Assembly: GCA_963734545.1 (NCBI GenBank)
Contig: CAVTHO010000010.1
Coordinates: 153,060-217,059, forward strand
DNA length: 64,000 bases
Direction of reading: 5' to 3'
DNA from: an uncultured Spirochaetota bacterium
Lineage (GTDB): Bacteria; Spirochaetota; Spirochaetia; SZUA-6; Fen-1364
Shown: positions 1-64,000 of the stretch, in pieces
Layout: each line of letters opens with the position of its first letter
How positions within the stretch are numbered: position 1 is the first letter of the stretch
The notes under the pieces: generated by a model
Told to the model about the DNA's origin: nothing
Databases searched by the model: none
The model's input: the letters and a program-made list of their open reading frames with translations, nothing else
Position numbers and translations under genes: made by a program

Positions 1-218
1 AGGCTGTACTTTTCGGTCTCGGGGTCCTGGCGGACGAAGCCCAGCTCCTTCAGCGACGTGAGGAAGCGGTAGACGGTGCTCTTGTTCATGCGGAGGCTGT
101 TCGCCGTGGCCGAAACCCGGTGGGCGAGCTCCGTGATGCCGAAGCTCGGCTCGTGGGAAAGGCATTCGAGAATCTTCATGGTCTTGACGACTGCCTTGGC
201 AGGGGCGGCTTCGCTCAC
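1..218 (-). CDS. IclR-family transcriptional regulator, KdgR-like (N-terminal part; runs off the window start)
   Basis: Not in the ORF track. Manual translation from GTG at 218: MSEAAPAKAVVKTMKILECLSHEPSFGITELAHRVSATANSLRMNKSTVYRFLTSLKELGFVRQDPETEKYSL, an IclR HTH resembling KdgR (GITEL...KSTVYRFL...EKYSL). Confidence 0.9.
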   Translation of the reverse strand, partial: MSEAAPAKAVVKTMKILECLSHEPSFGITELAHRVSATANSLRMNKSTVYRFLTSLKELGFVRQDPETEKYS

Positions 219-224
219 ACGAGG

Positions 225-253
225 ATACTACACAACAACGGCGCCGGTGTCCA
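225..253 (-). promoter_or_regulatory. sigma70-like promoter of the IclR gene
   Basis: TGGACA(253-248)-17 nt-TAGTAT(230-225), 6 nt before the GTG. Confidence 0.6.
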
Positions 254-260
254 GCATATT

Positions 261-279
261 TATAAAACGACGTTTTAAT
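261..279. promoter_or_regulatory. KdgR-type operator 1
   Basis: Palindrome TAAAACGACGTTTTA between the divergent -35 boxes. Confidence 0.75.
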
Positions 280-280
280 A

Positions 281-309
281 TTGACAGCCCCGGGAGCTGG
301 CGCTATCGT
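281..309 (+). promoter_or_regulatory. sigma70-like promoter of the lactonase gene
   Basis: TTGACA(281-286)-17 nt-TATCGT(304-309). Confidence 0.7.
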
Positions 310-357
310 GGCCCGGGGCGCGGAGGGGCGAGCCCGCAACGCCCGGGGGAGGTGACC

Positions 358-1227
358 ATGGACAGGGTGGAAGTGGCTCTGGAAGCCGGGTGCATCCACG
401 CGGAAGGGCCGGTCTGGGACGACCGGGCAGGGCGCCTGTACTGGACGGACATCGAGTCCCGCACGCTGTGGAGGCTCGATCCCGTGTCGGGACGGCCGGA
501 GACCTGGGCGATGCCGGAGAAGGTCTGCTCCATCGCCTTCCGCCGGACCGCCGGCCTGCTCATTGCCTTCGAGACGGGGATCTCCTTCTATGACCTCGAT
601 TCCCGCACCGAGAAGCGGATCGTGGACGTGGAGCCCGACATTCCGGTCACGAGGCTGAACGACGGCAGGTGCGACCGGCAGGGGCGCTTCATTGTGGGAG
701 GCTTCGACCCGAGCGAAAAAGGCCTCTCGGGGGCCTACCGGCTGGACGCGGACCTCAGCATTCACCGCCTGTTCGGGGGACTGAGCAGCGCCAACAGCAC
801 CTGCTTCAGCCTGGACGGGAAGACGATGTACTACGCGGACTCGCCCCAGGCGGCGATCTGGGCGTTCGACTACGACATCGACGCGGGGGTACCCTCCCAC
901 CGGCGGGTTTTTTGCGATTTCAAGGACCAGCCGGGGATTCCGGATGGCTCGGCCATCGACGCGGAGGGGTGCCTGTGGAACGCGCAGTGGAACGGTGCCC
1001 GCGTGGTGCGCTACCGCCCGGACGGCTCGGTGGAGCGCGTCATCGAGGTGCCCTGCAGGAATCCGACCTGCGTGGCCTTCGGCGGCCGGGACCTCGACAC
1101 GCTGTACATCACCACTTCCCGTCTCACCCTCAGCCCGGAGGAAGTACGGAAACAGCCCCTTGCCGGGGCCCTCCTGGCGGTCCGCCCGGGAGTGACGGGT
1201 CTGCCGGAGGACAGGTTCATAAAATAA
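358..1227 (+). CDS. SMP-30/gluconolactonase family sugar lactonase
   Basis: EGPVWD, RLNDGRCDRQGRF, PDGSAIDAEGCLW and PTCVAFGG motifs; GGAGG RBS before ATG 358. Confidence 0.92.
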   Translation: MDRVEVALEAGCIHAEGPVWDDRAGRLYWTDIESRTLWRLDPVSGRPETWAMPEKVCSIAFRRTAGLLIAFETGISFYDLDSRTEKRIVDVEPDIPVTRLNDGRCDRQGRFIVGGFDPSEKGLSGAYRLDADLSIHRLFGGLSSANSTCFSLDGKTMYYADSPQAAIWAFDYDIDAGVPSHRRVFCDFKDQPGIPDGSAIDAEGCLWNAQWNGARVVRYRPDGSVERVIEVPCRNPTCVAFGGRDLDTLYITTSRLTLSPEEVRKQPLAGALLAVRPGVTGLPEDRFIK

Positions 1228-1273
1228 AACAACGTTCTAATCTATTGACAGCGGGCCGCTCCGGCTCTATACT
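1224..1273 (+). promoter_or_regulatory. KdgR-type operator 2 plus sigma70 promoter
   Basis: TAAAACAACGTTCTAA followed by TTGACA(1245-1250)-17 nt-TATACT(1268-1273). Confidence 0.75.
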
Positions 1274-1282
1274 CGTTCGGGA

Positions 1283-2089
1283 ATGAAACAGTATTTCAGT
1301 AATTCCGCTCCGGGCTCACCCGCCTCCCTGGCGGACATGGTAGCCGCCTTTCGCGAATCCCTGGGCAGACGCGTGGTCCTGGGTCCCTTCTCGAAGTCCA
1401 GCGACCCTGCCTTTGTCGAGGTCATGGGCTACGCCGGATTCGACTTTGTCGTGCTCGATCTCGAGCATGGCCCCAACAACGTGCTCTCCCTCCAGAACCT
1501 GATCCGCGCCGCCCAGGTGTCGGGCCTGCTGCCGATCGTGCGAGTCAAGGACGACGTTCCCTCCCTCATCGGCGAAGTGCTGGACGTGGGGGCGGGCGGG
1601 ATCCAGGTGCCCAAGATCAGCTCTGCGAAGGACGTGGAGGAGATCCTGCGGCTGGGCCGCTTCTCCCCGCAGGGCATGCGGGGGGTATGCCGTTTCGTGC
1701 GCGCGGCACGCTACTCGGCAACGGAGCGCCACCAGTACTTCGCCCAGTCGAACGACACGATACTCGTCCTCCAACTGGAAGGCACGGAGGCCATCGAGAA
1801 CCTGGACGAGATCCTCGCCGTGCGCGGCGTGGATGTCATTTTCGTCGGTCCGTACGACCTCTCGCAGTCCCTGGGGACGCCCGGGGACGTGGACAACCCC
1901 CGGGTGGTGGAGGCGATGCGCGGAATCGTCGAGCGCTGCCTGAAGCGCAGCGTCACGGTCGGCACGTTCGTGGACACCCTGGAGAACGCCAGGAAGTGGC
2001 GGGACGCCGGGGTCCGCTACCTGTGCTACTCGGTGGACGTGGGGCTGTTCCTGGACAAGTGCACCGAGGTTGTCAGGAGTCTGTTGTGA
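1283..2089 (+). CDS. HpcH/HpaI (GarL-like) class II pyruvate aldolase
   Basis: GFDFVVLDLEHG, LDVGAGGIQVP, QLE and IFVGPYDLSQSLG motifs. Confidence 0.92.
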   Translation: MKQYFSNSAPGSPASLADMVAAFRESLGRRVVLGPFSKSSDPAFVEVMGYAGFDFVVLDLEHGPNNVLSLQNLIRAAQVSGLLPIVRVKDDVPSLIGEVLDVGAGGIQVPKISSAKDVEEILRLGRFSPQGMRGVCRFVRAARYSATERHQYFAQSNDTILVLQLEGTEAIENLDEILAVRGVDVIFVGPYDLSQSLGTPGDVDNPRVVEAMRGIVERCLKRSVTVGTFVDTLENARKWRDAGVRYLCYSVDVGLFLDKCTEVVRSLL

Positions 2090-2138
2090 GAAGAAGCCAG
2101 GTTCTGGCAGAAGAAGAGATCTTCACAGGAGGTAGTCT

Positions 2139-3221
2139 ATGAAGAGAACGACACAGGTCCTTGCGGTCTTGATTCTCCTTGGCGCAGTGGCGGCGGGCGC
2201 GTTCGCCAGCGGAGGGGGGGAAGCCGCGCAGAAGGGCCAGTTCGCGTACAAGCAGGCCATCAGCTACGCCGCACCCGTCGCCATCAAGGCGCAGTCCAAT
2301 TTCAGCACGCTGAAGTACGTGAAGGGAAAGGCGCCGGTCATCGCCTACATGCCCCCGGCCACCGAGTTCAACTACTATATCGCCATCGGAGAGGGGATCA
2401 AGGCCATCGCCAAGGACATGGGAGCCTCGACATTCATGCTGGCGCCGCAGAGCGGTGCGGACATCAACGGCCAGATGGGGATGCTCCAGGACGTCATGAC
2501 GAGGGGAGTCGATGCGATCATCCTCTCCACCCATGACGAGCACGCGGCCGCGCCGCTCGTGAAGCAGGCGGTCGAAAAGGGCATCGAGATCGTCATCGTC
2601 AACTCGGACATCCTCGACTTCCCCACTCCGGTGCACGGCGTGGTGGGATACAGCCAGCGGCACGGCACCCAGAAGGAAGGCGAGTACGCGAAGACGCTTA
2701 TGGGGAGCAAGCAGGTGATCGTCGGCATCATCGAGGGCCAGCCGGGATACCACTCCACGGAGCGCTGCGGCGGCTTCATCGACGTCATCTCCAAGCTCGC
2801 GAACTTCAAGATCGTGGCGAGCCTCCCCGGGGACTGGAACGTCGAAGGAGGCAACCGGGCCGGCATGGACATGCTGCAGGCGCATCCCGACATCCAGCTC
2901 ATCTTCGCCGCCAACGACTACGAGATCATGGGGGTGCAGAAAGCGGCGAGCGCACTGGGACGGAACGACCTGGTTCTCCTCGGCAACGACGGCGACACGG
3001 CATGCCTGGAGGAGATCAACGTGGGCAATGTCACGGCCACGGTGAACACGACTCCCTTCGTGATGGGGCAGATCGCCCTGCAGGTGGCGCTGGACGGGCT
3101 GCACGGCAACTTCAAGGGCGGGTTCGTGGAGACGCCGACCGTCATCACGGACAAGGCCAACGTCCTGGGCTTCCTCCAGAAGCCCGAGAACCTCTTCCCG
3201 AAGCCGTCGAAGCCGTACTAG
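2139..3221 (+). CDS. Sugar ABC transporter substrate-binding protein (RbsB-like)
   Basis: Signal peptide, GVDAIIL and IFAANDYE motifs; upstream of ATPase and permease. Confidence 0.9.
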   Translation: MKRTTQVLAVLILLGAVAAGAFASGGGEAAQKGQFAYKQAISYAAPVAIKAQSNFSTLKYVKGKAPVIAYMPPATEFNYYIAIGEGIKAIAKDMGASTFMLAPQSGADINGQMGMLQDVMTRGVDAIILSTHDEHAAAPLVKQAVEKGIEIVIVNSDILDFPTPVHGVVGYSQRHGTQKEGEYAKTLMGSKQVIVGIIEGQPGYHSTERCGGFIDVISKLANFKIVASLPGDWNVEGGNRAGMDMLQAHPDIQLIFAANDYEIMGVQKAASALGRNDLVLLGNDGDTACLEEINVGNVTATVNTTPFVMGQIALQVALDGLHGNFKGGFVETPTVITDKANVLGFLQKPENLFPKPSKPY

Positions 3222-3422
3222 GTCCTGCGGGTAATGGCTCAACTGGAGCAAGCGGCTTTCGGATGTTGCTGCCGCGCCTCGCGCGGTGCGGACGAGAGAT
3301 GAATGGGCGCGGCGCGCGCGTGGGTCCCCCGGGACTCATGCGCCGCCGGGCCGGCTGAACAGCCGATTCTCTTGAGAAAAGAACCGAAATGCATATAGCA
3401 AACTCGGCGGCAGGGGCATACT

Positions 3423-4952
3423 ATGGCAGGTGAGATGCAGCCCCTCTGGGAGCTGGAGTCGATCCACAAGTACTTCCCCGGCGTGAAGGCGCTTGACGGC
3501 GTCGATATCAGGATATTTCCCGGGGAGGTGCACGGTCTGCTCGGGGAGAACGGCAGCGGCAAATCGACTCTCGTGAAGTGCCTCTCCGGCGTGCACCAGC
3601 CCACCGCGGGACGCATCCTTCTGAGGGGCGCACCCACCGTCATCCACGACCCGTTCGTCGCCCGGTCCCTCGGAATCGCCACGATCTACCAGGAACTCTC
3701 GCTCGTTCCCAACCTCACGGTCGCCGAGAACATCTTTCTCGGACGGCTGCCTCGGCGGCGCGGCTTCGCCGTCGTCGTGGACTGGCCCCGTGTGTGGGAC
3801 CGCAGCGCAGCCCTGCTCGAACGCCTGGGGATACGGCTCGACCCCGGAGCCGTGGTCTCCGAGCTGTCCGTCTCGGAACAGCAGACCGTGGAGATCGCGA
3901 AGGCGCTGTCCCAGGACGCGAGCCTGCTCATCATGGACGAGCCGACAGCCTCCCTGGGAATGGACGAGGTGGCGCGCCTGCACGAAATCGTCCGCAACCT
4001 CGCGCGGCAGGGCTGCGCCGTGATCTACATTTCCCACCGGCTGGACGAGGTGACCGGGCTCGTGGACTCGGTCACCGTCATGAAGGACGGCAAGGTCGTT
4101 GCCGGCGAGCGCATCGGGAACATCGACATGACCCGGATCGTCAGCCTCATGATCGGCGGAGACTTCCGCTCGCACTACCCGAAGGAGCGAAACCAGACCG
4201 ACCAGGCGCTCCTGGAGGTGGAGGACATCCGCACGGCGCACGGCGTGCGCGGAGCGAGCTTCACTGTCCACCGCGGCGAGGTTGTCGGGCTCGCCGGGCT
4301 CATCGGGACGGGACGGACGTCCATCGCCCACGCGCTGTTCGGCATCGAGCGCCTCACCGGCGGGCGTGTCACGCACTACGGCGGGGCCGGCGCGGGGCGC
4401 GACTCCCGCTTCCCGTCCCCCGGCCGCGCAATCGCGGACGGCGTGGCGCTTCTCACCGAGGACCGCAAGTCGACGGGCCTGTTCATGAACTTCACCGGCG
4501 TGCACAACATCTCCATTGCGCGGCTCTCGCAGATCTCCCGGCGCGGCATCCTGGACCTCGGCAGGGAGCAGAGCCTCGTGCAGGGACACTTCGAGAAGCT
4601 GCGCATCAGCCCCTCGGCGCGCGACCGCTCGGTCCAGTATCTCTCCGGCGGCAACCAGCAGAAGGTCATCATCGCCCGATGGATCTTCTCGGAAGCGGAC
4701 GTGTTCATCCTGGACGAGCCCACGCAGGGGATCGACGTCGGGGCCAAGGTGGAGGTCTACAACCTCGTCAACCGCCTCACGCGGGAGGGCAAGGGCGTCA
4801 TTCTCATCAGCTCGGACCTGGAGGAGCTTCTCGCCATCAGCGACACGATCTGCGTCGTGGCCGACGGCCGCATCGTGGAATCGCGCCGGGCGGAGGAGAT
4901 AGACCGGAAGTACCTGATGGAGAAAGTGTTCACGCGCCAAAAAGACAGTTAG
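3423..4952 (+). CDS. Sugar ABC transporter ATP-binding protein (two NBDs)
   Basis: GENGSGKST, MDEPT, LSGGNQQK, LDEPTQGIDVGAK. Confidence 0.95.
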   Translation: MAGEMQPLWELESIHKYFPGVKALDGVDIRIFPGEVHGLLGENGSGKSTLVKCLSGVHQPTAGRILLRGAPTVIHDPFVARSLGIATIYQELSLVPNLTVAENIFLGRLPRRRGFAVVVDWPRVWDRSAALLERLGIRLDPGAVVSELSVSEQQTVEIAKALSQDASLLIMDEPTASLGMDEVARLHEIVRNLARQGCAVIYISHRLDEVTGLVDSVTVMKDGKVVAGERIGNIDMTRIVSLMIGGDFRSHYPKERNQTDQALLEVEDIRTAHGVRGASFTVHRGEVVGLAGLIGTGRTSIAHALFGIERLTGGRVTHYGGAGAGRDSRFPSPGRAIADGVALLTEDRKSTGLFMNFTGVHNISIARLSQISRRGILDLGREQSLVQGHFEKLRISPSARDRSVQYLSGGNQQKVIIARWIFSEADVFILDEPTQGIDVGAKVEVYNLVNRLTREGKGVILISSDLEELLAISDTICVVADGRIVESRRAEEIDRKYLMEKVFTRQKDS

Positions 4953-4981
4953 GCCGGGCAGGCAGGAGAGAAAGGAATTCC

Positions 4982-5992
4982 ATGGCAAGAAGGGTGACCA
5001 GTTCGTCGATCGTCGGCCCCGTCATCGCGACGGCGGTCGTCACGCTGTTCGTGGGCCTGACGACCGACCGGTTCTTCATGGTGGAGAACCTGCGCAATCT
5101 CGCGCTCCAGGTGAGCATCGTGTCCCTCCTGGGGATCGGCTCGACGCTCGTGATCATCACCGGAGGCATCGATCTGTCTCCCGGGTCCTCGGTCGCCCTG
5201 CTGACGATGATGCTGGCGTCCATGCTCAAGTTCATGGGCGCGCCTCTCGTCGTCGCCATGGGCATGACGGTGGTGATCGGCGCCGGCCTCGGGCTCTGGA
5301 ATGGCGTTCTCACCGCGTACCTGCGGATCCCGGCGTTCATCACGACGTTGGCCTCCCTGAGCATCTTCCGGGGCTTCGCTTTCATGTTCAACATGGGATC
5401 GCCGATCTTCTCGATCTCCAACTCCCTCACGAAGGTCTTCTACAACACGATCCTGGGAATCCCGTACGTGTTCATCTACGTGGTCATCTTCTTCGCGCTC
5501 GCCGCGTTTGTCATGAGCTACACGGAGATGGGCCGCCGCATGTACGCCGTGGGCGGCAACGCCAACGCCGCCCGGTTTTCCGGCCTGAACACGAAGGGCG
5601 TCGTGATGCTGAGCTTCGTCGTGGCCGGCGTCATGGCCGGATTCGGCTCGATCCTCATGGCAGGGCGCCTCAACTCCGGGTCGCCGAACTACGGGGTGGG
5701 CATGGAGCTGTCCGCGATCGCCGCCGCGGTCATTGGCGGGGCGAGCCTGCAGGGGGGCAAGGGCAACGTCATCTCGACGCTTTTCGGCGCGCTCACGATC
5801 GTCATCGTTCAGAACGGCCTCAACCTGCACGCCGTGGAAACATCCGTGCAGGGGGTCGTCATCGGTCTCATCATCATGCTGGCGGTTTTCATCGACATGT
5901 GGCGCGTGGAGATGTGGTCCGCCCTCTCGCGCCTGGCGCGCCTCGTGGTGAGGCGGGGGGCCGCGGAGGAAGACCACCGGAGGGGCGCGTGA
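4982..5992 (+). CDS. Sugar ABC transporter permease (RbsC-like)
   Basis: GGIDLS, YAVGGN, ELSAIAAAVIGGASL; start moved to ATG 4982 after an RBS. Confidence 0.93.
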   Translation: MARRVTSSSIVGPVIATAVVTLFVGLTTDRFFMVENLRNLALQVSIVSLLGIGSTLVIITGGIDLSPGSSVALLTMMLASMLKFMGAPLVVAMGMTVVIGAGLGLWNGVLTAYLRIPAFITTLASLSIFRGFAFMFNMGSPIFSISNSLTKVFYNTILGIPYVFIYVVIFFALAAFVMSYTEMGRRMYAVGGNANAARFSGLNTKGVVMLSFVVAGVMAGFGSILMAGRLNSGSPNYGVGMELSAIAAAVIGGASLQGGKGNVISTLFGALTIVIVQNGLNLHAVETSVQGVVIGLIIMLAVFIDMWRVEMWSALSRLARLVVRRGAAEEDHRRGA

Positions 5993-6981
5993 CGAAAGCG
6001 AAGTTCAAGGTCTACATCAGTGACTACGACTACCCGGACAACGAGATCGAGAAGTCGATCCTCGAGCCCATCGGAGCCGAGGTGATCGGGCTGCAGTGCA
6101 GGACGGGTGAAGGGCTTGCCGATCTGGCGGCCGACGCGAACGCCATCCTCCAGCAGTACGCCAGGATCCCGCGCTCCACCATCGAGAAGCTGAAAGTCTG
6201 CAAGGCCATCTGCCGCTATGGAACGGGAGTGGACATCGTCGACGTGGAGGCGGCCTACGAGCACGGCATGGTCGTGACCAACGTGCCGGATTACGCCATC
6301 GACGAGGTTGCCGACCACTCGATCACCCTCGCTCTGATGCTGATCCGCCGGATCCCCTGGTATGCGGAGGCCACGCGCGCCGGCCGCTGGCACTGGAGCG
6401 AGTCGCGGGGGCCGATCCAGAGGCTGCGTGACTCCACCTGGGGCCTCATCGGGTTCGGCCGCATCGCGCAGAACATCGCCCGCAAGGTGCGGGCGTTCAA
6501 CTTCTCCCTCATCGCCTCTGATCCCTACGTGTCGGCAGGATTCATGGCCACATACGGCGTGGAGAAGGTGGACTTCGAGACCCTCCTCGCCCGTTCCGAG
6601 GTCGTGGACGTCATGTGCCCGTACACCCCGGAAACGGAGCACCTGATCAACGAGCAGGCCCTGAGGAAGATGAAGAAATCAGCAGTCCTGATCGACTGCT
6701 CCCGGGGGAAGATCGTGGACGATCGGGCGCTGTATCGCGCCCTGTCGGAGGGGTGGATCGCGTCAGCGGGCCTGGACGATACCGAAGAGGAGCCCGCGAA
6801 GCTGGATCATTGGGACCCGGCGGACAATCCCCTGTTTTCCCTGCAGAACTGCATCATCACTCCGCATGTCGCCTACGTGTCGGAGGGATCGCTCCACGAA
6901 TGCCGTCACGTCGCGGCGGAGAACGCGAAAGCTGTGCTGCTGGGAAAGACGCCGCCGGACCTTGTGCGGCCCCGGCGATAG
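5989..6981 (+). CDS. D-isomer-specific 2-hydroxyacid dehydrogenase (CtBP-like)
   Basis: RYGTGVDIVD, NVPDY, GLIGFGRIA, SRG and ITPHVAY motifs; GTG start overlaps the permease stop. Confidence 0.92.
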   Translation: MTKAKFKVYISDYDYPDNEIEKSILEPIGAEVIGLQCRTGEGLADLAADANAILQQYARIPRSTIEKLKVCKAICRYGTGVDIVDVEAAYEHGMVVTNVPDYAIDEVADHSITLALMLIRRIPWYAEATRAGRWHWSESRGPIQRLRDSTWGLIGFGRIAQNIARKVRAFNFSLIASDPYVSAGFMATYGVEKVDFETLLARSEVVDVMCPYTPETEHLINEQALRKMKKSAVLIDCSRGKIVDDRALYRALSEGWIASAGLDDTEEEPAKLDHWDPADNPLFSLQNCIITPHVAYVSEGSLHECRHVAAENAKAVLLGKTPPDLVRPRR

Positions 6982-7048
6982 ATCCGAAGCCCCGGCACGG
7001 GACTCCGTGCGAGGGCGAGCAGCAGCAACAAAAAAGGAGAAGCGGGAC

Positions 7049-7726
7049 ATGCGGAAGATCATCGGCGAGCACGCGGTCGTGGATGCCCAGATGCTGAAGA
7101 AGTACGCGGCGCTCAAGGACGTCATGAGCGTCTCCTGCGTCGTGAGCGACGCCCAGGAGCGGGCCAACGTGATGAGAAGCTCCATGAAGATGCGCAGCAT
7201 CGCGCAGACATTCATCGGGCCGGCACTCACGGTCAAGCTCACCGCGGGGGATATCGTGGACTGCCTCCCAATCTTCGACGTCGCGAGGCCCGGTGACGTG
7301 GTCGTCATCGACGCGTTCGGGGAAAGTGAAACCTCGATCTGGGGCGGCCTCATGTCCGGCCTTGCGCGGGCCGCCGGTCTCGTCGGCGTGGTCATCGATG
7401 GCTCCGCCCGGGACACGGATGAAGCGCGCATGCTCGGGTTTCCCATCGTTTCGGCGTCCGTATCGCCGCGGGCATCCCACAGCGCCTATTCGGGACGTTT
7501 CGAGCCCATCGAGATCAACACGCCGGTGGTCTGTGGAGGCGTGCGCGTGAACCCCGGCGACATGATCGTGGCGGACGAGATCGGCGTGACCGTTGTGCCC
7601 TCCGCGGATCTCGCTGACGTCTACGAGAAGGCTGTTGCCCAGGCGGAGAAGGAGGCCAAGACGCGAGCGGACATCCTGAAGGGACTCAGCGTGAAGGAGC
7701 TCCTGGCGAAGTACGGGCGGCTCTGA
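7049..7726 (+). CDS. RraA family / HMG-CHA aldolase-like protein
   Basis: VSDA, GPALTV, GDVVVID, WGGLM, DGSARD, PGDMIVADEIGV. Confidence 0.88.
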   Translation: MRKIIGEHAVVDAQMLKKYAALKDVMSVSCVVSDAQERANVMRSSMKMRSIAQTFIGPALTVKLTAGDIVDCLPIFDVARPGDVVVIDAFGESETSIWGGLMSGLARAAGLVGVVIDGSARDTDEARMLGFPIVSASVSPRASHSAYSGRFEPIEINTPVVCGGVRVNPGDMIVADEIGVTVVPSADLADVYEKAVAQAEKEAKTRADILKGLSVKELLAKYGRL

Positions 7727-7770
7727 GGGACCGGGGGCGGCCGGTGTGCACGCGAGAGGAGCGTTTTTGG

Positions 7771-7821
7771 TTGACGGGGCGGGCCGGTCGTGGTATAACG
7801 TTTTTGGAACAGTGTTCTAAT
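7771..7821 (+). promoter_or_regulatory. sigma70 promoter plus KdgR-type operator 3
   Basis: TTGACG(7771-7776)-17 nt-TATAAC(7794-7799) with an extended TG; TGGAACAGTGTTCTAA covers the predicted start site. Confidence 0.72.
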
Positions 7822-7847
7822 TACAGAGGATCGGGAGCAAGGAGGGT

Positions 7848-8861
7848 ATGACCATGAAGCGTTTTCTTGTCCTGTGTTTCGCCGTTGCCGCGATGCTGGG
7901 GTTCCTTCTCGCGTTCGGCGGGGTGGAAAAGGCGTACGCCCAGGGCCTGAAAGGGTCGGCGAACGAGGAGTACATCGCCGTCGCGTGCATGGGCAATCTG
8001 GAGTACTTCAGCGCGCACAAGTACGCCTGGAAGTGGATGGGGGACAAGCTTGGCGTGAAGACGAGCTACATCGGGCCCGCGGAATACGACGTGCCGGGCC
8101 AGATCGCGGCCTTCGACCAGGCTATCGCGCGCAAACCCGCCGGCATCATCACCTTCGGCGTCGAGGCCAGCCTCAAGCCGTCCATCGACAAGGCGGTGGC
8201 AGCGGGCATTCCCGGTGGTCACGTTCAGCGGGGACGTCCCGGATTCCAAGCGCCTGACGTTTGTAGGGACCAACCAGCACGACCTGGGGTACTTCGGCGG
8301 GATCAGGCTGGGTGAGATGCTGGGCGGCAAGGGGGATGTGGCCATCCTCAGCATCCCGGGCGTCAGCATGTTCGACGTCCGCGAGCAGGGATTCAAGGAC
8401 GCGTTTGCCAAGTACCCCGGGCATCAGGGTGGTGCAGACCGGCGACACCAAGGCGGACACTGTCACGGCCATCAACGCCGCCAAGGCCATCATGCAGCGG
8501 TTCCCCAATCTCACCGCGTTCGCCTGCACGGACTCGACGGGCGGCATCGCTGCGGCCACGGCGGTGAGGGAGGCCGGGAAGTCCGGCAAGATCAAGGTCG
8601 TCTCGATGGACCGCAACTCGGACGTCCTGCAGAAGATAGTTTCGGGTGTCGTGACGGCCACCGTGGCGCAGGACGACGTGCGGGGAGATGGTCTGGGGCC
8701 TCCTGGTCCTGTTCAGCAGGCACCACTTCGATGCGGCGCTCTCCTCGGACAACCGCAAGGCCAACGTCCAGGCGGAGCCGTTCAACATCTACACCTCGGT
8801 GAGCTGGATCGACAAGTCCAACGTCCAGTACTTCCTGGAAGCGAACAAGCTGTACAAGTAG
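7848..8861 (+). CDS. Second sugar ABC substrate-binding protein, with ~3 frameshifts (probably consensus errors)
   Basis: Continuous RbsB-like protein recovered by switching frame near 8210, 8420 and 8685; ends ANKLYK* at 8861. Confidence 0.8.
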
Positions 8862-8872
8862 GCCGAGGCCGC

Positions 8873-8902
8873 GCAGGGGAGGGCTTCCCAGCCCTCCCCT
8901 GC
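8873..8902 (+). terminator. Stem-loop 3' of the SBP gene (mRNA stabiliser or partial terminator)
   Basis: GCAGGGGAGGGC-TTCCCA-GCCCTCCCCTGC perfect 12-bp stem, no U-tract. Confidence 0.6.
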
Positions 8903-8944
8903 CGTCATAGAATCTCATGACAAAGAGATCTCAAGGAGAGGCTC

Positions 8945-10470
8945 ATGGAAGAGCTTTTGATCGTCGAAAAACTGCGAAAGAGCTTTCCCGGAGTCCTCGC
9001 CGTTGCAGACGTGAGCTTCTCTCTGGGCCGTGGGGAGATCCTGGCCCTGATCGGGGAGAACGGGGCGGGCAAGAGCACGCTGAGCCAGATCCTCGGCGGC
9101 GCGCTCCGTCCCGACAGCGGCAGAATCATCCTCGAAGGGAAGGAGGTCTTCTTCGCGTCGCCCCTGGAGGCCATCCACGGCGGGATCAGGATGATGTTCC
9201 AGGAGCTTTCCCTGGTGGGAAGCCTCTCCATCGCGGAGAACATCTTCGCCAACCGGCAGCCCGTCGGCGCCCTGGACGGCATCCGCTGGAAGCAGCTTTA
9301 CCGTGAGACCGCGGAGTTCCTCGAGCGTTTCCACGTTTCCCTTGACCCGCGCTCGCTCGTCAAGACGGCTGGTCAAGGGCGAGCAGCAGATCCTGGAGTT
9401 TCTCAAGGCCATTTCCACGTCGCCCGAAGGTCCTGATTCTCGACGAGCCGACCTCGTCCCTCACCGAGACGGAGTCCGCCTACCTGATGGACAACATCCG
9501 GACGCTGCGCGCGGAAGGAATGTCGTTCATCTACATCACCCACAAGCTTTCCGAGGTGTTTCAAGATCAGCGACCGCGTCATCGTGATGCGGGACGGCAG
9601 GCTATGTCGGCTCGCGGGAAACGTCCCAGTGCACGGAGCGGGACCTCGTCGCCATGATGGTGGGCCGCGACATCGCGGACAACTCCACGCGCCGCGCGCT
9701 CCCAGCGAACGGCGAGTGTCTCAGGATCGAGGACTTCTCGCGCCGAGGAGCATTCTCCGGAATCAATTTCAAGGTTGCCAAGGGGGAGATCCTCGGGCTT
9801 TCCGGGCTCGTGGGCTCGGGGCGGACGGAGCTGGCCCGCGCTGTATTCGGCAGTGGACCCCCGTGACAGCGGAAAGGTGTTCCTGGAGGGCAGGCAGATG
9901 CATGTGCGCAATCCCCACTGAGGCCATCCGGGCCGGCATCGCTTACCTCACCGAGGACCGCAAGGAGCTCGGACTCTACCTGAACATGCCCATCCGCGAC
10001 AACCTGATAGCGCCTACGCTCCGCCGTTTCACCGGCGCGCTTCGGCTTCATGCAGAACAAGCCGATCAACGCATTCGCCGCCGCGGAAGATCCGCGACTT
10101 CTCCATCGTGGCCCCGTCCGCGTTCAAGAAAGTCGGGAAGCTGTCCGGCGGAAACCAGCAGAAGTGCCTCGTGGCCACGTGGGTGGGGACGGAGCCCAAG
10201 GCCATCTTCCTGGACGAGCCGACCCGGGGCGTGGATGTCGCTGCCCGCGCGGACATCTACGCCAAGATCGAGGAGCTGGCCGGCGGAGGAATCGGCGTCG
10301 TTCTGATCTCCTCCGATCTGCCGGAGCTGATCGGGCTGTGCGACCGGATCCTGGTCATGCACCACGGAAGGATGGTCGGGGAGGTCGCGAGCGCAGGATT
10401 TCTCGGAGGAGCTGATTCTGTCGTATGCCACCGGACTGCAGTCGGGCCGATCGGGAGGAACGCGGAGCAC
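8945..10470 (+). CDS. Second sugar ABC ATP-binding protein, multiply frameshifted (3' end approximate)
   Basis: GENGAGKST, LDEPTS, GLVGSGRTEL, LSGGNQQK and LDEPTRGVDV spread across several frames. Confidence 0.82.
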
Positions 10471-10471
10471 C

Positions 10472-11466
10472 ATGAGCAACACTCAGGACATCCGGACCGC
10501 ATCTCCTGCGCGGGCGCATCGGTGCCATTTTCGCGTTCCGCGAAACCATCCTCATTCTCGTGCTCGTGGTCGGCGGCATCGTCATGACGGCCGCGTCTCC
10601 CGTTTTCCTCTCCTGGGCGAATCTCGAGGCCATCCTCCTCGGGCTCTCGGTGGAGGGCACCATCGCCGTCGGCATGGTCATCCTTCTGGTCTCGGGCGGC
10701 CTGGATCTCTCCGTCGGCTCCACCCTCGCCTTCACGGGCGTGGTCTGCGGCCTGGCGCTGGCCGCCGGCGCCCCGTCGGTCCTCGCCATCGCGCTGTCCC
10801 TCGTGGCGGCCTTGGCGGTGGGCCTGGTGAACGGTCTTCTCATCGCCAAGCTGAAGATGAATCCTTTCATCATCACGCTGGGCATGATGATCACGATCCG
10901 CGGCCTGCTCCTGGTGATTGCCGGGGGACGGGCCGTGCTGAATCTTCCCGCCGTCCTTCACGGTCATCGGCCAGGGCAGGCTCGCTGGGCATCCAGTATC
11001 CCGATCATCGTCGTCGTGGTCGCTTGCCGTCATCGGCGATCTCCTTCTCAGGAACACGCGCTTTTTCCGGCAGAACTACTACGTCGGGGGGAAGGAGCAG
11101 GCGGCCCGGCTCTCGGGGATCAAGGTGGACTTCATCAAGATCTTCAACTACTGCCTGATCGCCGTCATTTCGGGAGTTGCGGGCCTCATGATCACGGCGC
11201 GGTTCGGTTCCGCGTCCGTCACGGTCGGCTCGGGCATCGAGCTGCGGGTGATCACCGCGGCGATCATCGGCGGCGCGAGCCTCAACGGCGGGGAGGGCTC
11301 CGTGCTCGGGGCGCTGCTGGGCGCGTTCTTCATGGCGATGCTTGCCAACGCCCTCAATCTCCTGGGGGTCGATGTCTACTGGCAGAACCTCGTGACCGGC
11401 GTGATGCTGATCCTTGCCGTCGTATTCGACATGATCAACGAATCCCGCAAGGAGCACCGGACCTAG
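10472..11466 (+). CDS. Second sugar ABC permease, multiply frameshifted
   Basis: GGLDLSVGS, NPFIITLG and ELRVITAAIIGGASL spread across frames. Confidence 0.82.
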
Positions 11467-11479
11467 GTGCGGGTCGGAG

Positions 11480-12470
11480 TCAGTTCACCGGCTCCCAGGT
11501 CCCCGACTTCTCCGACCTGAAAAGGGCGTCCAGCGCCTTCTGATTGCTCACCGTGTCCTCGGGAGGCTGCGGGACCGGGCCGCCGCGCGCGCACCGCGCG
11601 GGAGAAGGCGTCGAAGACTTCCGCGAACTGGTCCACGGGGGGAACGACGATGGTCCTGGTTCCCTGCCAGGTCGTCAGCGTCATCTCCACGGGTGCATCA
11701 GGATACGCGTTGAAGGGAACGTGGATGGTGAGATGTCCCCCGGAGCCGACCACGTCCACCTGCTGCCATGCCTGGGTCTGCGTGCCGACAGTGAACACGG
11801 AGCGCGCTTTTCCGAAATCCAGCACCCCCGTGGTGAGGGTGTCCGTTTTCAGGGACGGGTCCCGGTACAGGAGGCCCATCACGCGCGTCGGCTCGCTCCC
11901 GACCATGAAGCGCGCGGTGGAGACGGCGTACGAGCCGACGTCCCGCAGTCCTCCCCCGCCGATCTCCAGGATGTTCCTGACGTTCGAGGGGTCGGGGAAC
12001 ATGTAGGAGAAAAAGCTGTGCACAGCGTGAATCTCACCCAGCTCCCCTCCGCGCACGAGCTCGGCAGCCCTGATCCACTGCGGGTGAAACCGGTACATCA
12101 GGGATTCCATGACCAGGACTCCCTTTCGCTTCGCGTGGTCAAACGCGTCCTGCCCCTCGGCGGCATTCATGGCAAACGGCTTTTCGCAGAGCACATGCTT
12201 GCCCGCGTCCGCCGCTTTTTTCACCCATTCGGCGTGGAGGTGGTTGGGCAGGGGAATGTAGACCGCCTCCACCTCTTTGTCCGCGAGGAGCTCCGCGTAT
12301 GAACCGCAGGCTCGCGGGATGCCGAGCTTCGCCGCCGCCGCCCGCGCCTTGTCGATGCTTCGTGAGGCGATGGCCTGCACGACATTCATCGAGGATTTCC
12401 TCACGCTCCAGTTGATCTTGCCCGCGAAATGGCTGGAGACTCCCAGGACCCCCCATACAACCGGCTTCAT
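11480..12470 (-). CDS. Gfo/Idh/MocA oxidoreductase (aldose 1-dehydrogenase-like); one frameshift near 11590
   Basis: VYIPLPNHLH, GKHVLCEKP, MYRFHPQW, GGGGLRDVG; C-terminus NQKALDALFRSEKSG in the shifted frame. Confidence 0.88.
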
Positions 12471-13543
12471 CTGCTTCCTTCCTCCCTGCTGATTCGCGCC
12501 GAGACAAGAACCTTGATCCGCGGCTCGCTCCGCACCCGCACGTACTCGAACGCCTCCACGACGTCGTCGAATGAAAAGATCTTCGATATGAGGGGCCGGA
12601 CGCGCACGGCCCCCGACGCCATGAGACGCAGCGCCGCGGGAAAAGCGTTGGGGCTTGCCAGCGAGCCGACCATGACGATGTCCCGCGTGACCAGGTAGTC
12701 GATGTCCGCCGCGACGGCCGGCGAGCCGGTAATGCTCAGGACATTGATGCGGCCCCCGGGAGCCGTGAGGTGAATTGCCTCGTTGAGAGCCGCGGGGTTC
12801 CCGCTGCACTCGGACACCACTTCCGGGGAACCTTCCAGCACCCGGGACACCTCCCGCGCGACGTCTGCGGCGGACGAGTCCACGAGTGGAATGCCAAGCT
12901 CCTCTGCCGTCCCCGCGTGCTCGGCGCTCGGGGCGATGAGGGCCACTCGGGAGGCGCCCATGCACCGGCAGATCTGCGCCGTGAGAAAACCGATCACCCC
13001 GTCCCCGAACACGGCGGCGCGGTCCCCCGGCCTCACGCCGGTCCGCCGCAGGGCGTTCAGGCATGTCGCCGCCGGCTCCGCCAGGGCGGCTTCCTCGAGG
13101 GAGAGGCCCGGTGGAACCGGGTACGTGTGCCGCGCCCGGGTGCGCACGTACTCCGCGAAAGCGCCGTTCTCGCCGATCACCCCGAGCTCGGTGCGCTGCC
13201 TGCACAGATGGTAGTCACCGCGGAGGCAGCTCGTGCATTGCCCGCAGCCGAGGCTGATATCGCCCACCACGCGGTCTCCCGGCTTCAGGCCGCCGGCCTC
13301 CGAACCTGTCGTCTCCACGGTGCCCGACCATTCGTGTCCCGGGGTGAGGGGAAGCGTCGTCAGCCCCTGGCGGATGTACGGCATGCGGCCGTCGTACAGC
13401 TCGATATCGGTTGCGCAGATGCCCACCGCCGCGACGCGCACGAGCACCTGGTCAGGGGCCAGCGCGGGGACGGGGATCCGTTCGACGCGCATGTCCAGGG
13501 GTCCGTGGATGCGCAGCGATTTCATGAGAGCCGGCGTCGTCAT
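12467..13543 (-). CDS. Zinc-dependent alcohol/polyol dehydrogenase (MDR family)
   Basis: GICATD, GHEWSG, CGQCTSC...C, GDGVIG. Confidence 0.92.
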   Translation of the reverse strand: MTTPALMKSLRIHGPLDMRVERIPVPALAPDQVLVRVAAVGICATDIELYDGRMPYIRQGLTTLPLTPGHEWSGTVETTGSEAGGLKPGDRVVGDISLGCGQCTSCLRGDYHLCRQRTELGVIGENGAFAEYVRTRARHTYPVPPGLSLEEAALAEPAATCLNALRRTGVRPGDRAAVFGDGVIGFLTAQICRCMGASRVALIAPSAEHAGTAEELGIPLVDSSAADVAREVSRVLEGSPEVVSECSGNPAALNEAIHLTAPGGRINVLSITGSPAVAADIDYLVTRDIVMVGSLASPNAFPAALRLMASGAVRVRPLISKIFSFDDVVEAFEYVRVRSEPRIKVLVSARISREEGSR

Positions 13544-13552
13544 GGGGCTCCC

Positions 13553-13603
13553 ATAGTACCGCATGAGCCGGGCGCTGTCCAGAACATGAAACTATGTTTT
13601 AAA
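13553..13603 (-). promoter_or_regulatory. sigma70 promoter plus KdgR-type operator 4
   Basis: TGGACA(13581-13576)-17 nt-TACTAT(13558-13553); ATGAAACTATGTTTTAAA at 13586-13603. Confidence 0.72.
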
Positions 13604-13653
13604 AACAGAGATGACAACTGATCGGGAGGCGGTGCCGGAGCCCCTTGGCGCGG

Positions 13654-14226
13654 CTACGCGCTCGCGATTTTCATCCCCAGCTCGAACGCCTGGCTCATGA
13701 GGGCCTTGTTCTTGCGGACTTCTCCCGGCGCGTTCGCGCTGCCGTAGACCATCCCCTCGATCGGCGCTTTCATGAATCCGAAGGCGTCTCGGAATGCATA
13801 GATGGCGTTCACCGCTCCGGAGGCCAGCGGATCCACGTCCTGGTAGGTGAGGACAACGCCGATCCTTTTTCCCGCCATGCCGTGTCCGTCGGGACCGATG
13901 AAGGCATAGAGACGGTCCATGAAGAGCTTGGTCTGCGCCGACATCGTGAACCAGTACACGGGGGAAGCGATGACGAGGGCATCCGCCTCCCGGAGCCGGG
14001 GGTAGATGCCCCGCATCCCGTCACGCTGGACGCACGTGAAGTTCTTGTTTCGCTGGCAGGCATCGCAGGCGCGGCACGGCCTCAGGTCCATCCCGTGCAG
14101 GCGGATCGTCTCGGGGGCTCCTCCGGACTTCCTGACCCCCTGTGCAACGCGTTCGCCCAGGGTTGCGCTGTTGCCGCGCGCCCGCGGGCTGCCGAGGACG
14201 ATCAGCACTTTCTTCCGTTTCATCAC
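13654..14226 (-). CDS. Flavodoxin family / iron-sulfur flavoprotein (WrbA-like)
   Basis: GSPRARGNS, CRACDAC...C, ASPVYW, KLFMDR. Confidence 0.9.
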   Translation of the reverse strand: MMKRKKVLIVLGSPRARGNSATLGERVAQGVRKSGGAPETIRLHGMDLRPCRACDACQRNKNFTCVQRDGMRGIYPRLREADALVIASPVYWFTMSAQTKLFMDRLYAFIGPDGHGMAGKRIGVVLTYQDVDPLASGAVNAIYAFRDAFGFMKAPIEGMVYGSANAPGEVRKNKALMSQAFELGMKIASA

Positions 14227-14366
14227 CTTCTCCCCCCGGGAACCAGTATCTCCCGGCTCCGCCGGTTGTCAAGCTGAAGCAGGCTGGCCGCCTGCCAGTA
14301 GACTGGAGCTCAACGGCCGCCGCCTGTGACTGCTGCACTCCAGGCGGCGCCGGTGTAGAATACGTC

Positions 14367-16217
14367 ATGAGGAAGCTGTCTCTGCAGGTGGCGGCGTGTC
14401 TGTTGATTGCTCCCGTCGCCTTCGCGCAGGACTTCTTCGACCTCGTCAAATCAGGAACGTCCGAGCAGGTACAAGCCGCACTATCAAATGGCGCGAACAT
14501 CGAGGACAGGAATGCGAGCGGCCTTACGCCCCTGATGTGGGCGGCAATGGGAAACCCGAACCCCGCGGTCATCACGACTCTGCTGGAGAGCGGGGCCAGG
14601 GTCGATGACCGCAACGGCACGACTGCCTTGATGTGGGCGGCAATGGGAAACCCGAATCCCGCGGTCATTACGACTCTGCTGGAGAACGGGGCCAGGGTCG
14701 ATGACCGCAACAATGACGGGCTCACAGCCTTGATGTGGGCGGCAATGGGAAACCCGAACCCGGAGATCATTACGACTCTGCTGGAGAACGGGGCCAGGGT
14801 CGACGACCACAACGAGGGAGGCCTCACGCCCCTGATGTGGGCGGCAATGAGGAATCCGAATCCCGCAATCATCACGACTCTGGTGGAGAACGGGGCCAGG
14901 GTCGACGACCGCGATGGGCAGGGCACGACAGCTTCAATGTGGGCGGCAATCGGCAATCCGAATCCGGAGATCATCACGGCCCTGCTGCAAAACGGTGCCA
15001 GGATCGACGACCGCAACAAGGGCGGCCTCACGCCCCTGATGTGGGCGGCGGAGTTCAATCCGAATCCTGGGATCATCACGACCCTGTTGAACAACGGGGC
15101 CACGATCGACGACCGCAACGAGGGCGGCCTCACGCCGTTGTTGGGAGCGGCGGAGTTCAATCCGAACCCCGAGGTCGTCAAGACACTCCTGGACAATGGG
15201 GCCAGGGTCGATGACCGCGATGCGCACGGCACGACGGCCCTGATGCTGGCTGCGATGAGCAATCGGAATCCTGAGGTTACTGCGACGCTGCTGTCGAACG
15301 GAGCCAGGGTCGATGACCGCGATGAGCACGGGACGACGGCCTTGATGTGGACGGCAAAGAGCAACTCGAATCCCGCGATCATCACCACGCTGCTGGCGAA
15401 TGGCGCGACGGACGAGGTTGGCGATACGCTGTGGATGGCAATGAGGAACTCGGACCCCGATATCATTGCGCCTCTGCTGGAGAATGGGGCCAAGATCAGC
15501 TACCGGGACAAGGATGGCGTGACACCGTTGATGCGGGCGGCATGGTACAACCCGAATCCTGCGGTCATCGCGACCCTTGTGGAAAACGGGGCGAAGGTCG
15601 GCGACCGGTCAAAAAGAGGCTGGACAGCCCTGATGTACGCGGCACAGTTCAATGCGAACTCCGAGGTCATCACGACTCTGGTGGAAAACGGGGCAATTGT
15701 CGGCGACCGGGACAGGAACGGCTTCACGCCCTTGATGCTGGCGTCACGGGGCAACCGGAACCCCAAGGTCATCGCCGCTCTCCTCACGAACGGCGCGGCG
15801 GTTGAAAGCCGAAACAAGTTCGGTTGGACGCCGTTGATGTATGCGGCCAGAGACAATCCCGGCCCGGAGGCCGTCACGATCCTCGTGAGGAGCGGAGCGA
15901 AGACGAACGACAAGGACAAGAATGGCGTCACACCCCTGATGTGGGCAGCAATGAGAAACGCGAATCCCGACGTCATCGCGAGCCTCGTGAAGAGTGGCGC
16001 AAAGCTTGACGACCGGGACGCGAGCGGCCGGACAGCCCTGATGTGGGCGGCAGTGGCCAACCGGAATCCGGAGGTCATCACGGCCTTGTTGAAGGCCGGG
16101 GCAGATCCTCGGATGAAATCGAACGAAGGTCAGACTGCCTTCGATTATGCCGCGCACAACAGCAGGCTGAGGGGTTCTGACGCTTACCGGGAACTGCGCG
16201 CGGGTCGAAAGCCGTAG
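14367..16217 (+). CDS. Secreted ankyrin-repeat protein (~17 repeats)
   Basis: Signal peptide (..PVAFA/QD), then repeated GxTPLMWAA.GNPNPxVITTLLENGARVDDR. Confidence 0.93.
   Translation: MRKLSLQVAACLLIAPVAFAQDFFDLVKSGTSEQVQAALSNGANIEDRNASGLTPLMWAAMGNPNPAVITTLLESGARVDDRNGTTALMWAAMGNPNPAVITTLLENGARVDDRNNDGLTALMWAAMGNPNPEIITTLLENGARVDDHNEGGLTPLMWAAMRNPNPAIITTLVENGARVDDRDGQGTTASMWAAIGNPNPEIITALLQNGARIDDRNKGGLTPLMWAAEFNPNPGIITTLLNNGATIDDRNEGGLTPLLGAAEFNPNPEVVKTLLDNGARVDDRDAHGTTALMLAAMSNRNPEVTATLLSNGARVDDRDEHGTTALMWTAKSNSNPAIITTLLANGATDEVGDTLWMAMRNSDPDIIAPLLENGAKISYRDKDGVTPLMRAAWYNPNPAVIATLVENGAKVGDRSKRGWTALMYAAQFNANSEVITTLVENGAIVGDRDRNGFTPLMLASRGNRNPKVIAALLTNGAAVESRNKFGWTPLMYAARDNPGPEAVTILVRSGAKTNDKDKNGVTPLMWAAMRNANPDVIASLVKSGAKLDDRDASGRTALMWAAVANRNPEVITALLKAGADPRMKSNEGQTAFDYAAHNSRLRGSDAYRELRAGRKP
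14500..16120 (+). repeat. ~99-bp coding tandem repeats (ankyrin units)
   Basis: Recurrent ctgatgtgggcggcaatg...ggggccagggtcgatgaccgc. Confidence 0.85.
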
Positions 16218-16299
16218 GGCCGGGATGATCCTGGCGGAGACCTTCGCGCCGCCGAGACGGCAGGCACCCCGGCGGCGCGAGCTGCAGCACAGAAGGGGC

Positions 16300-16830
16300 T
16301 CAGCGCCTGAAGCCGTTGCCCCCATAGCCGTACTGCGTGAGCTGCACCGCCTTCGACAGGTCGGCGCTCTTGGGGCTGTACCACAGGTTGCCCGAGAGCC
16401 TCTTCCCGGAGCCGATCATGGCGAAGGCGCCCAGGTCCCGGACGCGTGGGATAGCCCTGATCACCAGGTCGGTGCCGATGATAATCACATCGTAGTGGTA
16501 ATTTATGTCCTTCACGGGGTTCATTGTAAGGCCCAGTGTGCCGCCCCCGGGTGCTTTCACGCCCTTGACCAGCTCGGCGAGCGTGCACAGGCGTCCCGGG
16601 CCCGAATCCGCGTTGATGCAGTCCTGCTCGAGGCCCCAGATGCCGTACACGAAGAGGAATGCCACCTGCTCGCCGGGCTGAAGGGTGAGCACCTCCTCGT
16701 CTCCGTATTTGAGCTCCTCGAACTTTGTGCCGTCAGGCACGGAGACGGGGGAAGGCGCTGCCTGCGCCATGGCCGGCAGTACGAGCATGAGGCAGAGAAC
16801 AGCGAGCACGTGTCCGAGTCGAATACGCAT
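16300..16830 (-). CDS. Hypothetical exported protein
   Basis: Signal peptide (LPAMA/QA), AGGAG RBS. Confidence 0.75.
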   Translation of the reverse strand: MRIRLGHVLAVLCLMLVLPAMAQAAPSPVSVPDGTKFEELKYGDEEVLTLQPGEQVAFLFVYGIWGLEQDCINADSGPGRLCTLAELVKGVKAPGGGTLGLTMNPVKDINYHYDVIIIGTDLVIRAIPRVRDLGAFAMIGSGKRLSGNLWYSPKSADLSKAVQLTQYGYGGNGFRR

Positions 16831-16978
16831 CGATCAGCTCCTTTTGTCCAGATTCTAGTGTCATGATTCTATGCGACAACCGGTTTGCCCGCAAGCTGAT
16901 AAAGGAGCGGAGGGCGGATTGTCCGGTGTTGGATTAGAAGACCTTTCTTGTCATAATACGGCATTTCCGGGAGGTTTC

Positions 16979-17641
16979 ATGCTCGCCCTCGAAGGGATCT
17001 GCAAATCCTACCCCATGGGCTCGGGCAGGCTGGAGGTGCTCAAAGGCATCGACCTTCGCGTCGAGGCCGGGGAGTTCGTTTCGGTAATGGGCGCCTCGGG
17101 CTCCGGGAAGTCCACCCTGCTGAACGTCATCGGAATCCTGGACGACTATGACAGCGGGGAGTACCGCCTGCAGGGCACGCTCATCAAAGACTTGACCGCG
17201 GCAAGGGCGGCTTTTTTCCGAAACCGCTACCTGGGCTTCATCTTCCAGGCATTCAATCTCCTTGCATTCAAGAACGCGCAGGAAAATGTGGCGCTGCCCC
17301 TTTACTACCGGAAAGTGGGGAGAAAGGAGCGCAACCGGATCGCCCTGGATTACCTTGAACGAGTGGGCCTCAGGGACTGGGCGGAGCACACCCCCTCCCA
17401 GCTCTCGGGTGGAGAGAATCAGAGGGTCGCCATCGCCAGAGCGCTTGTCACGGGCCCCAGGATCATCCTGGCCGATGAGCCCACCGGAGCCCTGGACTCC
17501 CAGACCTCGGAGGAGATCGTCAGGCTGCTGCGGGATATCAACAGGGAAGGAGTCACCATCATCATCGTGACGCATGAGCACGAGGTCGCCCGGATGACGG
17601 ACCGGATCGTGAGGATCAAGGACGGGAGGATCGAGGGGTGA
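16979..17641 (+). CDS. ABC ATP-binding protein (LolD/MacB type)
   Basis: GASGSGKST, LSGGENQRVAIARAL, LADEPTGALD. Confidence 0.93.
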   Translation: MLALEGICKSYPMGSGRLEVLKGIDLRVEAGEFVSVMGASGSGKSTLLNVIGILDDYDSGEYRLQGTLIKDLTAARAAFFRNRYLGFIFQAFNLLAFKNAQENVALPLYYRKVGRKERNRIALDYLERVGLRDWAEHTPSQLSGGENQRVAIARALVTGPRIILADEPTGALDSQTSEEIVRLLRDINREGVTIIIVTHEHEVARMTDRIVRIKDGRIEG

Positions 17642-18897
17642 GCATGTTGTGGGACGCGGACGAGTGGCAGGAGATCCTCTCCGGTCTGAAGAAACACAAG
17701 CTGCGAACCGCCCTGACAGCCTTCGGCGTGTTCTGGGGAATCTTCATGCTGGTGCTCCTGATCGGAATCGGCAACGGTCTTGAGACCGGCGTGATGCGGC
17801 AATTCGAGGATCTGGCCGTCAACACCCTCTATGTATGGTCCGACAGGACCTCCATCCCCTACAAGGGATTGAAGGCCGGCCGCTGGTTCCCCCTGACCAA
17901 CGAGGATACGGGGGCTCTGCAAGCCTCCTTTCCCGAGATCCAGAACATTTCTCCTCAATTGAACCTGTGGGGCGATTATACGGTGGACCGCAAGGACAAG
18001 AGCAGCTCCTTCCGTGTTTCCGGCGTCGGACCGGAGTATCTCAGGATCAGGGCCACCCGGATAGAAAAGGGACGGCCGTTCAACCTCCTCGACATGGAGA
18101 GAAAACGCAAGGTGGCGGTGATCGGCACCCGGGTGCGGGAGGTGCTGTTCGCAAACGGCGAGGATCCGCTGGGCCAGTACATCAAGATCAAAGGGGTGTA
18201 CTTCCAGGTCGTCGGCCTGCTGGGGACCAGGGCGGTCGGCGGCAACCGCGAAGAGGCGGAGACCATCGCCATTCCCTTTTCCACCATGCAGCAGGCCTTC
18301 AACATGAAGAATTGGGTCCACTTCTACGTCATGAACGTCAAGACGGGCCGTCCCCTGACGGAGGTGGAGAGCCGGATCAAGAGCTTTCTCGCCCTTCGCC
18401 ACGAAGTCTCTCCGCAGGATCCCCGGGCCATCGGGTCCTGGAACAATGCCCGTGAGTTCAACAGCCTGAAGGGGCTCTTCGGGGGCGTCAACATTTTCAT
18501 CTGGATCGTGGGCATAGGCACCATCGTGGCCGGGATCGTGGGAGTGAGCAACATCATGCTGATCATCGTCAAGGAGCGTACCCGCGAGATCGGGATCCGC
18601 ATGGCCGTGGGTGCGACGCCCGGCTCGATCATCGGCATGATCATCCGCGAGTCGGTCCTGATCACCTCGGTTTCAGGGTATCTGGGCATGGTGGCGGGAG
18701 TGGGCGTGATCGAGCTTGTCAGCCGTCTGATGAACACCTTCAGGATGCAGAACCAGTATTTCTCCAATCCCTACGTCGATATTCGCATTGCGATCACGGC
18801 CACGGTCCTTCTGGTCCTGGCCGGGACGGCCGCCGGGTTCTTTCCCGCCCTGAGGGCGGCCGGAATCAAGCCCATTGAGGCTCTGAAAGAGGAATAA
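17638..18897 (+). CDS. ABC permease (MacB/FtsX family)
   Basis: KLRTALT, VSNIMLIIVKERTREIGIRMAVGA, KPIEALKEE. Confidence 0.93.
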   Translation: MSMLWDADEWQEILSGLKKHKLRTALTAFGVFWGIFMLVLLIGIGNGLETGVMRQFEDLAVNTLYVWSDRTSIPYKGLKAGRWFPLTNEDTGALQASFPEIQNISPQLNLWGDYTVDRKDKSSSFRVSGVGPEYLRIRATRIEKGRPFNLLDMERKRKVAVIGTRVREVLFANGEDPLGQYIKIKGVYFQVVGLLGTRAVGGNREEAETIAIPFSTMQQAFNMKNWVHFYVMNVKTGRPLTEVESRIKSFLALRHEVSPQDPRAIGSWNNAREFNSLKGLFGGVNIFIWIVGIGTIVAGIVGVSNIMLIIVKERTREIGIRMAVGATPGSIIGMIIRESVLITSVSGYLGMVAGVGVIELVSRLMNTFRMQNQYFSNPYVDIRIAITATVLLVLAGTAAGFFPALRAAGIKPIEALKEE

Positions 18898-18903
18898 TCC
18901 CTT

Positions 18904-20010
18904 ATGAAAAAGTTCGGCGGGCGCATCATCGGGATCCTGCTTCTCGTTCTTTTCCTTGCCACGCTGGCATTCCTGGTCAGCAAGTCACGCAAACCCGCGG
19001 TCGTATATGAAAGCGAGAAGCCCGAGGTCATGGATATCGTGGAGAAGACGGTGACCACGGGATCGATCGTCCCCAAGAAGGAGATCACGGTGAAGTCCCG
19101 GATGTCCGGGATAATCAATGAGGTCTTCGTCGAACCCGGGGACAAGGTAAAGACCGGGGATCCCATCATTTCGATCAAGGTGGTGCCGGACAACGTCAAC
19201 CTGAACAAGGCGGAAATGGACTTGAAGAAGGCGCGGATCGCCCTCGAAAAGGCTCAAGCCGATTTATCGAGACAGGAAGGGCTGCATACGGGAGAGGTCA
19301 TCGCTGACGCGGAATTGGAAAAATACACCGTGGCCTACCGGCTGGCCAAAGAGGACGTGGATTGGGCGGAGAACAATCTGCTCCTGCTCAAGGAAGGGGC
19401 GTCAAAAAAAGCGGGCCAGGTTTCCAACGTCGTATTCTCGCCGTCCGCGGGCACCATATTGGAGGTGCCGGTGAAACCGGGAGGATCGGTGATAGAAAGC
19501 AACAACTTCAACGAGGGAACCACCATCGCCTCCATCGCGGACATGGGGAACCTCGTCTTCGAGGGGCAATTGGACGAATCAGAGATCGGCAAGGTGCGGC
19601 CGGGGATGGAGTTGATCATCTCCGTCGCCGCCCTTTCAGAGGCCAGGCTGTCGGCCCGCCTGGATTTCATTGCCCCCAAGGGGGTGGTGAACCAGGGCTC
19701 GGTCCAGTTCGACATCAAGGCCCATATTTCACCTCCGCCGGGACTGCTCCTTCGCGCGGGCTACAGCGCCAGCGCCGACATCGTCCTGGGCAGAGCGGAA
19801 AAGGCGCTCACCGTGCGGGAGCAGAACGTCCTTTTCGAGGAAGACAAGACCTTCGTCGAGGTGGGAACCGGGGGCAACCAGTTCAGCCGGCGCGAAGTGA
19901 CCCTCGGATTGTCCGACGGCATCCACGTCCAGATCAAATCCGGGCTCTCCGCCGGAGAGTCCATCAAGGTCCAGACCGTGAGCGAGAAAGTCAGATCCCC
20001 TGCGTCATGA
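18904..20010 (+). CDS. Periplasmic adaptor / membrane fusion protein (MacA-like)
   Basis: N-terminal anchor, lipoyl-like halves, coiled coil, GLSDG motif. Confidence 0.9.
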   Translation: MKKFGGRIIGILLLVLFLATLAFLVSKSRKPAVVYESEKPEVMDIVEKTVTTGSIVPKKEITVKSRMSGIINEVFVEPGDKVKTGDPIISIKVVPDNVNLNKAEMDLKKARIALEKAQADLSRQEGLHTGEVIADAELEKYTVAYRLAKEDVDWAENNLLLLKEGASKKAGQVSNVVFSPSAGTILEVPVKPGGSVIESNNFNEGTTIASIADMGNLVFEGQLDESEIGKVRPGMELIISVAALSEARLSARLDFIAPKGVVNQGSVQFDIKAHISPPPGLLLRAGYSASADIVLGRAEKALTVREQNVLFEEDKTFVEVGTGGNQFSRREVTLGLSDGIHVQIKSGLSAGESIKVQTVSEKVRSPAS

Positions 20011-20060
20011 TGCCGCGGTGCATACACACACGCCGCGGGAATTGCTGAAAGGAATGCACG

Positions 20061-21425
20061 ATGAGTAAAGTTGCGTTGCTCGCGGCGGCACTTGCTCTTG
20101 CGCCCCTGCTCGCGGCGTTCGCCCAGGAGACGACGCCGGAGGCGGCTGCGGAAGCCGCCCTGGCCCAGGAGGCCGCCCTGGGGGTCGATGCGGCTGTGAC
20201 GCTGGCCGTCGCCAACAACCTGTCGCTGAAGTCAGGGCGCATCACACTCGGCAAAGCGGCGCGGGCCCGGAACAACGTCTGGAACACCTGGCTGCCCTCG
20301 ATCGACGCCTCGGTTGCCCTCAATCGGTTCAATGAAGAGCCTTCCGTTCCGGGATTATCGCCGTGGTACATGGCCTTCCAGGTGGAGGCCAGCCTGCCCC
20401 TTTCGCTGGCCAGGGTGGAATCCGTCAACGCCACGGTCCTGAGCTACGAGTCCGGGCAGATCGACTACGAGACCGCGGAAAAACAACTGGAGCGGGACGT
20501 GCGCAAGGCCTTCTATGGCCTGCTCCTGTCCCGGGAGAGCATCCGACTTGCCGAACAGCAGCTCGCCACGGCGGAAAAGCAATATCAGAAAGCGTTGAAG
20601 AATTTCCAGGCCGGCCTGACGCGGAAGCTCGACACGCTGAGCGCGCAGGTGTCCGCGGAGAATCTCAAACCGGCCCTGGAAGAGCAAAGGGTCTCCTATG
20701 CCACTTCCCTGATGAGCTTCCAGCTCCTTTTAGGTTTGGCGCCATCGGAGCAGCTTGCCCTTCAGGGCACGATAGAGGCCGAGGCCCATCATTTCGATCC
20801 TCTGGAGCTTTCCGGAAGCTACATGAACGGCAGGCTGGACGTGAAGAGCCTGGAGAAGCAGATCGAGATCATGGAGAACCGCAAGAGGCTGCAGGAGCGC
20901 TCCGCCTTCACGCCCACGCTGTCGGCTTCCGCCTCCTACGCGCCCACGATCAACGATCCCTTTGCATTCAAATGGGGTAATGGAAGTGATTGGACCGACA
21001 ACGGCAAGGTGACCCTGGCTCTCACGATCCCCCTCGACGGGTTCATCCCGGGTTCAGCGGACCGGGTCGCGGCAGCCTCGGCTCAAGACGACGTCGAGAA
21101 CGCGCGTATCGCCCTCCAACAGGCCCGTCAGAAGGCGGACGTGGAGATCAAATCCGCCGTGCTTGCATTGGAAAAATCCCTGCGCACAATGCAGGCGCTC
21201 GAGCTCAACGTTGCCCGGGCCCAGGAGGCTTATGATTTGACCGACACCTCGTACAATGCAGGCACGGTGGAGCTGTTGGAGGTGCAGAACGCCTCCGATG
21301 AGCTGCAGAAGGCGAACCTTCTGCTGTTGACGGAAAAATACAACTATCTCTCCGGTCTGATCGACCTTGCCTACTCATTGAATACCACTTTGAGCGATCT
21401 GGTGGAAAAGCACGGCCGCCAATAA
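20061..21425 (+). CDS. TolC family outer-membrane efflux protein
   Basis: Signal peptide, two TolC repeats (AVANNLSL; FQAGL..LD; YNAGTVELLEV). Confidence 0.88.
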   Translation: MSKVALLAAALALAPLLAAFAQETTPEAAAEAALAQEAALGVDAAVTLAVANNLSLKSGRITLGKAARARNNVWNTWLPSIDASVALNRFNEEPSVPGLSPWYMAFQVEASLPLSLARVESVNATVLSYESGQIDYETAEKQLERDVRKAFYGLLLSRESIRLAEQQLATAEKQYQKALKNFQAGLTRKLDTLSAQVSAENLKPALEEQRVSYATSLMSFQLLLGLAPSEQLALQGTIEAEAHHFDPLELSGSYMNGRLDVKSLEKQIEIMENRKRLQERSAFTPTLSASASYAPTINDPFAFKWGNGSDWTDNGKVTLALTIPLDGFIPGSADRVAAASAQDDVENARIALQQARQKADVEIKSAVLALEKSLRTMQALELNVARAQEAYDLTDTSYNAGTVELLEVQNASDELQKANLLLLTEKYNYLSGLIDLAYSLNTTLSDLVEKHGRQ

Positions 21426-21536
21426 GCCCCCGGGTGTACCCCGCCCGAGAGAACACCTCGAGCTCATATATGGCGGCCACTCCCGGCGGCCGTGTGAAAC
21501 GCCAGTCTCAAGCGCTTCTGGCCCGGCCGCCGTACA

Positions 21537-21986
21537 TTAGTCGCGCAGCGGGAAGTTGATCTCGGTGAGCATGTCCTCGGGCTTCGTATTCTGCGGGTCA
21601 CTCATGTAGACCTCGTAGCACAGCCCCGTGGGGCTCGCCTTGTTTTCCGCAATGAAGGCCGTGATGCCGTTGTAGGTCTTTTCCAGGGTTTCATAGGGAC
21701 CCTTGTGCATCGCAACCGCTGTCCGCCCGCCGGGGATCGCGCCGGGCTTCATCCGGCCTTCAGCGCGGAAAGGTACTGCCACGGGGAACCCCATCTCCAC
21801 GTCCAGATCATTCATGTCCATGTTGTGGTAGATGGCGAACGGGGCGCCGACGGGCTGCACACCCTGCTTCCCGAGAAAACTCATGATCTCCCCGTACCCC
21901 TTGCCGAGCTCGCCCTGCAGGTTGGCCATCGCCGTACGGATCCGAATGCACGCCGTGCGCTGCTCTTGCTTCTTTGTGATTTCCAT
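21537..21986 (-). CDS. Stand-alone GyrI-like small-molecule-binding protein
   Basis: GAPFAIYH, DVEMGFPV, HKGPYETL, YEVYMSDP; AGGAGG RBS before ATG 21986. Confidence 0.9.
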   Translation of the reverse strand: MEITKKQEQRTACIRIRTAMANLQGELGKGYGEIMSFLGKQGVQPVGAPFAIYHNMDMNDLDVEMGFPVAVPFRAEGRMKPGAIPGGRTAVAMHKGPYETLEKTYNGITAFIAENKASPTGLCYEVYMSDPQNTKPEDMLTEINFPLRD

Positions 21987-22054
21987 AATGCCCTCCTGGG
22001 ATCGAATTGTGGCGCGCCTTCTCGCGCACCGTGTCTCGATCATGGGGGATGCTC

Positions 22055-22074
22055 TACGACAACAGTATGTCGTA
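22055..22074. promoter_or_regulatory. Putative WYL-regulator operator
   Basis: Palindrome TACGACA-N6-TGTCGTA upstream of the GyrI gene. Confidence 0.7.
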
Positions 22075-22111
22075 TTCACCGGCGATTTCCGGAGTAAGAA
22101 TGCGCCTCGGC

Positions 22112-23044
22112 TTACCGGTACAGTTGCAGGGTTTTCCGGCTGATCTCGGCTATTCTCTGCCGCAGCGGTGCAGGAGAGATCACCTCCACGCCATCGCCAT
22201 AGCTCAGGATCATGCCGTAGAGCCAATTGTCCTCGGGGAAGTCCAGTCTCACGATCAGGGCGCCCTGCTCATCCACGGAGATGTCGGCGCTGGCAAAGTA
22301 GTCCTCGACGAACACGCGCAGCTCGGGCCTGAAGCGCAGCACGGCCGACACGGCCGCCGGTCCCTTGTCCAGAAGGCTGTCCAGGTAGCCCTGCACGCTC
22401 ACCTCCCGGCGCTTGAAGACTTCCGGCTTCAGCACGGGGTCACGCACCCGGGAGAGCCTGAACAGGCGGAACTCCTGCCGCGACCTGCACCAGGCGAACA
22501 GGTACCAGGAGAACCACTTGAAAACGATGGCGTAGGGCTCAACGACGCGCTTCGAGGTCTGGAGGCGCGCATTGGTGTAGGTGAAGGAGATGCACCGGTT
22601 GCGCGCCACGGCGTCCTGAACGAGCGCGAGGTGCTCTTTGCGCCGGGCAGAGAACCCCAGGGCGCTGAAGTCTATGCAGAGCCGCTCCGCTCTGTGCGCA
22701 AGCTCGGGGGAGGCTTCCTGTCGCGCGAGGCTCTTTATTTTGTCCGCCGTCTTCTGGATAGCGCCGCTTTCCAGGGAATCCGCCACGCCCTGCAACGCCG
22801 TTGTGATGAAGAACAGGTCGTCGAAAGTAAAGAACTGCCTGTCCAGCCGGAAGGTGTCCAGTATCTTGTAGCCGCCGTTGGGCCCATGGATGGCCGTCAC
22901 GGGAATGCCCGCCGCGCCTATGGTATCGAGGTCACGCTGGATGGTGCGCACCGTGACGCCGAAACGCTTTGCGAGCGCCGTGGCGCTCACGAGGTCCCTG
23001 CCCAGGAGATGGATGACGATGGAGAGAAGCCGGTCGATTTTCAT
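22112..23044 (-). CDS. YafY/PafB-like HTH-WYL-WCX transcriptional regulator
   Basis: MKIDRLLSI..RTIQRD..GGY HTH; RVVEPY..WYLFAWC..FRLFRLSRV WYL domain. Confidence 0.93.
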   Translation of the reverse strand: MKIDRLLSIVIHLLGRDLVSATALAKRFGVTVRTIQRDLDTIGAAGIPVTAIHGPNGGYKILDTFRLDRQFFTFDDLFFITTALQGVADSLESGAIQKTADKIKSLARQEASPELAHRAERLCIDFSALGFSARRKEHLALVQDAVARNRCISFTYTNARLQTSKRVVEPYAIVFKWFSWYLFAWCRSRQEFRLFRLSRVRDPVLKPEVFKRREVSVQGYLDSLLDKGPAAVSAVLRFRPELRVFVEDYFASADISVDEQGALIVRLDFPEDNWLYGMILSYGDGVEVISPAPLRQRIAEISRKTLQLYR

Positions 23045-23194
23045 TGCGGGACTTTCCCCCGTGGTCGCGGCCGCCGCATCTGTCCGATTCAGGGCACCAT
23101 GCCTGTCGCCCCCGACGCCACGTCGCGCGTTGTGGCAGCATCATAGAGCCGACAAACAACTCACACAAGCCTGAGAAAGCAGGTGTTCGCCTCC

Positions 23195-23413
23195 TCATGA
23201 CGCACAGCAGCCACGCACGAAACCCTCGGTGATCGAAAAGACCTCGTCCGAGGTCCAGAAGGCGTTGCCTGCGTGATCCGCGCCTTTCACCTGGTACATC
23301 TCCACCGCGTGCCCGCACTGCCTGAGCTTCTCGTAAAGGAAGACGCTCTGGCCAAACGGCACCAGCCTGTCCTTGTCGCCGTGGAGGATCAGGAATGGCG
23401 GCAAGATTGACAT
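23195..23413 (-). pseudogene. C-terminal fragment of an alpha/beta hydrolase (esterase)
   Basis: PPFLILHGDKDRLVP...GADH with no upstream GxSxG part. Confidence 0.7.
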
Positions 23414-23513
23414 GACTATGACCTCACTCTACAATCCTGACGACGAGCGTCACGACGACCTCGCCACTTTCTTCCTGCCCGTCGACGAGAATCAAGCTGA
23501 GGAAAGGAATGCT

Positions 23514-23690
23514 ATGCCAGAGCGAATCGGCGACTATCTGATCAGAACAGGCGCGATGAATCAGTCCCAGGTGGACGAGGTCGTGCGGCTGAAGACAGCC
23601 GGCGACCAGCGGCACTTCGGTGACATCGCTGTCTCGCTGGGCTTCATAAAGGCGGCAAACGTCGAGGCGTTCCTCGCAGCTCAGAAGTAG
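23514..23690 (+). CDS. Stand-alone MshEN-like (c-di-GMP-binding) microprotein, 58 aa
   Basis: RIGDYLIRTGAM...RHFGDIAVSLGFI...FLAAQ resembles the tandem RLGxxLxxxG..LxxQ motifs; AAGGA RBS. Confidence 0.7.
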   Translation: MPERIGDYLIRTGAMNQSQVDEVVRLKTAGDQRHFGDIAVSLGFIKAANVEAFLAAQK

Positions 23691-23737
23691 GACACACTGA
23701 TCGCCGCTTCGTTCGGTCTTTACCCTCGGCGGCATCC

Positions 23738-25639
23738 TTACTCGGCGTCGCGGACGAACTCGAAGTCGTCTGCGTTGCCCCAGCTGCCCGCGTTGCCGTC
23801 CATTGAAAGCCCGATCTCGCAGATCCCGCCGCTCACGGGGATGCCCTTGATCTCGTAGAGCACCCATTTCTGCCAGCCCGTATTGACTATGGTGGCCTGG
23901 AGCTCAGGACCTCCATAGCCGCGCGCGAAGAGGAGGTAATTCTTCTCCCCGCCGCCGCCCATCGCCCAGACCCGGAGGGAATACGTGCCGTCCTTGAGCC
24001 CTTCGAAACGCCGTGAGAGGGTGAACTGGAAGGGCTTGTCGAGCCAATACTTGAAGGAATAGTCGCCCGAGTGGGCGTTGCCGGGGTTCTTCTCGACGGG
24101 CGCCGCCGCTTTCACACCGGGCCCCGAGAGCTGCCATTCGGAGGGAAGGGTTCCAGACTCGAAGCTGGCGTCCTTGATGAGGTTGACATCGAGCACGACG
24201 TCGACAGTCGCGGTAACGGAATTCCCATAGCCGAGGAGCTTGCCTTTCACCTCGACCGTGCCTATGGACTTCAGGGCTTCGGGGTCGGGCTGGTCCCATC
24301 TGACCTGGACGCTTCGGATCGAATCGTCGGAGAACACGGCGAGGGTGTATTTCGGAAGCTCGAGCCTGGTGCCCGCGGCCAGTTTTGCCTTGACGTCCTC
24401 CACGGACACGAGGGAGAGATCGGGGACTTCCTGGTTTGAGGCAACGAGCTTGAACACCTTGAGCGAAGGCAAGGCCTTGCCCTGGAAGTCGAAGAGGGTC
24501 TGGTTCTCCCAGACTTCGCCGTCTCCCGTCCTCCAGCCCGCCCCGGCGACGGGTATCCAATCGGGCTCCCAGTAGAAGATGCCGATGCCCAGGGACTTCG
24601 GCGTCTCGGCCACCGCCGCGATGATATCCCGTATTGCGGTAGCCTGCCCCTGAACAGTCGCCCTGTAGCCTCCGAGCCTGTCGGAGCCGGGCCCGAAACT
24701 GTTGCCGAGGGAATCGCCGTTATCGAGGGTCCAAGCGTAAGCAGTCTCGGCAACGATCAACTGCTTCCCGTAGCGGGTCTCGAGGTCGGCCATGTTGGCG
24801 ACAAGGTCCGCGATCTTGCCGTGCCAATAAGGATAGAAGGAGAGGCCGATGACGTCGAAGTCGACGCCGGCTTTCACGAGGGGATCGAAGAGCTTCCGGT
24901 AGAGGGCATTGTCCCCGCCGTTCGAGGCATGGATCATGACCCTGATCCGGCGATCGCTGCCGCGGACCGCGCGGATCGCCTCCTTGAGAAGGGCGACGAA
25001 GCCCTCCTCGCCGCCGATCGCCTCGTCGCCCGATTGCCAGAGCTTGCCGACAGGCCAGAGGAAGCCCCCGTCGACCTCGTTCCCTATCTGGACCATGTCG
25101 GGTGCAGCGCCGGCGGCGCGCATGGACTTGAGGGAGGAACTGGTAAAGTCGTAGACGGCCTTCTTGAGAGCATCGAGGCTCAGGCCCCTCCACGCGAAAG
25201 GCATCGTCTGTTTGGAGGGGTCTGCCCAGAAATCGCTGTAGTGGAAGTCGGCGCACACCTTGAGGCCGAGCTTTTTCGCCCGCTTCGCGATGCGGATGTA
25301 GGCCGCGACATCGTCGTTGCCGCCGCCGACCGGGTCGCCGGCCCTGGACAGGACTCGACCGCTGTCGATGACGTCCTCGCGATTCACCGGATCGTTCCAG
25401 ATGCGCAGTCTTATCCAGTTGAGGCCGCCCGACTTGAGGATCGCGAGGCAGTCGCCTGCCTTCCCCTTCTCGTCGGAGAAAGCGGCGCCCGAGGACTCGA
25501 GCTGGCCAAGCATGGAGACGTCGGCGCCCATGATGAAGTCCTTCTTGAGGTCGAAGACGGGCACGACGGACACGCCGTCGGCGCCGGCCCAGGCGCAGAA
25601 GACGACGAACGATATGAGAGCGAGGAGATTGCGTTTCAT
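23738..25639 (-). CDS. GH53 endo-beta-1,4-galactanase with Ig-like and C-terminal CBM domains
   Basis: GADVS, RLRIWNDP, DFHYSDFWADP, VQIGNE, SFYPYWHG, AETAY, FYWEP, WENQTLFDF. Confidence 0.93.
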   Translation of the reverse strand: MKRNLLALISFVVFCAWAGADGVSVVPVFDLKKDFIMGADVSMLGQLESSGAAFSDEKGKAGDCLAILKSGGLNWIRLRIWNDPVNREDVIDSGRVLSRAGDPVGGGNDDVAAYIRIAKRAKKLGLKVCADFHYSDFWADPSKQTMPFAWRGLSLDALKKAVYDFTSSSLKSMRAAGAAPDMVQIGNEVDGGFLWPVGKLWQSGDEAIGGEEGFVALLKEAIRAVRGSDRRIRVMIHASNGGDNALYRKLFDPLVKAGVDFDVIGLSFYPYWHGKIADLVANMADLETRYGKQLIVAETAYAWTLDNGDSLGNSFGPGSDRLGGYRATVQGQATAIRDIIAAVAETPKSLGIGIFYWEPDWIPVAGAGWRTGDGEVWENQTLFDFQGKALPSLKVFKLVASNQEVPDLSLVSVEDVKAKLAAGTRLELPKYTLAVFSDDSIRSVQVRWDQPDPEALKSIGTVEVKGKLLGYGNSVTATVDVVLDVNLIKDASFESGTLPSEWQLSGPGVKAAAPVEKNPGNAHSGDYSFKYWLDKPFQFTLSRRFEGLKDGTYSLRVWAMGGGGEKNYLLFARGYGGPELQATIVNTGWQKWVLYEIKGIPVSGGICEIGLSMDGNAGSWGNADDFEFVRDAE

Positions 25640-25708
25640 GACGATGCCTCCAGGCTCTATTAGAAACATTTTTCCGAGCCGAGTAAATGGCAGGGAGTTC
25701 ATGCGCCC

Positions 25709-26536
25709 CTACGCCCGTCCGAGGAATCTCCTAAGGAAGACGTCGAGCCACGACGCAGGCAGGAAGCTGACAAACGCCCTGAGGCGATTGTTCCCCACCC
25801 TCCAGCGTCGCCGCGGCCTGCGGCGTTCCAGGGCGTGGACGATGACACGAGCGACCCGCGACGGGTCCATCCCCGTCTCCATTTCCCTGAGAAGCACCCG
25901 TTCGGCGCTGCGGAGCGCCCCGCGATAAACCGCGCGGGCCGAGTCGCTTTTCAGGCTTCGGGCCGCGCTTCCGAGGAGGGGTGTCCGTATGGCGCCGGGC
26001 TGAATGACCGTCACGCGGATCCCCAGGGGGAGGAGCTCGCGCCGAAGGGTTTCCGCGTACGCCTCGAGCGCGCGTTTGCTCATGACATACGGACCCGTGA
26101 AGGGCATCAAGGCTCGTGTCGATTCCGAGGAGACGAACGCGAGCGTGCTCCCGTGCCGCAGGAGCGGCATGAGCTCCCTCACAACCTGCGCCGCGCCCAA
26201 GACGTTCACGTCGAGCGCGCGGCGGAGCTCTTCATCGGCAACGTCGAGGAGCGGTCCCCCCACGTAGATCCCGGCGGCACAGACGATCCCGTCGAGACCG
26301 GCCGCGGACCGTTGCATCGCTCGCCGTGCCCTTTTGATGGACGCGACATCCGTGACGTCCATCAGGAGCGGCCGAACCGGCATCGACCGAGACCAGCGCT
26401 TCAGCACGGTGCGTCGGGAATCAGCCGCGAACACGACGGCGCCGCGAGAGGCGAGCATGTCGGTCACGGCCGCGCCCAACCCGCCGCAGGCGCCGGTCAC
26501 GAGATAAGCGCGAGCGTGTTCTTTCAACCCTTCCAA
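25709..26536 (-). CDS. SDR family oxidoreductase
   Basis: TGACGGLG, YVMSK, PGAIRT. Confidence 0.88.
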   Translation of the reverse strand: MEGLKEHARAYLVTGACGGLGAAVTDMLASRGAVVFAADSRRTVLKRWSRSMPVRPLLMDVTDVASIKRARRAMQRSAAGLDGIVCAAGIYVGGPLLDVADEELRRALDVNVLGAAQVVRELMPLLRHGSTLAFVSSESTRALMPFTGPYVMSKRALEAYAETLRRELLPLGIRVTVIQPGAIRTPLLGSAARSLKSDSARAVYRGALRSAERVLLREMETGMDPSRVARVIVHALERRRPRRRWRVGNNRLRAFVSFLPASWLDVFLRRFLGRA

Positions 26537-29500
26537 CAGAAAGAGGAGCGGCCGGGACGGACGATCAGCTTTTCTGCGTAGATGGTGCCTTGCATGGTTA
26601 TTTGGTCATAGGCAAAGAGGCTCACGCGTTCTGCGGGCTTTCCCAGGATCCCGGTCAGAAGAGACCCTGGCAAGAGCGTGAGGTCGTCAAGGGCAGAGAG
26701 CCGGATCTCGTCCCCCACCTCAACCGAGCCGCTTATTACATTATCACCCCAGGCGAAAACGATCACGTCATCCCCTGCCCTGATTTTCCCTGACATCTCA
26801 AGATCTGAACAGCCCGTCATCATGACATCATAGGCGCCGTTTACTTCCCCTCCAATGCTCAGCAATCCCTTCGCATACAAGTCGACGTCTCCGCCGGCAT
26901 TCAGAGTTGCCCTGGCTGTCACTGTCAGGGAGCCCCTGGCGTGGAGAGTGATGGCGTCAACCGCCGTCACCCCGGCGTCGATCAGGATACCGTCGTCGGC
27001 GCACGCCTCCACGTCATCCACCGAGGTGACGTCGCCCTGAATGAAAAGGCCAGCACCCGAGTGAATGAGCAGATCGGGCATTTCATGGCAATCATGGCAC
27101 CAGTGACGGGAGCTGCATGGCGTGTACCCCGCGCCTGCTGCAACCGCGCCCCGAAGCTCGATGTCACCGGAACATGTGCCCAGAACCACGTTCATGCCTG
27201 CCGTAAGGGTGGCCAGGTCATTGGTGGTCTTCAAAGAACCCCTGGCATGAAGTTCGAGATCGCCCCCTGCAACGAGCGGGGCGCTGATCAGCAGGTCCTT
27301 GCCTGCGGAAACATCGAGCAGACCATCGGCCCGGACGGCGGCCTCGATGGCCGCAGTACCGTCATCTGTTCTCACCTGGATGTCGTCCGCTGCTGCCACT
27401 ACCCCGGAGATTTGGATGCCCTCATCTGCCCACAGATCGATGTCACCCCCCGCGCTCGTGCTTCCCAGGAGCTGAATTCCATCTCCTGCGCGGATGCGCA
27501 GATCGTCACCGGCGATGATCTGCCCGGTCTCACCGCTGAACAGTTGTCCCGCCAGGCGTACCGATCCGTCTGCGTCGAGCTCAATGTCGCCGCTGCATGG
27601 CGCTGATGAGAGGTACTCCACCGAGATGTCCTGGTATTTCGATCTCAGGTAGATATCGTTGCCCTGGGAACCGAGATAGACCACCGTGATTGTCCCGGTG
27701 GCGAAGACATGGACCTTGTTCTCCAGGGTGAAGAACAGCTCCACATCGCCCTCGAGCCAGCACACGTTCAACTTCTCGCCGCGCTCGAACTCATAGAGGG
27801 CATACTTCTGACCGCACGCGTGAATCGCTTTGAAGCTCCTGTCAAGTCCTTTGTCGATTCTTCCCTGCGCGTACAGGATTCCAAGCGCGCCGCTCAGGTC
27901 TACGCCTGAATCATGGTTCACCGCCTCGAGAATGCTTCCCGCTGAGCTCACCGATATCTGGCCATATTGGGCTCCCGCTCCCACATAGTCCACCACGATA
28001 TCCCCGCCCAGCGTCATCAGGCCGATGTTATTTCCTTTTGCGTCAGTCAACGATTCGACCCATACCACCGTCATGCTGCCGCCGGCAATCACGCGAACAG
28101 GTCCGTTGGCGTTTTTCAGATTTCTGAGGACAATGGCGTCAGCTTCCCTGATCTCCAGAGTCCCCTGGCCCGCCAGATTTGCGTCAAGGGTATTCACGCG
28201 GGTGCGCAGGAAGATGGACGAGTTCGAGACGAGCGTAAGGAGATCCGTTGCAACAGGCTCTTCTCCTTGCATGTAGATCCGGCCGCCGGCCTGCAGAGAG
28301 ATCGACCCCCCAGCAGTCCCTGTGCTCACCATGCCGGTGATCAGTATCTCCCCGCCGGCCACCATGTCGATCTCACCGTCCGGTGCGGTCACGGACGCCA
28401 GCGCGATATCATTCATCTCGCTGATGTGAATGCTGGTTCCGCCTTCGGCCGCCAGGGTGCCAAGCTCCACCTCGAGATACTGATTCTCCTCCGAACCGCC
28501 TCCGATGGAGGCGCCCGCAGAGAGATATGCCTGGTCTGCAATCAGGTCAACCTCATCATCACCGGGCTGCGCCTCAAGGATCGATCCCCCGGCCGTCAGG
28601 CTCACCACGCCAACCTGCGCGCCGGCGTCAACGAAACCGATCAGGATGTCCCGGCCGGCGCGGATAGTGATGCGTCCCTGCCCCGATTCCAGATATGTCG
28701 CGGTGATCGTTCCGGTGGCGTTCACATCGATGACACCCGTCACCATGACGATCAACTCGATATCTCCCTGGTGATGCAGGATCAGATTCGCCCCGCGGAA
28801 TTCGAGGGTTCCGAGATCCAGCTCGAGCTCCAGGTTCGGGTCAACAGAGCTGCCGAACTCTCCCGCCACCTCTATGGAGGCAGCGCGCGCCGCCAGGTCC
28901 ACGTCCGGATCGAAGGCATCCACCTCGCGAATGTTCCCCGCAGACGTGAGATAGATCCTGCCGCTGCTGCGTCCCGCCCGGACAAGGTCAATCAGGATGT
29001 CACCGCTTGTCGTTGTCAGGTGTATGTCGTTGCCGTCGGCATCCAGCACTGAATCGATGTTGACCGCGGTGATGGTGCCACCCGCCGCAATCGAGATGGC
29101 TCCGTCAGAGGCCTGGAGGCCTGCCAACACGATGGCGTCGGTCTCAGTGACCGAAAGAGCACCAGCCGAAGTGGTTGTTGCGACCAGGCTCGCGACGGTC
29201 GTCGACAGCGTAATATCGCCCGCCGACACGGCTGCCAGCTCGTCTGCTGTTACGATGGCCATCAGGTATCCATCAGAAGACAGGATGACGTCGCCCAACG
29301 TCCCGGCATGGATTTCCGCCGCCACGATATCGCCGCCTGTCGACGTCAAGGCAATATCGTTGGAATCTGCGTCGGTCATGGATACGCACATGGCGGCGTT
29401 GATCGTTCCACCCGCTGTCACTGCGATCGATCCGTCAAACGTCAGGACGCATCCAAGGAGAATGTCATTTGTTTCACGAATGACGACGTTCCCAGCCGCG

Positions 29501-32500
29501 GCAACTTTGGCCTCCAAACGCGCTACCGTGGTGTCCAATGTGACGTCGCCCCCCGCAAGGACGACCAGCGCATCAGAGGTCACCGCGGCCATCACAGCTC
29601 CACCAGCGGCCAGGGTGACATCTCCAGGATTGCCGGCAAGAATGCTCGCTGCCGCAATATCCCCGCGGGCAGTCACCGTGATCGAACCATCCGCCGTGGT
29701 CACGTTCGACAGGATGATCGAATCGGTTTCATCGATAATGATGTCCCCCACGCCGCTGGTCGCGGCCGTAAGAGTATTGACTGTGGTCATCAGCGTGATC
29801 GGACCGGCCGCGCTGACAACCAGCTCGTCCGCAACGACGGCTGCAGCAACAGCACCACCGGCGGTAATCTCGACTGAGCCGTTGAAGGCCACAGCCTCCA
29901 TCACAATCGCATCACTCTCGCTGACCACGATGTCCCCGGCCGGGGCATGGGCAACCAGCACATCCACATCGGTGATGAGGGTCATTCCCAAATAGGCCCC
30001 CACCTGCAGCCTCTGCGCCGAGATCACGGAGCCCGGCAGCGAACCAACCGTGCTGCCCTGCAGGGAAACTTCCCGCGCCGATACCGTCCCCACCACAGTG
30101 AGGTTTCCCGCACTGACTGACAACCTGCCGTCTGCCACCAGGATGCCAGCCAACGTCAGATCATCGGATTCGCCGACCGCGACATCCCCGCTTCCCTCAG
30201 TGCTGAGCATCAAGGAGGCGACATCCGTGATCAGCGTGATCGCGTCTGTCTCGACAACGGTAAGCTCTCCATGGTTGGTCGCAGTAAGGGTATCCACACT
30301 GGTATCCAGAACCATCGAGCCACCGGCTGTCGCAATCAGCTCATGCGCCGCTATCTTGCCGACGCCATCGGTAATCGCGCCCGCGGAGGTAATGGTGATC
30401 CGGTCCTCCGCTGCCTCCACGCTGCCGACCTCAATATCTCCTGACCCGATGGTCGTGAGGCTGATGTTCTGCCCGATTCCCCCCGCGGTCACCGTCCCGA
30501 CCCTCAGCGCTGCCCCGCTCACATCGATCAAGATGTCCCCGTCCGCGGTCTGCGCAAGCGCAACTGCCAGGGGCCCGCCACCAGCCTGGCTGAACAGGAT
30601 GTCCCCCGCTCCCGTCGTCAAGGAGGTCACGCTCACCGGCGAAGTCAACGTATTGTCCAGATCGATCACGCCGTCGGTCGTATCCGCAGCGATCAGCGAA
30701 GCTGCCGTCTCGATGGCCCCTTCCGTCCCGATCCCCCATCCCGCGTCAATATCCAGGGCGTACGCAGTGATGTCCATGTCAGGATCCGACCCGTACTCCT
30801 CTACTGAACCCGCTGCCATCAGTGTCACGCTGCCAGAGCCACCGGCGACGATTCTCCCCACCGTAATGTCTCCGGCACCCGCGGTCACGCTGATCGAACC
30901 ATTCGCCGTGGTCACGTTCGACAGGATGATCGAATCGGTCTCGGTTATCGGTTATGATCGCGTCTGTCTCGACAACGGTAAGCTCTCCATGGTTGGTCGC
31001 AGTAAGGGTATCCACACTGGTATCCAGAACCATCGAGCCACCGGCTGTCGCAATCAGCTCATGCGCCGCTATCTTGCCGACGCCATCGGTAATCGCGCCC
31101 GCGGAGGTAATGGTGATCCGGTCCTCCGCTGCCTCCACGCTGCCGACCTCAATATCTCCTGACCCGATGGTCGTGAGGCTGATGTTCTGCCCGATTCCCC
31201 CCGCGGTCACCGTCCCGACCCTCAGCGCTGCCCCGCTCACATCGATCAAGATGTCCCCGTCCGCGGTCTGCGCAAGCGCAACTGCCAGGGGCCCGCCACC
31301 AGCCTGGCTGAACAGGATGTCCCCCGCTCCCGTCGTCAAGGAGGTCACGCTCACCGGCGAAGTCAACGTATTGTCCAGATCAATCACGCCGTCGGTCGTA
31401 TCCGCAGCGATCAGCGAAGCTGCCGTCTCGATGGCCCCTTCCGTCCCGATCCCCCATCCCGCGTCAATATCCAGGGCGTACGCAGTGATGTCCATGTCAG
31501 GATCCGACCCGTACTCCTCCACTGAACCCGCTGCCATCAGTGTCACGCTGCCAGAGCCACCGGCGACGATTCTCCCCACCGTAATGTCTCCGGCACCCGC
31601 GGTCACGCTGATCGAACCATTCGCCGTGGTCACGTTCGACAGGATGATCGAATCGGTCTCGGTTATGGTTATGTCTCCCACGCCGCTGGTCGCGGCCGTA
31701 AGAGTATTGACTGTGGTCATCAGCGTGATCGGACCGGCCGCGCTGATGACTACCTCGTCCGCGACGATAGTGGTTCCGCTGCCGGTTCCACTGTAGTGCA
31801 GGTTTGATATGCCATAGTAGTCAGCCAGAGTATCCGATCCGAAGTTTTCTTCAAACCTGTAGATATCGTTATGGTAAAGACCTAGTAACAGGTCATTTCC
31901 GCTTCCACCTGTAATCGTATCTATTCCGGGAGAGCCCAGGAGTTGATCATCTCCAGGACCGCCATCGAGAGTATTGGTTTCAGAGATCAGTGTATTTGGA
32001 GAAGCTCTCCCATAGCTTTCATCGAGCAGATCGTTTCCTGACTCACCATAGAGATGATCGTTGCCCGTTCCACCGAGCAATTTGTCATCACCATTCCCGC
32101 CGTAGAGATAATCATTTCCTTCATTCGCGAAGATGGTATCGTTGCCATCTCCGCCTTGTATGGAATCATTCCCCTTTCCAGTTACGATGACGTCATTGCC
32201 GCCGTAACCATACACCTCCATGTTAATGGCGACGCTGTTCCCATCCGCAACAATTGTTTCTGCGGCATTCGTCCCATAGATAATGATCCTCGAGATCGTG
32301 CCTGCCGCAAAATACCGCATGTTTGAAATAGCGACATCTCTATAGAGATACTCTATGCTCTGGATAGACCAGTCACTCCATCCCAGAGGAATAAAGCCCC
32401 ATTTCCACCTGAAGTACCTCGTGTAATTCACCTTTTCAGCGACGAGAACGCTGCGAGTAACATCCGGCGCATCTACAATCAGATTTCCATCAACAACGGC

Positions 32501-35500
32501 TATCCGCAGTCTAGAAGCGCTCGAATTGTTGATTGTCAGTGTTCTCTGATTTGCCGGACCTGATAGACTTGCCGAATATGAATAGTAATCGAACGGGTTG
32601 ATGAGGCTCGTCAAATCATAGACTTCCGTTTTGCTGGACTCGAACCAGCTTGATATCTCATCTACGAGATCTCCTATCAGATTGCCGATATCAGTAAACA
32701 AGCCATCAAAGAAATCCACGACATCTGATCCAAAATCAAGTATCGCTTCTCCCAAATCCACGAAAGCGTCAGCTACCGCTTCTGCAGCTACGACCAGCGC
32801 CTCACCCGCAGCCTCCGCGGCAGCCCCGATTGCATCGAAAATGGCATCAAAGACACCCAGTCCTCCGTCAATGTCCCAAGAGTTTCCATTTCCGGTTACT
32901 TCGAGCCATACTCCCAGAGGCCCTTCAGCTCTGATCCTGAACGTACCAGCCTGCCAGTCCACACTGAGCGCGGCTGAAGCGATATTGATATCTTCTCCCA
33001 GGATAACAAGCGCTACTGAACCATGACCGGATACTCCGGTGTTTTTGATTGCGACACCAAGACTGCCTCTGATTCCGAACTCAGTGATCCCACTGCCAAT
33101 TGTCAGATCAAGAGCCAGCTCTCCTGCCAGGCTGAAGGAACCATTGCTGTAGATGTACCCTGAAATGCCAATGTCAACGATGCCGAAAAAGTCTATTGAG
33201 ATGTTGTTGAACGCAATTCCCAGAATACCGCCCTGAGCGCCCAGTACCAGGTCTCCTGATGTGTGAAAGAGCCCGAAGAGATCTATGGTGGCGCCTATTG
33301 CGACAAGGTATGTGTGGGGCTCAATCGTCCTGCTGCCGATCGTGACCTGTTCACTGCCCGTGTTTATTTTCAGAGTGAAATTGCCGCTGATATTTATTCC
33401 CGGTATGCCGTCAAAGACATGCACGCCAAGATCGGCGTACATGGCGAAGACGCCGTCCTTGATGACCGCGCCGCCTGTCACATCGAGTTTTCCGAAGATG
33501 CTCAGATCCACTTTGCCTGCCAGCGCGAGATACAGTCCTTCACCGCTGATCTTGAGCTGGAAGTCAGCGGTGATCACGAATACGCTGGCAATGGTCAGAT
33601 CGCCGTGCAGAGAAACAAGGAAATAGGCTCCCGGTGATTCAAAGGTCCCATCCAGCCGGGGTGCACTGCCGCGGATCGTGAAAGCCGCCGAACCATCAGG
33701 GTTCACGACAAACCGTGCATCCAGCGTCCCTGTCAGCCCGCTGAGCGCGGTGGTGTTCGCGATACCCAGCCTGTTGAGCTCTGATTCTATGAACGAGCCC
33801 GACAGATCGACCGTCCCTTTCAGGAATGCGACATAACGCTGCGGTATGGTGATTGTCTGATCGACACCGGTGGTGTTGAACACAATCCGCGCCCTGGCAT
33901 TGAAAGCCAGGACGCTGCTCAGCGCACCACCGACGGAGACCGAAACATCTATGTCAGCCGCGATGCCGCTGGCGTTGATCACCAACCCGCCCAGGGCATT
34001 CATGTCAAACAGCTTGGCCCCGCCGGAAGCCCCGATATCAGGCCCGAACTCAAGCCCTGCTGCAACAAACGCTTTGAGTCCGGCACTGTCGACCTCAAGC
34101 AGCAGCAGGCCGTTGAGTCTTACAACTGCATTCGAAGACGGATCTGATTTCGGGCCATCGTATATTGTGACCTGGCCGCCGAGCTGGAAGCTGATCAGGA
34201 ACTGGTCGAACACCAGGACCGCCGGTGAAGTCGGGTCTCCGGTATTGACCTTGAAGCCCACATCCAGCGTGCCGCTGCGGTCCGCGTCAGCGGCCTCGGC
34301 GAGGGTGTCATTCGACAAGAACGCCTTGACTTCGTCGACCTGGAGCAGACCGTCCTCGTTCGTATCCAGTGCGCTCGCGACATTCGCCCAGCTGACTTGC
34401 ACCGCGTCTGCGTCCGTGCTCGTGTAGAGGTCGGCATAAGCGCCGCCGGGTCCCTGTCCGGCCAGCATGCGCAGCTCTCCGACCGTGATGGTTCCGTCGT
34501 CATTGGTGTCAAACAGGTCCAGGACCTCGTTGAAGCTGGCAGGGAAGTCCACCACGGAGACGCCACTGGCCGTGCCGATGCCCACGTTGATCGCGATATC
34601 GAAGCGGCCAGTCGCCTCGAGCATGTCGATGCCGACCACGCCAAAGCTGTCGACACTGGCCTTTGCGGCCAGGTACACGCCGACATCAGAAAGACTCACG
34701 GACGCCATGACCATGAGGCCCACATCCAGGTCCGTGATATGGAAACCGACGGCGCTCGAGCTCAGCTCATTGGTGTCGACCGAATGGTCGCCGTCCGTAT
34801 CGGTCCAATAGGGGCCGTTCGCGCCGATGAATGCCGTCACATTGGCGGCGCCGATCGTCATGGTCGTGACGGTTTTCGTGCTGCCGTCGGTGAGCGTCAC
34901 CTGCTGCGTCGGACCCAGCTCGAAGGCAATGCTTCCGGTGAGATAAAGCGCGTCGAAGATCTTGAGCTCGACGAATCCCTGGGCGCGGATGAGGGAGGTG
35001 CCCATGGCCAGGTACACCGGCTCACCGCCGGTCTGCACCTCCAGGCCCAGCGGATCTATCTTGCCGTCTCCGTCAGCGTCCGCGGCAGCGGCTGCGGACG
35101 CGCCCATCAGCGCGGCCGCCTCGCCCACCTCCAGAGTCCCGCTGGCATCCGTGTCCAGCGCCTGGGCGATCAGCTCCGTGTCCAGCACCTTGTCGGCCGA
35201 ATCCCCGGCTCCGTACAACCCGGAGAAGGCGTTCTGGCCGCTGGCGGCGCGAAGCTCACCGACCGTGACCAGCCCGTCGTCGTTCGTATCGAACAGCGGC
35301 AGCCGTTCGTCCGCGAACGCGGGCGTCGTTGCAAAATCCACCACGGGGAACAGCGACACACCGTAGATCGTGGGCGAAGACTGGTTGACTTCCACGAGGA
35401 TCTGCTCCGCCTGGACGGTGACGCCGTCGATCCCCGCGAGACTGATCGACCGGGCGCTTGCATGCAGCGCGAAGTACTTTCCCGGATCCAGGGGATTGCT

Positions 35501-38500
35501 GGGACTCATCATCGCCATGCCGAAATCAAGGTCGTCCAGCACGAGCCCCACGGCTTCCGGGTTCACTTCAGCGGGAACGATCTTTCCAGTGACCGGGTCG
35601 CGGTCGATCTCGCCGTCCCCGTCGGCATCCACCCAGTACGGTCCGTTGATGCCCACGAAGGCGTGTACGTCCGCCGCGCCTATGGTCATGAAGCCCACTT
35701 CCTTGACCGTGTCGAGAACGGGAATCGGTGTATCGGCAGGCAATCCGTAGTCGTTCAAGAGCTTGCCGACGTCGGCCGTCACCTGTCCCAGGAGCCCTCC
35801 GGCGGTGTTGACCGTGGCTCCCGGTCCTTTCTCGAAGGCGACGCTTCCAGTGATGTACACGAACTCCGATATCCGGATGGTGGCTTGTGCGACACTTGCC
35901 CCGATGCGCTCGTTGCCGTCAAAATCGATGTACACAGGCGGGGTGTCGACTCCGGTGCGGATTTCCAGGCCCGGCGGGTCCAGCTTGCCGTCGCCGTCCA
36001 CGTCCGCTCCCGACGCCGCGGTGGCTCCTGCCAGCGCTGCCGCTTCGGACACTTCCAGCGTCCCGCTGGCGTCAGTGTCCAGCACGTCCAGGAGCGTGCT
36101 CAGCGCCACGACCTGGCCGTTGTTCGCCGCCGAATTGTACAGCCCGTTGTAGCTCTGGGCGCCGTTCAGCCCACGCAGCTCCCCGACCGTGACCAGCCCG
36201 TCGTGCCCCGGTCCCGTATCGAACAGGAGCAGCCGCTCGTCGGTCGCAAAGCTGTTGGCGAAGTTGATCACCGGCGCGCCGAAAACGCCGCCCGGCCATT
36301 CTTTTCCCGTGTTTACTCCCACCCGGATGCCTTCCAGTGTCATTTCGACAGCGGGAAGTCCCACGAAGCCCACCAGATCGGCAGACGCCTTCAAGGCGTA
36401 GAACTTGGGAAGGACCGAGTCCAGGCCCGGCAGGGCCGCCAGCGTAGGCGCCATCATGACGAAGCCGAAGTCCGCGTTGTTTACGACCAGCCCTATCGCG
36501 TCCTGGTTCACCCCGGTTTCGTCGGACACCAGCCCGTCGCCGTCCGTGTCGATCTTGTACGGCCCGTTCAGGCCCACGAACACGTGGGCTCCCGAGAAGC
36601 CGATCTGCATCGAGTCCACTTCCAGGTTGTAGATCGTCGAGAAATCCGTGCTGATGCTCAGCGCGTCTTCACCCAGCCCGATAGTGCCTTTCTTCGGCAG
36701 GACATTCAGCGCGTCGAGGATGCCGCTTGCAAAGCCAGCCAGGTCACCGGGGAATCCCGTGGCCACCTCTACCCGGTACCCGGGTCCCTTCTCGAAGGAA
36801 AGGCTTCCGATCACGTACACGAACTGGGAAATCCGCAGAAGCACGCTTTGCGCCGCTGCTCCGATCCTCTGGTCTCCATTGAAGGTCAGGTAGACCGGCT
36901 CCGTCGTTGTCCCCGTCCGTATTTCGTAGCCCGCCGGGTCCAGCTTGCCGTCGCCGTCCTGGTCCGCTCCCGACGCCGCAGCTCCTGCCAGAGCCGCCGC
37001 CTCGGTCACTTCCAGCATCCCGTTGTCGTTGGTGTCCAGCACGTCCATGAGAGTGCTCAGCGCCACGACCTGGCCATCACTCGCCGTCAAAGTGTACAGC
37101 CCGCCGTAGCTCTGCATGCCGCTGACGCCGCGCAACTCCCCGACCGTGATCAGCCCGTCGTGCCCCGGTCCCGTATCGAACAGGAGCAGCCGCTCGTCTG
37201 TCGCAAAGCTGTTGGCGAAATTGATCACCGGAGATCCCAGGCCTCCCGGCCACCCGCCGGAATCGTTCACCTCCACCAGCACCTTCTCAAGGGACGCCTG
37301 CAGGATGCCTTCCAGTCCGACAAGCCCGGCGCTCGCCGCCGTGGCCTTGACCGCAAAGAACGTCGGAAGGATCTTGTCGAGCCCGGGAAGCGCCGCCAGC
37401 GGCGACACCATCGTGACGAAACCAAGATCCACGTCGTCGATCACCAGCCCCACCGCGTCCTCATTTACCGCGGTTTCGTCGGCCACCGAACCGTCGCCGT
37501 CCGTGTCGATCTTGTACGGCCCGTTCAAGCCCACAAACACGTGCGCCCCCGAGATGCCCATCTGCAGGGACCTGACCGGGAGGTTCTTGATCGTGGACAG
37601 GTCAGTGGTGATCTGCAGATCGCCCAGGCCGACTGTTCCCTCCAACGGGATGATCCCGCTGATCGAATCCAGCAGACTCTCCGCGATGTCCCCCAGGTTG
37701 GCGGGCAGCCCCGTGGCCACCTCCACCGTCTCTGCCGGCCCCATCTGGATGGAGAAGCTGCCGGTCACGTACACGAACTGGGAAATCTGCAGAAGCACGC
37801 TGTCCGCGGATGCGGCCATCCGCTGGCTGCCGTCGTAGTCCAGGTACACAGGGGCAAGACCCGTCCCCGTCCGTATCTCGTAACCACGCGGATCCAGCTT
37901 GCCGTCCCCGTCCTTGTCCGCTGCCAGCACTGCCGTGGTTCCTGCCAGCGCCGCTGCCTCGGCTGCTCCCAGCATCCCGTCGTGGTTGGCGTCCAGCGTG
38001 TTCAGGAGAGTGCCAAGCGCCACGACCTGGTTGTCGCTTGCCGCCGAATTATAGAGTCCGCCATACTCCGGCGTGCCGTTCAGCACGCGCAGTTCCCCGA
38101 CCGTGACCAGCCTGTTGTGATCCGTGTCGAACAGAAGCAGCCGTTCGTCAACGGGGAAAGAGGCCGCGAAATCGATCCGGGGCTGCCCCAAAGTACCGCC
38201 CGAGGAGGAGTTCACCTCTACCCGCACATTCCGGACGGTCGCTTGCAGCACACCTTCCAGCCCCACAAGGCCGGCGGTCATTGCGGTGGCTTTTAAGGAA
38301 TAGAACGTTGGAAGGCCCGACAGCATCTGCGGATAGAAAATCACCATCCCGAAGTCCACGTCGGTGACCTGCAGACCCACCGCGTGGGGATTGGCCTCAC
38401 TGGCGTCGAAGACCCGGTCTCCGTCCGCGTCCACCCAGTAGGGACCGTTCAGTCCCGCGAAGAGGGTTACGTTTGTCGCCGTGACCTCAAGGGGCGTCAC

Positions 38501-41500
38501 CAGCATGTTCTCAACACCGCTCGACAGGTTGACCGGGACGTAGCTGAAGGGCTTGCGAAGCGTGAAATTGCCGCCCGCGTAAACGAAGGAACCAATGGCC
38601 AGGTCCAGGTCTGCGGTCAACTCCAGGCCTGTCGAAACATCGAACTTGATCGCAACCGTCCCGGCATCCCCCAGGGAGAGGGTTTCATCCAGCGTGTATC
38701 CCTCCAACAGGGTGGAAAGGTTCTGCATGGCCAGGTCGAAGACCATTGTCGAAAGGCTTCCCACGGCGGTGCCGCCGATATCCAGGAGGGTCGGTCCCAG
38801 ACGCGCCACCAGCTCGCTTCCGAACTCGCTGATGTCGAACAACCCCAGGTCCAGGAGCTTCAGTGCGGCATCCAGGTTGCCCAGCTCCAGGCCCGTGACA
38901 ATCTGGCCGGCGTCGGGAAGGGTCCCCATTACGGCCTTGATGATCTGCTGCTGCGCACTGACGGCGTTGGCCAGGTCCGTGTGCCCCAGGCCGCCGCTCA
39001 TGGGAACCAGGAACAGCTTGCTGCCGATCCGGGAGTCGCCAAGGAACAGGCCCACGGACGAAATACTCGCGATGGTGCCGTCCCCCTCCGTGGCGCCCGG
39101 CGCGTCGGGGTTCGTGTTCGATTCCCGGTCAAGATACCAGACGGTTCCCTCATCCGGCCAGTTGCCTATGTACTGGCTGAACGGGAGTATCTCGTTCGAA
39201 AGCCCCAGGGACAGGTCCGGTCCGGTCTGGAGCACGATCTGGTCTTCGGTATCCACCTCGTTGCTGTAGATGATAGTGGCCGATCCGGTCAGCAGATCCA
39301 CGAAGCGGTTGGGGTCAGCGCCGCCGTTCAGATCGAAAAGCAGCGTGTTCTCCACACCGGCGCGTGCTGCGGTAATGCGACCCAAACCGCTGCCCAGGTC
39401 CAGGGCACCGTCATAGGTGGCCAGCAGGTCCTTCAGGGTGCCCACGTAGGCCGGGATGAACTCGACCTCGGACAGGCCGGTATCCATCCGCGAGCCGTCC
39501 GGGTTGAAGATGCCGTCCTGGAGCAGGTCGTATGCGGCGTCCAGGACTCTCCCCAGGACCCGGGAGGCCAATTTCTGGGCAAAGTCATCATGCAGGAAGT
39601 TGTAGGTCCCCGTAAGTCCCTGGTTGGGCACTCCCACCTGGACCAGGTTGTGGACTTCGGGCAGGCGGAAGGCGCCGCCAGGTCCGTAGAAATCATTGTA
39701 GGCTTCACTCTGGATATAGCTTCGGGAGACCAGACCGCCCGTGCTGTGGGTGACGATGTCCACATCGGTGAGCGCCGGGTTTCCCAGCAGGCTCCAGGCG
39801 GTCACCGCCTCGCTCAACCAGTACCCCAGGTAGTCCAGGCCGGTCTGGAAAACTCCGTCGCTAATGCCAGCGGCGCTGACTCCTTCCAGTACGCCGTCGA
39901 TGACCAGGTCGCTCGTTGCCACCGGGACCCGCCAGTCCCAGTTGGCGACGAACAGATCTACTCCCATGGTGTATCCGAGATTTTCGAAGCTGGTCACCAG
40001 GTTGCCGTAGGCATTGGTGAGCGGATCAAGCGCAAGCAGCCAGGGTTCGATACCTCGATGCTGGAGCCAATAGTCGACGCCCGCGGGGGTTTCATCCGCT
40101 GCGAAGGTGCCTCCGAACCCGGGAATGAACAGAAGCGGCCGGATCATCTGGTGCCCGGTTCCGAGGACCGTCAACGTGAGCTTGTTCGGGTCCGAATGCA
40201 GATCCACGTCGAAGAACAGCTTCCGAGTGCTTCCGTCGCTTCCGATGATCTCACCGATGGCCAGTCCGGTCATATCGGCGAAGGCCCCCTGGATGCCGCC
40301 TTCCGCCGTGAGGATGTCGAAAGAAAAGCCGGGCCGCAATCCGGTTTCGTAGCCGCCCGTGATCTGGATCTCCAGAGTGCCGCCCAGGTTCAGAACGCCG
40401 CCGGTCACATCAATGGCGTCATAGCTCACGCCCCGGTTTGACCCGCCGATTTCGATCACCGTGGTTCCTGCGACGATCAGCCGCCCGTTGACGATTCCGG
40501 TTCCGGTGATCGATTCCACGACCAGCCCTTCCGGAACGTTCAACGGTGTCTCTGGAATAAGGTGCACGCTCAAGGGCTGGTCGCCGGGACGCTGCCCGGT
40601 AATAGTGCCGGCGCCAGTGACCTGGACAACGTTGCTGACTCCGCCCGTGCCCGTGGCCGTGCCGGCCGCCAGGTCTATGCTCACGGCTGCGCGGCAGGCG
40701 GAATAGTCCAGCCTGACAAATGCGCCTCCTATGACACCTGCAATGGAGGCGCCGTCCTGGAATACGTACGTTGTGGTCCCGGCACTGCCAATCACGCTTT
40801 CCATTCCGGCAGTGGTGAGAATCGCGCTCACGCCCTGGCTGACGCTCAACGTGGCGTCAGGATGAAGGCTGATCCTGAGATCCCCGGAAACGCCTGAGAG
40901 GTCAAGGCTGTCCGCGCCATCACCCGCGTTGATGTCTACTTTGACGCTCCCGGGAGAGCCGGCAAAGCTGACCAGGTCATCACCCGCCCCGGTCAGGATG
41001 GTCAACTCTGCCAACCCGTCTGCCAGAAGGCCGCTGGCAGCTATTGTGACCGTGTCAGCCGCGGAGGCAGGGTCAGCGTCATTGGCGCCTGTATCTATGG
41101 TGACGTGGGTTACATTAAAGAAGGTGATGGATTCGAAGGCGATGCCGCCGCTTGTTCCCGATATGCGGTTCTGACCCGGCTCCGGGCTGTCAATGATGAT
41201 CTGGTCAACCCCGCCCAGATCCGATGTGGCGAACGTGTATGAATCCAGACCACTCACCAGAACCGGCTCGAGGCCGGTGAAGCTGATGGTGGTTGCCCCT
41301 GCCAGTCCGGATGCAGCAACGCTCCCGCCCTGCGCTCCCACGGCCTGGTACCTGAGAGCCAGGGAGTTGTCCCCTTTTATCACCAGACTGTCAAAACCGC
41401 CGCGGCCGCCAGAAAACCAGATGCCCCCTGCTGGCGCAAAGGGACTCCTGAAATCCACGGTAAGCTGATCATTTCCCTGGTCACTTCCTGAGATCCACAC

Positions 41501-42067
41501 TCCGGCAGGAGCGTCAGCGCGCGCGGAACCAAGAATGGCCCCGGTAGCGTCATCCAGCAGCTCCAAAGTCATGGGATCCGTGGCGCTGAGCCGCAGCGTC
41601 AGGCGGCTGTCTGCCTGCGGCGCCGAGTAATCCAGTCTGTCCGGCAGAGCGGGCGGAGGTTCAGATGCGTGAAGCGTCAATACTATCTGTTCTGTCGAAG
41701 ATGTTGCAGAGGTGCATCCGCCCGTCGGCGCAGCCGGCGTTCCATCCGGGGCGCTGGGCGTCGTGATGGCTGTCAGCGTACTGCTGGATTGCTGGGCAGC
41801 GGGAACGGCACATTCCGGTTCCGCGGCGGAAGGAGTGCTGCCCGAAGCCTGCACCGCGGATGCAAAGAGATCTGAGATATTGTCCTGCGGACTGTAGTCG
41901 AAGGTACCTTGCTCGGAAAGAGCGCTGAGAGACCCCGCCGTCTGCTGGCATACAACAGCCTCGGATTCTGCGGGCGGAGCAGGTATGGCGCAGACCACAG
42001 GGACGGGGCTTGCTGAAAGAAGAAGCCTGGGCTCAAGGGGCTCCAGTTGGTACTTTGTCACTACCAT
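26524..42067 (-). CDS. Giant LEPR-XLL exoprotein (~5180 aa if the extra base at 30949 is removed): lipase/LCAT-like domain, EF-hand-like repeats, RTX Ca-binding repeats, beta-helical repeats
   Basis: N-terminal LEPLEPRLLLSA; THSTGG hydrolase motif; GGxGxD nonapeptides; ORFs 30779-42067 and 26524-30915 join at a tandem-duplication junction. Confidence 0.85.
30237..31666. repeat. Tandem direct duplication, period 718 bp (30237-30948 and 30955-31666)
   Basis: Copies identical by eye except two substitutions (near 30664/31382 and 30802/31520). Confidence 0.92.
34250..38200 (-). repeat. 4-5 internal ~310-aa repeats with EF-hand-like DxDxDG loops
   Basis: DERL(L/P)LFDT...TVGELR...LDTxxxGxLEVxEAAALAG...DxDGDGKLDP at ~38150, 37200, 36240 and 35310; degenerate copy at ~34530. 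Confidence 0.85.
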
Positions 42068-42206
42068 TCACTTTCCATTAGCGCCTGAAATTCATGAACG
42101 GCCGCATGATACGCCATTGATCGTTTGCTTGTCAAGAAAATATCTGGCGGAATATGCGAACGCCCCTGCACTCCCGGCCCGCCCAATCGCCCCGCCGTCG
42201 GGCCAG

Positions 42207-43814
42207 CTAAAAGCTCATGTTTTGTTTCCAGGCTTCCAGGAAATCAGCCTTCGGATACCGGCAGAGAAAAAAAGGTATATCGTATCCCATATAAATGCTG
42301 AATGAGTTGTAGCTGCTACCGTAACTCAATACTCCCCTTTCAGCAACGTATTGGAAATAGTCCCTCATTGGGACATAGCCCATGGTCGTCGGCAACACAA
42401 TTGCCACTTCCGGGGGCCCGCTGGAGCTGAATCGCTCCTCCCCCCATATTTGATAGGCATGATGATTGCTGACCGCATCGGGAAGGCCATATTCTTCCCC
42501 GAGCACGTCGATAGCGCCCGCATCCCAATAGTTGGCAGCCCATATCACGCACTTCTTCTGATCCACTTCCCGCATGTTCTGATAAACCATGGCCACCGGC
42601 TTGACCATCTCCGGCCATCCCAACGAGAATTTGAAGTGATGCGGTATTGCCCCGGGCTGGTAGTCATTGTCTCTGACAAAAGCGGGGACGCGGTTTACCC
42701 AATAGAGCACCAGGTCGTGAATGGGCAAGATCGGCAGAGAGCCCGGGGCAAGCAACGCCGCGCCGACCACAACGATTCCCACATACGCCCACTTGAACCA
42801 GGAAATGATCTTTTGCTTCGCGGCAGCAATCAATCTTTCAAGCCAGACGGCGCCGGCCGCCATTATCGGGAAGCAGGCCGATACGATCTGCCGCGATTCC
42901 AATTTCATCAAGCCGGTGTAGAATAATGTCAGAACAAGAAAGGTGAAGCCAAGGATCCGGTATTTCCGTCCTTCCCCATGGAACAGGAGATACACCAACC
43001 CCAGCAGGAGGACCGGGGCAAGGAAAAGATTGATATGGAGGGCAAGTGAAACGAAAAACGGCCCGGGTTTCGGGTGAGGCCTGCCGGGGCTCAAAGCATA
43101 ACTATGGAAATAGGCGAGCACGGGCCAGCCATGAACAGACTGCCACACCAGGAAGGGCGTGCAGATCAACGCCGCAATGCCAAGGGCAAGCCACGGCCAG
43201 ACGGTGAGGAAGCTTTTCCGCCGTGAAGTCAAAAGCAGGGAGATCACGAGAGCCGCGCATGCATAGATCGCTGACAGCTTGGTCATGGCGCCGAGCCCGG
43301 CGACAACCCCCAGGAGAAGCCATCGTTTCGGTGTTTCCTTGTTGATGACCCGCACCACAAGGTAGAAAAGGATGATGGTGCAGAGTTGATCAAAGGGATC
43401 ATACGTGAAAACGGAGTTGAGGAACAGAATGTAGGGAGCCACCAAAACTGCCAGGGCGCTCAACCACTGGGCGAACCGGCCCCCGCCGAGCTCCCGGGCC
43501 GTCAATCCGGCCAAATAGACCATGACCGCTCCGGCGACAGCGGGCAGGATATGAATGGCAAACATCGAAGTACCGAGGAGAAATCGGTTGATGGCCGCCA
43601 GATAGGATGTCAATGGCGGAACATCCGCATAGCCGAAATCGAGATGCTTTGTCATCGCCAGCCAATAAAATTCATCTCCAAAATAGCCATAACCTATGCT
43701 GGTCAATAAATGGATCATCAGTTTTGCCAGTGCCAAATAGACAAGAATGGCGCTATCACCCTGCAAGAATTGGCGGGTCCAGAACCTGGTTTTAAGATTG
43801 TTGAAAAGATCCAT
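42207..43814 (-). CDS. GT39/ArnT-like (GT-C fold) membrane glycosyltransferase
   Basis: GYFGDEFYW, GYADVPPL, multiple TM segments, GAMTKLS, PFLVWQ. Confidence 0.88.
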   Translation of the reverse strand: MDLFNNLKTRFWTRQFLQGDSAILVYLALAKLMIHLLTSIGYGYFGDEFYWLAMTKHLDFGYADVPPLTSYLAAINRFLLGTSMFAIHILPAVAGAVMVYLAGLTARELGGGRFAQWLSALAVLVAPYILFLNSVFTYDPFDQLCTIILFYLVVRVINKETPKRWLLLGVVAGLGAMTKLSAIYACAALVISLLLTSRRKSFLTVWPWLALGIAALICTPFLVWQSVHGWPVLAYFHSYALSPGRPHPKPGPFFVSLALHINLFLAPVLLLGLVYLLFHGEGRKYRILGFTFLVLTLFYTGLMKLESRQIVSACFPIMAAGAVWLERLIAAAKQKIISWFKWAYVGIVVVGAALLAPGSLPILPIHDLVLYWVNRVPAFVRDNDYQPGAIPHHFKFSLGWPEMVKPVAMVYQNMREVDQKKCVIWAANYWDAGAIDVLGEEYGLPDAVSNHHAYQIWGEERFSSSGPPEVAIVLPTTMGYVPMRDYFQYVAERGVLSYGSSYNSFSIYMGYDIPFFLCRYPKADFLEAWKQNMSF

Positions 43815-44006
43815 GATCGCGCCACCTTTTATCAATAAATGTTTGACAGCACTCTATTGACTGGCGGTGTGCCATGTCTTTAGACAGATCGGCTATTATG
43901 TGCACTTTTCGGGCGGTCGGACGGTCACGGACCGGCGCTCCTCCCGGCTCACCGTTGATCTTTTCCCGGCAATTCGATACGCCTTTTTGGGGAGCGGAGC
44001 GCGGGA

Positions 44007-44966
44007 ATGAAGGACCTGGCGGAGTTTCTCAGGCAGGAACACCTTGGGCGCATCAACAGGGTAATCGACTACATAGATTCCCACCTCGACCGTGCTTTCA
44101 GCCTGGAGGAGCTCGCGGGCGTGGCGTGCTTCTCCCGATTTCATTTCCACAGGATTTTCTCCTACGCGGTGGGGGAAACCCTTGGGGACTATATCCGCCG
44201 TATCCGCCTGGAGCGGGCGGGAAGCTTCCTGGTGCTCCATCCCAGGGATTCCATCACCACCATTTCCATGGAGTGCGGGTTCTCCTCTCCCAGCATGTTT
44301 GCGCGGGCGTTCAAGCAGCGGTTCGGGATGAGCGCCTCCGAATGGAGGGAGGGGGGGTGGCGCAATAGCAAGCTGTGCAAAGCGCAGAGCAAGGATGAAC
44401 AAGAGGAAAGCAAGACCGGAGAAGCGGTGGACGGCCGCGTTTCGTATCCTCTGTGGCGAAAAGCCAAACCAAGGAGGATCGAAATGAGCAAGCTGAAGTA
44501 CGGGGTGGAGGTCAAGGAGATGCCGGAGCTGCACGTCGCCTACATCCGCCACATCGGGCCGTACAACCAGGTCGGAGAAGCGATGCAGCGGTTGTTCAAG
44601 TGGGCGGCACCCCGGGGCCTCTTGCACTTTCCGGAGACGCAGCCGCTTACCGTCTATCGGGACGATACGAAAACAACGGAGGCGGAGAAACTCCGCTCCG
44701 ACGCGTGCATCACTGTTCCAAAGGGCACAAAAGTGGACGGCGAGGTGGGCCTCATGACCGTCCCAGGCGGGAAGTTCGCCGTGGGACACTTTGAGATCGA
44801 CGGGACGCAGTTCGGCGACGCTTGGGACGCCCTGCTCGGGGAATGGATGCCTTCATCCGGATATCAATCCGACAGCCGTATGTGCTATGAGCTGTACCTC
44901 AACGATCCACAGGGTCCTCAGAAGAAGTTCTTCGTGGACATCTGCGAGCCGGTGAAACCCCTTTAG
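44007..44966 (+). CDS. AraC-family regulator with C-terminal GyrI-like effector domain
   Basis: LEELAGVACFSRFHFHRIF, CGFSSPSMFARAFKQRFG; C-terminal YIRHIGPY...YELYLNDP. Confidence 0.93.
   Translation: MKDLAEFLRQEHLGRINRVIDYIDSHLDRAFSLEELAGVACFSRFHFHRIFSYAVGETLGDYIRRIRLERAGSFLVLHPRDSITTISMECGFSSPSMFARAFKQRFGMSASEWREGGWRNSKLCKAQSKDEQEESKTGEAVDGRVSYPLWRKAKPRRIEMSKLKYGVEVKEMPELHVAYIRHIGPYNQVGEAMQRLFKWAAPRGLLHFPETQPLTVYRDDTKTTEAEKLRSDACITVPKGTKVDGEVGLMTVPGGKFAVGHFEIDGTQFGDAWDALLGEWMPSSGYQSDSRMCYELYLNDPQGPQKKFFVDICEPVKPL
44367..44486 (+). promoter_or_regulatory. Putative intragenic operator array, -10 box, RBS and internal start for the GyrI domain
   Basis: AGCAAG at 44367, 44388 and 44409 (21-bp period); TATCCT 44445-44450; AGGAGG 44472-44477; in-frame ATG 44484. 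Confidence 0.6.
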
Positions 44967-44993
44967 AGTCGGGCACACCCAATGCGTTGCTGC

Positions 44994-45812
44994 TCATGGT
45001 TGCGCGCAGTAGATCACCAGACTGCCGGACTCACCTGCCAGAAGCCTCCACGATTGCACGGCCGCGCCGACAGTGACGTCGCTGAGACGCAGCTGTGCCG
45101 TGTTGGGCGAGGACGTGCCTTCGTTCAGCGCCATCACTCGAAGCTCGTTGGAGCCGGAAAGCAGGTCCAGGGAAAAGACGGTGCCGGCGCCCCCTACCAG
45201 GGTATGATTGTCGATCACCTTTGCCCCGTTCAAGAACACGTCCACCCGATCGCCGTCCACGAGTGAGCCGTCATCGGTCAGGGTAATGGAGATATGCCGG
45301 GCATTGACCGTCACGTCCGCCAAACCGGAATTGTTACCAGTCCGAACGATCTGGAAAGCCGGAGAATAGCGCTCCCCGAGGATGCTCGTCTGGATGACGC
45401 CATCAACAATCGTCAACTTCGCCTGGAAATAGTCCGCGTCGTGCAGCTCGATATCCAGAGGGACGGTCCAGGTGTACGCGCCGGCATCGGCGGCGTAGTT
45501 CAGCAAAGTAGCCTCGTAGCGAGCGTTGTTGCGAAACACTTCCAGCCGCACCAGACTTCCTACCGGTGCAGGTTCCCAGGCAAAGGTCACGTCCATGTTC
45601 GGACTCAGTGGTGCGCCCGTGCCCTTACCGGCCCAGTCGACGGTGATTGCATAGGTGGTTCCCGGCGGGGCAATGGGATCGCCCCATCCGGCGACGAGCC
45701 CGTCCTGGTTTCGGGCATGAAACCGATCATGCAGCATGCAGCCCGACGCAACCGCCCCCACAACGAGGAGCAAGAACCCAAGCTTCAGCTCAATTGTCGT
45801 TCTCACTCCCAA
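44994..45812 (-). CDS. Hypothetical exported (possible lipoprotein) beta-sandwich protein
   Basis: Hydrophobic N-terminus ending ASGC; C-terminal DGDRVDVFLNG...ALNEGTSSPNTA module. Confidence 0.7.
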   Translation of the reverse strand: MGVRTTIELKLGFLLLVVGAVASGCMLHDRFHARNQDGLVAGWGDPIAPPGTTYAITVDWAGKGTGAPLSPNMDVTFAWEPAPVGSLVRLEVFRNNARYEATLLNYAADAGAYTWTVPLDIELHDADYFQAKLTIVDGVIQTSILGERYSPAFQIVRTGNNSGLADVTVNARHISITLTDDGSLVDGDRVDVFLNGAKVIDNHTLVGGAGTVFSLDLLSGSNELRVMALNEGTSSPNTAQLRLSDVTVGAAVQSWRLLAGESGSLVIYCAQP

Positions 45813-46334
45813 TGCAACACGTTCCGGTTCGAATTACGTTCCCCGAATTGACTCCCGTCCCGGTGGGGGGCATCTTCACCCCCGAAGACCCGGCCGAAGC
45901 TGCGAAGTTCGCTTCGCTCGCCCACGCGCTTGCATGGCGGGTCGCCGACGGCCTGTCTCAGGGCAGGATCATCGACTGGCTCATTGAGAAGATTCTGTTT
46001 GGTGAAGGGAGGGAAGAGCTGGTGGAAGATCAGGCGCCGCCGAGACTCGATTTCCACGGCCGGGCAAGAGCTCTTTCTCCTCGTTTGCGCGACGGCGGTT
46101 CTCCTCGTCACTCCGCCTGCCCATGCCGAGGAGGCTTGCCATTCCTGGTGCCACCACCGACAAGTCGGCCCTCAGCTCGACGACGGCCCGCTCTGCTACC
46201 GCAAAATCGCTCCCGTGGCGCTGGCGCCGCCCGACCGGCCAGATTCGCGCCCACCCGCAGTTCACTTTCCCAAGCGGCGACCATGCCCATCGGAATCGTC
46301 TTTCCCATCACTCGCTTCCCCGACTGTTTCCCGC

Positions 46335-47225
46335 CTACTCCCGACCCACTTCCGCTTTGAGATTTTTCCCAAAGAACTCCCATAGTCTCTCGTCATCGTA
46401 GAAGTTCTCGTGTCCTGCACCTCTCTGTACGATCAGGGTGTGGGATGCTCCGACTTTCTTCATCCTTGCATCGAGAAGCTCAGCTTGCTCCAAAGGTACT
46501 TCCTGGTCCCTGTCTCCATTCATCATGAGGACAGGTGGGCTGGTGGCTCTTGCATAGGTGATGGGGCTTGCTTGTCTGTACAGTTCAGGCAGCTCTTGAG
46601 CGGAGCCGCCGAGCAATTGCCTCAGGATATCGGCGTCCACAGGAGGGCAGCTCCCCAGTTCCGTCGGCCCCGCCAGACTGACGATCGCCTGCACACGACT
46701 GGAAAACGCCATGTTATCGTCTGCGCCCTCAAGGCCGTCAGCCGGCTCGGTCAAGCCTAGCATCAAGGCCAAATAGGCGCCGGCCGAGAACCCGAGCGCG
46801 CCGATGTGGTCGGCATCGAGCTGGTATTTCCCCGCATTGGCTCGCAACCATCGCACTGCACACTTCACGTCATGGACCTGCGCGGGAAAGCGGGATCCGG
46901 CCTTGCCGGAAGTCAATCGATAGTCGATCGTCACAGCGACAAAGCCCTTCTCTGCAGCCTCCTGAATCGCGCGCTCGAATTCGGATCTGCTGCCCTCACG
47001 CCATCCGCCGCTGTGGATGAAAACCAGGGCCGGGAAGGGCCCAGTGCCCACTGCCGGACGGGCGATGTCGAGCTTGAGGTCAACTTCGCCGCCCTTCCCA
47101 TACGTGATTCCCCTTTCGAGGATCGTTCGCACCCGGCCGCTTGAAGGCGCCTGGAGAAATAGGCATGCGATCAGGAAGACGCCGAACAAGGCAATATGCA
47201 CGGGTCCTCTGTTACGCGCGACCAT
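46335..47225 (-). CDS. Alpha/beta hydrolase (HSL/BD-FAE-like esterase)
   Basis: HSGGW, GFSAG, NGDRDQEVP, GAGH. Confidence 0.9.
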   Translation of the reverse strand: MVARNRGPVHIALFGVFLIACLFLQAPSSGRVRTILERGITYGKGGEVDLKLDIARPAVGTGPFPALVFIHSGGWREGSRSEFERAIQEAAEKGFVAVTIDYRLTSGKAGSRFPAQVHDVKCAVRWLRANAGKYQLDADHIGALGFSAGAYLALMLGLTEPADGLEGADDNMAFSSRVQAIVSLAGPTELGSCPPVDADILRQLLGGSAQELPELYRQASPITYARATSPPVLMMNGDRDQEVPLEQAELLDARMKKVGASHTLIVQRGAGHENFYDDERLWEFFGKNLKAEVGRE

Positions 47226-47305
47226 ACCTCTTCCTTCTCTCGAACGAAGCGGAGAGGGTCCGGGTTCCGAACACCCTGCTGAGGCTGCTCTTTTGCTTTG
47301 CGCCC

Positions 47306-48442
47306 TCATGGAGCGCTCACGCCGACAAAGACAACACAGTAGGGGTTCATCCCGACGTCGAAGGGTGAGCCGTCTACTGGCACAAGAGCGCCGCTGCTGG
47401 ACCTGATCCTGTAGACAGACAGCTTTCCGCTGCCATTATTCGTCACGCAGAGAAACTTCCCCGTCGGGTCGAGCGCGAGTTCTTTGGGAATCGATCCGGT
47501 TGCGAAAGGCGAGCCGCTTATCGCTCTGAGGGCACCGCTGCGGGCATTGATCCCGTACACAGAGACGCTGTCGTCAAGGTTGTTCGTTGCATAGAGGAAC
47601 TCCCCCTTCGGATCTACTGCGAGTCGAAAGGGGCTGGGACCAGCGAACGGAGAGCCAGGCGCCGCGAGAAGAGCCCCCGTGCTCGAGTCGATCGCAAATG
47701 CCGCAATATCCGCGCTGCCATTGTCTGCCACGTAGAGGAACTTTCCCGCCGGGTCCACAGCGATTCCCGTGGGGGATGTGCCCGCGGCGAAGGGCGAGCC
47801 TCTCAGCTCGGTGAGTGTCCCTGTGTCGAGGCTGATCCTGTATGCGGAGACGTTGCTGCTGCGACCATTTGCCACGTAAAGGTATCTCCCCTTCGGGTCG
47901 GCAGCGATGGCAGAGGAGCCCGAGCCGGCGGCGAAAGGCGAGCTGCTCACCTCCGTGAGCGCCCCGCTGTTCGGGTTGATCACATACGCCGAGACGGAGC
48001 CAGGCGCGTCACGGACGCCACTGTTCGCCACGTACAGGTACTTCCCCGTCGGGTCTACCGCGACGTTGAAGGGGCTGGGCCCGGCATACGGTGATTCACG
48101 TACGGCAGTCAGCGCTCCCGAGCCTGTGTCGATCGTGAAGGCAAATACTTCCATGCCGCCCACAACGCCCACGACATTTTCTGCCACGTACACGAACCTC
48201 CCCAGCGGATCTGCCGCAATGCCCGTGGGGCGCCTTCCCGCGTTGAAAGGCGAGCCGCTGACCGGGGTGAGCGCTCCGGTGTTCGGGTCCATCGCGTATG
48301 CCGAGAGGTTGGCGCCCGCGACGTCGGCGTAGTAGGTGATGATTCTTGTGACGTAGAGAAAGCAGCGAGGTGTCTGGGCGTACGCGGAAGCCAAAGTGAA
48401 TAGAGACGCAAGCGCGATGAGAATAGCGATACGCTTTTTCAT
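47306..48442 (-). CDS. Exported lactonase-family beta-propeller protein
   Basis: Signal peptide; ~7 repeats of P..(I/L)A.DPxG(K/R)(F/Y)LYV.N...TGALTxVxGSPF. Confidence 0.88.
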   Translation of the reverse strand: MKKRIAILIALASLFTLASAYAQTPRCFLYVTRIITYYADVAGANLSAYAMDPNTGALTPVSGSPFNAGRRPTGIAADPLGRFVYVAENVVGVVGGMEVFAFTIDTGSGALTAVRESPYAGPSPFNVAVDPTGKYLYVANSGVRDAPGSVSAYVINPNSGALTEVSSSPFAAGSGSSAIAADPKGRYLYVANGRSSNVSAYRISLDTGTLTELRGSPFAAGTSPTGIAVDPAGKFLYVADNGSADIAAFAIDSSTGALLAAPGSPFAGPSPFRLAVDPKGEFLYATNNLDDSVSVYGINARSGALRAISGSPFATGSIPKELALDPTGKFLCVTNNGSGKLSVYRIRSSSGALVPVDGSPFDVGMNPYCVVFVGVSAP

Positions 48443-48522
48443 CTTTTTCCCTCCTTCCCTCGATTCGTCTGTCCAATGAACGCAGCCAGGCGGAGGTCAC
48501 CGGATGTCTCGGCCCTCTCTCT

Positions 48523-48963
48523 TTACTTGCCCGTCCGGTACATGATGCGATAGACACTCCCCGCCGGATCGATTTTGGTGGGGAAATCGCCAGAAGAGAA
48601 ATCCGCGACTTCCTTTGCCATCAACTCCAGAACCGTGCCAGCCTTGCTTATCTTTTGAAGCGTGAGGTACTTGCCGTCAGTCCGTGCCGCTTGGGTTTTG
48701 TACCAGGAATTGCCCTCTGAATCCGTCCGGCGGTCGACGATCTTCTCCGTTCCCTGAGCGACAGGAATTGTGTCCGATACAAGCGCATAGTCCTTGAACC
48801 CGCCCGGAAAACGGACTGCCTTCTGGGGGAAAGCGCTCTTGTTCTCAAAAGTGCCATAGAACATCTCTTTAGGCCCTAGTACTGGCACAACGACCGTCAC
48901 TCCAAAGAGGAGCAAGGCCACCAACACTGCGCTGGCGCCGAAAAGTATCAATCGAGTTTTCAT
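48523..48963 (-). CDS. Hypothetical membrane-anchored protein
   Basis: N-terminal hydrophobic segment; closely follows the M56 gene. Confidence 0.7.
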   Translation of the reverse strand: MKTRLILFGASAVLVALLLFGVTVVVPVLGPKEMFYGTFENKSAFPQKAVRFPGGFKDYALVSDTIPVAQGTEKIVDRRTDSEGNSWYKTQAARTDGKYLTLQKISKAGTVLELMAKEVADFSSGDFPTKIDPAGSVYRIMYRTGK

Positions 48964-48966
48964 CTG

Positions 48967-50454
48967 CTAGCCCTTTTCGTGGTCATTTGCGTAGTCAGCT
49001 TTCGTCACGAGCCAAATCTGGTTTTCCTTCTTGAGCGCAAAGGTGTAGTCAGCAAGGTAGTCACCTGTCTCAAGGAGGAGCGTCACGGCTGCCGTTTCGC
49101 CGTTCACCGATATCTTGGGGTCATAGTACTTTTCAAACTTGAAAATGCGGAAATTGAGCCGAAGTATGTTCTGGCACTGCTGCGATCCGATCGCGTATCT
49201 CGAATCCACGCCGCAGGGGTGATAGGTGGCGCCCTCTGCAAACAGTGAAAGGAGCTTCTGCAAGTCATGTGAATTGAACGCTGTTTCGTATTGGATCAAC
49301 GTATTGAGGATCGCCGCCTCGTCCGCGTCTTTTGCCGGATATTCCGCGAGGTAGAGCTTCCCATATTTCCTTGATGTCTGACCTGCCGTATCTAGACCCG
49401 CAGCACTTCCTACCACAAGAGCGCCCAGAAGAAGCGCAGTGAGAGCGAAGAGAATGACGCCCTTCTTCACGGAGTGACCTGCTCTGAGAATCGACCGGAT
49501 CCTGTCCTGAAGGATGCGCCTCCTTCTTCTCGAGAAGCTGAGGCCTGCGAACAGCACCGGCTCGCGACTGAATTGCGCCGCATCGAGGATGCATGTGGCG
49601 TACGCGTGACGCTTCACACCGCTTTGAACCACAGCCGCGTCGCACGCTTTCTCCTGCTCCAGGTAGAGCCTCGCATAGGCGGCCCAGACCGGCGGGACGA
49701 ACCACAGAAGCGAGCATATTCCGTAGGCGACGGCCAGTGAGAAGGAATCTCCGCGCTGGACATGACGCAGTTCATGGAGCAGCACGGATCGCTTGGCGGC
49801 GGTGGACCACGCTCTCATGCCCGCCGGCAGAACAATGACCCGCCGGACAATTCCGTGGGTGAGAGGAGTAGGACATCTCGCGCTTTCGAGAACGCGAACC
49901 TCCCGGCTGATTCCCACGCGCCGCGAAAGACTCAGCACGAGGCGCGCATACTGCCCTGCGTGATCTCTTTGCCCCCTTTGTGTAAGGCTCAGGAGCTGAA
50001 ATCTGCCCCAAAGGATTCTGAGCCAGCCGGACAAGGCGCCCACCAGCCAGAGAAACAGAAGAGCTGCTGGCCATGCATCGATCCCGGGTCTCCCGAGAGA
50101 CGCCCGGCGCCATATCTCGGCCGCGAGGGGAGACATGCCCTCGGCTGAAGTGCTCGTCGCGGGGAGAAGCGCTGAAGAAATCGCGACAAACGCCTCCCTG
50201 TGCGCTGCCGGCAAAGGGGGTGCTGCAAGCTGGAACAGCGGGCCGTTGATCGACAGAATGAGAGCAAGAAAGCAGCCACCGATCGTCGAGAGCCATAGGG
50301 CGTGCTTCAGCTTTGCTCCGATGCCTTTGATGACCTTTGCGGCAATGAATGCGAACGCGATGAAGACCGACGCCTTGACGGAGGCGGCCAGCAAGACCAG
50401 GAGCAAAGGGCACGCAAGCCGGACTGCCGCCTGAAGGATCAAGGATTCTGTCAT
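48967..50454 (-). CDS. BlaR1/MecR1-like M56 metallopeptidase with C-terminal NTF2/SnoaL-like domain
   Basis: VLLHELRHVQRGD, EKACD; C-terminal YETAFNSHDLQKLLSLFAEGA. Confidence 0.88.
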   Translation of the reverse strand: MTESLILQAAVRLACPLLLVLLAASVKASVFIAFAFIAAKVIKGIGAKLKHALWLSTIGGCFLALILSINGPLFQLAAPPLPAAHREAFVAISSALLPATSTSAEGMSPLAAEIWRRASLGRPGIDAWPAALLFLWLVGALSGWLRILWGRFQLLSLTQRGQRDHAGQYARLVLSLSRRVGISREVRVLESARCPTPLTHGIVRRVIVLPAGMRAWSTAAKRSVLLHELRHVQRGDSFSLAVAYGICSLLWFVPPVWAAYARLYLEQEKACDAAVVQSGVKRHAYATCILDAAQFSREPVLFAGLSFSRRRRRILQDRIRSILRAGHSVKKGVILFALTALLLGALVVGSAAGLDTAGQTSRKYGKLYLAEYPAKDADEAAILNTLIQYETAFNSHDLQKLLSLFAEGATYHPCGVDSRYAIGSQQCQNILRLNFRIFKFEKYYDPKISVNGETAAVTLLLETGDYLADYTFALKKENQIWLVTKADYANDHEKG

Positions 50455-50837
50455 GATGAATCCTCCATTTTCGATTGCTCGATTGCCCGGATGAGCAGCC
50501 GCACATCGTCGTCGCTGAGGTCCTTCGCACGCAGCTGCACCATAGCTGCCACTGCCTCGTAGAGGGAATCGGCAAAATAGGTGCTCAGGAGGTGCTTCAA
50601 TGCATTCTTGATCGCCCTGGCGCGCGGGATGGTGGAACTATAGATGTATTTCTTCCCACGCTTGGCGTGCTTGAGGTGGCCCTTCCGTTCGAGCACATTC
50701 ACTATGACACGGACAGCCGAATAGCCGGCAGGTTGCGGCATTGCGCTTCGGATTTCTTCGACTGATGCGCTGGATTTCCTATAGACGATCTCCATGACCT
50801 GTCGTTCCCGTCTGCTGAGGCTGCTGGAATGCGGCAC
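50451..50837 (-). CDS. BlaI/MecI/CopY family repressor
   Basis: LSRRERQVMEIVY, YSAVRVIVNVLERKGHL; GGAGG RBS before GTG 50837. Confidence 0.92.
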   Translation of the reverse strand: MPHSSSLSRRERQVMEIVYRKSSASVEEIRSAMPQPAGYSAVRVIVNVLERKGHLKHAKRGKKYIYSSTIPRARAIKNALKHLLSTYFADSLYEAVAAMVQLRAKDLSDDDVRLLIRAIEQSKMEDSS

Positions 50838-50855
50838 CCCGTACCTCCCCTTTTG

Positions 50856-50919
50856 GTGCTTATTTCTAAGCACGTAAAAGACGGAATGTCAAGCGGTATC
50901 TGCTTTTTTTTAAGCAGAT
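50856..50919. promoter_or_regulatory. Two BlaI-type operator palindromes around the promoter
   Basis: GTGCTTA-N4-TAAGCAC (50856-50873) and ATCTGCTT-N6-AAGCAGAT (50898-50919) flank TTGACA (50892-50887, minus strand). Confidence 0.75.
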
Positions 50920-50921
50920 TT

Positions 50922-51990
50922 TCAAAGGCTGCTCAAGGTGGGACCCGCGAGATGCCCGCTTGAGGCCTTGGGAAGGCCATAGGCTTCGCCAAGCAGGTCC
51001 ACGGCGCCGGCGATACCATAGCTTCCCGTCATGATGATGCAGTCCGCCTTCTCAGCTTCTGGCAGGCCGTCATATACGGATGCGACGGTCTTCACCATGG
51101 AATCCCACCCGAACCTGTCCGCAATGAACTGCGGAAGCTCGAAGGTCCGGCCGTTGTCCGTCTTCACGGCACCAAGAAGGAAGGAGGCTCCCCTGACGTA
51201 TCTGACCAGGGATTCCACCGGAAGGATGGGAAGCGCAATGGGGAGCATGATCGCCGCGGCAAGCACTACTGCGACGCAATACGCCGGCCGAGCCACCGGC
51301 GGGCGTCTGATGTGAACCTCTCCAGGAAGACCGCACCGCATGCAAATAGAGGAATGAAAGAGGCAGTCATCATGTAGAACTTGGCCCTGGTGAGCGTGCA
51401 GATGAGAAAGAGAATCGGGGTCATCCACCCGACCGTCCTGTATTGCCTTCGGGACTCTGAAAAAAGGAAGAAAAGCCCGGCCAGCCATACCGGAAGCGTC
51501 AGCGGATTCACGGTAATGATCTGCATGACAAGGAACTCCAGCGGGTTTGCGTGGTGGGTCCTGAACCTCCCATACACTCCCCAGTAGTCTATCACCGGCC
51601 AACCGTGCTGGTACTGCCAGAGGATATAGGGAGCGAAGATGGCGAGCGCAATCGCTCCTCCGATCCACAATCCAGCCTGCGCGAAGAAGGTCCGCCTTTG
51701 CGACAGGGCAAGCCCTACGAGGAACGAAAGACCGTAGAAAAGCATGGAGCCTTTCGTCATGAGGCCCGCGCCCGCCACGACTCCGAACAGGATCCAGTCC
51801 TTGAGCGCGGGCTTCTCCTGCCCCAGAAGGCCCACGATGACGTAGAAGAACATCACCATCACGAGCTGGTCGAAGCCGTCGTAGGCGATCCACGAATTGA
51901 AGATGAGCCACATGGGGCCGAGGGCCACCAGGATTGCGGCGAACGCCTGCGCAAACCTTCCCCCGCCCAGCCTGCCTACGGCCTTGCGAC
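50922..51990 (-). pseudogene. Truncated, frameshifted GT39 paralog
   Basis: LGGGRFAQ, YDGFDQL, GLMTK, RFGWDSMV and AGAVDLLGEAYGLP align with 42207-43814; both termini missing, frameshift near 51300. Confidence 0.78.
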
Positions 51991-52049
51991 ATGGTCGCCG
52001 TGGGCTGCCTTACTTCCGCGGAGGCCGACGAGAACGTGGAAATCGGGCT

Positions 52050-52331
52050 GGCGGCGACGCGGCAGGCTGGTTTGAATGCAATTCAGGCGGGAGAACGCAA
52101 CCGATAGGGCTGAAGCAGGCCAACGAGCATGGGCTGTATGCCATGACGGACAACGCCCTGGAGTGGTGGGGGGACACATACGGATCCCACTCGGCCGACC
52201 CGCAGATAGATCCCAAGGGGTCCTGTCATCTGATACCCGTGTCCTGCGCGACGGCTCCTGGCACACCAATGCGAGATCTTCGCGCGTGGTTTGCCGCAAT
52301 TTGTCGAGCCGACCAAGGTTCCGGGAGCTAG
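52050..52331 (+). pseudogene. Degenerate fragment of an FGE-sulfatase (SUMF1) domain gene
   Basis: NSGGRTQPIGLKQANEHGLYAMTDNALEW resembles THPVG.K.PN.WGLYDM.GNVWEW. Confidence 0.65.
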
Positions 52332-52379
52332 CGATCATCGGCCAAAAGTCGAGCGTTTATGTCAGCGAATTTCTGGGAC

Positions 52380-52646
52380 AACACACTAGCCCCTTTTGGC
52401 ATCCGGGCCAACAGCGTGGCACCGGGATATATGAAGACGGACATGGTCCGGTCCGTTTTCTCTGACGCCGATTTCAGGCAGGGGCGCTGGTCACAGATTC
52501 CGTTGGGCAGAGTCGCCCAGCCCGAAGAGGTTGCTGACGCGGTGGTCTTCCTGCTTTCGGGCCATGCAAGCTACATTGCGGGCGACATCCTGATCTTCCT
52601 CAAGCGGGGACATTCACATGCGAAAAGAACTGCCCCCGGTGCATGA
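52380..52646 (+). pseudogene. C-terminal fragment of an SDR oxidoreductase
   Basis: LAPFGIRANSVAPG...IPLGRVAQPEEVA..FLLS..ASYIAG with no N-terminal Rossmann motif. Confidence 0.7.
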
Positions 52647-53985
52647 CCTTGTAGTCATAGTCTCGCGCACCCTTGTATCGCTTGAGAAGCGGGGAATATC
52701 CCATGTGGTCATAGTATTCGGTCAGTTCAGGCCAGACATACTGATGCGAAGATTCATCGACTGCCGAAGTGTCCCACGTCCCGTGCATGTAGACGTTGCC
52801 ATTTTCATCTGCGGCGAGGGACTCTATCATTGTCACGCGCCTGTTTTCCCCATCTACGATCCTGCCGTGGTCGATCACGCGTCCGTCCGCTGCTGGATCC
52901 ACGCTGATGCTGCGCAGGTGCAGAGCGTCGTCGAAATCAATGTCCTCCTCAGGGTAGTCGCGGACAGCTTCCGACCAATACCTGCGCGCATCGCCCCAAT
53001 TCTTGTATTGTACGAAGTAGAGGCGATTCTTGTGATCGAAGGCATTGCCCAGGAATGTTGAGCCAATGTACGCGCCGGGTTGAAAGGCCTCTCCCTTTTC
53101 GATGTCTTTTCGGGGGTCAAAGATCCACACCCGTTCGTCCCCGCCCCCCAGACAGCCAGTGGTAAAGAGGCACTGCCTGGCGCCGGGCAAGGCTTCCGCC
53201 CATGACCAGCTTCTTTCGCTGTCGAGCTTTTTCGGTGCGGGAGTCCCATCCGGGCCCAGTTTGCCAGACGGCAAGACGTTCTTGTAGCACTTGATCACTT
53301 TGCTGTCGGCCTCATACTGATACAGGTCGCCATGATCCCAGGAAATGGGCCAGTGATTCTTCCAGAGAGTGAACCAGCAATTGCTCCTGTCGTCGATAAA
53401 GAACCAGAGACAATTGCTTCTCTCTGCCTGTCCCACCAACCCCAGATCCGCCGTTGCCCCGGTTTCGATATCGATCTGATAGAGATGACTCCCGTCTCTT
53501 TTCACGTCTGCCTGGGCAAACGGCACAACAAAGACGTAGAGCTTTCTGTGCCTTCTGTCCACGTTGATGGCGGAGTAGATCGTATAGCGCTCTCGGACAA
53601 TGCCAAAATCTCTGAACTTGCCGGTGGCCAGTTCATAGCCAATCACATGGGCGCCGGAGTACTTGTCCATGGCCGCGTCCCAGTAGTTGGAAAGGTGCGT
53701 GGTGAAATAGAGCCAGCCGTCAAGCTCGACTATCGGAGAGTGGATCTTCCCCTGAGGCGGTGTCTTGGCAGGATCTTCTGCGCACACTTTGGTCATATCC
53801 TCAGCGAGCATCGTCAACTTCTTGCTGCCTGGTTCGAACTTGAAAAAGGAACTGCCATGTCGCGGAGAATGGGTTGATGCGCCGAAATAGCACGCGCCGT
53901 CTGAAGCAGCAATCATCCCCTGCCACTGGCCGTCAAAGTACTTCACGAACCTGTTCAAAGAGAGCGAATGTACTGAGCATTCCAT
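52600..53985 (-). CDS. Hypothetical protein, probable beta-propeller
   Basis: 461-aa ORF with RBS; repeated beta-blade patterns; no signal peptide. Confidence 0.75.
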   Translation of the reverse strand: MECSVHSLSLNRFVKYFDGQWQGMIAASDGACYFGASTHSPRHGSSFFKFEPGSKKLTMLAEDMTKVCAEDPAKTPPQGKIHSPIVELDGWLYFTTHLSNYWDAAMDKYSGAHVIGYELATGKFRDFGIVRERYTIYSAINVDRRHRKLYVFVVPFAQADVKRDGSHLYQIDIETGATADLGLVGQAERSNCLWFFIDDRSNCWFTLWKNHWPISWDHGDLYQYEADSKVIKCYKNVLPSGKLGPDGTPAPKKLDSERSWSWAEALPGARQCLFTTGCLGGGDERVWIFDPRKDIEKGEAFQPGAYIGSTFLGNAFDHKNRLYFVQYKNWGDARRYWSEAVRDYPEEDIDFDDALHLRSISVDPAADGRVIDHGRIVDGENRRVTMIESLAADENGNVYMHGTWDTSAVDESSHQYVWPELTEYYDHMGYSPLLKRYKGARDYDYKVMHRGQFFSHVNVPA

Positions 53986-54462
53986 CGTCTTTCTCCCGTT
54001 TGTCGGTTTTTCCCACCGCAGCTACACTCAACCGGACCCGGAATAATTATGCCTTCTGCGCCGGGTTTCTTCAATCCTTGCTGCGGAGGCCGCATCGAGG
54101 GGCACGCGGCGCCTCCGAGGCAGCGAGCGTTGTGACAGCTCCCGCGACCGCGAATATCGGACGCGTTGCCGGGGATTTGTGCTCACGCTCGGTTCAGCGA
54201 CCGCGGCCTTCGCGCAGATTGCCGGTTTCGCTCCGTCGCGTGGATCCCTCGCGCATCACGCAGGCCATTATCGCTGAAATCAACCCTGTGGCCGGCAAGC
54301 GGGCCCCGCATGATGAAGACCGTGGACCGCGACGCTCGCTGCCCGGCGCCGGTCGATAAATTCCTATTCTGCGTTACGCTATTGGGCAAGAGCAAATGTA
54401 TGCGCAATTCGATTCCACTTGTTATTCCCGCCAACCAAAAACGTAACCAAGGGGGTCTGCGT

Positions 54463-55080
54463 ATGAAATCTTTCCGCATGTCGCTTTACGGCAAAGCGCT
54501 CGTTTCGTGCCTGGCGCTTATCGGCCTCTGCGCCGTTTTGCAGGCGCAGGAGGTGTACAAGGCCTACGGCATTAAATCGGCCGTCATCGAATACAAGCAT
54601 TCCGGCTCGCGGACCGGCACCACCACCATGTACTTCGACAATTACGGCGCGAAGTCCGCCACGCAACAAAACTTGACAACGAGGAACAAACTGGAAAAAG
54701 GCTGGATCCTTTCCCTGGACGACACGATCTACATGTTCGACCCGGCGACAAAAAAAGGTGTGAAAATGGGCAACCCGATGGCCGCGAGCCTTAAGAAGGA
54801 AAAGGATTACGACAAGGCCGCAAAGGCAATTTACGCCAAGATGGGCTACACCGAGGCGGCGCCGGAGCAATGGCTCGGGCGGGAATGCAAGGTCTATAGT
54901 GGCAAGATGGGCAAAGTGCTCACCTGGAACGGCCTTCTCATGTACATGGAAACGAAAGTCGGAACCACCGTGTCCAAGCAGGAGGCGACCAAGGTGGACA
55001 TCAATGTACCGGTCAAAGCGAGCGTGTTCGAGTTGCCCAAGGACATCGAGTTCAGCGATATGCCGTCGTTCGGGTTTTAG
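54463..55080 (+). CDS. Hypothetical exported protein (DUF4412-like)
   Basis: Signal peptide (VLQA/QE); YGIKSAVIEY, YFDNYG, LGRECKVY, FELP. Confidence 0.7.
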   Translation: MKSFRMSLYGKALVSCLALIGLCAVLQAQEVYKAYGIKSAVIEYKHSGSRTGTTTMYFDNYGAKSATQQNLTTRNKLEKGWILSLDDTIYMFDPATKKGVKMGNPMAASLKKEKDYDKAAKAIYAKMGYTEAAPEQWLGRECKVYSGKMGKVLTWNGLLMYMETKVGTTVSKQEATKVDINVPVKASVFELPKDIEFSDMPSFGF

Positions 55081-55170
55081 CTCTTTCGGTTTTCCCCTTT
55101 TCAGGATATTCCGGGAGGAAGCGGGACCCGGCAAGCTCACGGGCGATGCCGTCGTGCGACGCTACTGCCT

Positions 55171-57948
55171 TCATCTCTCCCGGCGGTCCGCGATGAGCAC
55201 GATGGCGTCGGCGGGCTCCAGGATGATGGGACCGGTCACGGGCTTGCCGCTGTTCGTGGCTTTGTCCAGCCTGCCGAGTATCCGCTTGACGCGGCTCCGT
55301 GCCAGCGGCCCCTGTATGTCGTTGAGGCTGAGCTCGCGGCGATCGTCGGAAGCGTTCACCAGCACGAGGCCGTTCTGGAAGTCCCGCCGGAAGAGCCCCG
55401 CCCTGCCGGATCTGATCCGCAGGTTCTCTATGCGCACAGCGCCGGGTCCGTTCACCACGAACTGATAGGCCACGCGGGCACCAGGCGGGACCGTCGTGTG
55501 GACGCGATAGTGTCCGGTGCTGCCCTTCAGCAGGGCGTTGATCTCCGTGGTTTCTATCCAGTCACTGTTCGCGACCACGCCGAGTGTCGGGTAGAACTGG
55601 CAGTCCTCGGCGATTTCCCAATCGAACTCCACGAGGTACTGTCGCGTATCGCCGGCGGCGGAGGCGCCGCAGTCCACCCGAAGGTTGCCCCGGCCGGAGC
55701 CGCCAGCCGTAAGCGGGCCCGCCACTTCCTTGACGGCTCTCATGTCCGAAAGCGACTCGACGCAGGGCCCCAGTGCCTCGCCCAGCCAGCCCTTGCCGCT
55801 CGAGTCGTCGACGGAGGCCCCGGCAGAGGAGACGAGCCACTCGTCGTAGAGCATCGGCGGAGTCCGTGCCTCGAAAACATCGTACTCGTAGAATCCGTCG
55901 TCGAGGAGGGCGGTGCCAAGGGAGAAGCGCTGGAGACGGATGTCCTTCGCGGTGGGAGCGGCGAAATCGCTCTTCGCCGTCACTAACTCGCCGGGGTGCA
56001 GGCCAACGGCCTCGACGACGACGGCCGAAGGCTCGCGGCAATTCGCGACGACCTGCCGGTACTCCTCGAAGCTCGTACACCAGCGAGCCTCGGAGAAGGC
56101 CTCGATCTTCCAATCGGGGTACCAGGAGGTATTGAAGAGCTCCAGGAGGAAGCCGTTGACCAGAGGCGTCAGGACACGGTCGGGAAGGGCGCCGTCGTTC
56201 GCCATCAGGAATACGGACTCACCGACTCTTTCCCGCAGCCGCCGGGCCGTGTCCATGGTGGCGGCCGCCGACATGAGGTGGGTGGACAGGATCGTCTCAT
56301 CCCTCTTGCCGTTGCGGTTCCAGTCGACGTCGAACTTCGCGGGGTCCCAGGAGTTGGCGTAGTGCGGATTCGTGCGCGCGAAGAGGTTGTCGAGGAACAG
56401 ACCGTCCCATGTTCCGTTATTCAAGTGGAGCGGTGCCGCCCGATCCACGTAGTAGTCGGCATAGGTCCTGCCCTGGGCGTCCCGGGGACAATAGGGGGAG
56501 TTGTCGAGTTTCCTGATGTAGAGGTAATCCGGGTCGGCTATCAGGGCGCCCTTGCTGTCGCGGAGGTACCAGGCGGGATCGAGGCCCTTCCTGAATTGAT
56601 TGTCGGCGTTGCACAGGGGATTCTTCATATCCCTCTCTATGAACTCATCCATCCAGACTTCGTTGGCCATCGTGTAGTAAGGCAGGAGGACGATGTCGGG
56701 ATTGCGCGCGCGCAGGCGGAGGCCCAGGCCCGGGTCGTCGCTGCTGTCCGCTCCCAGCAGGGCGACGACGATATCGTAGAGGACGAGCCGCCGCTCCATC
56801 TCGTCGGGGCTCATGTAGGGAACCTTCGACCTGATGGTGCCCATGCCATCCCATGCGTCCTTGATCGGATCCTGTTGCTGGCAGTTGCCCAGCCGCGGGA
56901 AGGCAGCTGAAGAGAGGCGGCTCGCGGGATTGTCCGCCAGACCGCGCGGCACTGGCTCCTGGATGGAGAGCTTGAGGCGGCTCAGGCGGAGCTGAACGCC
57001 CTCGTGGGCCGTGATCGCGATCACCCAGGGCCGCTGCCCCTCTCCCGTCCTGACGCCGCCGACGAAATGTCCGGACAGGGGGCCGTAGCCCGGCAGATCG
57101 GTGCCGGAGCGGATCTGGCCCGGGGAGTCGGCGGCATAGAGCAAGAGCCCGCCCATGCGCCACTGCCTCTCCCTTTCCCGGGTGGCGGTCCAGTCGAACT
57201 CCACGATCACCACCTGGTTCGGCCCGAAGCCGAGGATCTCGGGCCTCGTATGAAAGCTTCCGAACTGGCCGATGACCACCTCGTTCGCTCCCGAGCCGGC
57301 AGTGGATCTGGAGAAACTGACCGCTCCTTCCCAGGCAAAGGCGGGCCCCGGACTGGGGGCTTCCGTGTTGAGTCTCTCCTCTGCGATGACCCTATGGGCC
57401 GTCAGGTCGGTGACGGTAATGTTCCCTATCGCTATCTTCCCGCCGCGGGGGATGTTCCATACGACCCGGTAGTCCGAATATCCCAGCAGCCTCCTCCTCA
57501 GGACGCCGCTGCCGACCGCGCCATCGTTGCCCTTGACGGACAGCGACGGGATCCACTCGTTCTTCGCGCCCCCGGTCGGCGAGAAGAAGAGAGTCTCGAA
57601 TCCCGCAGCCGCCGCCTCGTCGATGCGCCAGTCGAAGCGCACTTCGTACTCGCGGCCGCCGATCAGCGGGAGCGAACCCACGTCCGTCTGATAGAAGGAG
57701 AGGTATTCACGCGAGCCGTCCGACGCTCCGCGAATCCACTTCTCTTCGCCGATCCTCGGGAAGCGGCAGGCCTCTCCCACCGCGAAGCCCGGACTCGGCA
57801 CGAGAATCGGAACGGCAAGATCCTCCTTCAGTATCTCGCGAAGCTCCCTTCCGTATCCCGGGGGATCCGCGGACAACCGCGCGCCGGCAAGGAGGAGAAC
57901 CACGATCACGGCAATGCTTCGAGGGCCAGGGAAGGGGATCATGCGCAT
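55171..57948 (-). CDS. Exported multidomain putative glycoside hydrolase (GHL15-like TIM barrel with beta-sandwich modules)
   Basis: Signal peptide; WDGLFLDN, NGFLLE, RFSLGTALL and FRRDFQNGLVLVN motifs. Confidence 0.65.
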   Translation of the reverse strand: MRMIPFPGPRSIAVIVVLLLAGARLSADPPGYGRELREILKEDLAVPILVPSPGFAVGEACRFPRIGEEKWIRGASDGSREYLSFYQTDVGSLPLIGGREYEVRFDWRIDEAAAAGFETLFFSPTGGAKNEWIPSLSVKGNDGAVGSGVLRRRLLGYSDYRVVWNIPRGGKIAIGNITVTDLTAHRVIAEERLNTEAPSPGPAFAWEGAVSFSRSTAGSGANEVVIGQFGSFHTRPEILGFGPNQVVIVEFDWTATRERERQWRMGGLLLYAADSPGQIRSGTDLPGYGPLSGHFVGGVRTGEGQRPWVIAITAHEGVQLRLSRLKLSIQEPVPRGLADNPASRLSSAAFPRLGNCQQQDPIKDAWDGMGTIRSKVPYMSPDEMERRLVLYDIVVALLGADSSDDPGLGLRLRARNPDIVLLPYYTMANEVWMDEFIERDMKNPLCNADNQFRKGLDPAWYLRDSKGALIADPDYLYIRKLDNSPYCPRDAQGRTYADYYVDRAAPLHLNNGTWDGLFLDNLFARTNPHYANSWDPAKFDVDWNRNGKRDETILSTHLMSAAATMDTARRLRERVGESVFLMANDGALPDRVLTPLVNGFLLELFNTSWYPDWKIEAFSEARWCTSFEEYRQVVANCREPSAVVVEAVGLHPGELVTAKSDFAAPTAKDIRLQRFSLGTALLDDGFYEYDVFEARTPPMLYDEWLVSSAGASVDDSSGKGWLGEALGPCVESLSDMRAVKEVAGPLTAGGSGRGNLRVDCGASAAGDTRQYLVEFDWEIAEDCQFYPTLGVVANSDWIETTEINALLKGSTGHYRVHTTVPPGARVAYQFVVNGPGAVRIENLRIRSGRAGLFRRDFQNGLVLVNASDDRRELSLNDIQGPLARSRVKRILGRLDKATNSGKPVTGPIILEPADAIVLIADRRER

Positions 57949-58282
57949 GGCAACCTCCACGATTATTACTGTTCGCATTCTATCACAGTCTCTCGCGCCA
58001 CGTATCCTTCTGGTGTTGCCCGCTACGACCAGCAGGAGAAGGCCACCGAAACAGTCCTGGAACAGGCCGCCGTGCTGTCGGAGGAGGGCGCGACGCGAGG
58101 GCTTGCGGCCGATACTTTTCTGTGTTTCCATTTTATTGAGGATCCACAATGAGAAGACGGTCAGGCTTCCTCCATGTTCAGAGAATCGGGTGGGAATTCT
58201 TAGACTCCGATTGCGCGGCGTTCAACCAACCTGCATTGGATGCTCAGGCGAGACAAACCATTAATGAAAGGGGTAGATATAA

Positions 58283-59089
58283 ATGGATTATAGGAGTTAC
58301 AGCGGAACGGAAACGGCAAGAAGTCTGACGTCAAAGCTGCTCCGCGTTGTTCTTTCCACAATGCTGATCGGGGTACTTTCCTATCCAGCGTCGGCTCAGG
58401 ATGCCTGTGATGAAATTGGTCCCGACTGCAGGACGCTGACTGCATCGGAGGTCAAGGCTTTTAAAGAACTGGTCCTGACAGCAAAAGGATTGCTGCCGGT
58501 GCCAGACACGGCCCGGTATGCGCTTGAAAGCGGTATCGACGAGACCTACACTATGCCGTTCGTTGCCCTGACAAAGATCCCCGGCGCGGCGATGACGGGA
58601 AGGTCCTGGCAAGCAGGCTGTTTTCCGACCGATCCCAACAACACCCTTCATTTCCTCTACGACGCTAAGGCTGTTCAGGAAAAATCGTCCGGCAAGGCAA
58701 ACGATCCCCTGGCCGCTGTCCAGGCACTGAACGCCATGATGGAAAACAAGGTCGAGATAGTCGTCTGGCTCCGGCCGCACCCATATCTGGTGAACGTCGA
58801 GAACGGAAAGACGGTGGACGTGCGTGATCAGGATGCTTACGATGTCGTGAAGAAGCCAGAATTCCTTTCGTGGCAGACCGGCGATGACAACGTTACGCTC
58901 AACATGATCCTCGGGCCACGAACCGCCAGAGAAGAAGAGACCCTGAATACGGATATGCCGTCCCCGAAATTTGCGCCGCTAAAATCGATCGAGCTGATCA
59001 TCAGCGGTCCGAAGAAGGAAGTAGCCGCTCTCAGGAAAAGGATAGAACCTCAGGCATTGGCAGCGCTGTTGGGGCCTGTGGTAAAGTAA
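58283..59089 (+). CDS. Hypothetical exported protein
   Basis: Signal peptide-like segment (YPASA/QD), 268-aa ORF. Confidence 0.7.
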   Translation: MDYRSYSGTETARSLTSKLLRVVLSTMLIGVLSYPASAQDACDEIGPDCRTLTASEVKAFKELVLTAKGLLPVPDTARYALESGIDETYTMPFVALTKIPGAAMTGRSWQAGCFPTDPNNTLHFLYDAKAVQEKSSGKANDPLAAVQALNAMMENKVEIVVWLRPHPYLVNVENGKTVDVRDQDAYDVVKKPEFLSWQTGDDNVTLNMILGPRTAREEETLNTDMPSPKFAPLKSIELIISGPKKEVAALRKRIEPQALAALLGPVVK

Positions 59090-59255
59090 GCTGTGGGTTC
59101 AGGAACCCGACATGTCGGGAAAATTTGAGGCACCGCCTCATTTGCCTCCAGCAGCCGATGGTGAGGTTGGCGAAGGATCTGCTCCCGCAGTTCATCGAGT
59201 TGTTTGTGCGTAAGCCATTGCGCGCCATCTTCCGTCAAAACGTACAGATATTCAC

Positions 59256-60377
59256 TCACGAATTGTTTCCTTCGAACAGCGACTTCATCTTTTCCAGGGC
59301 CTGCACAGGCACCGCCTCCACGCGATCAGCGATAGCGTATCGCTTTGTCCCCGGGTAGAGAACAGCCACATGAGCCAGCCCCACGTCCTCCATGGCGATG
59401 CGGATTGACGGCGTCATGCGAGGCGCATCTGTCCGCTTGCACTCCACCCCAAGCAGCTTTTGTCCCCTGCGGAGGATCAGGTCCATCTCCGCTCCCTGAT
59501 ACGTGGACCAGAAGAATGCCTCATCATATGATTGGGAGACCATGAGCTGCTCGATGACAAACCCTTCCCAGGATGCTCCTGCCTTTGGGTGGCTCAAGAG
59601 CTCCTTCTGAGTGACGATTCCCAGGAACTGGTGCAGCAGCCCCGTGTCGCGCACATACACCTTGGGCGCCTTCACCTGGCGCTTACTGATGTTGGCATGG
59701 TAGGGATGAAGCTGACGAATGACGAAGGCATCAGTCAGCAGGTCGAGGTGACGGCGCGCGGTGGATTCGCTTACACCCAGGGCGCGGGCGGGTTCCGCGG
59801 CGTTCCACGTCTGGCCGTGGTAGTGCGCGAGCATGGTCCAGAATCGCAACAAGGCAACCGCAGGCACCCGAACGCCCCACTGCGGGAAGTCCCTTTCCAG
59901 AAGCGACTGGATGAAGTTCTTGCGCCACGCCTTGCTGTCCGCATCGTTTCTGGCCAGATAGGAGACTGGCAGCCCTCCGCGAAGCCACAGCCTGTCCTCT
60001 GCGTCAGCGCCAAGCTCCTGCAGTGAGAAGCCGCCAATAGTCACAAGCTCCATCCTTCCGGCAAGGCTTTCCGACGTCTGGCGCGAAAGGTCACCTGAGG
60101 CGCTTCCAAGGATCAGGAACCTGGCGGACGCATCCCGCCGGTCCGCCAATACGCGGAGGATGGGGAATAGATCCGGCCGACGCTGGACTTCGTCTATGAC
60201 TACCAGGCCTCTCAAGGGCCTGAGCGCAGTCATGGGTTCGGTCAGTCTCTCAAGATCCGTCGGGTCCTCAAGGTCGAAGTAGTTGACGGAGGTCTCGCTG
60301 AGCAGCTGGCGGGCAAGCGTGGTCTTTCCGCACTGGCGTGGCCCGGTCAGGACCACCACCCGGCTGCGTGACAGGGC
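59256..60377 (-). CDS. AAA_14 ATPase with DUF4143 and PD-(D/E)xK-like C-terminus; N-terminus apparently truncated
   Basis: GPRQCGKTT, IDEVQR, ESLAGR, RGGLP, PKVYVRDTGL, EMDLIL...VECK; in-frame TAG at 60380-60378. Confidence 0.85.
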   Translation of the reverse strand, partial: ALSRSRVVVLTGPRQCGKTTLARQLLSETSVNYFDLEDPTDLERLTEPMTALRPLRGLVVIDEVQRRPDLFPILRVLADRRDASARFLILGSASGDLSRQTSESLAGRMELVTIGGFSLQELGADAEDRLWLRGGLPVSYLARNDADSKAWRKNFIQSLLERDFPQWGVRVPAVALLRFWTMLAHYHGQTWNAAEPARALGVSESTARRHLDLLTDAFVIRQLHPYHANISKRQVKAPKVYVRDTGLLHQFLGIVTQKELLSHPKAGASWEGFVIEQLMVSQSYDEAFFWSTYQGAEMDLILRRGQKLLGVECKRTDAPRMTPSIRIAMEDVGLAHVAVLYPGTKRYAIADRVEAVPVQALEKMKSLFEGNNS

Positions 60378-60448
60378 CTATACCATGAAAATCGAGCGGC
60401 GCAGGAGTGAATTTCATGAGACAGCTTTTCGGCGCCGCTGCGAAGGCG

Positions 60449-60600
60449 TCAGGTTGCGGCTGCCACCTTCTTCAGCATCGACTCGGGGATTCGCACACGC
60501 CCGGTGAGGAGGTCATGCATGAGGCCGGATTTGGTCGCGCCGCATGATTTCAAGACTGCACATTCTTTCTTTGCGAGCGAGTTCAATGCGCCGAGTTGAC
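60449..60600 (-). pseudogene. hsdS: 3' remnant of a type I restriction specificity subunit (HsdS)
   Basis: KSGLMHDLLTGRVRI is the typical HsdS C-terminal motif; the rest of the gene is absent. Confidence 0.65.
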
Positions 60601-60705
60601 GACCTATCATTTCTTGTCTCACTTTTCGATTCGATGACGGTGAGGCGCGGTTTTCAGACTTGTTCGTGGTTTTCGACGCATCCTTTTTCCTTTTCCGCGC
60701 TGGTG

Positions 60706-61662
60706 TCACGCGCCGGTCCTTTCAAAGCGTTGCTTGACCATCAGCATGGTTTCCCGGAACTTGCCCGGCTCCTCGAACCATGGGTTGTGGGCGGATTCTT
60801 CGAACCAGATAAGTTGCTTTCCCTTGGGAGCCTCGAGCGCCTGGTAGTATTGTTCCGCTATCTGAGTCGGAGCGGCATAGTCGTGCCTTCCCTGGAGCAT
60901 GAACACAGGAACATCAAGCCGCGGCAACATCCGGAATAAGTTGAGGTGTGCTAGATCGGGCAAGAGACGCTTCTGGACAAACCGTATTCCCCGCATGGTC
61001 TTCGCAATGTCAGCGAGCGAATAGGAAAAAAGCATCTGCTTTATCGCGGTCCGAAAAAGTCCGTTATAGTCTTTGTGTGTGTGCACTCCACCGAAGTTGC
61101 TTAGCCATTTGACTCGGATACCAAAGGTCGTGTCGTCTAGATGAGGAGGCGGTCCAATTCTGCGCAATTCCTTCAGGGCCTTTTTGTTACCGTGGCACGT
61201 CGCCTGCTCGAGGACAAAATCATATGCGACCCGCTCAGCCGCCTCAAAATCCACATCCATGTCGACACAGGCCACGGCGCGCACACGCTCGGGATAGCGG
61301 GCAGCGGTAAGGGCGGCGACCGTCCCACCCTGGGAAAATCCGGTGAGGTAGATCTTTGTCGCGGCGAATCGCTTGGTCAGGATCGCAATAAGCTCACCGG
61401 TATCCTCGACCATTTGATCGATGGTCATCGACTCGGGCGGAATCGCCGGGCTATACGACTTGCCGCAGCCCCGCTGGTCCCAGAACACGAGGACGAAGTC
61501 ATCTTCCAAATGCCAGAGCTTGGACGCAAAAGCCGCTTCGTTCAGCATTGGAAATCCTGGGCCTTGTTGAATCAAAAGCATGACCGGATTGGCCGTGCTA
61601 TTCCCCCGGATGCGCACCCATTGCGTCGCTTCCTCCAAGACGGACGCGCTCCCGGGAGTCAA
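60706..61662 (-). CDS. Alpha/beta hydrolase (proline iminopeptidase-like)
   Basis: QQGPG, WDQRGCGKS, GFSQGG, QGRHD, FEESAH. Confidence 0.88.
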   Translation of the reverse strand: MTPGSASVLEEATQWVRIRGNSTANPVMLLIQQGPGFPMLNEAAFASKLWHLEDDFVLVFWDQRGCGKSYSPAIPPESMTIDQMVEDTGELIAILTKRFAATKIYLTGFSQGGTVAALTAARYPERVRAVACVDMDVDFEAAERVAYDFVLEQATCHGNKKALKELRRIGPPPHLDDTTFGIRVKWLSNFGGVHTHKDYNGLFRTAIKQMLFSYSLADIAKTMRGIRFVQKRLLPDLAHLNLFRMLPRLDVPVFMLQGRHDYAAPTQIAEQYYQALEAPKGKQLIWFEESAHNPWFEEPGKFRETMLMVKQRFERTGA

Positions 61663-61683
61663 TCGGGTGCGTTGCCTTGGATT

Positions 61684-62730
61684 CTAGTTCGCCCATCGCC
61701 GCACTCCCTCGATGTCCAGAATGAAATCGGCGCCAAAGGCCTGGGCCGGGGTCAGAGAACCTGACAACTCGCCTTGCTGCACCCGTTCGATCGCCCGCAC
61801 GCTGCTTGCCGCGGTAAAACCGTAACCCTCGCCCAGTTCCAGCCAGGCCTCCGCCTGCAGACCATCCTTGTTTGAGGCGCGGGCCCAGGCGTAGGAGACG
61901 TGGGGCCGCGACTCTTTGTCTACCTTCCGCGTTCGTCTTTTGTCGATGGCCGCCTCGAGCCTCCGGCGAATCGGTTTGCGCGAGACACCCCACTGCACAA
62001 TCGGAAGCAAAAAGGCAACCGCGGGTTTGAAGGGGCCAAACGCAGTGATGTTGGGGATCCTGGTCGCACGAAACGCGGCTTCAAGGTCGGCCGACGGGAC
62101 TGGCAAGATATCAAATTCCCCGTCGGGAAATTGAAGCTTCTTCAGACCTTTGCCGAGCCGCAAGGGCACCGGCCGCCCGTCTCGGTACACGAACCCGCCG
62201 CCGGCGATCGCCCCCAACACGCTCTTCGCCGCGCCGGCGCTTTCCTGACGGTTGCTGGCCTTCACGGCGAGTTCCAACGTGTTCGCATTTGGCACCTGCG
62301 CCGCTACGTATGCGGCGATAGAGTTGCCGGCGGTGACGCCAAAGCCCACGCCCGCGATCAAGGCGACATTTCGTTTCTGCGCGGCGTGGTCTTGGGCAAA
62401 AACTTCCCGCTGAGCCGAGAGCTCGCCCGCGATGTCCAGATAGTGAGCTCCGATAGCAAGACAGGCCTGAACCAGGGGCTGAACGGTGGCGCCGAACGGC
62501 CCCGCGGCGTTAAGTACTGCCCCGACTTCCGACACCGCTCGTTCAAGCCGGACTCTATCGTCCAGGCTGACAGCCACCCAGGGGAGATCCAGCCGTTCGG
62601 CCAGCGGGGCAAGGGTTTCCGCGTTACGGCCGGCCAGTACCGGCCGTTGTCCCCGGCGTATCGCTTCTTCCGCGATCAGAACTCCAGTAGCGCCCGTAGC
62701 GCCGTAAAGCATCCAGTTCGTATGCGACAT
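61684..62730 (-). CDS. Saccharopine dehydrogenase-like NADP-binding oxidoreductase
   Basis: YGATGATG, LAGRN, NAAGPF, HYLDIAGE, GVGF, LTPAQAFG. Confidence 0.88.
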   Translation of the reverse strand: MSHTNWMLYGATGATGVLIAEEAIRRGQRPVLAGRNAETLAPLAERLDLPWVAVSLDDRVRLERAVSEVGAVLNAAGPFGATVQPLVQACLAIGAHYLDIAGELSAQREVFAQDHAAQKRNVALIAGVGFGVTAGNSIAAYVAAQVPNANTLELAVKASNRQESAGAAKSVLGAIAGGGFVYRDGRPVPLRLGKGLKKLQFPDGEFDILPVPSADLEAAFRATRIPNITAFGPFKPAVAFLLPIVQWGVSRKPIRRRLEAAIDKRRTRKVDKESRPHVSYAWARASNKDGLQAEAWLELGEGYGFTAASSVRAIERVQQGELSGSLTPAQAFGADFILDIEGVRRWAN

Positions 62731-62762
62731 AGTCTTCTCCTGTATCACGTGCATTTAAGCGA

Positions 62763-62814
62763 TGACACATCATCAATGGTACAACATGCATGATGTATCA
62801 TTGATGATGCGTCA
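62763..62814. promoter_or_regulatory. Long inverted repeat, putative MarR operator
   Basis: TGACACATCATCAATGGTACA-N10-TGTATCATTGATGATGCGTCA (19/21 complementary) between divergent genes. Confidence 0.65.
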
Positions 62815-62969
62815 CTAATATACGAAAAAAACTATGTCATGGGTTTGATTTTAGAAACTTTTGCGCATTCGGGTCTTTGGTGAAGCAACGCCTGGTGCCC
62901 CAGCCTGCGTAGCTCGTTCCAGATGAGGATGCCTCCCTAAATTCGCGAAAAAAGCGCTACACTGCCCTC

Positions 62970-63458
62970 ATGGACGCCATTGAAGAGATACGGTATCTGA
63001 TTCTTGCGGCGCAGCGCGAAGGGAACCGTGCATTAGCCGGAGCACTGCGGCCGTTCGGTCTGACACCGTCGAAGGCCGAAGCGTTGAGGGTGATGCTCGA
63101 CTATGCGCCGCTCTCCCTCACCGCGCTTGGCGATCTGCTGGTATGCGAGACGGGCAGCCCCAGTCGTTTGGTCCAGGGACTCGTCAAAGACGGCCTCATC
63201 GAAAAGATTTTCTCTCCGGCCGACAAACGCATGGTGACGCTAAGCCTGACGGGGATTGGCAGGAAAATGGCCGAGCAGATCAGCAACCTCGAAGCCCGGT
63301 TCTATGAAATGAACGCCGGGTTGCTGACGGACGCCCCCGTACAGGAGATAATTGCCTTTTTATGGCGCTACGTCGACGGCAAGCCCGCTGGTCTAGCTCT
63401 GACGCGCCGAAAAAAAGACACGGGTCGATCTACGGCAACAATCCCGATGGGTCAATAA
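62970..63458 (+). CDS. MarR family transcriptional regulator
   Basis: GLTPSKAEALRVM, SPSRLVQGLVKDGLI, DKRMVTLSLT. Confidence 0.9.
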   Translation: MDAIEEIRYLILAAQREGNRALAGALRPFGLTPSKAEALRVMLDYAPLSLTALGDLLVCETGSPSRLVQGLVKDGLIEKIFSPADKRMVTLSLTGIGRKMAEQISNLEARFYEMNAGLLTDAPVQEIIAFLWRYVDGKPAGLALTRRKKDTGRSTATIPMGQ

Positions 63459-63676
63459 TCGCTGGACTCACGTCGACCGGCCGCGCAGGCAAATAACAGA
63501 GCCCTGCCGCGGACGGCTACCGGGCTATTTTGTTGAGCTGCGTTTCTCCGAAAATGATAAAATCTCTCCCTGGACAGGTGTCGGTGCATTCCAAAATCTG
63601 ATGTCATGGATACTACGATATGGTCGGTGCGGCAGGTTCGCAGGTTCGCGCGGTTTGCTTAGCGGATATAAAAAAA

Positions 63677-63841
63677 GCCTGGCAACGACCTACTCTCCCA
63701 CCCGTAGCGCGGCAGCTCGGTCGCTCCTGGCGACATTTGGTTTGCGGAGCAAACCGCGAGAGCGGTCAAGCGGCAGTGCGCGAGTACGCGCTCGGCGAGT
63801 ACGCCGTACCATCGGCGAAGCAAGGCGTTGACTTCCGTGTT
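63677..63841 (-). rRNA. rrf: 5S rRNA-like sequence (3' two-thirds) interrupted by a 91-nt insertion; 5' part not recognisable
   Basis: Minus strand reads AACACGGAAGTCAACGCCTTGCTTCGCCGATGGTA-[91 nt]-CTGCCGCGCTACGGGTGGGAGAGTAGGTCGTTGCCAGGC followed by T7. Confidence 0.7.
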
Positions 63842-64000
63842 GGGCGTGCCCCGCCCAAGGGTATTCAATTGCACAGAGAGACGTCGTCTGAATCGGCCCT
63901 CGGGCGGGTCGCGTGCTGCGGGGGTTCCGTCCTCGCACTCCACGGGGTACCGTGGAAGGCTCGGACCGCTTCGGGGCTTCGCCCCTCGCGCCCCTCCGCC
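63840..64000. repeat. Cluster of short GC hairpins (REP-like)
   Basis: TTGGGCG-TGCCC-CGCCCAA, CCACGG-GGTA-CCGTGG, GGGGC-TTC-GCCCC. Confidence 0.45.

Follow-up and report, generated by a model that had tools for sequence, protein, structure and literature searches.

The Rob site is asymmetric, about 20 bp long, and consists of GCA(C) and AAA half-sites one helical turn apart (PMC9178005, PMC12052159), and the marbox has been defined as gcannwwntgnnaaa (PMC12052159). At micF, Rob contacts base -47, and the B site overlaps the -35 (PMC9178005). No internal promoter for rob was reported in the literature searched. Among proteins of known structure, the nearest relative of the protein described here is STM3175/YgiV of Salmonella (PDB 7r3w, E 1.9e-30), in which an AraC-type DNA-binding domain is likewise followed by a GyrI-like ligand-binding domain. 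According to the available part of its description (PMC10414762), the ligand-binding domain alone gives albicidin resistance by binding the drug, resistance arises via gene amplification, autoregulation is suspected by the authors, and the DNA targets are still unknown; that part makes no mention of an isoform, a truncated form or a start codon.

TipAL/TipAS of Streptomyces and AlbA/AlbAS of Klebsiella oxytoca are presented in the available parts of PMC7762955 and PMC12531866 as minimal autoregulated resistance systems, in which one gene gives both a full regulator and a short effector-only protein that sequesters the antibiotic. The isoforms are produced by alternative start codons, as in TipA with its two start codons in one gene (PMC7762955), and the operator lies 5' of the gene, not within it. 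In Shigella, an AraC-family gene carries a gene-internal promoter and produces a second, shorter protein, VirF21, alongside VirF30. As far as the accessible sections of PMC5101355 go, VirF21 is made from a leaderless mRNA, retains the DNA-binding part and acts as a repressor of virF, and neither an activator-site array nor conservation across phyla is described.

The window, that is, the whole 64-kb stretch of DNA that was analysed, contains on its forward strand an open reading frame for a 319-aa protein (44007..44966) consisting of an AraC-type HTH domain, a linker and a GyrI-like domain, as assigned from the list of open reading frames, Pfam and database homologues. There are 2419 such homologues at E<=1e-20, and the nearest database proteins (P0001-P0005) are 72-95% identical. 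The two-HTH DNA-binding domain covers residues 36-115 (44112..44351, forward strand; HTH_18/HTH_AraC, PF12833 E 1.3e-20, PF00165 E 1.9e-20) and can be aligned to those of Rob, MarA, SoxS, RamA and STM3175. The GyrI-like domain covers residues 167-317 (44505..44957, forward strand; PF06445 E 2.5e-33) and matches the structures of GyrI/SbmC (1jyh) and STM3175 (7r3w); Pfam found only these two kinds of domain. An N-terminal two-HTH AraC domain with a C-terminal GyrI-like effector domain is also the architecture of Rob, whereas the linker of STM3175 is only about 10 aa long and is free of S-K repeats. One metatranscriptome run, with 0.09 of the sampled words, yielded two 151-nt contigs (44019-44169 and 44201-44351), both from the HTH part. 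A search of Rfam over 43700-45200 gave no match at E<=1, so this region is not explained by any known RNA family.

The linker DNA holds three boxes of the approximate form GCAAG-N6-[C/A]AA (GAA in the third) with an exact period of 21 nt, and the AGCAAG direct repeats that an earlier note had placed at 44367, 44388 and 44409 are found there to the base. Box 1 (44364..44385, forward strand) has its GCAAG at 44368-44372 and an AAA half-site at 44379-44381, scores 19.5 bits and would lie at about -89 of the predicted promoter. Box 2 (44385..44406, forward strand), 21 nt from box 1, has GCAAG at 44389-44393 and CAA at 44400-44402 (18.3 bits, predicted at about -68), and box 3 (44406..44427, forward strand), with GCAAG at 44410-44414 and GAA at 44421-44423 (19.9 bits), has its 3' half over the -35 position. 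The weight matrix used for scoring was built from 162 units of homologues only, leaving out the 64-kb window, and its GCAAG core is fixed by construction. The three linker boxes are the top three matches in the window, the fourth reaching 16.7 bits, and the linker pattern is far beyond chance. On the scale of the 5.1-Mb genome, box 3 alone combines a score of at least 15 bits with TAnnnT at +34 to +36. A regulon scan of the genome returned 149 boxes of at least 12 bits, and a high score together with TAnnnT at +35 was found in the linker box only; the best single match of that scan (C7:73535) is situated between two other regulator genes and has a different spacing. No box of at least 13 bits was found 5' of this AraC-GyrI gene, so that autoregulation of the long form is unsupported in this organism.

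The linker box follows the marbox/robbox pattern, being asymmetric, with GCA and AA(A) half-sites, a G-to-A distance of 12 and thus the same half-site spacing. Across the 162 units GCA occupies positions 0-2, and the further positions of the pattern are A at +12 (152 units), A at +13 (151), W at +6 (144) and G at +9 (131). Compared with the published marbox, the T at +8 is not conserved, just 43 of 162 units have A at +14, and the first half-site is GCAAG rather than the GCAC of Rob. A further difference from Rob is that the sites lie inside the coding sequence of the regulator itself, two or three in tandem at 21 nt, and precede a part of its own gene. The upstream boxes of this array are in forward orientation, unlike the reversed class I marboxes of E. 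coli.

Exactly 35 nt past the G of box 3 lies the hexamer TATCCT (44445..44450, forward strand), at the coordinate given for it in the earlier note, and this offset is conserved in homologues. The DNA comparison set comprised 101 full-length homologues from many phyla, and the best match in searches of genomes and metagenomes reached 63%; these homologues are related to each other, so the counts given here overstate the independent support. Culturable carriers include Marinifilum strains (L037, L078), Paludibaculum fermentans (L086) and isolates of Dysgonomonas and Parabacteroides (L062, L084). The distance from box to TAnnnT is +35 in 34 of 84 homologues, +56 in nine and +77 in seven, which brings the +35 (+21n) positions to 50 of 84, while every other offset occurs at most eight times; the remaining 34 have no TAnnnT at +35+21n. 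Provided that TATCCT is the -10 element, box 3 fits the position of a class II activator site, a forward box over the -35 with its centre between -36 and -55 from the start. With the hexamer set at -12 to -7, the last box has its G at -47, the base contacted at micF, and as in class II MarA/SoxS/Rob promoters the 3' half of the site covers a -35 that has no consensus. The non-consensus -35 had been proposed beforehand, and it accounts for the outcome of a generic sigma-70 scan of the locus, which returned 0 sites because it requires a -35 consensus. Such a blank is expected for an activator-dependent promoter and was therefore rejected as evidence against one. The predicted start of a short mRNA, 6-8 nt past the -10, is at 44455..44460 (forward strand).

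Downstream, a Shine-Dalgarno sequence AGGAGG (44472..44477, forward strand), read as Arg-Arg in the long frame, is separated by 6 nt from an ATG at 44484 that is in frame with the 319-aa reading frame, as had been claimed. The ATG, Met160, opens a nested frame of 160 aa up to the stop codon (44484..44966, forward strand), and this frame, proposed earlier as a GyrI-only protein starting at the domain boundary, does contain a complete GyrI-like domain (Pfam, E 4e-34). The internal Met is conserved in 81 of 85 and in 98 of 101 homologous genes, as well as in 117 of 120 database proteins. In 37 of 80 homologues the aligned ATG has a Shine-Dalgarno match of at least 5 nt before it, compared with 18 of 509 other in-frame Met codons, and GGAGG is encoded by residue pairs as different as RR, WR, QE, KE, ME or WS. 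In the linkers, GCAAG is the most enriched 5-mer (176 copies in 14,716 nt versus 93 in 80,747 nt elsewhere), with copies 21 nt apart in 64 pairs and 42 nt apart in 18; it is absent from 18 of the 101 homologue linkers. The codon alignment of homologues that the earlier note had proposed as a test found all five elements kept, namely the AGC-AAG codons, the 21-nt period, the -10, the Shine-Dalgarno sequence and the Met. Judged from this comparison of 101 homologues, in which not every gene has every element, the array, the putative -10, the Shine-Dalgarno sequence and the Met are conserved at the nucleotide and not at the amino acid level.

Our preferred reading, to which we give a probability of roughly three in four, is that a self-activated internal promoter yields a GyrI-only "sponge" protein. 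The linker DNA would be the promoter of a nested expression unit. Its two or three sites similar to the marbox/robbox would lie on the same side of the helix, the last one over the -35, and would be followed by a -10, a short leader with a Shine-Dalgarno sequence and an ATG where the GyrI-like domain begins. We infer that the full-length protein, presumably with its ligand bound, uses its two-HTH domain to bind the linker boxes and brings in RNA polymerase. The short mRNA would then give a 160-aa GyrI-only protein sharing the ligand pocket of the sensor, and this protein would be expected to act as a sponge or detoxifier of the inducer and thereby provide negative feedback, comparable to TipAS and AlbAS with their MerR-type sensors. 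The drug-binding GyrI-like domain of STM3175 is a precedent for such a sponge. Within the long transcript, an anti-Shine-Dalgarno sequence located 5' of the internal start would pair with the internal Shine-Dalgarno sequence.

As proposed, this arrangement resembles TipA and AlbA in that one gene would give a full regulator and a short effector-only protein, and here too the in-frame internal start coincides with the beginning of the effector domain. Those regulators, however, combine a MerR-type N-terminus with a TipAS-type effector fold, so a gene with an AraC HTH and a GyrI-like domain is not a member of that group. In comparison with VirF21 and its leaderless mRNA, the predicted leader is about 27 nt long and includes a Shine-Dalgarno sequence, and the short form would lack the HTH domain instead of retaining the DNA-binding part. 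No earlier description of a promoter or operator encoded in the linker of AraC-GyrI genes was found in the literature.

The TipA precedent (PMC7762955, as far as available) suggests a purely TipAS-like scheme, in which internal initiation on the full-length mRNA yields the short GyrI protein and no internal promoter exists, the boxes serving, for instance, as an autoregulatory operator. The Shine-Dalgarno sequence and ATG are the best-conserved parts, as this scheme would have it, but it leaves unexplained the fixed 35-nt distance between box and -10, and RNA folding predictions also argue against it. An anti-Shine-Dalgarno arm that overlaps the -10 (44446..44456, forward strand; inverted repeat I7) pairs with 44469-44479 in a predicted hairpin of -27.6 kcal/mol (z -2.4). 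TATCCT thus doubles as the 5' arm of a hairpin hiding the Shine-Dalgarno sequence in the long mRNA, which refines the view of the earlier note, and RNA from 44457 on is predicted to be essentially unstructured. In 37 homologues the Shine-Dalgarno sequence has a mean unpaired probability of 0.56 in the predicted short RNA and of 0.25 in the long context; shuffling the 5' part gives 0.44, and in five of the 37 the long context leaves the sequence more accessible than the shuffled one does. Words complementary to the Shine-Dalgarno sequence occur in 18 of 44 homologues that have one, against 4 of 54 that do not. According to these models, masking of the internal Shine-Dalgarno sequence in the long RNA is a general tendency across homologues, so that the short protein would come mainly from the short transcript.

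Internal initiation alone also leaves the signals found in Bacteroidota without explanation. The promoter consensus of this phylum and its absence of Shine-Dalgarno sequences are stated in the available part of PMC7366714. At the place of the -10, nnnnTTTG is present in 17 of 30 Bacteroidota homologues, six of which have the full TAnnTTTG, versus 1 of 47 other named homologues, and a Shine-Dalgarno sequence of at least 4 nt is found in 8 of 30 versus 35 of 47. In these alignments the putative -10 and ribosome-site signals follow the host, with Bacteroidota types in Bacteroidota homologues. Together with the promoter geometry seen in non-coding DNA, described below, this makes a scheme without an internal promoter unlikely.

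In 17 loci the same box also stands in non-coding DNA 5' of the AraC-GyrI gene; 13 of them have TAnnnT at +34 to +36, mostly as TAnnTTTG. The linker has 10.0 boxes per kb, the upstream DNA 0.48, the other flanks 0.087 and the remaining coding sequence 0.062. Boxes in the gene's own promoter, and tandem in-phase sites within the gene that could obstruct, are what might be expected if the protein bound its own coding sequence to block elongation, an autorepression in which the Shine-Dalgarno sequence and ATG would be incidental. Such an intragenic operator would give no role to the near-invariant Met, the Shine-Dalgarno sequence or the -10 at +35. It is also at odds with six loci (L014, L018, L021, L028, L032 and L033) in which the AraC-GyrI gene is closed by a stop codon and the box-bearing stretch precedes a separate GyrI gene of 157-161 aa, and we regard it as improbable.

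The non-coding spacers of L021, L028, L032 and L033 contain two or three boxes with the 21-nt period and TATCCT or TACCCT at +35/+36, as counted by hand on the sequence text for the first three, and one of these hexamers is found at the same offsets in the non-coding spacer of L079. AGGAGG is present in L021, L032 and L033, the printed stretch of L028 ending short of that place, and the spacers of L014 and L018 have one or two matrix boxes but not the 21-nt period. At the ygiV locus of E. coli K-12, a GyrI-only gene follows ygiW in a different layout. The existence of unfused loci would suit a fossil, left when two genes fused long ago across an intergenic promoter whose remains are now unused and drifting. 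Homologues at 40-55% protein identity nevertheless retain synonymous positions, exact spacing and host-specific signals; the retuning to sigma-ABfr-type and Shine-Dalgarno-less signals in particular speaks against a dead relic, which we consider very improbable.

A further history, in which the promoter has stayed in use, we hold tentatively and at slightly less than an even chance: one ancient fusion would have joined a Rob-like regulator to its drug-binding target, with the promoter of the target read through as a linker and kept in dual use in more than ten phyla. The stretch would then serve as a linker in the protein and as a self-activated class II promoter with its operator array in the DNA. 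It would also form an RNA switch, in which the anti-Shine-Dalgarno sequence that masks the internal ribosome site belongs to the long mRNA and is missing from the short one, and sensor and sponge would share one pocket and one gene.

The codons of the linker bear on the remaining alternative. Of the 176 linker copies of GCAAG, 163 are in the frame xGC-AAG. In linker [S/R/G]-K dipeptides, Ser is encoded by AGC in 116 of 135 cases (86%) versus 436 of 1547 outside (28%), Arg by CGC in 50 of 69 versus 564 of 1832, and Lys by AAG in 179 of 272 versus 518 of 1380. That the S-K-x-x-Q-x-x repeat of seven residues, found in 116 of 120 database proteins, is a functional linker of which the DNA pattern is a mere shadow is barely credible, as it is already contradicted by these codon counts, with S, R and G exchanged at the first position of the repeat through NGC codons only and Lys kept as AAG and Gln as CAA whatever the genome G+C, and by the boxes in non-coding DNA.

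In the preferred reading, the protein would act through sites that its own gene encodes, and the sequence of the first recognition helix, F-S-x-[FY]-H-F-H-R, hardly varies in the 101 homologues, one having C for F/Y. The box offers a candidate motif for DNA binding by a large branch of AraC-GyrI regulators that is still uncharacterised. If the reading is true, these genes are compact sensor-plus-sponge resistance modules present in Bacteroidota, Spirochaetota, Chloroflexota, Thermotogota-type lineages and many candidate phyla, and their linker DNA is under three constraints at once, from codons, from operator and promoter, and from mRNA structure. The retuning in Bacteroidota, with TAnnTTTG and leaders free of Shine-Dalgarno sequences, is a rare natural control of promoter function. 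The nested 160-aa product would also be a warning, being overlooked by gene callers in thousands of genomes. The arrangement offers a testable route by which one-component regulators gain ligand domains, and if the fusion history is correct, Rob-type regulators would have obtained their sensor domain from their own regulated target.

The AraC-GyrI gene lies at 44007-44966 on the forward strand and encodes a protein of 319 aa, with an AraC-type two-HTH domain at residues 36-115 and a GyrI-like domain at residues 167-317. The linker DNA between these domains contains three AGCAAG repeats starting at 44367, 44388 and 44409 (+), a TATCCT hexamer at 44445 (+), which is the predicted -10 element, a Shine-Dalgarno (SD) sequence AGGAGG at 44472 (+) and, 6 nt past it, an in-frame ATG at 44484 (+), from which a complete GyrI-like domain of 160 aa can be read (E 4e-34). 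The earlier note had described these linker elements, and its description proved exact at all coordinates. A generic sigma-70 scan found no promoter in the linker because the -35 consensus is absent. In the single metatranscriptome run with sequence from the locus, the transcript contigs, two of 151 nt each (44019-44169 and 44201-44351), cover just the HTH-coding part and do not bear on the internal start. A feature absent from the earlier note was revealed by a repeat finder: 44446-44456, overlapping TATCCT, is complementary to 44469-44479, which spans the SD, and the predicted RNA hairpin has a stability of -27.6 kcal/mol (z -2.4; 4 of 200 shuffles equally stable). About 1.9 kb upstream of the gene, with one gene between, lies an ORF of 3762 aa (30779-42067, reverse strand) with many long internal repeats.

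Database searching gave 2419 relatives of the protein at E<=1e-20, of which the best 120 (53-95% identity) were used for protein comparison. Among these 120 the linker is variable in length and sequence; a Met is located inside its last 16 residues in 117, a 7-residue [S/R/G]-[K/N/T] repeat is kept in 116, and residues -4/-3 from the Met are RR in 85, GR in 11 and WR in 3. DNA came from 80 named genome records covering many phyla, further relatives' genomes and 21 metagenome contigs. Of 113 loci, 101 full-length genes were used and 12 were dropped as cut by a contig end, partial or too distant; these homologues are kin, so counts across them overstate independent support, and a minority lack one or more of the elements.

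The most enriched 5-mer of the homologues' linkers is GCAAG, with 176 copies in 14,716 nt versus 93 in 80,747 nt of the remaining gene sequence; it occurs at least once in 83 of the 101 linkers and at least twice in 70. The AGC-AAG codons and 21-bp period pointed out for the single gene recur in the family, since 163 of the 176 copies are in the xGC-AAG frame, and pairs of copies are spaced by 21 nt 64 times and by 42 nt 18 times. In linker [S/R/G]-K dipeptides Ser is encoded by AGC in 116/135 cases (28% elsewhere), Arg by CGC in 50/69 (31%), Gly by GGC in 38/68 (39%) and Lys by AAG in 179/272 (38%). Ser, Arg and Gly are chemically dissimilar residues, and their common codon form at the repeat position is NGC. 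The second half-site, 11 nt downstream, is CAA or AAA regardless of genome G+C. A matrix of the resulting box, built from 162 homologue units with the window left out, comprises A at -3, GCAAG, A at +5, A/T at +6, G at +9, T/C at +10, C/A at +11 and A at +12/+13. Its top three matches in the 64-kb window are the three linker sites, and no box was found with it in the gene's own 5' region; the fourth-best box-like site of the window is at 54902 (+, 16.7 bits). At a threshold of at least 13 bits, box density is 10.0/kb in linkers (164 boxes, every one on the coding strand), 0.48/kb in the 400 nt upstream of the gene, 0.087/kb in other flanks and 0.062/kb in the remaining coding sequence.

The predicted -10 element is also retained: counted from the G of the final GCAAG, TAnnnT begins at +35 in 34 of the 84 homologues that could be used. 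A further 9 have it at +56 and 7 at +77, corresponding to one or two degenerate extra units after the box, and no other offset exceeds 8 of the 84. The number of codons from the last box to the -10, ten, is constant while their sequence is variable, and a 17-nt spacer places the -35 position on the [C/A]AA half-site. The 5.1-Mb genome contains 149 boxes of at least 12 bits, of which five have TAnnnT at +34 to +36, the last linker box being the only one of these five above 15 bits. The top single box of the genome (23.1 bits) lies outside the window, near 73535 (-) of contig C7 of the same genome, in a divergent spacer between genes for TetR-like and LacI-like regulators, with a -10-like hexamer at +40, not +35; this box may be a target in the regulon or a chance match.

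The internal start was likewise conserved: an aligned Met is present in 81 of 85 full-length genes of the first set (one, L058, scored by eye) and missing in loci L003, L004, L006 and L079. A match of at least 5 nt to AGGAGGT, ending 3-12 nt 5' of the aligned ATG, precedes it in 37 of 80 homologues, usually with a spacer of 5-7 nt; the same test was positive at 18 of 509 in-frame Met codons elsewhere and at 581 of 25,114 codons overall. GGAGG is encoded as Arg-Arg (AGG or CGG, then AGG), Trp-Arg (TGG AGG), Gln-Glu, Lys-Glu, Met-Glu or Trp-Ser, and this constancy of the SD bases while the encoded amino acids change is a signature of selection on RNA. L003, L004 and L006 form a paralogue group (36-40% identity) that also lacks boxes and has Asn in place of the near-invariant Arg100 of the second HTH; in these three related genes the reading head and its site may co-vary.

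Accessibility of the SD was calculated by folding three RNA contexts for each of the 37 homologues in which both -10 and SD had been identified. The mean probability of the SD being unpaired was 0.25 with 40 nt 5' of the -10 included, 0.56 in RNA starting 6 nt past the -10, and 0.44 with the 5' part shuffled. In 28 of 37 cases the SD was less open (by >0.1) when the context was long than when it was short, and relative to the shuffled 5' part it was less open in 24 and more open in 5. CCTCC-type words occur 25-80 nt 5' of the ATG in 18 of 44 SD-bearing versus 4 of 54 SD-less homologues (odds ratio 8.7, the kin not being independent) and concentrate at -54 to -50, 5' of the predicted transcription start. 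RNA of the window starting at 44457 is predicted to be essentially open (-5.8 kcal/mol; 189 of 200 shuffles at least as stable). This computed tendency suggests the short transcript, rather than the long one, as the source of the small protein.

Promoter and ribosome-site signals track the host group, as assigned by hand from the titles of named records. All 30 Bacteroidota homologues have one or more boxes as well as the Met; at the -10 place 17 have nnnnTTTG and 6 the full TAnnTTTG, and just 8 have an SD of at least 4 nt. Among the other 48 named homologues (47 with the Met) these numbers are 1 for nnnnTTTG and 35 for the SD. TAnnTTTG at -7 is described as the consensus of the primary sigma factor of Bacteroidetes, whose mRNAs have no classical SD and are A-rich upstream of the start (PMC7366714). 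Such retuning of the signals to the host argues against a relic or a purely protein-level feature.

The module is also found in non-coding DNA. Upstream of the gene, 17 loci have a single forward box 44-130 nt 5' of the aligned coding start, with TAnnnT at +34 to +36 in 13, most of them with full TAnnTTTG. At two loci, L052 (exact) and L062 (one mismatch), a TAnnTTTG-type motif of the main promoter ends 4-5 nt 5' of the first ATG; the long mRNA would then be leaderless, unless the true start codon lies further in. Six loci from records titled Thermotogae, Acetothermia or Atribacteria (L014, L018, L021, L028, L032 and L033) have an AraC-GyrI gene with a short, box-free linker, closed by a stop codon, and a separate downstream GyrI gene of 157-161 aa. 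The non-coding spacer after the AraC-GyrI gene contains 2-3 boxes with the 21-nt period and TATCCT or TACCCT at +35/+36 in L021, L028 and L032 (hand-counted) and L033, followed by AGGAGG in L021, L032 and L033, the stretch examined in L028 ending before that point; the spacers of L014 and L018 have one or two matrix boxes off this period. The separate GyrI proteins are 58-63% identical to the window GyrI domain and 54-61% to the GyrI domain of their upstream neighbour. There the sensor and the small protein are thus two genes linked by this predicted promoter, which in the window is nested. In L079 the AraC-GyrI stop codon TAG overlaps the first of two boxes, with TATCCT at +35. The more distant L008 is unfused: a GyrI-like gene of its own begins ~38 nt past an HTH-only frame of 134 aa, and the gap is free of boxes. 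In E. coli K-12 (L114; NC_000913, 3168749-3169231) ygiV, immediately behind ygiW, is annotated with 160 aa and, judged from this length, would be GyrI-only, while its Salmonella counterpart STM3175 is reported to have an AraC domain (PMC10414762); fused and unfused layouts would therefore alternate in enterobacteria too.

The linker box resembles known sites of AraC-type activators. The marbox is described as gcannwwntgnnaaa, class II sites lying forward on the -35 at -36 to -55 (PMC12052159), and the micF robbox as consisting of GCAC (A site) and CAAA (B site), the latter overlapping the -35, with Rob touching -47G and -45A (PMC9178005). Like these sites, the linker box has its half-sites 12 nt apart (G to A); it matches at GCA, W +5/+6, G +9 and AA +12/+13, but deviates at +3/+4 (AG), +8 and +14. 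With TAnnnT taken as -12 to -7, the last box would have its G at -47, and the other two boxes of the window would lie at ~-68 and ~-89, by geometry on the same helix face. Across the 101 homologues the first recognition helix, F-S-x-[F/Y]-H-F-H-R, is the same in almost every protein (C replaces [F/Y] in one), which fits the constant GCAAG, though it is no proof of binding.

Conservation among the homologues shows a unit of boxes, predicted -10, leader, SD and ATG nested in the linker. By analogy with Rob/MarA class II promoters, the full-length protein would bind the boxes and switch on the internal promoter, and, as for Rob and STM3175, a ligand on the GyrI domain would control activation. 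The GyrI-only product would bind the same ligand and cut its free concentration, as suggested by the short effector-only proteins TipAS and AlbAS (PMC7762955, PMC12531866) and by STM3175, whose ligand domain by itself is reported to confer albicidin resistance (PMC10414762). Two-isoform MerR sensors (TipA, AlbA), virF, an AraC gene with an internal promoter (PMC5101355), and Rob and STM3175 are known precedents. A full-text literature search found no description of an operator array, promoter and ribosome site in an AraC-GyrI linker; most subscription journals are outside its scope and an earlier report is possible. Compared with these precedents, a one-gene sensor plus ligand-sequestering sponge is already known, and the new feature would be an internal promoter, complete in itself, that also serves as coding sequence and has been kept in many phyla.
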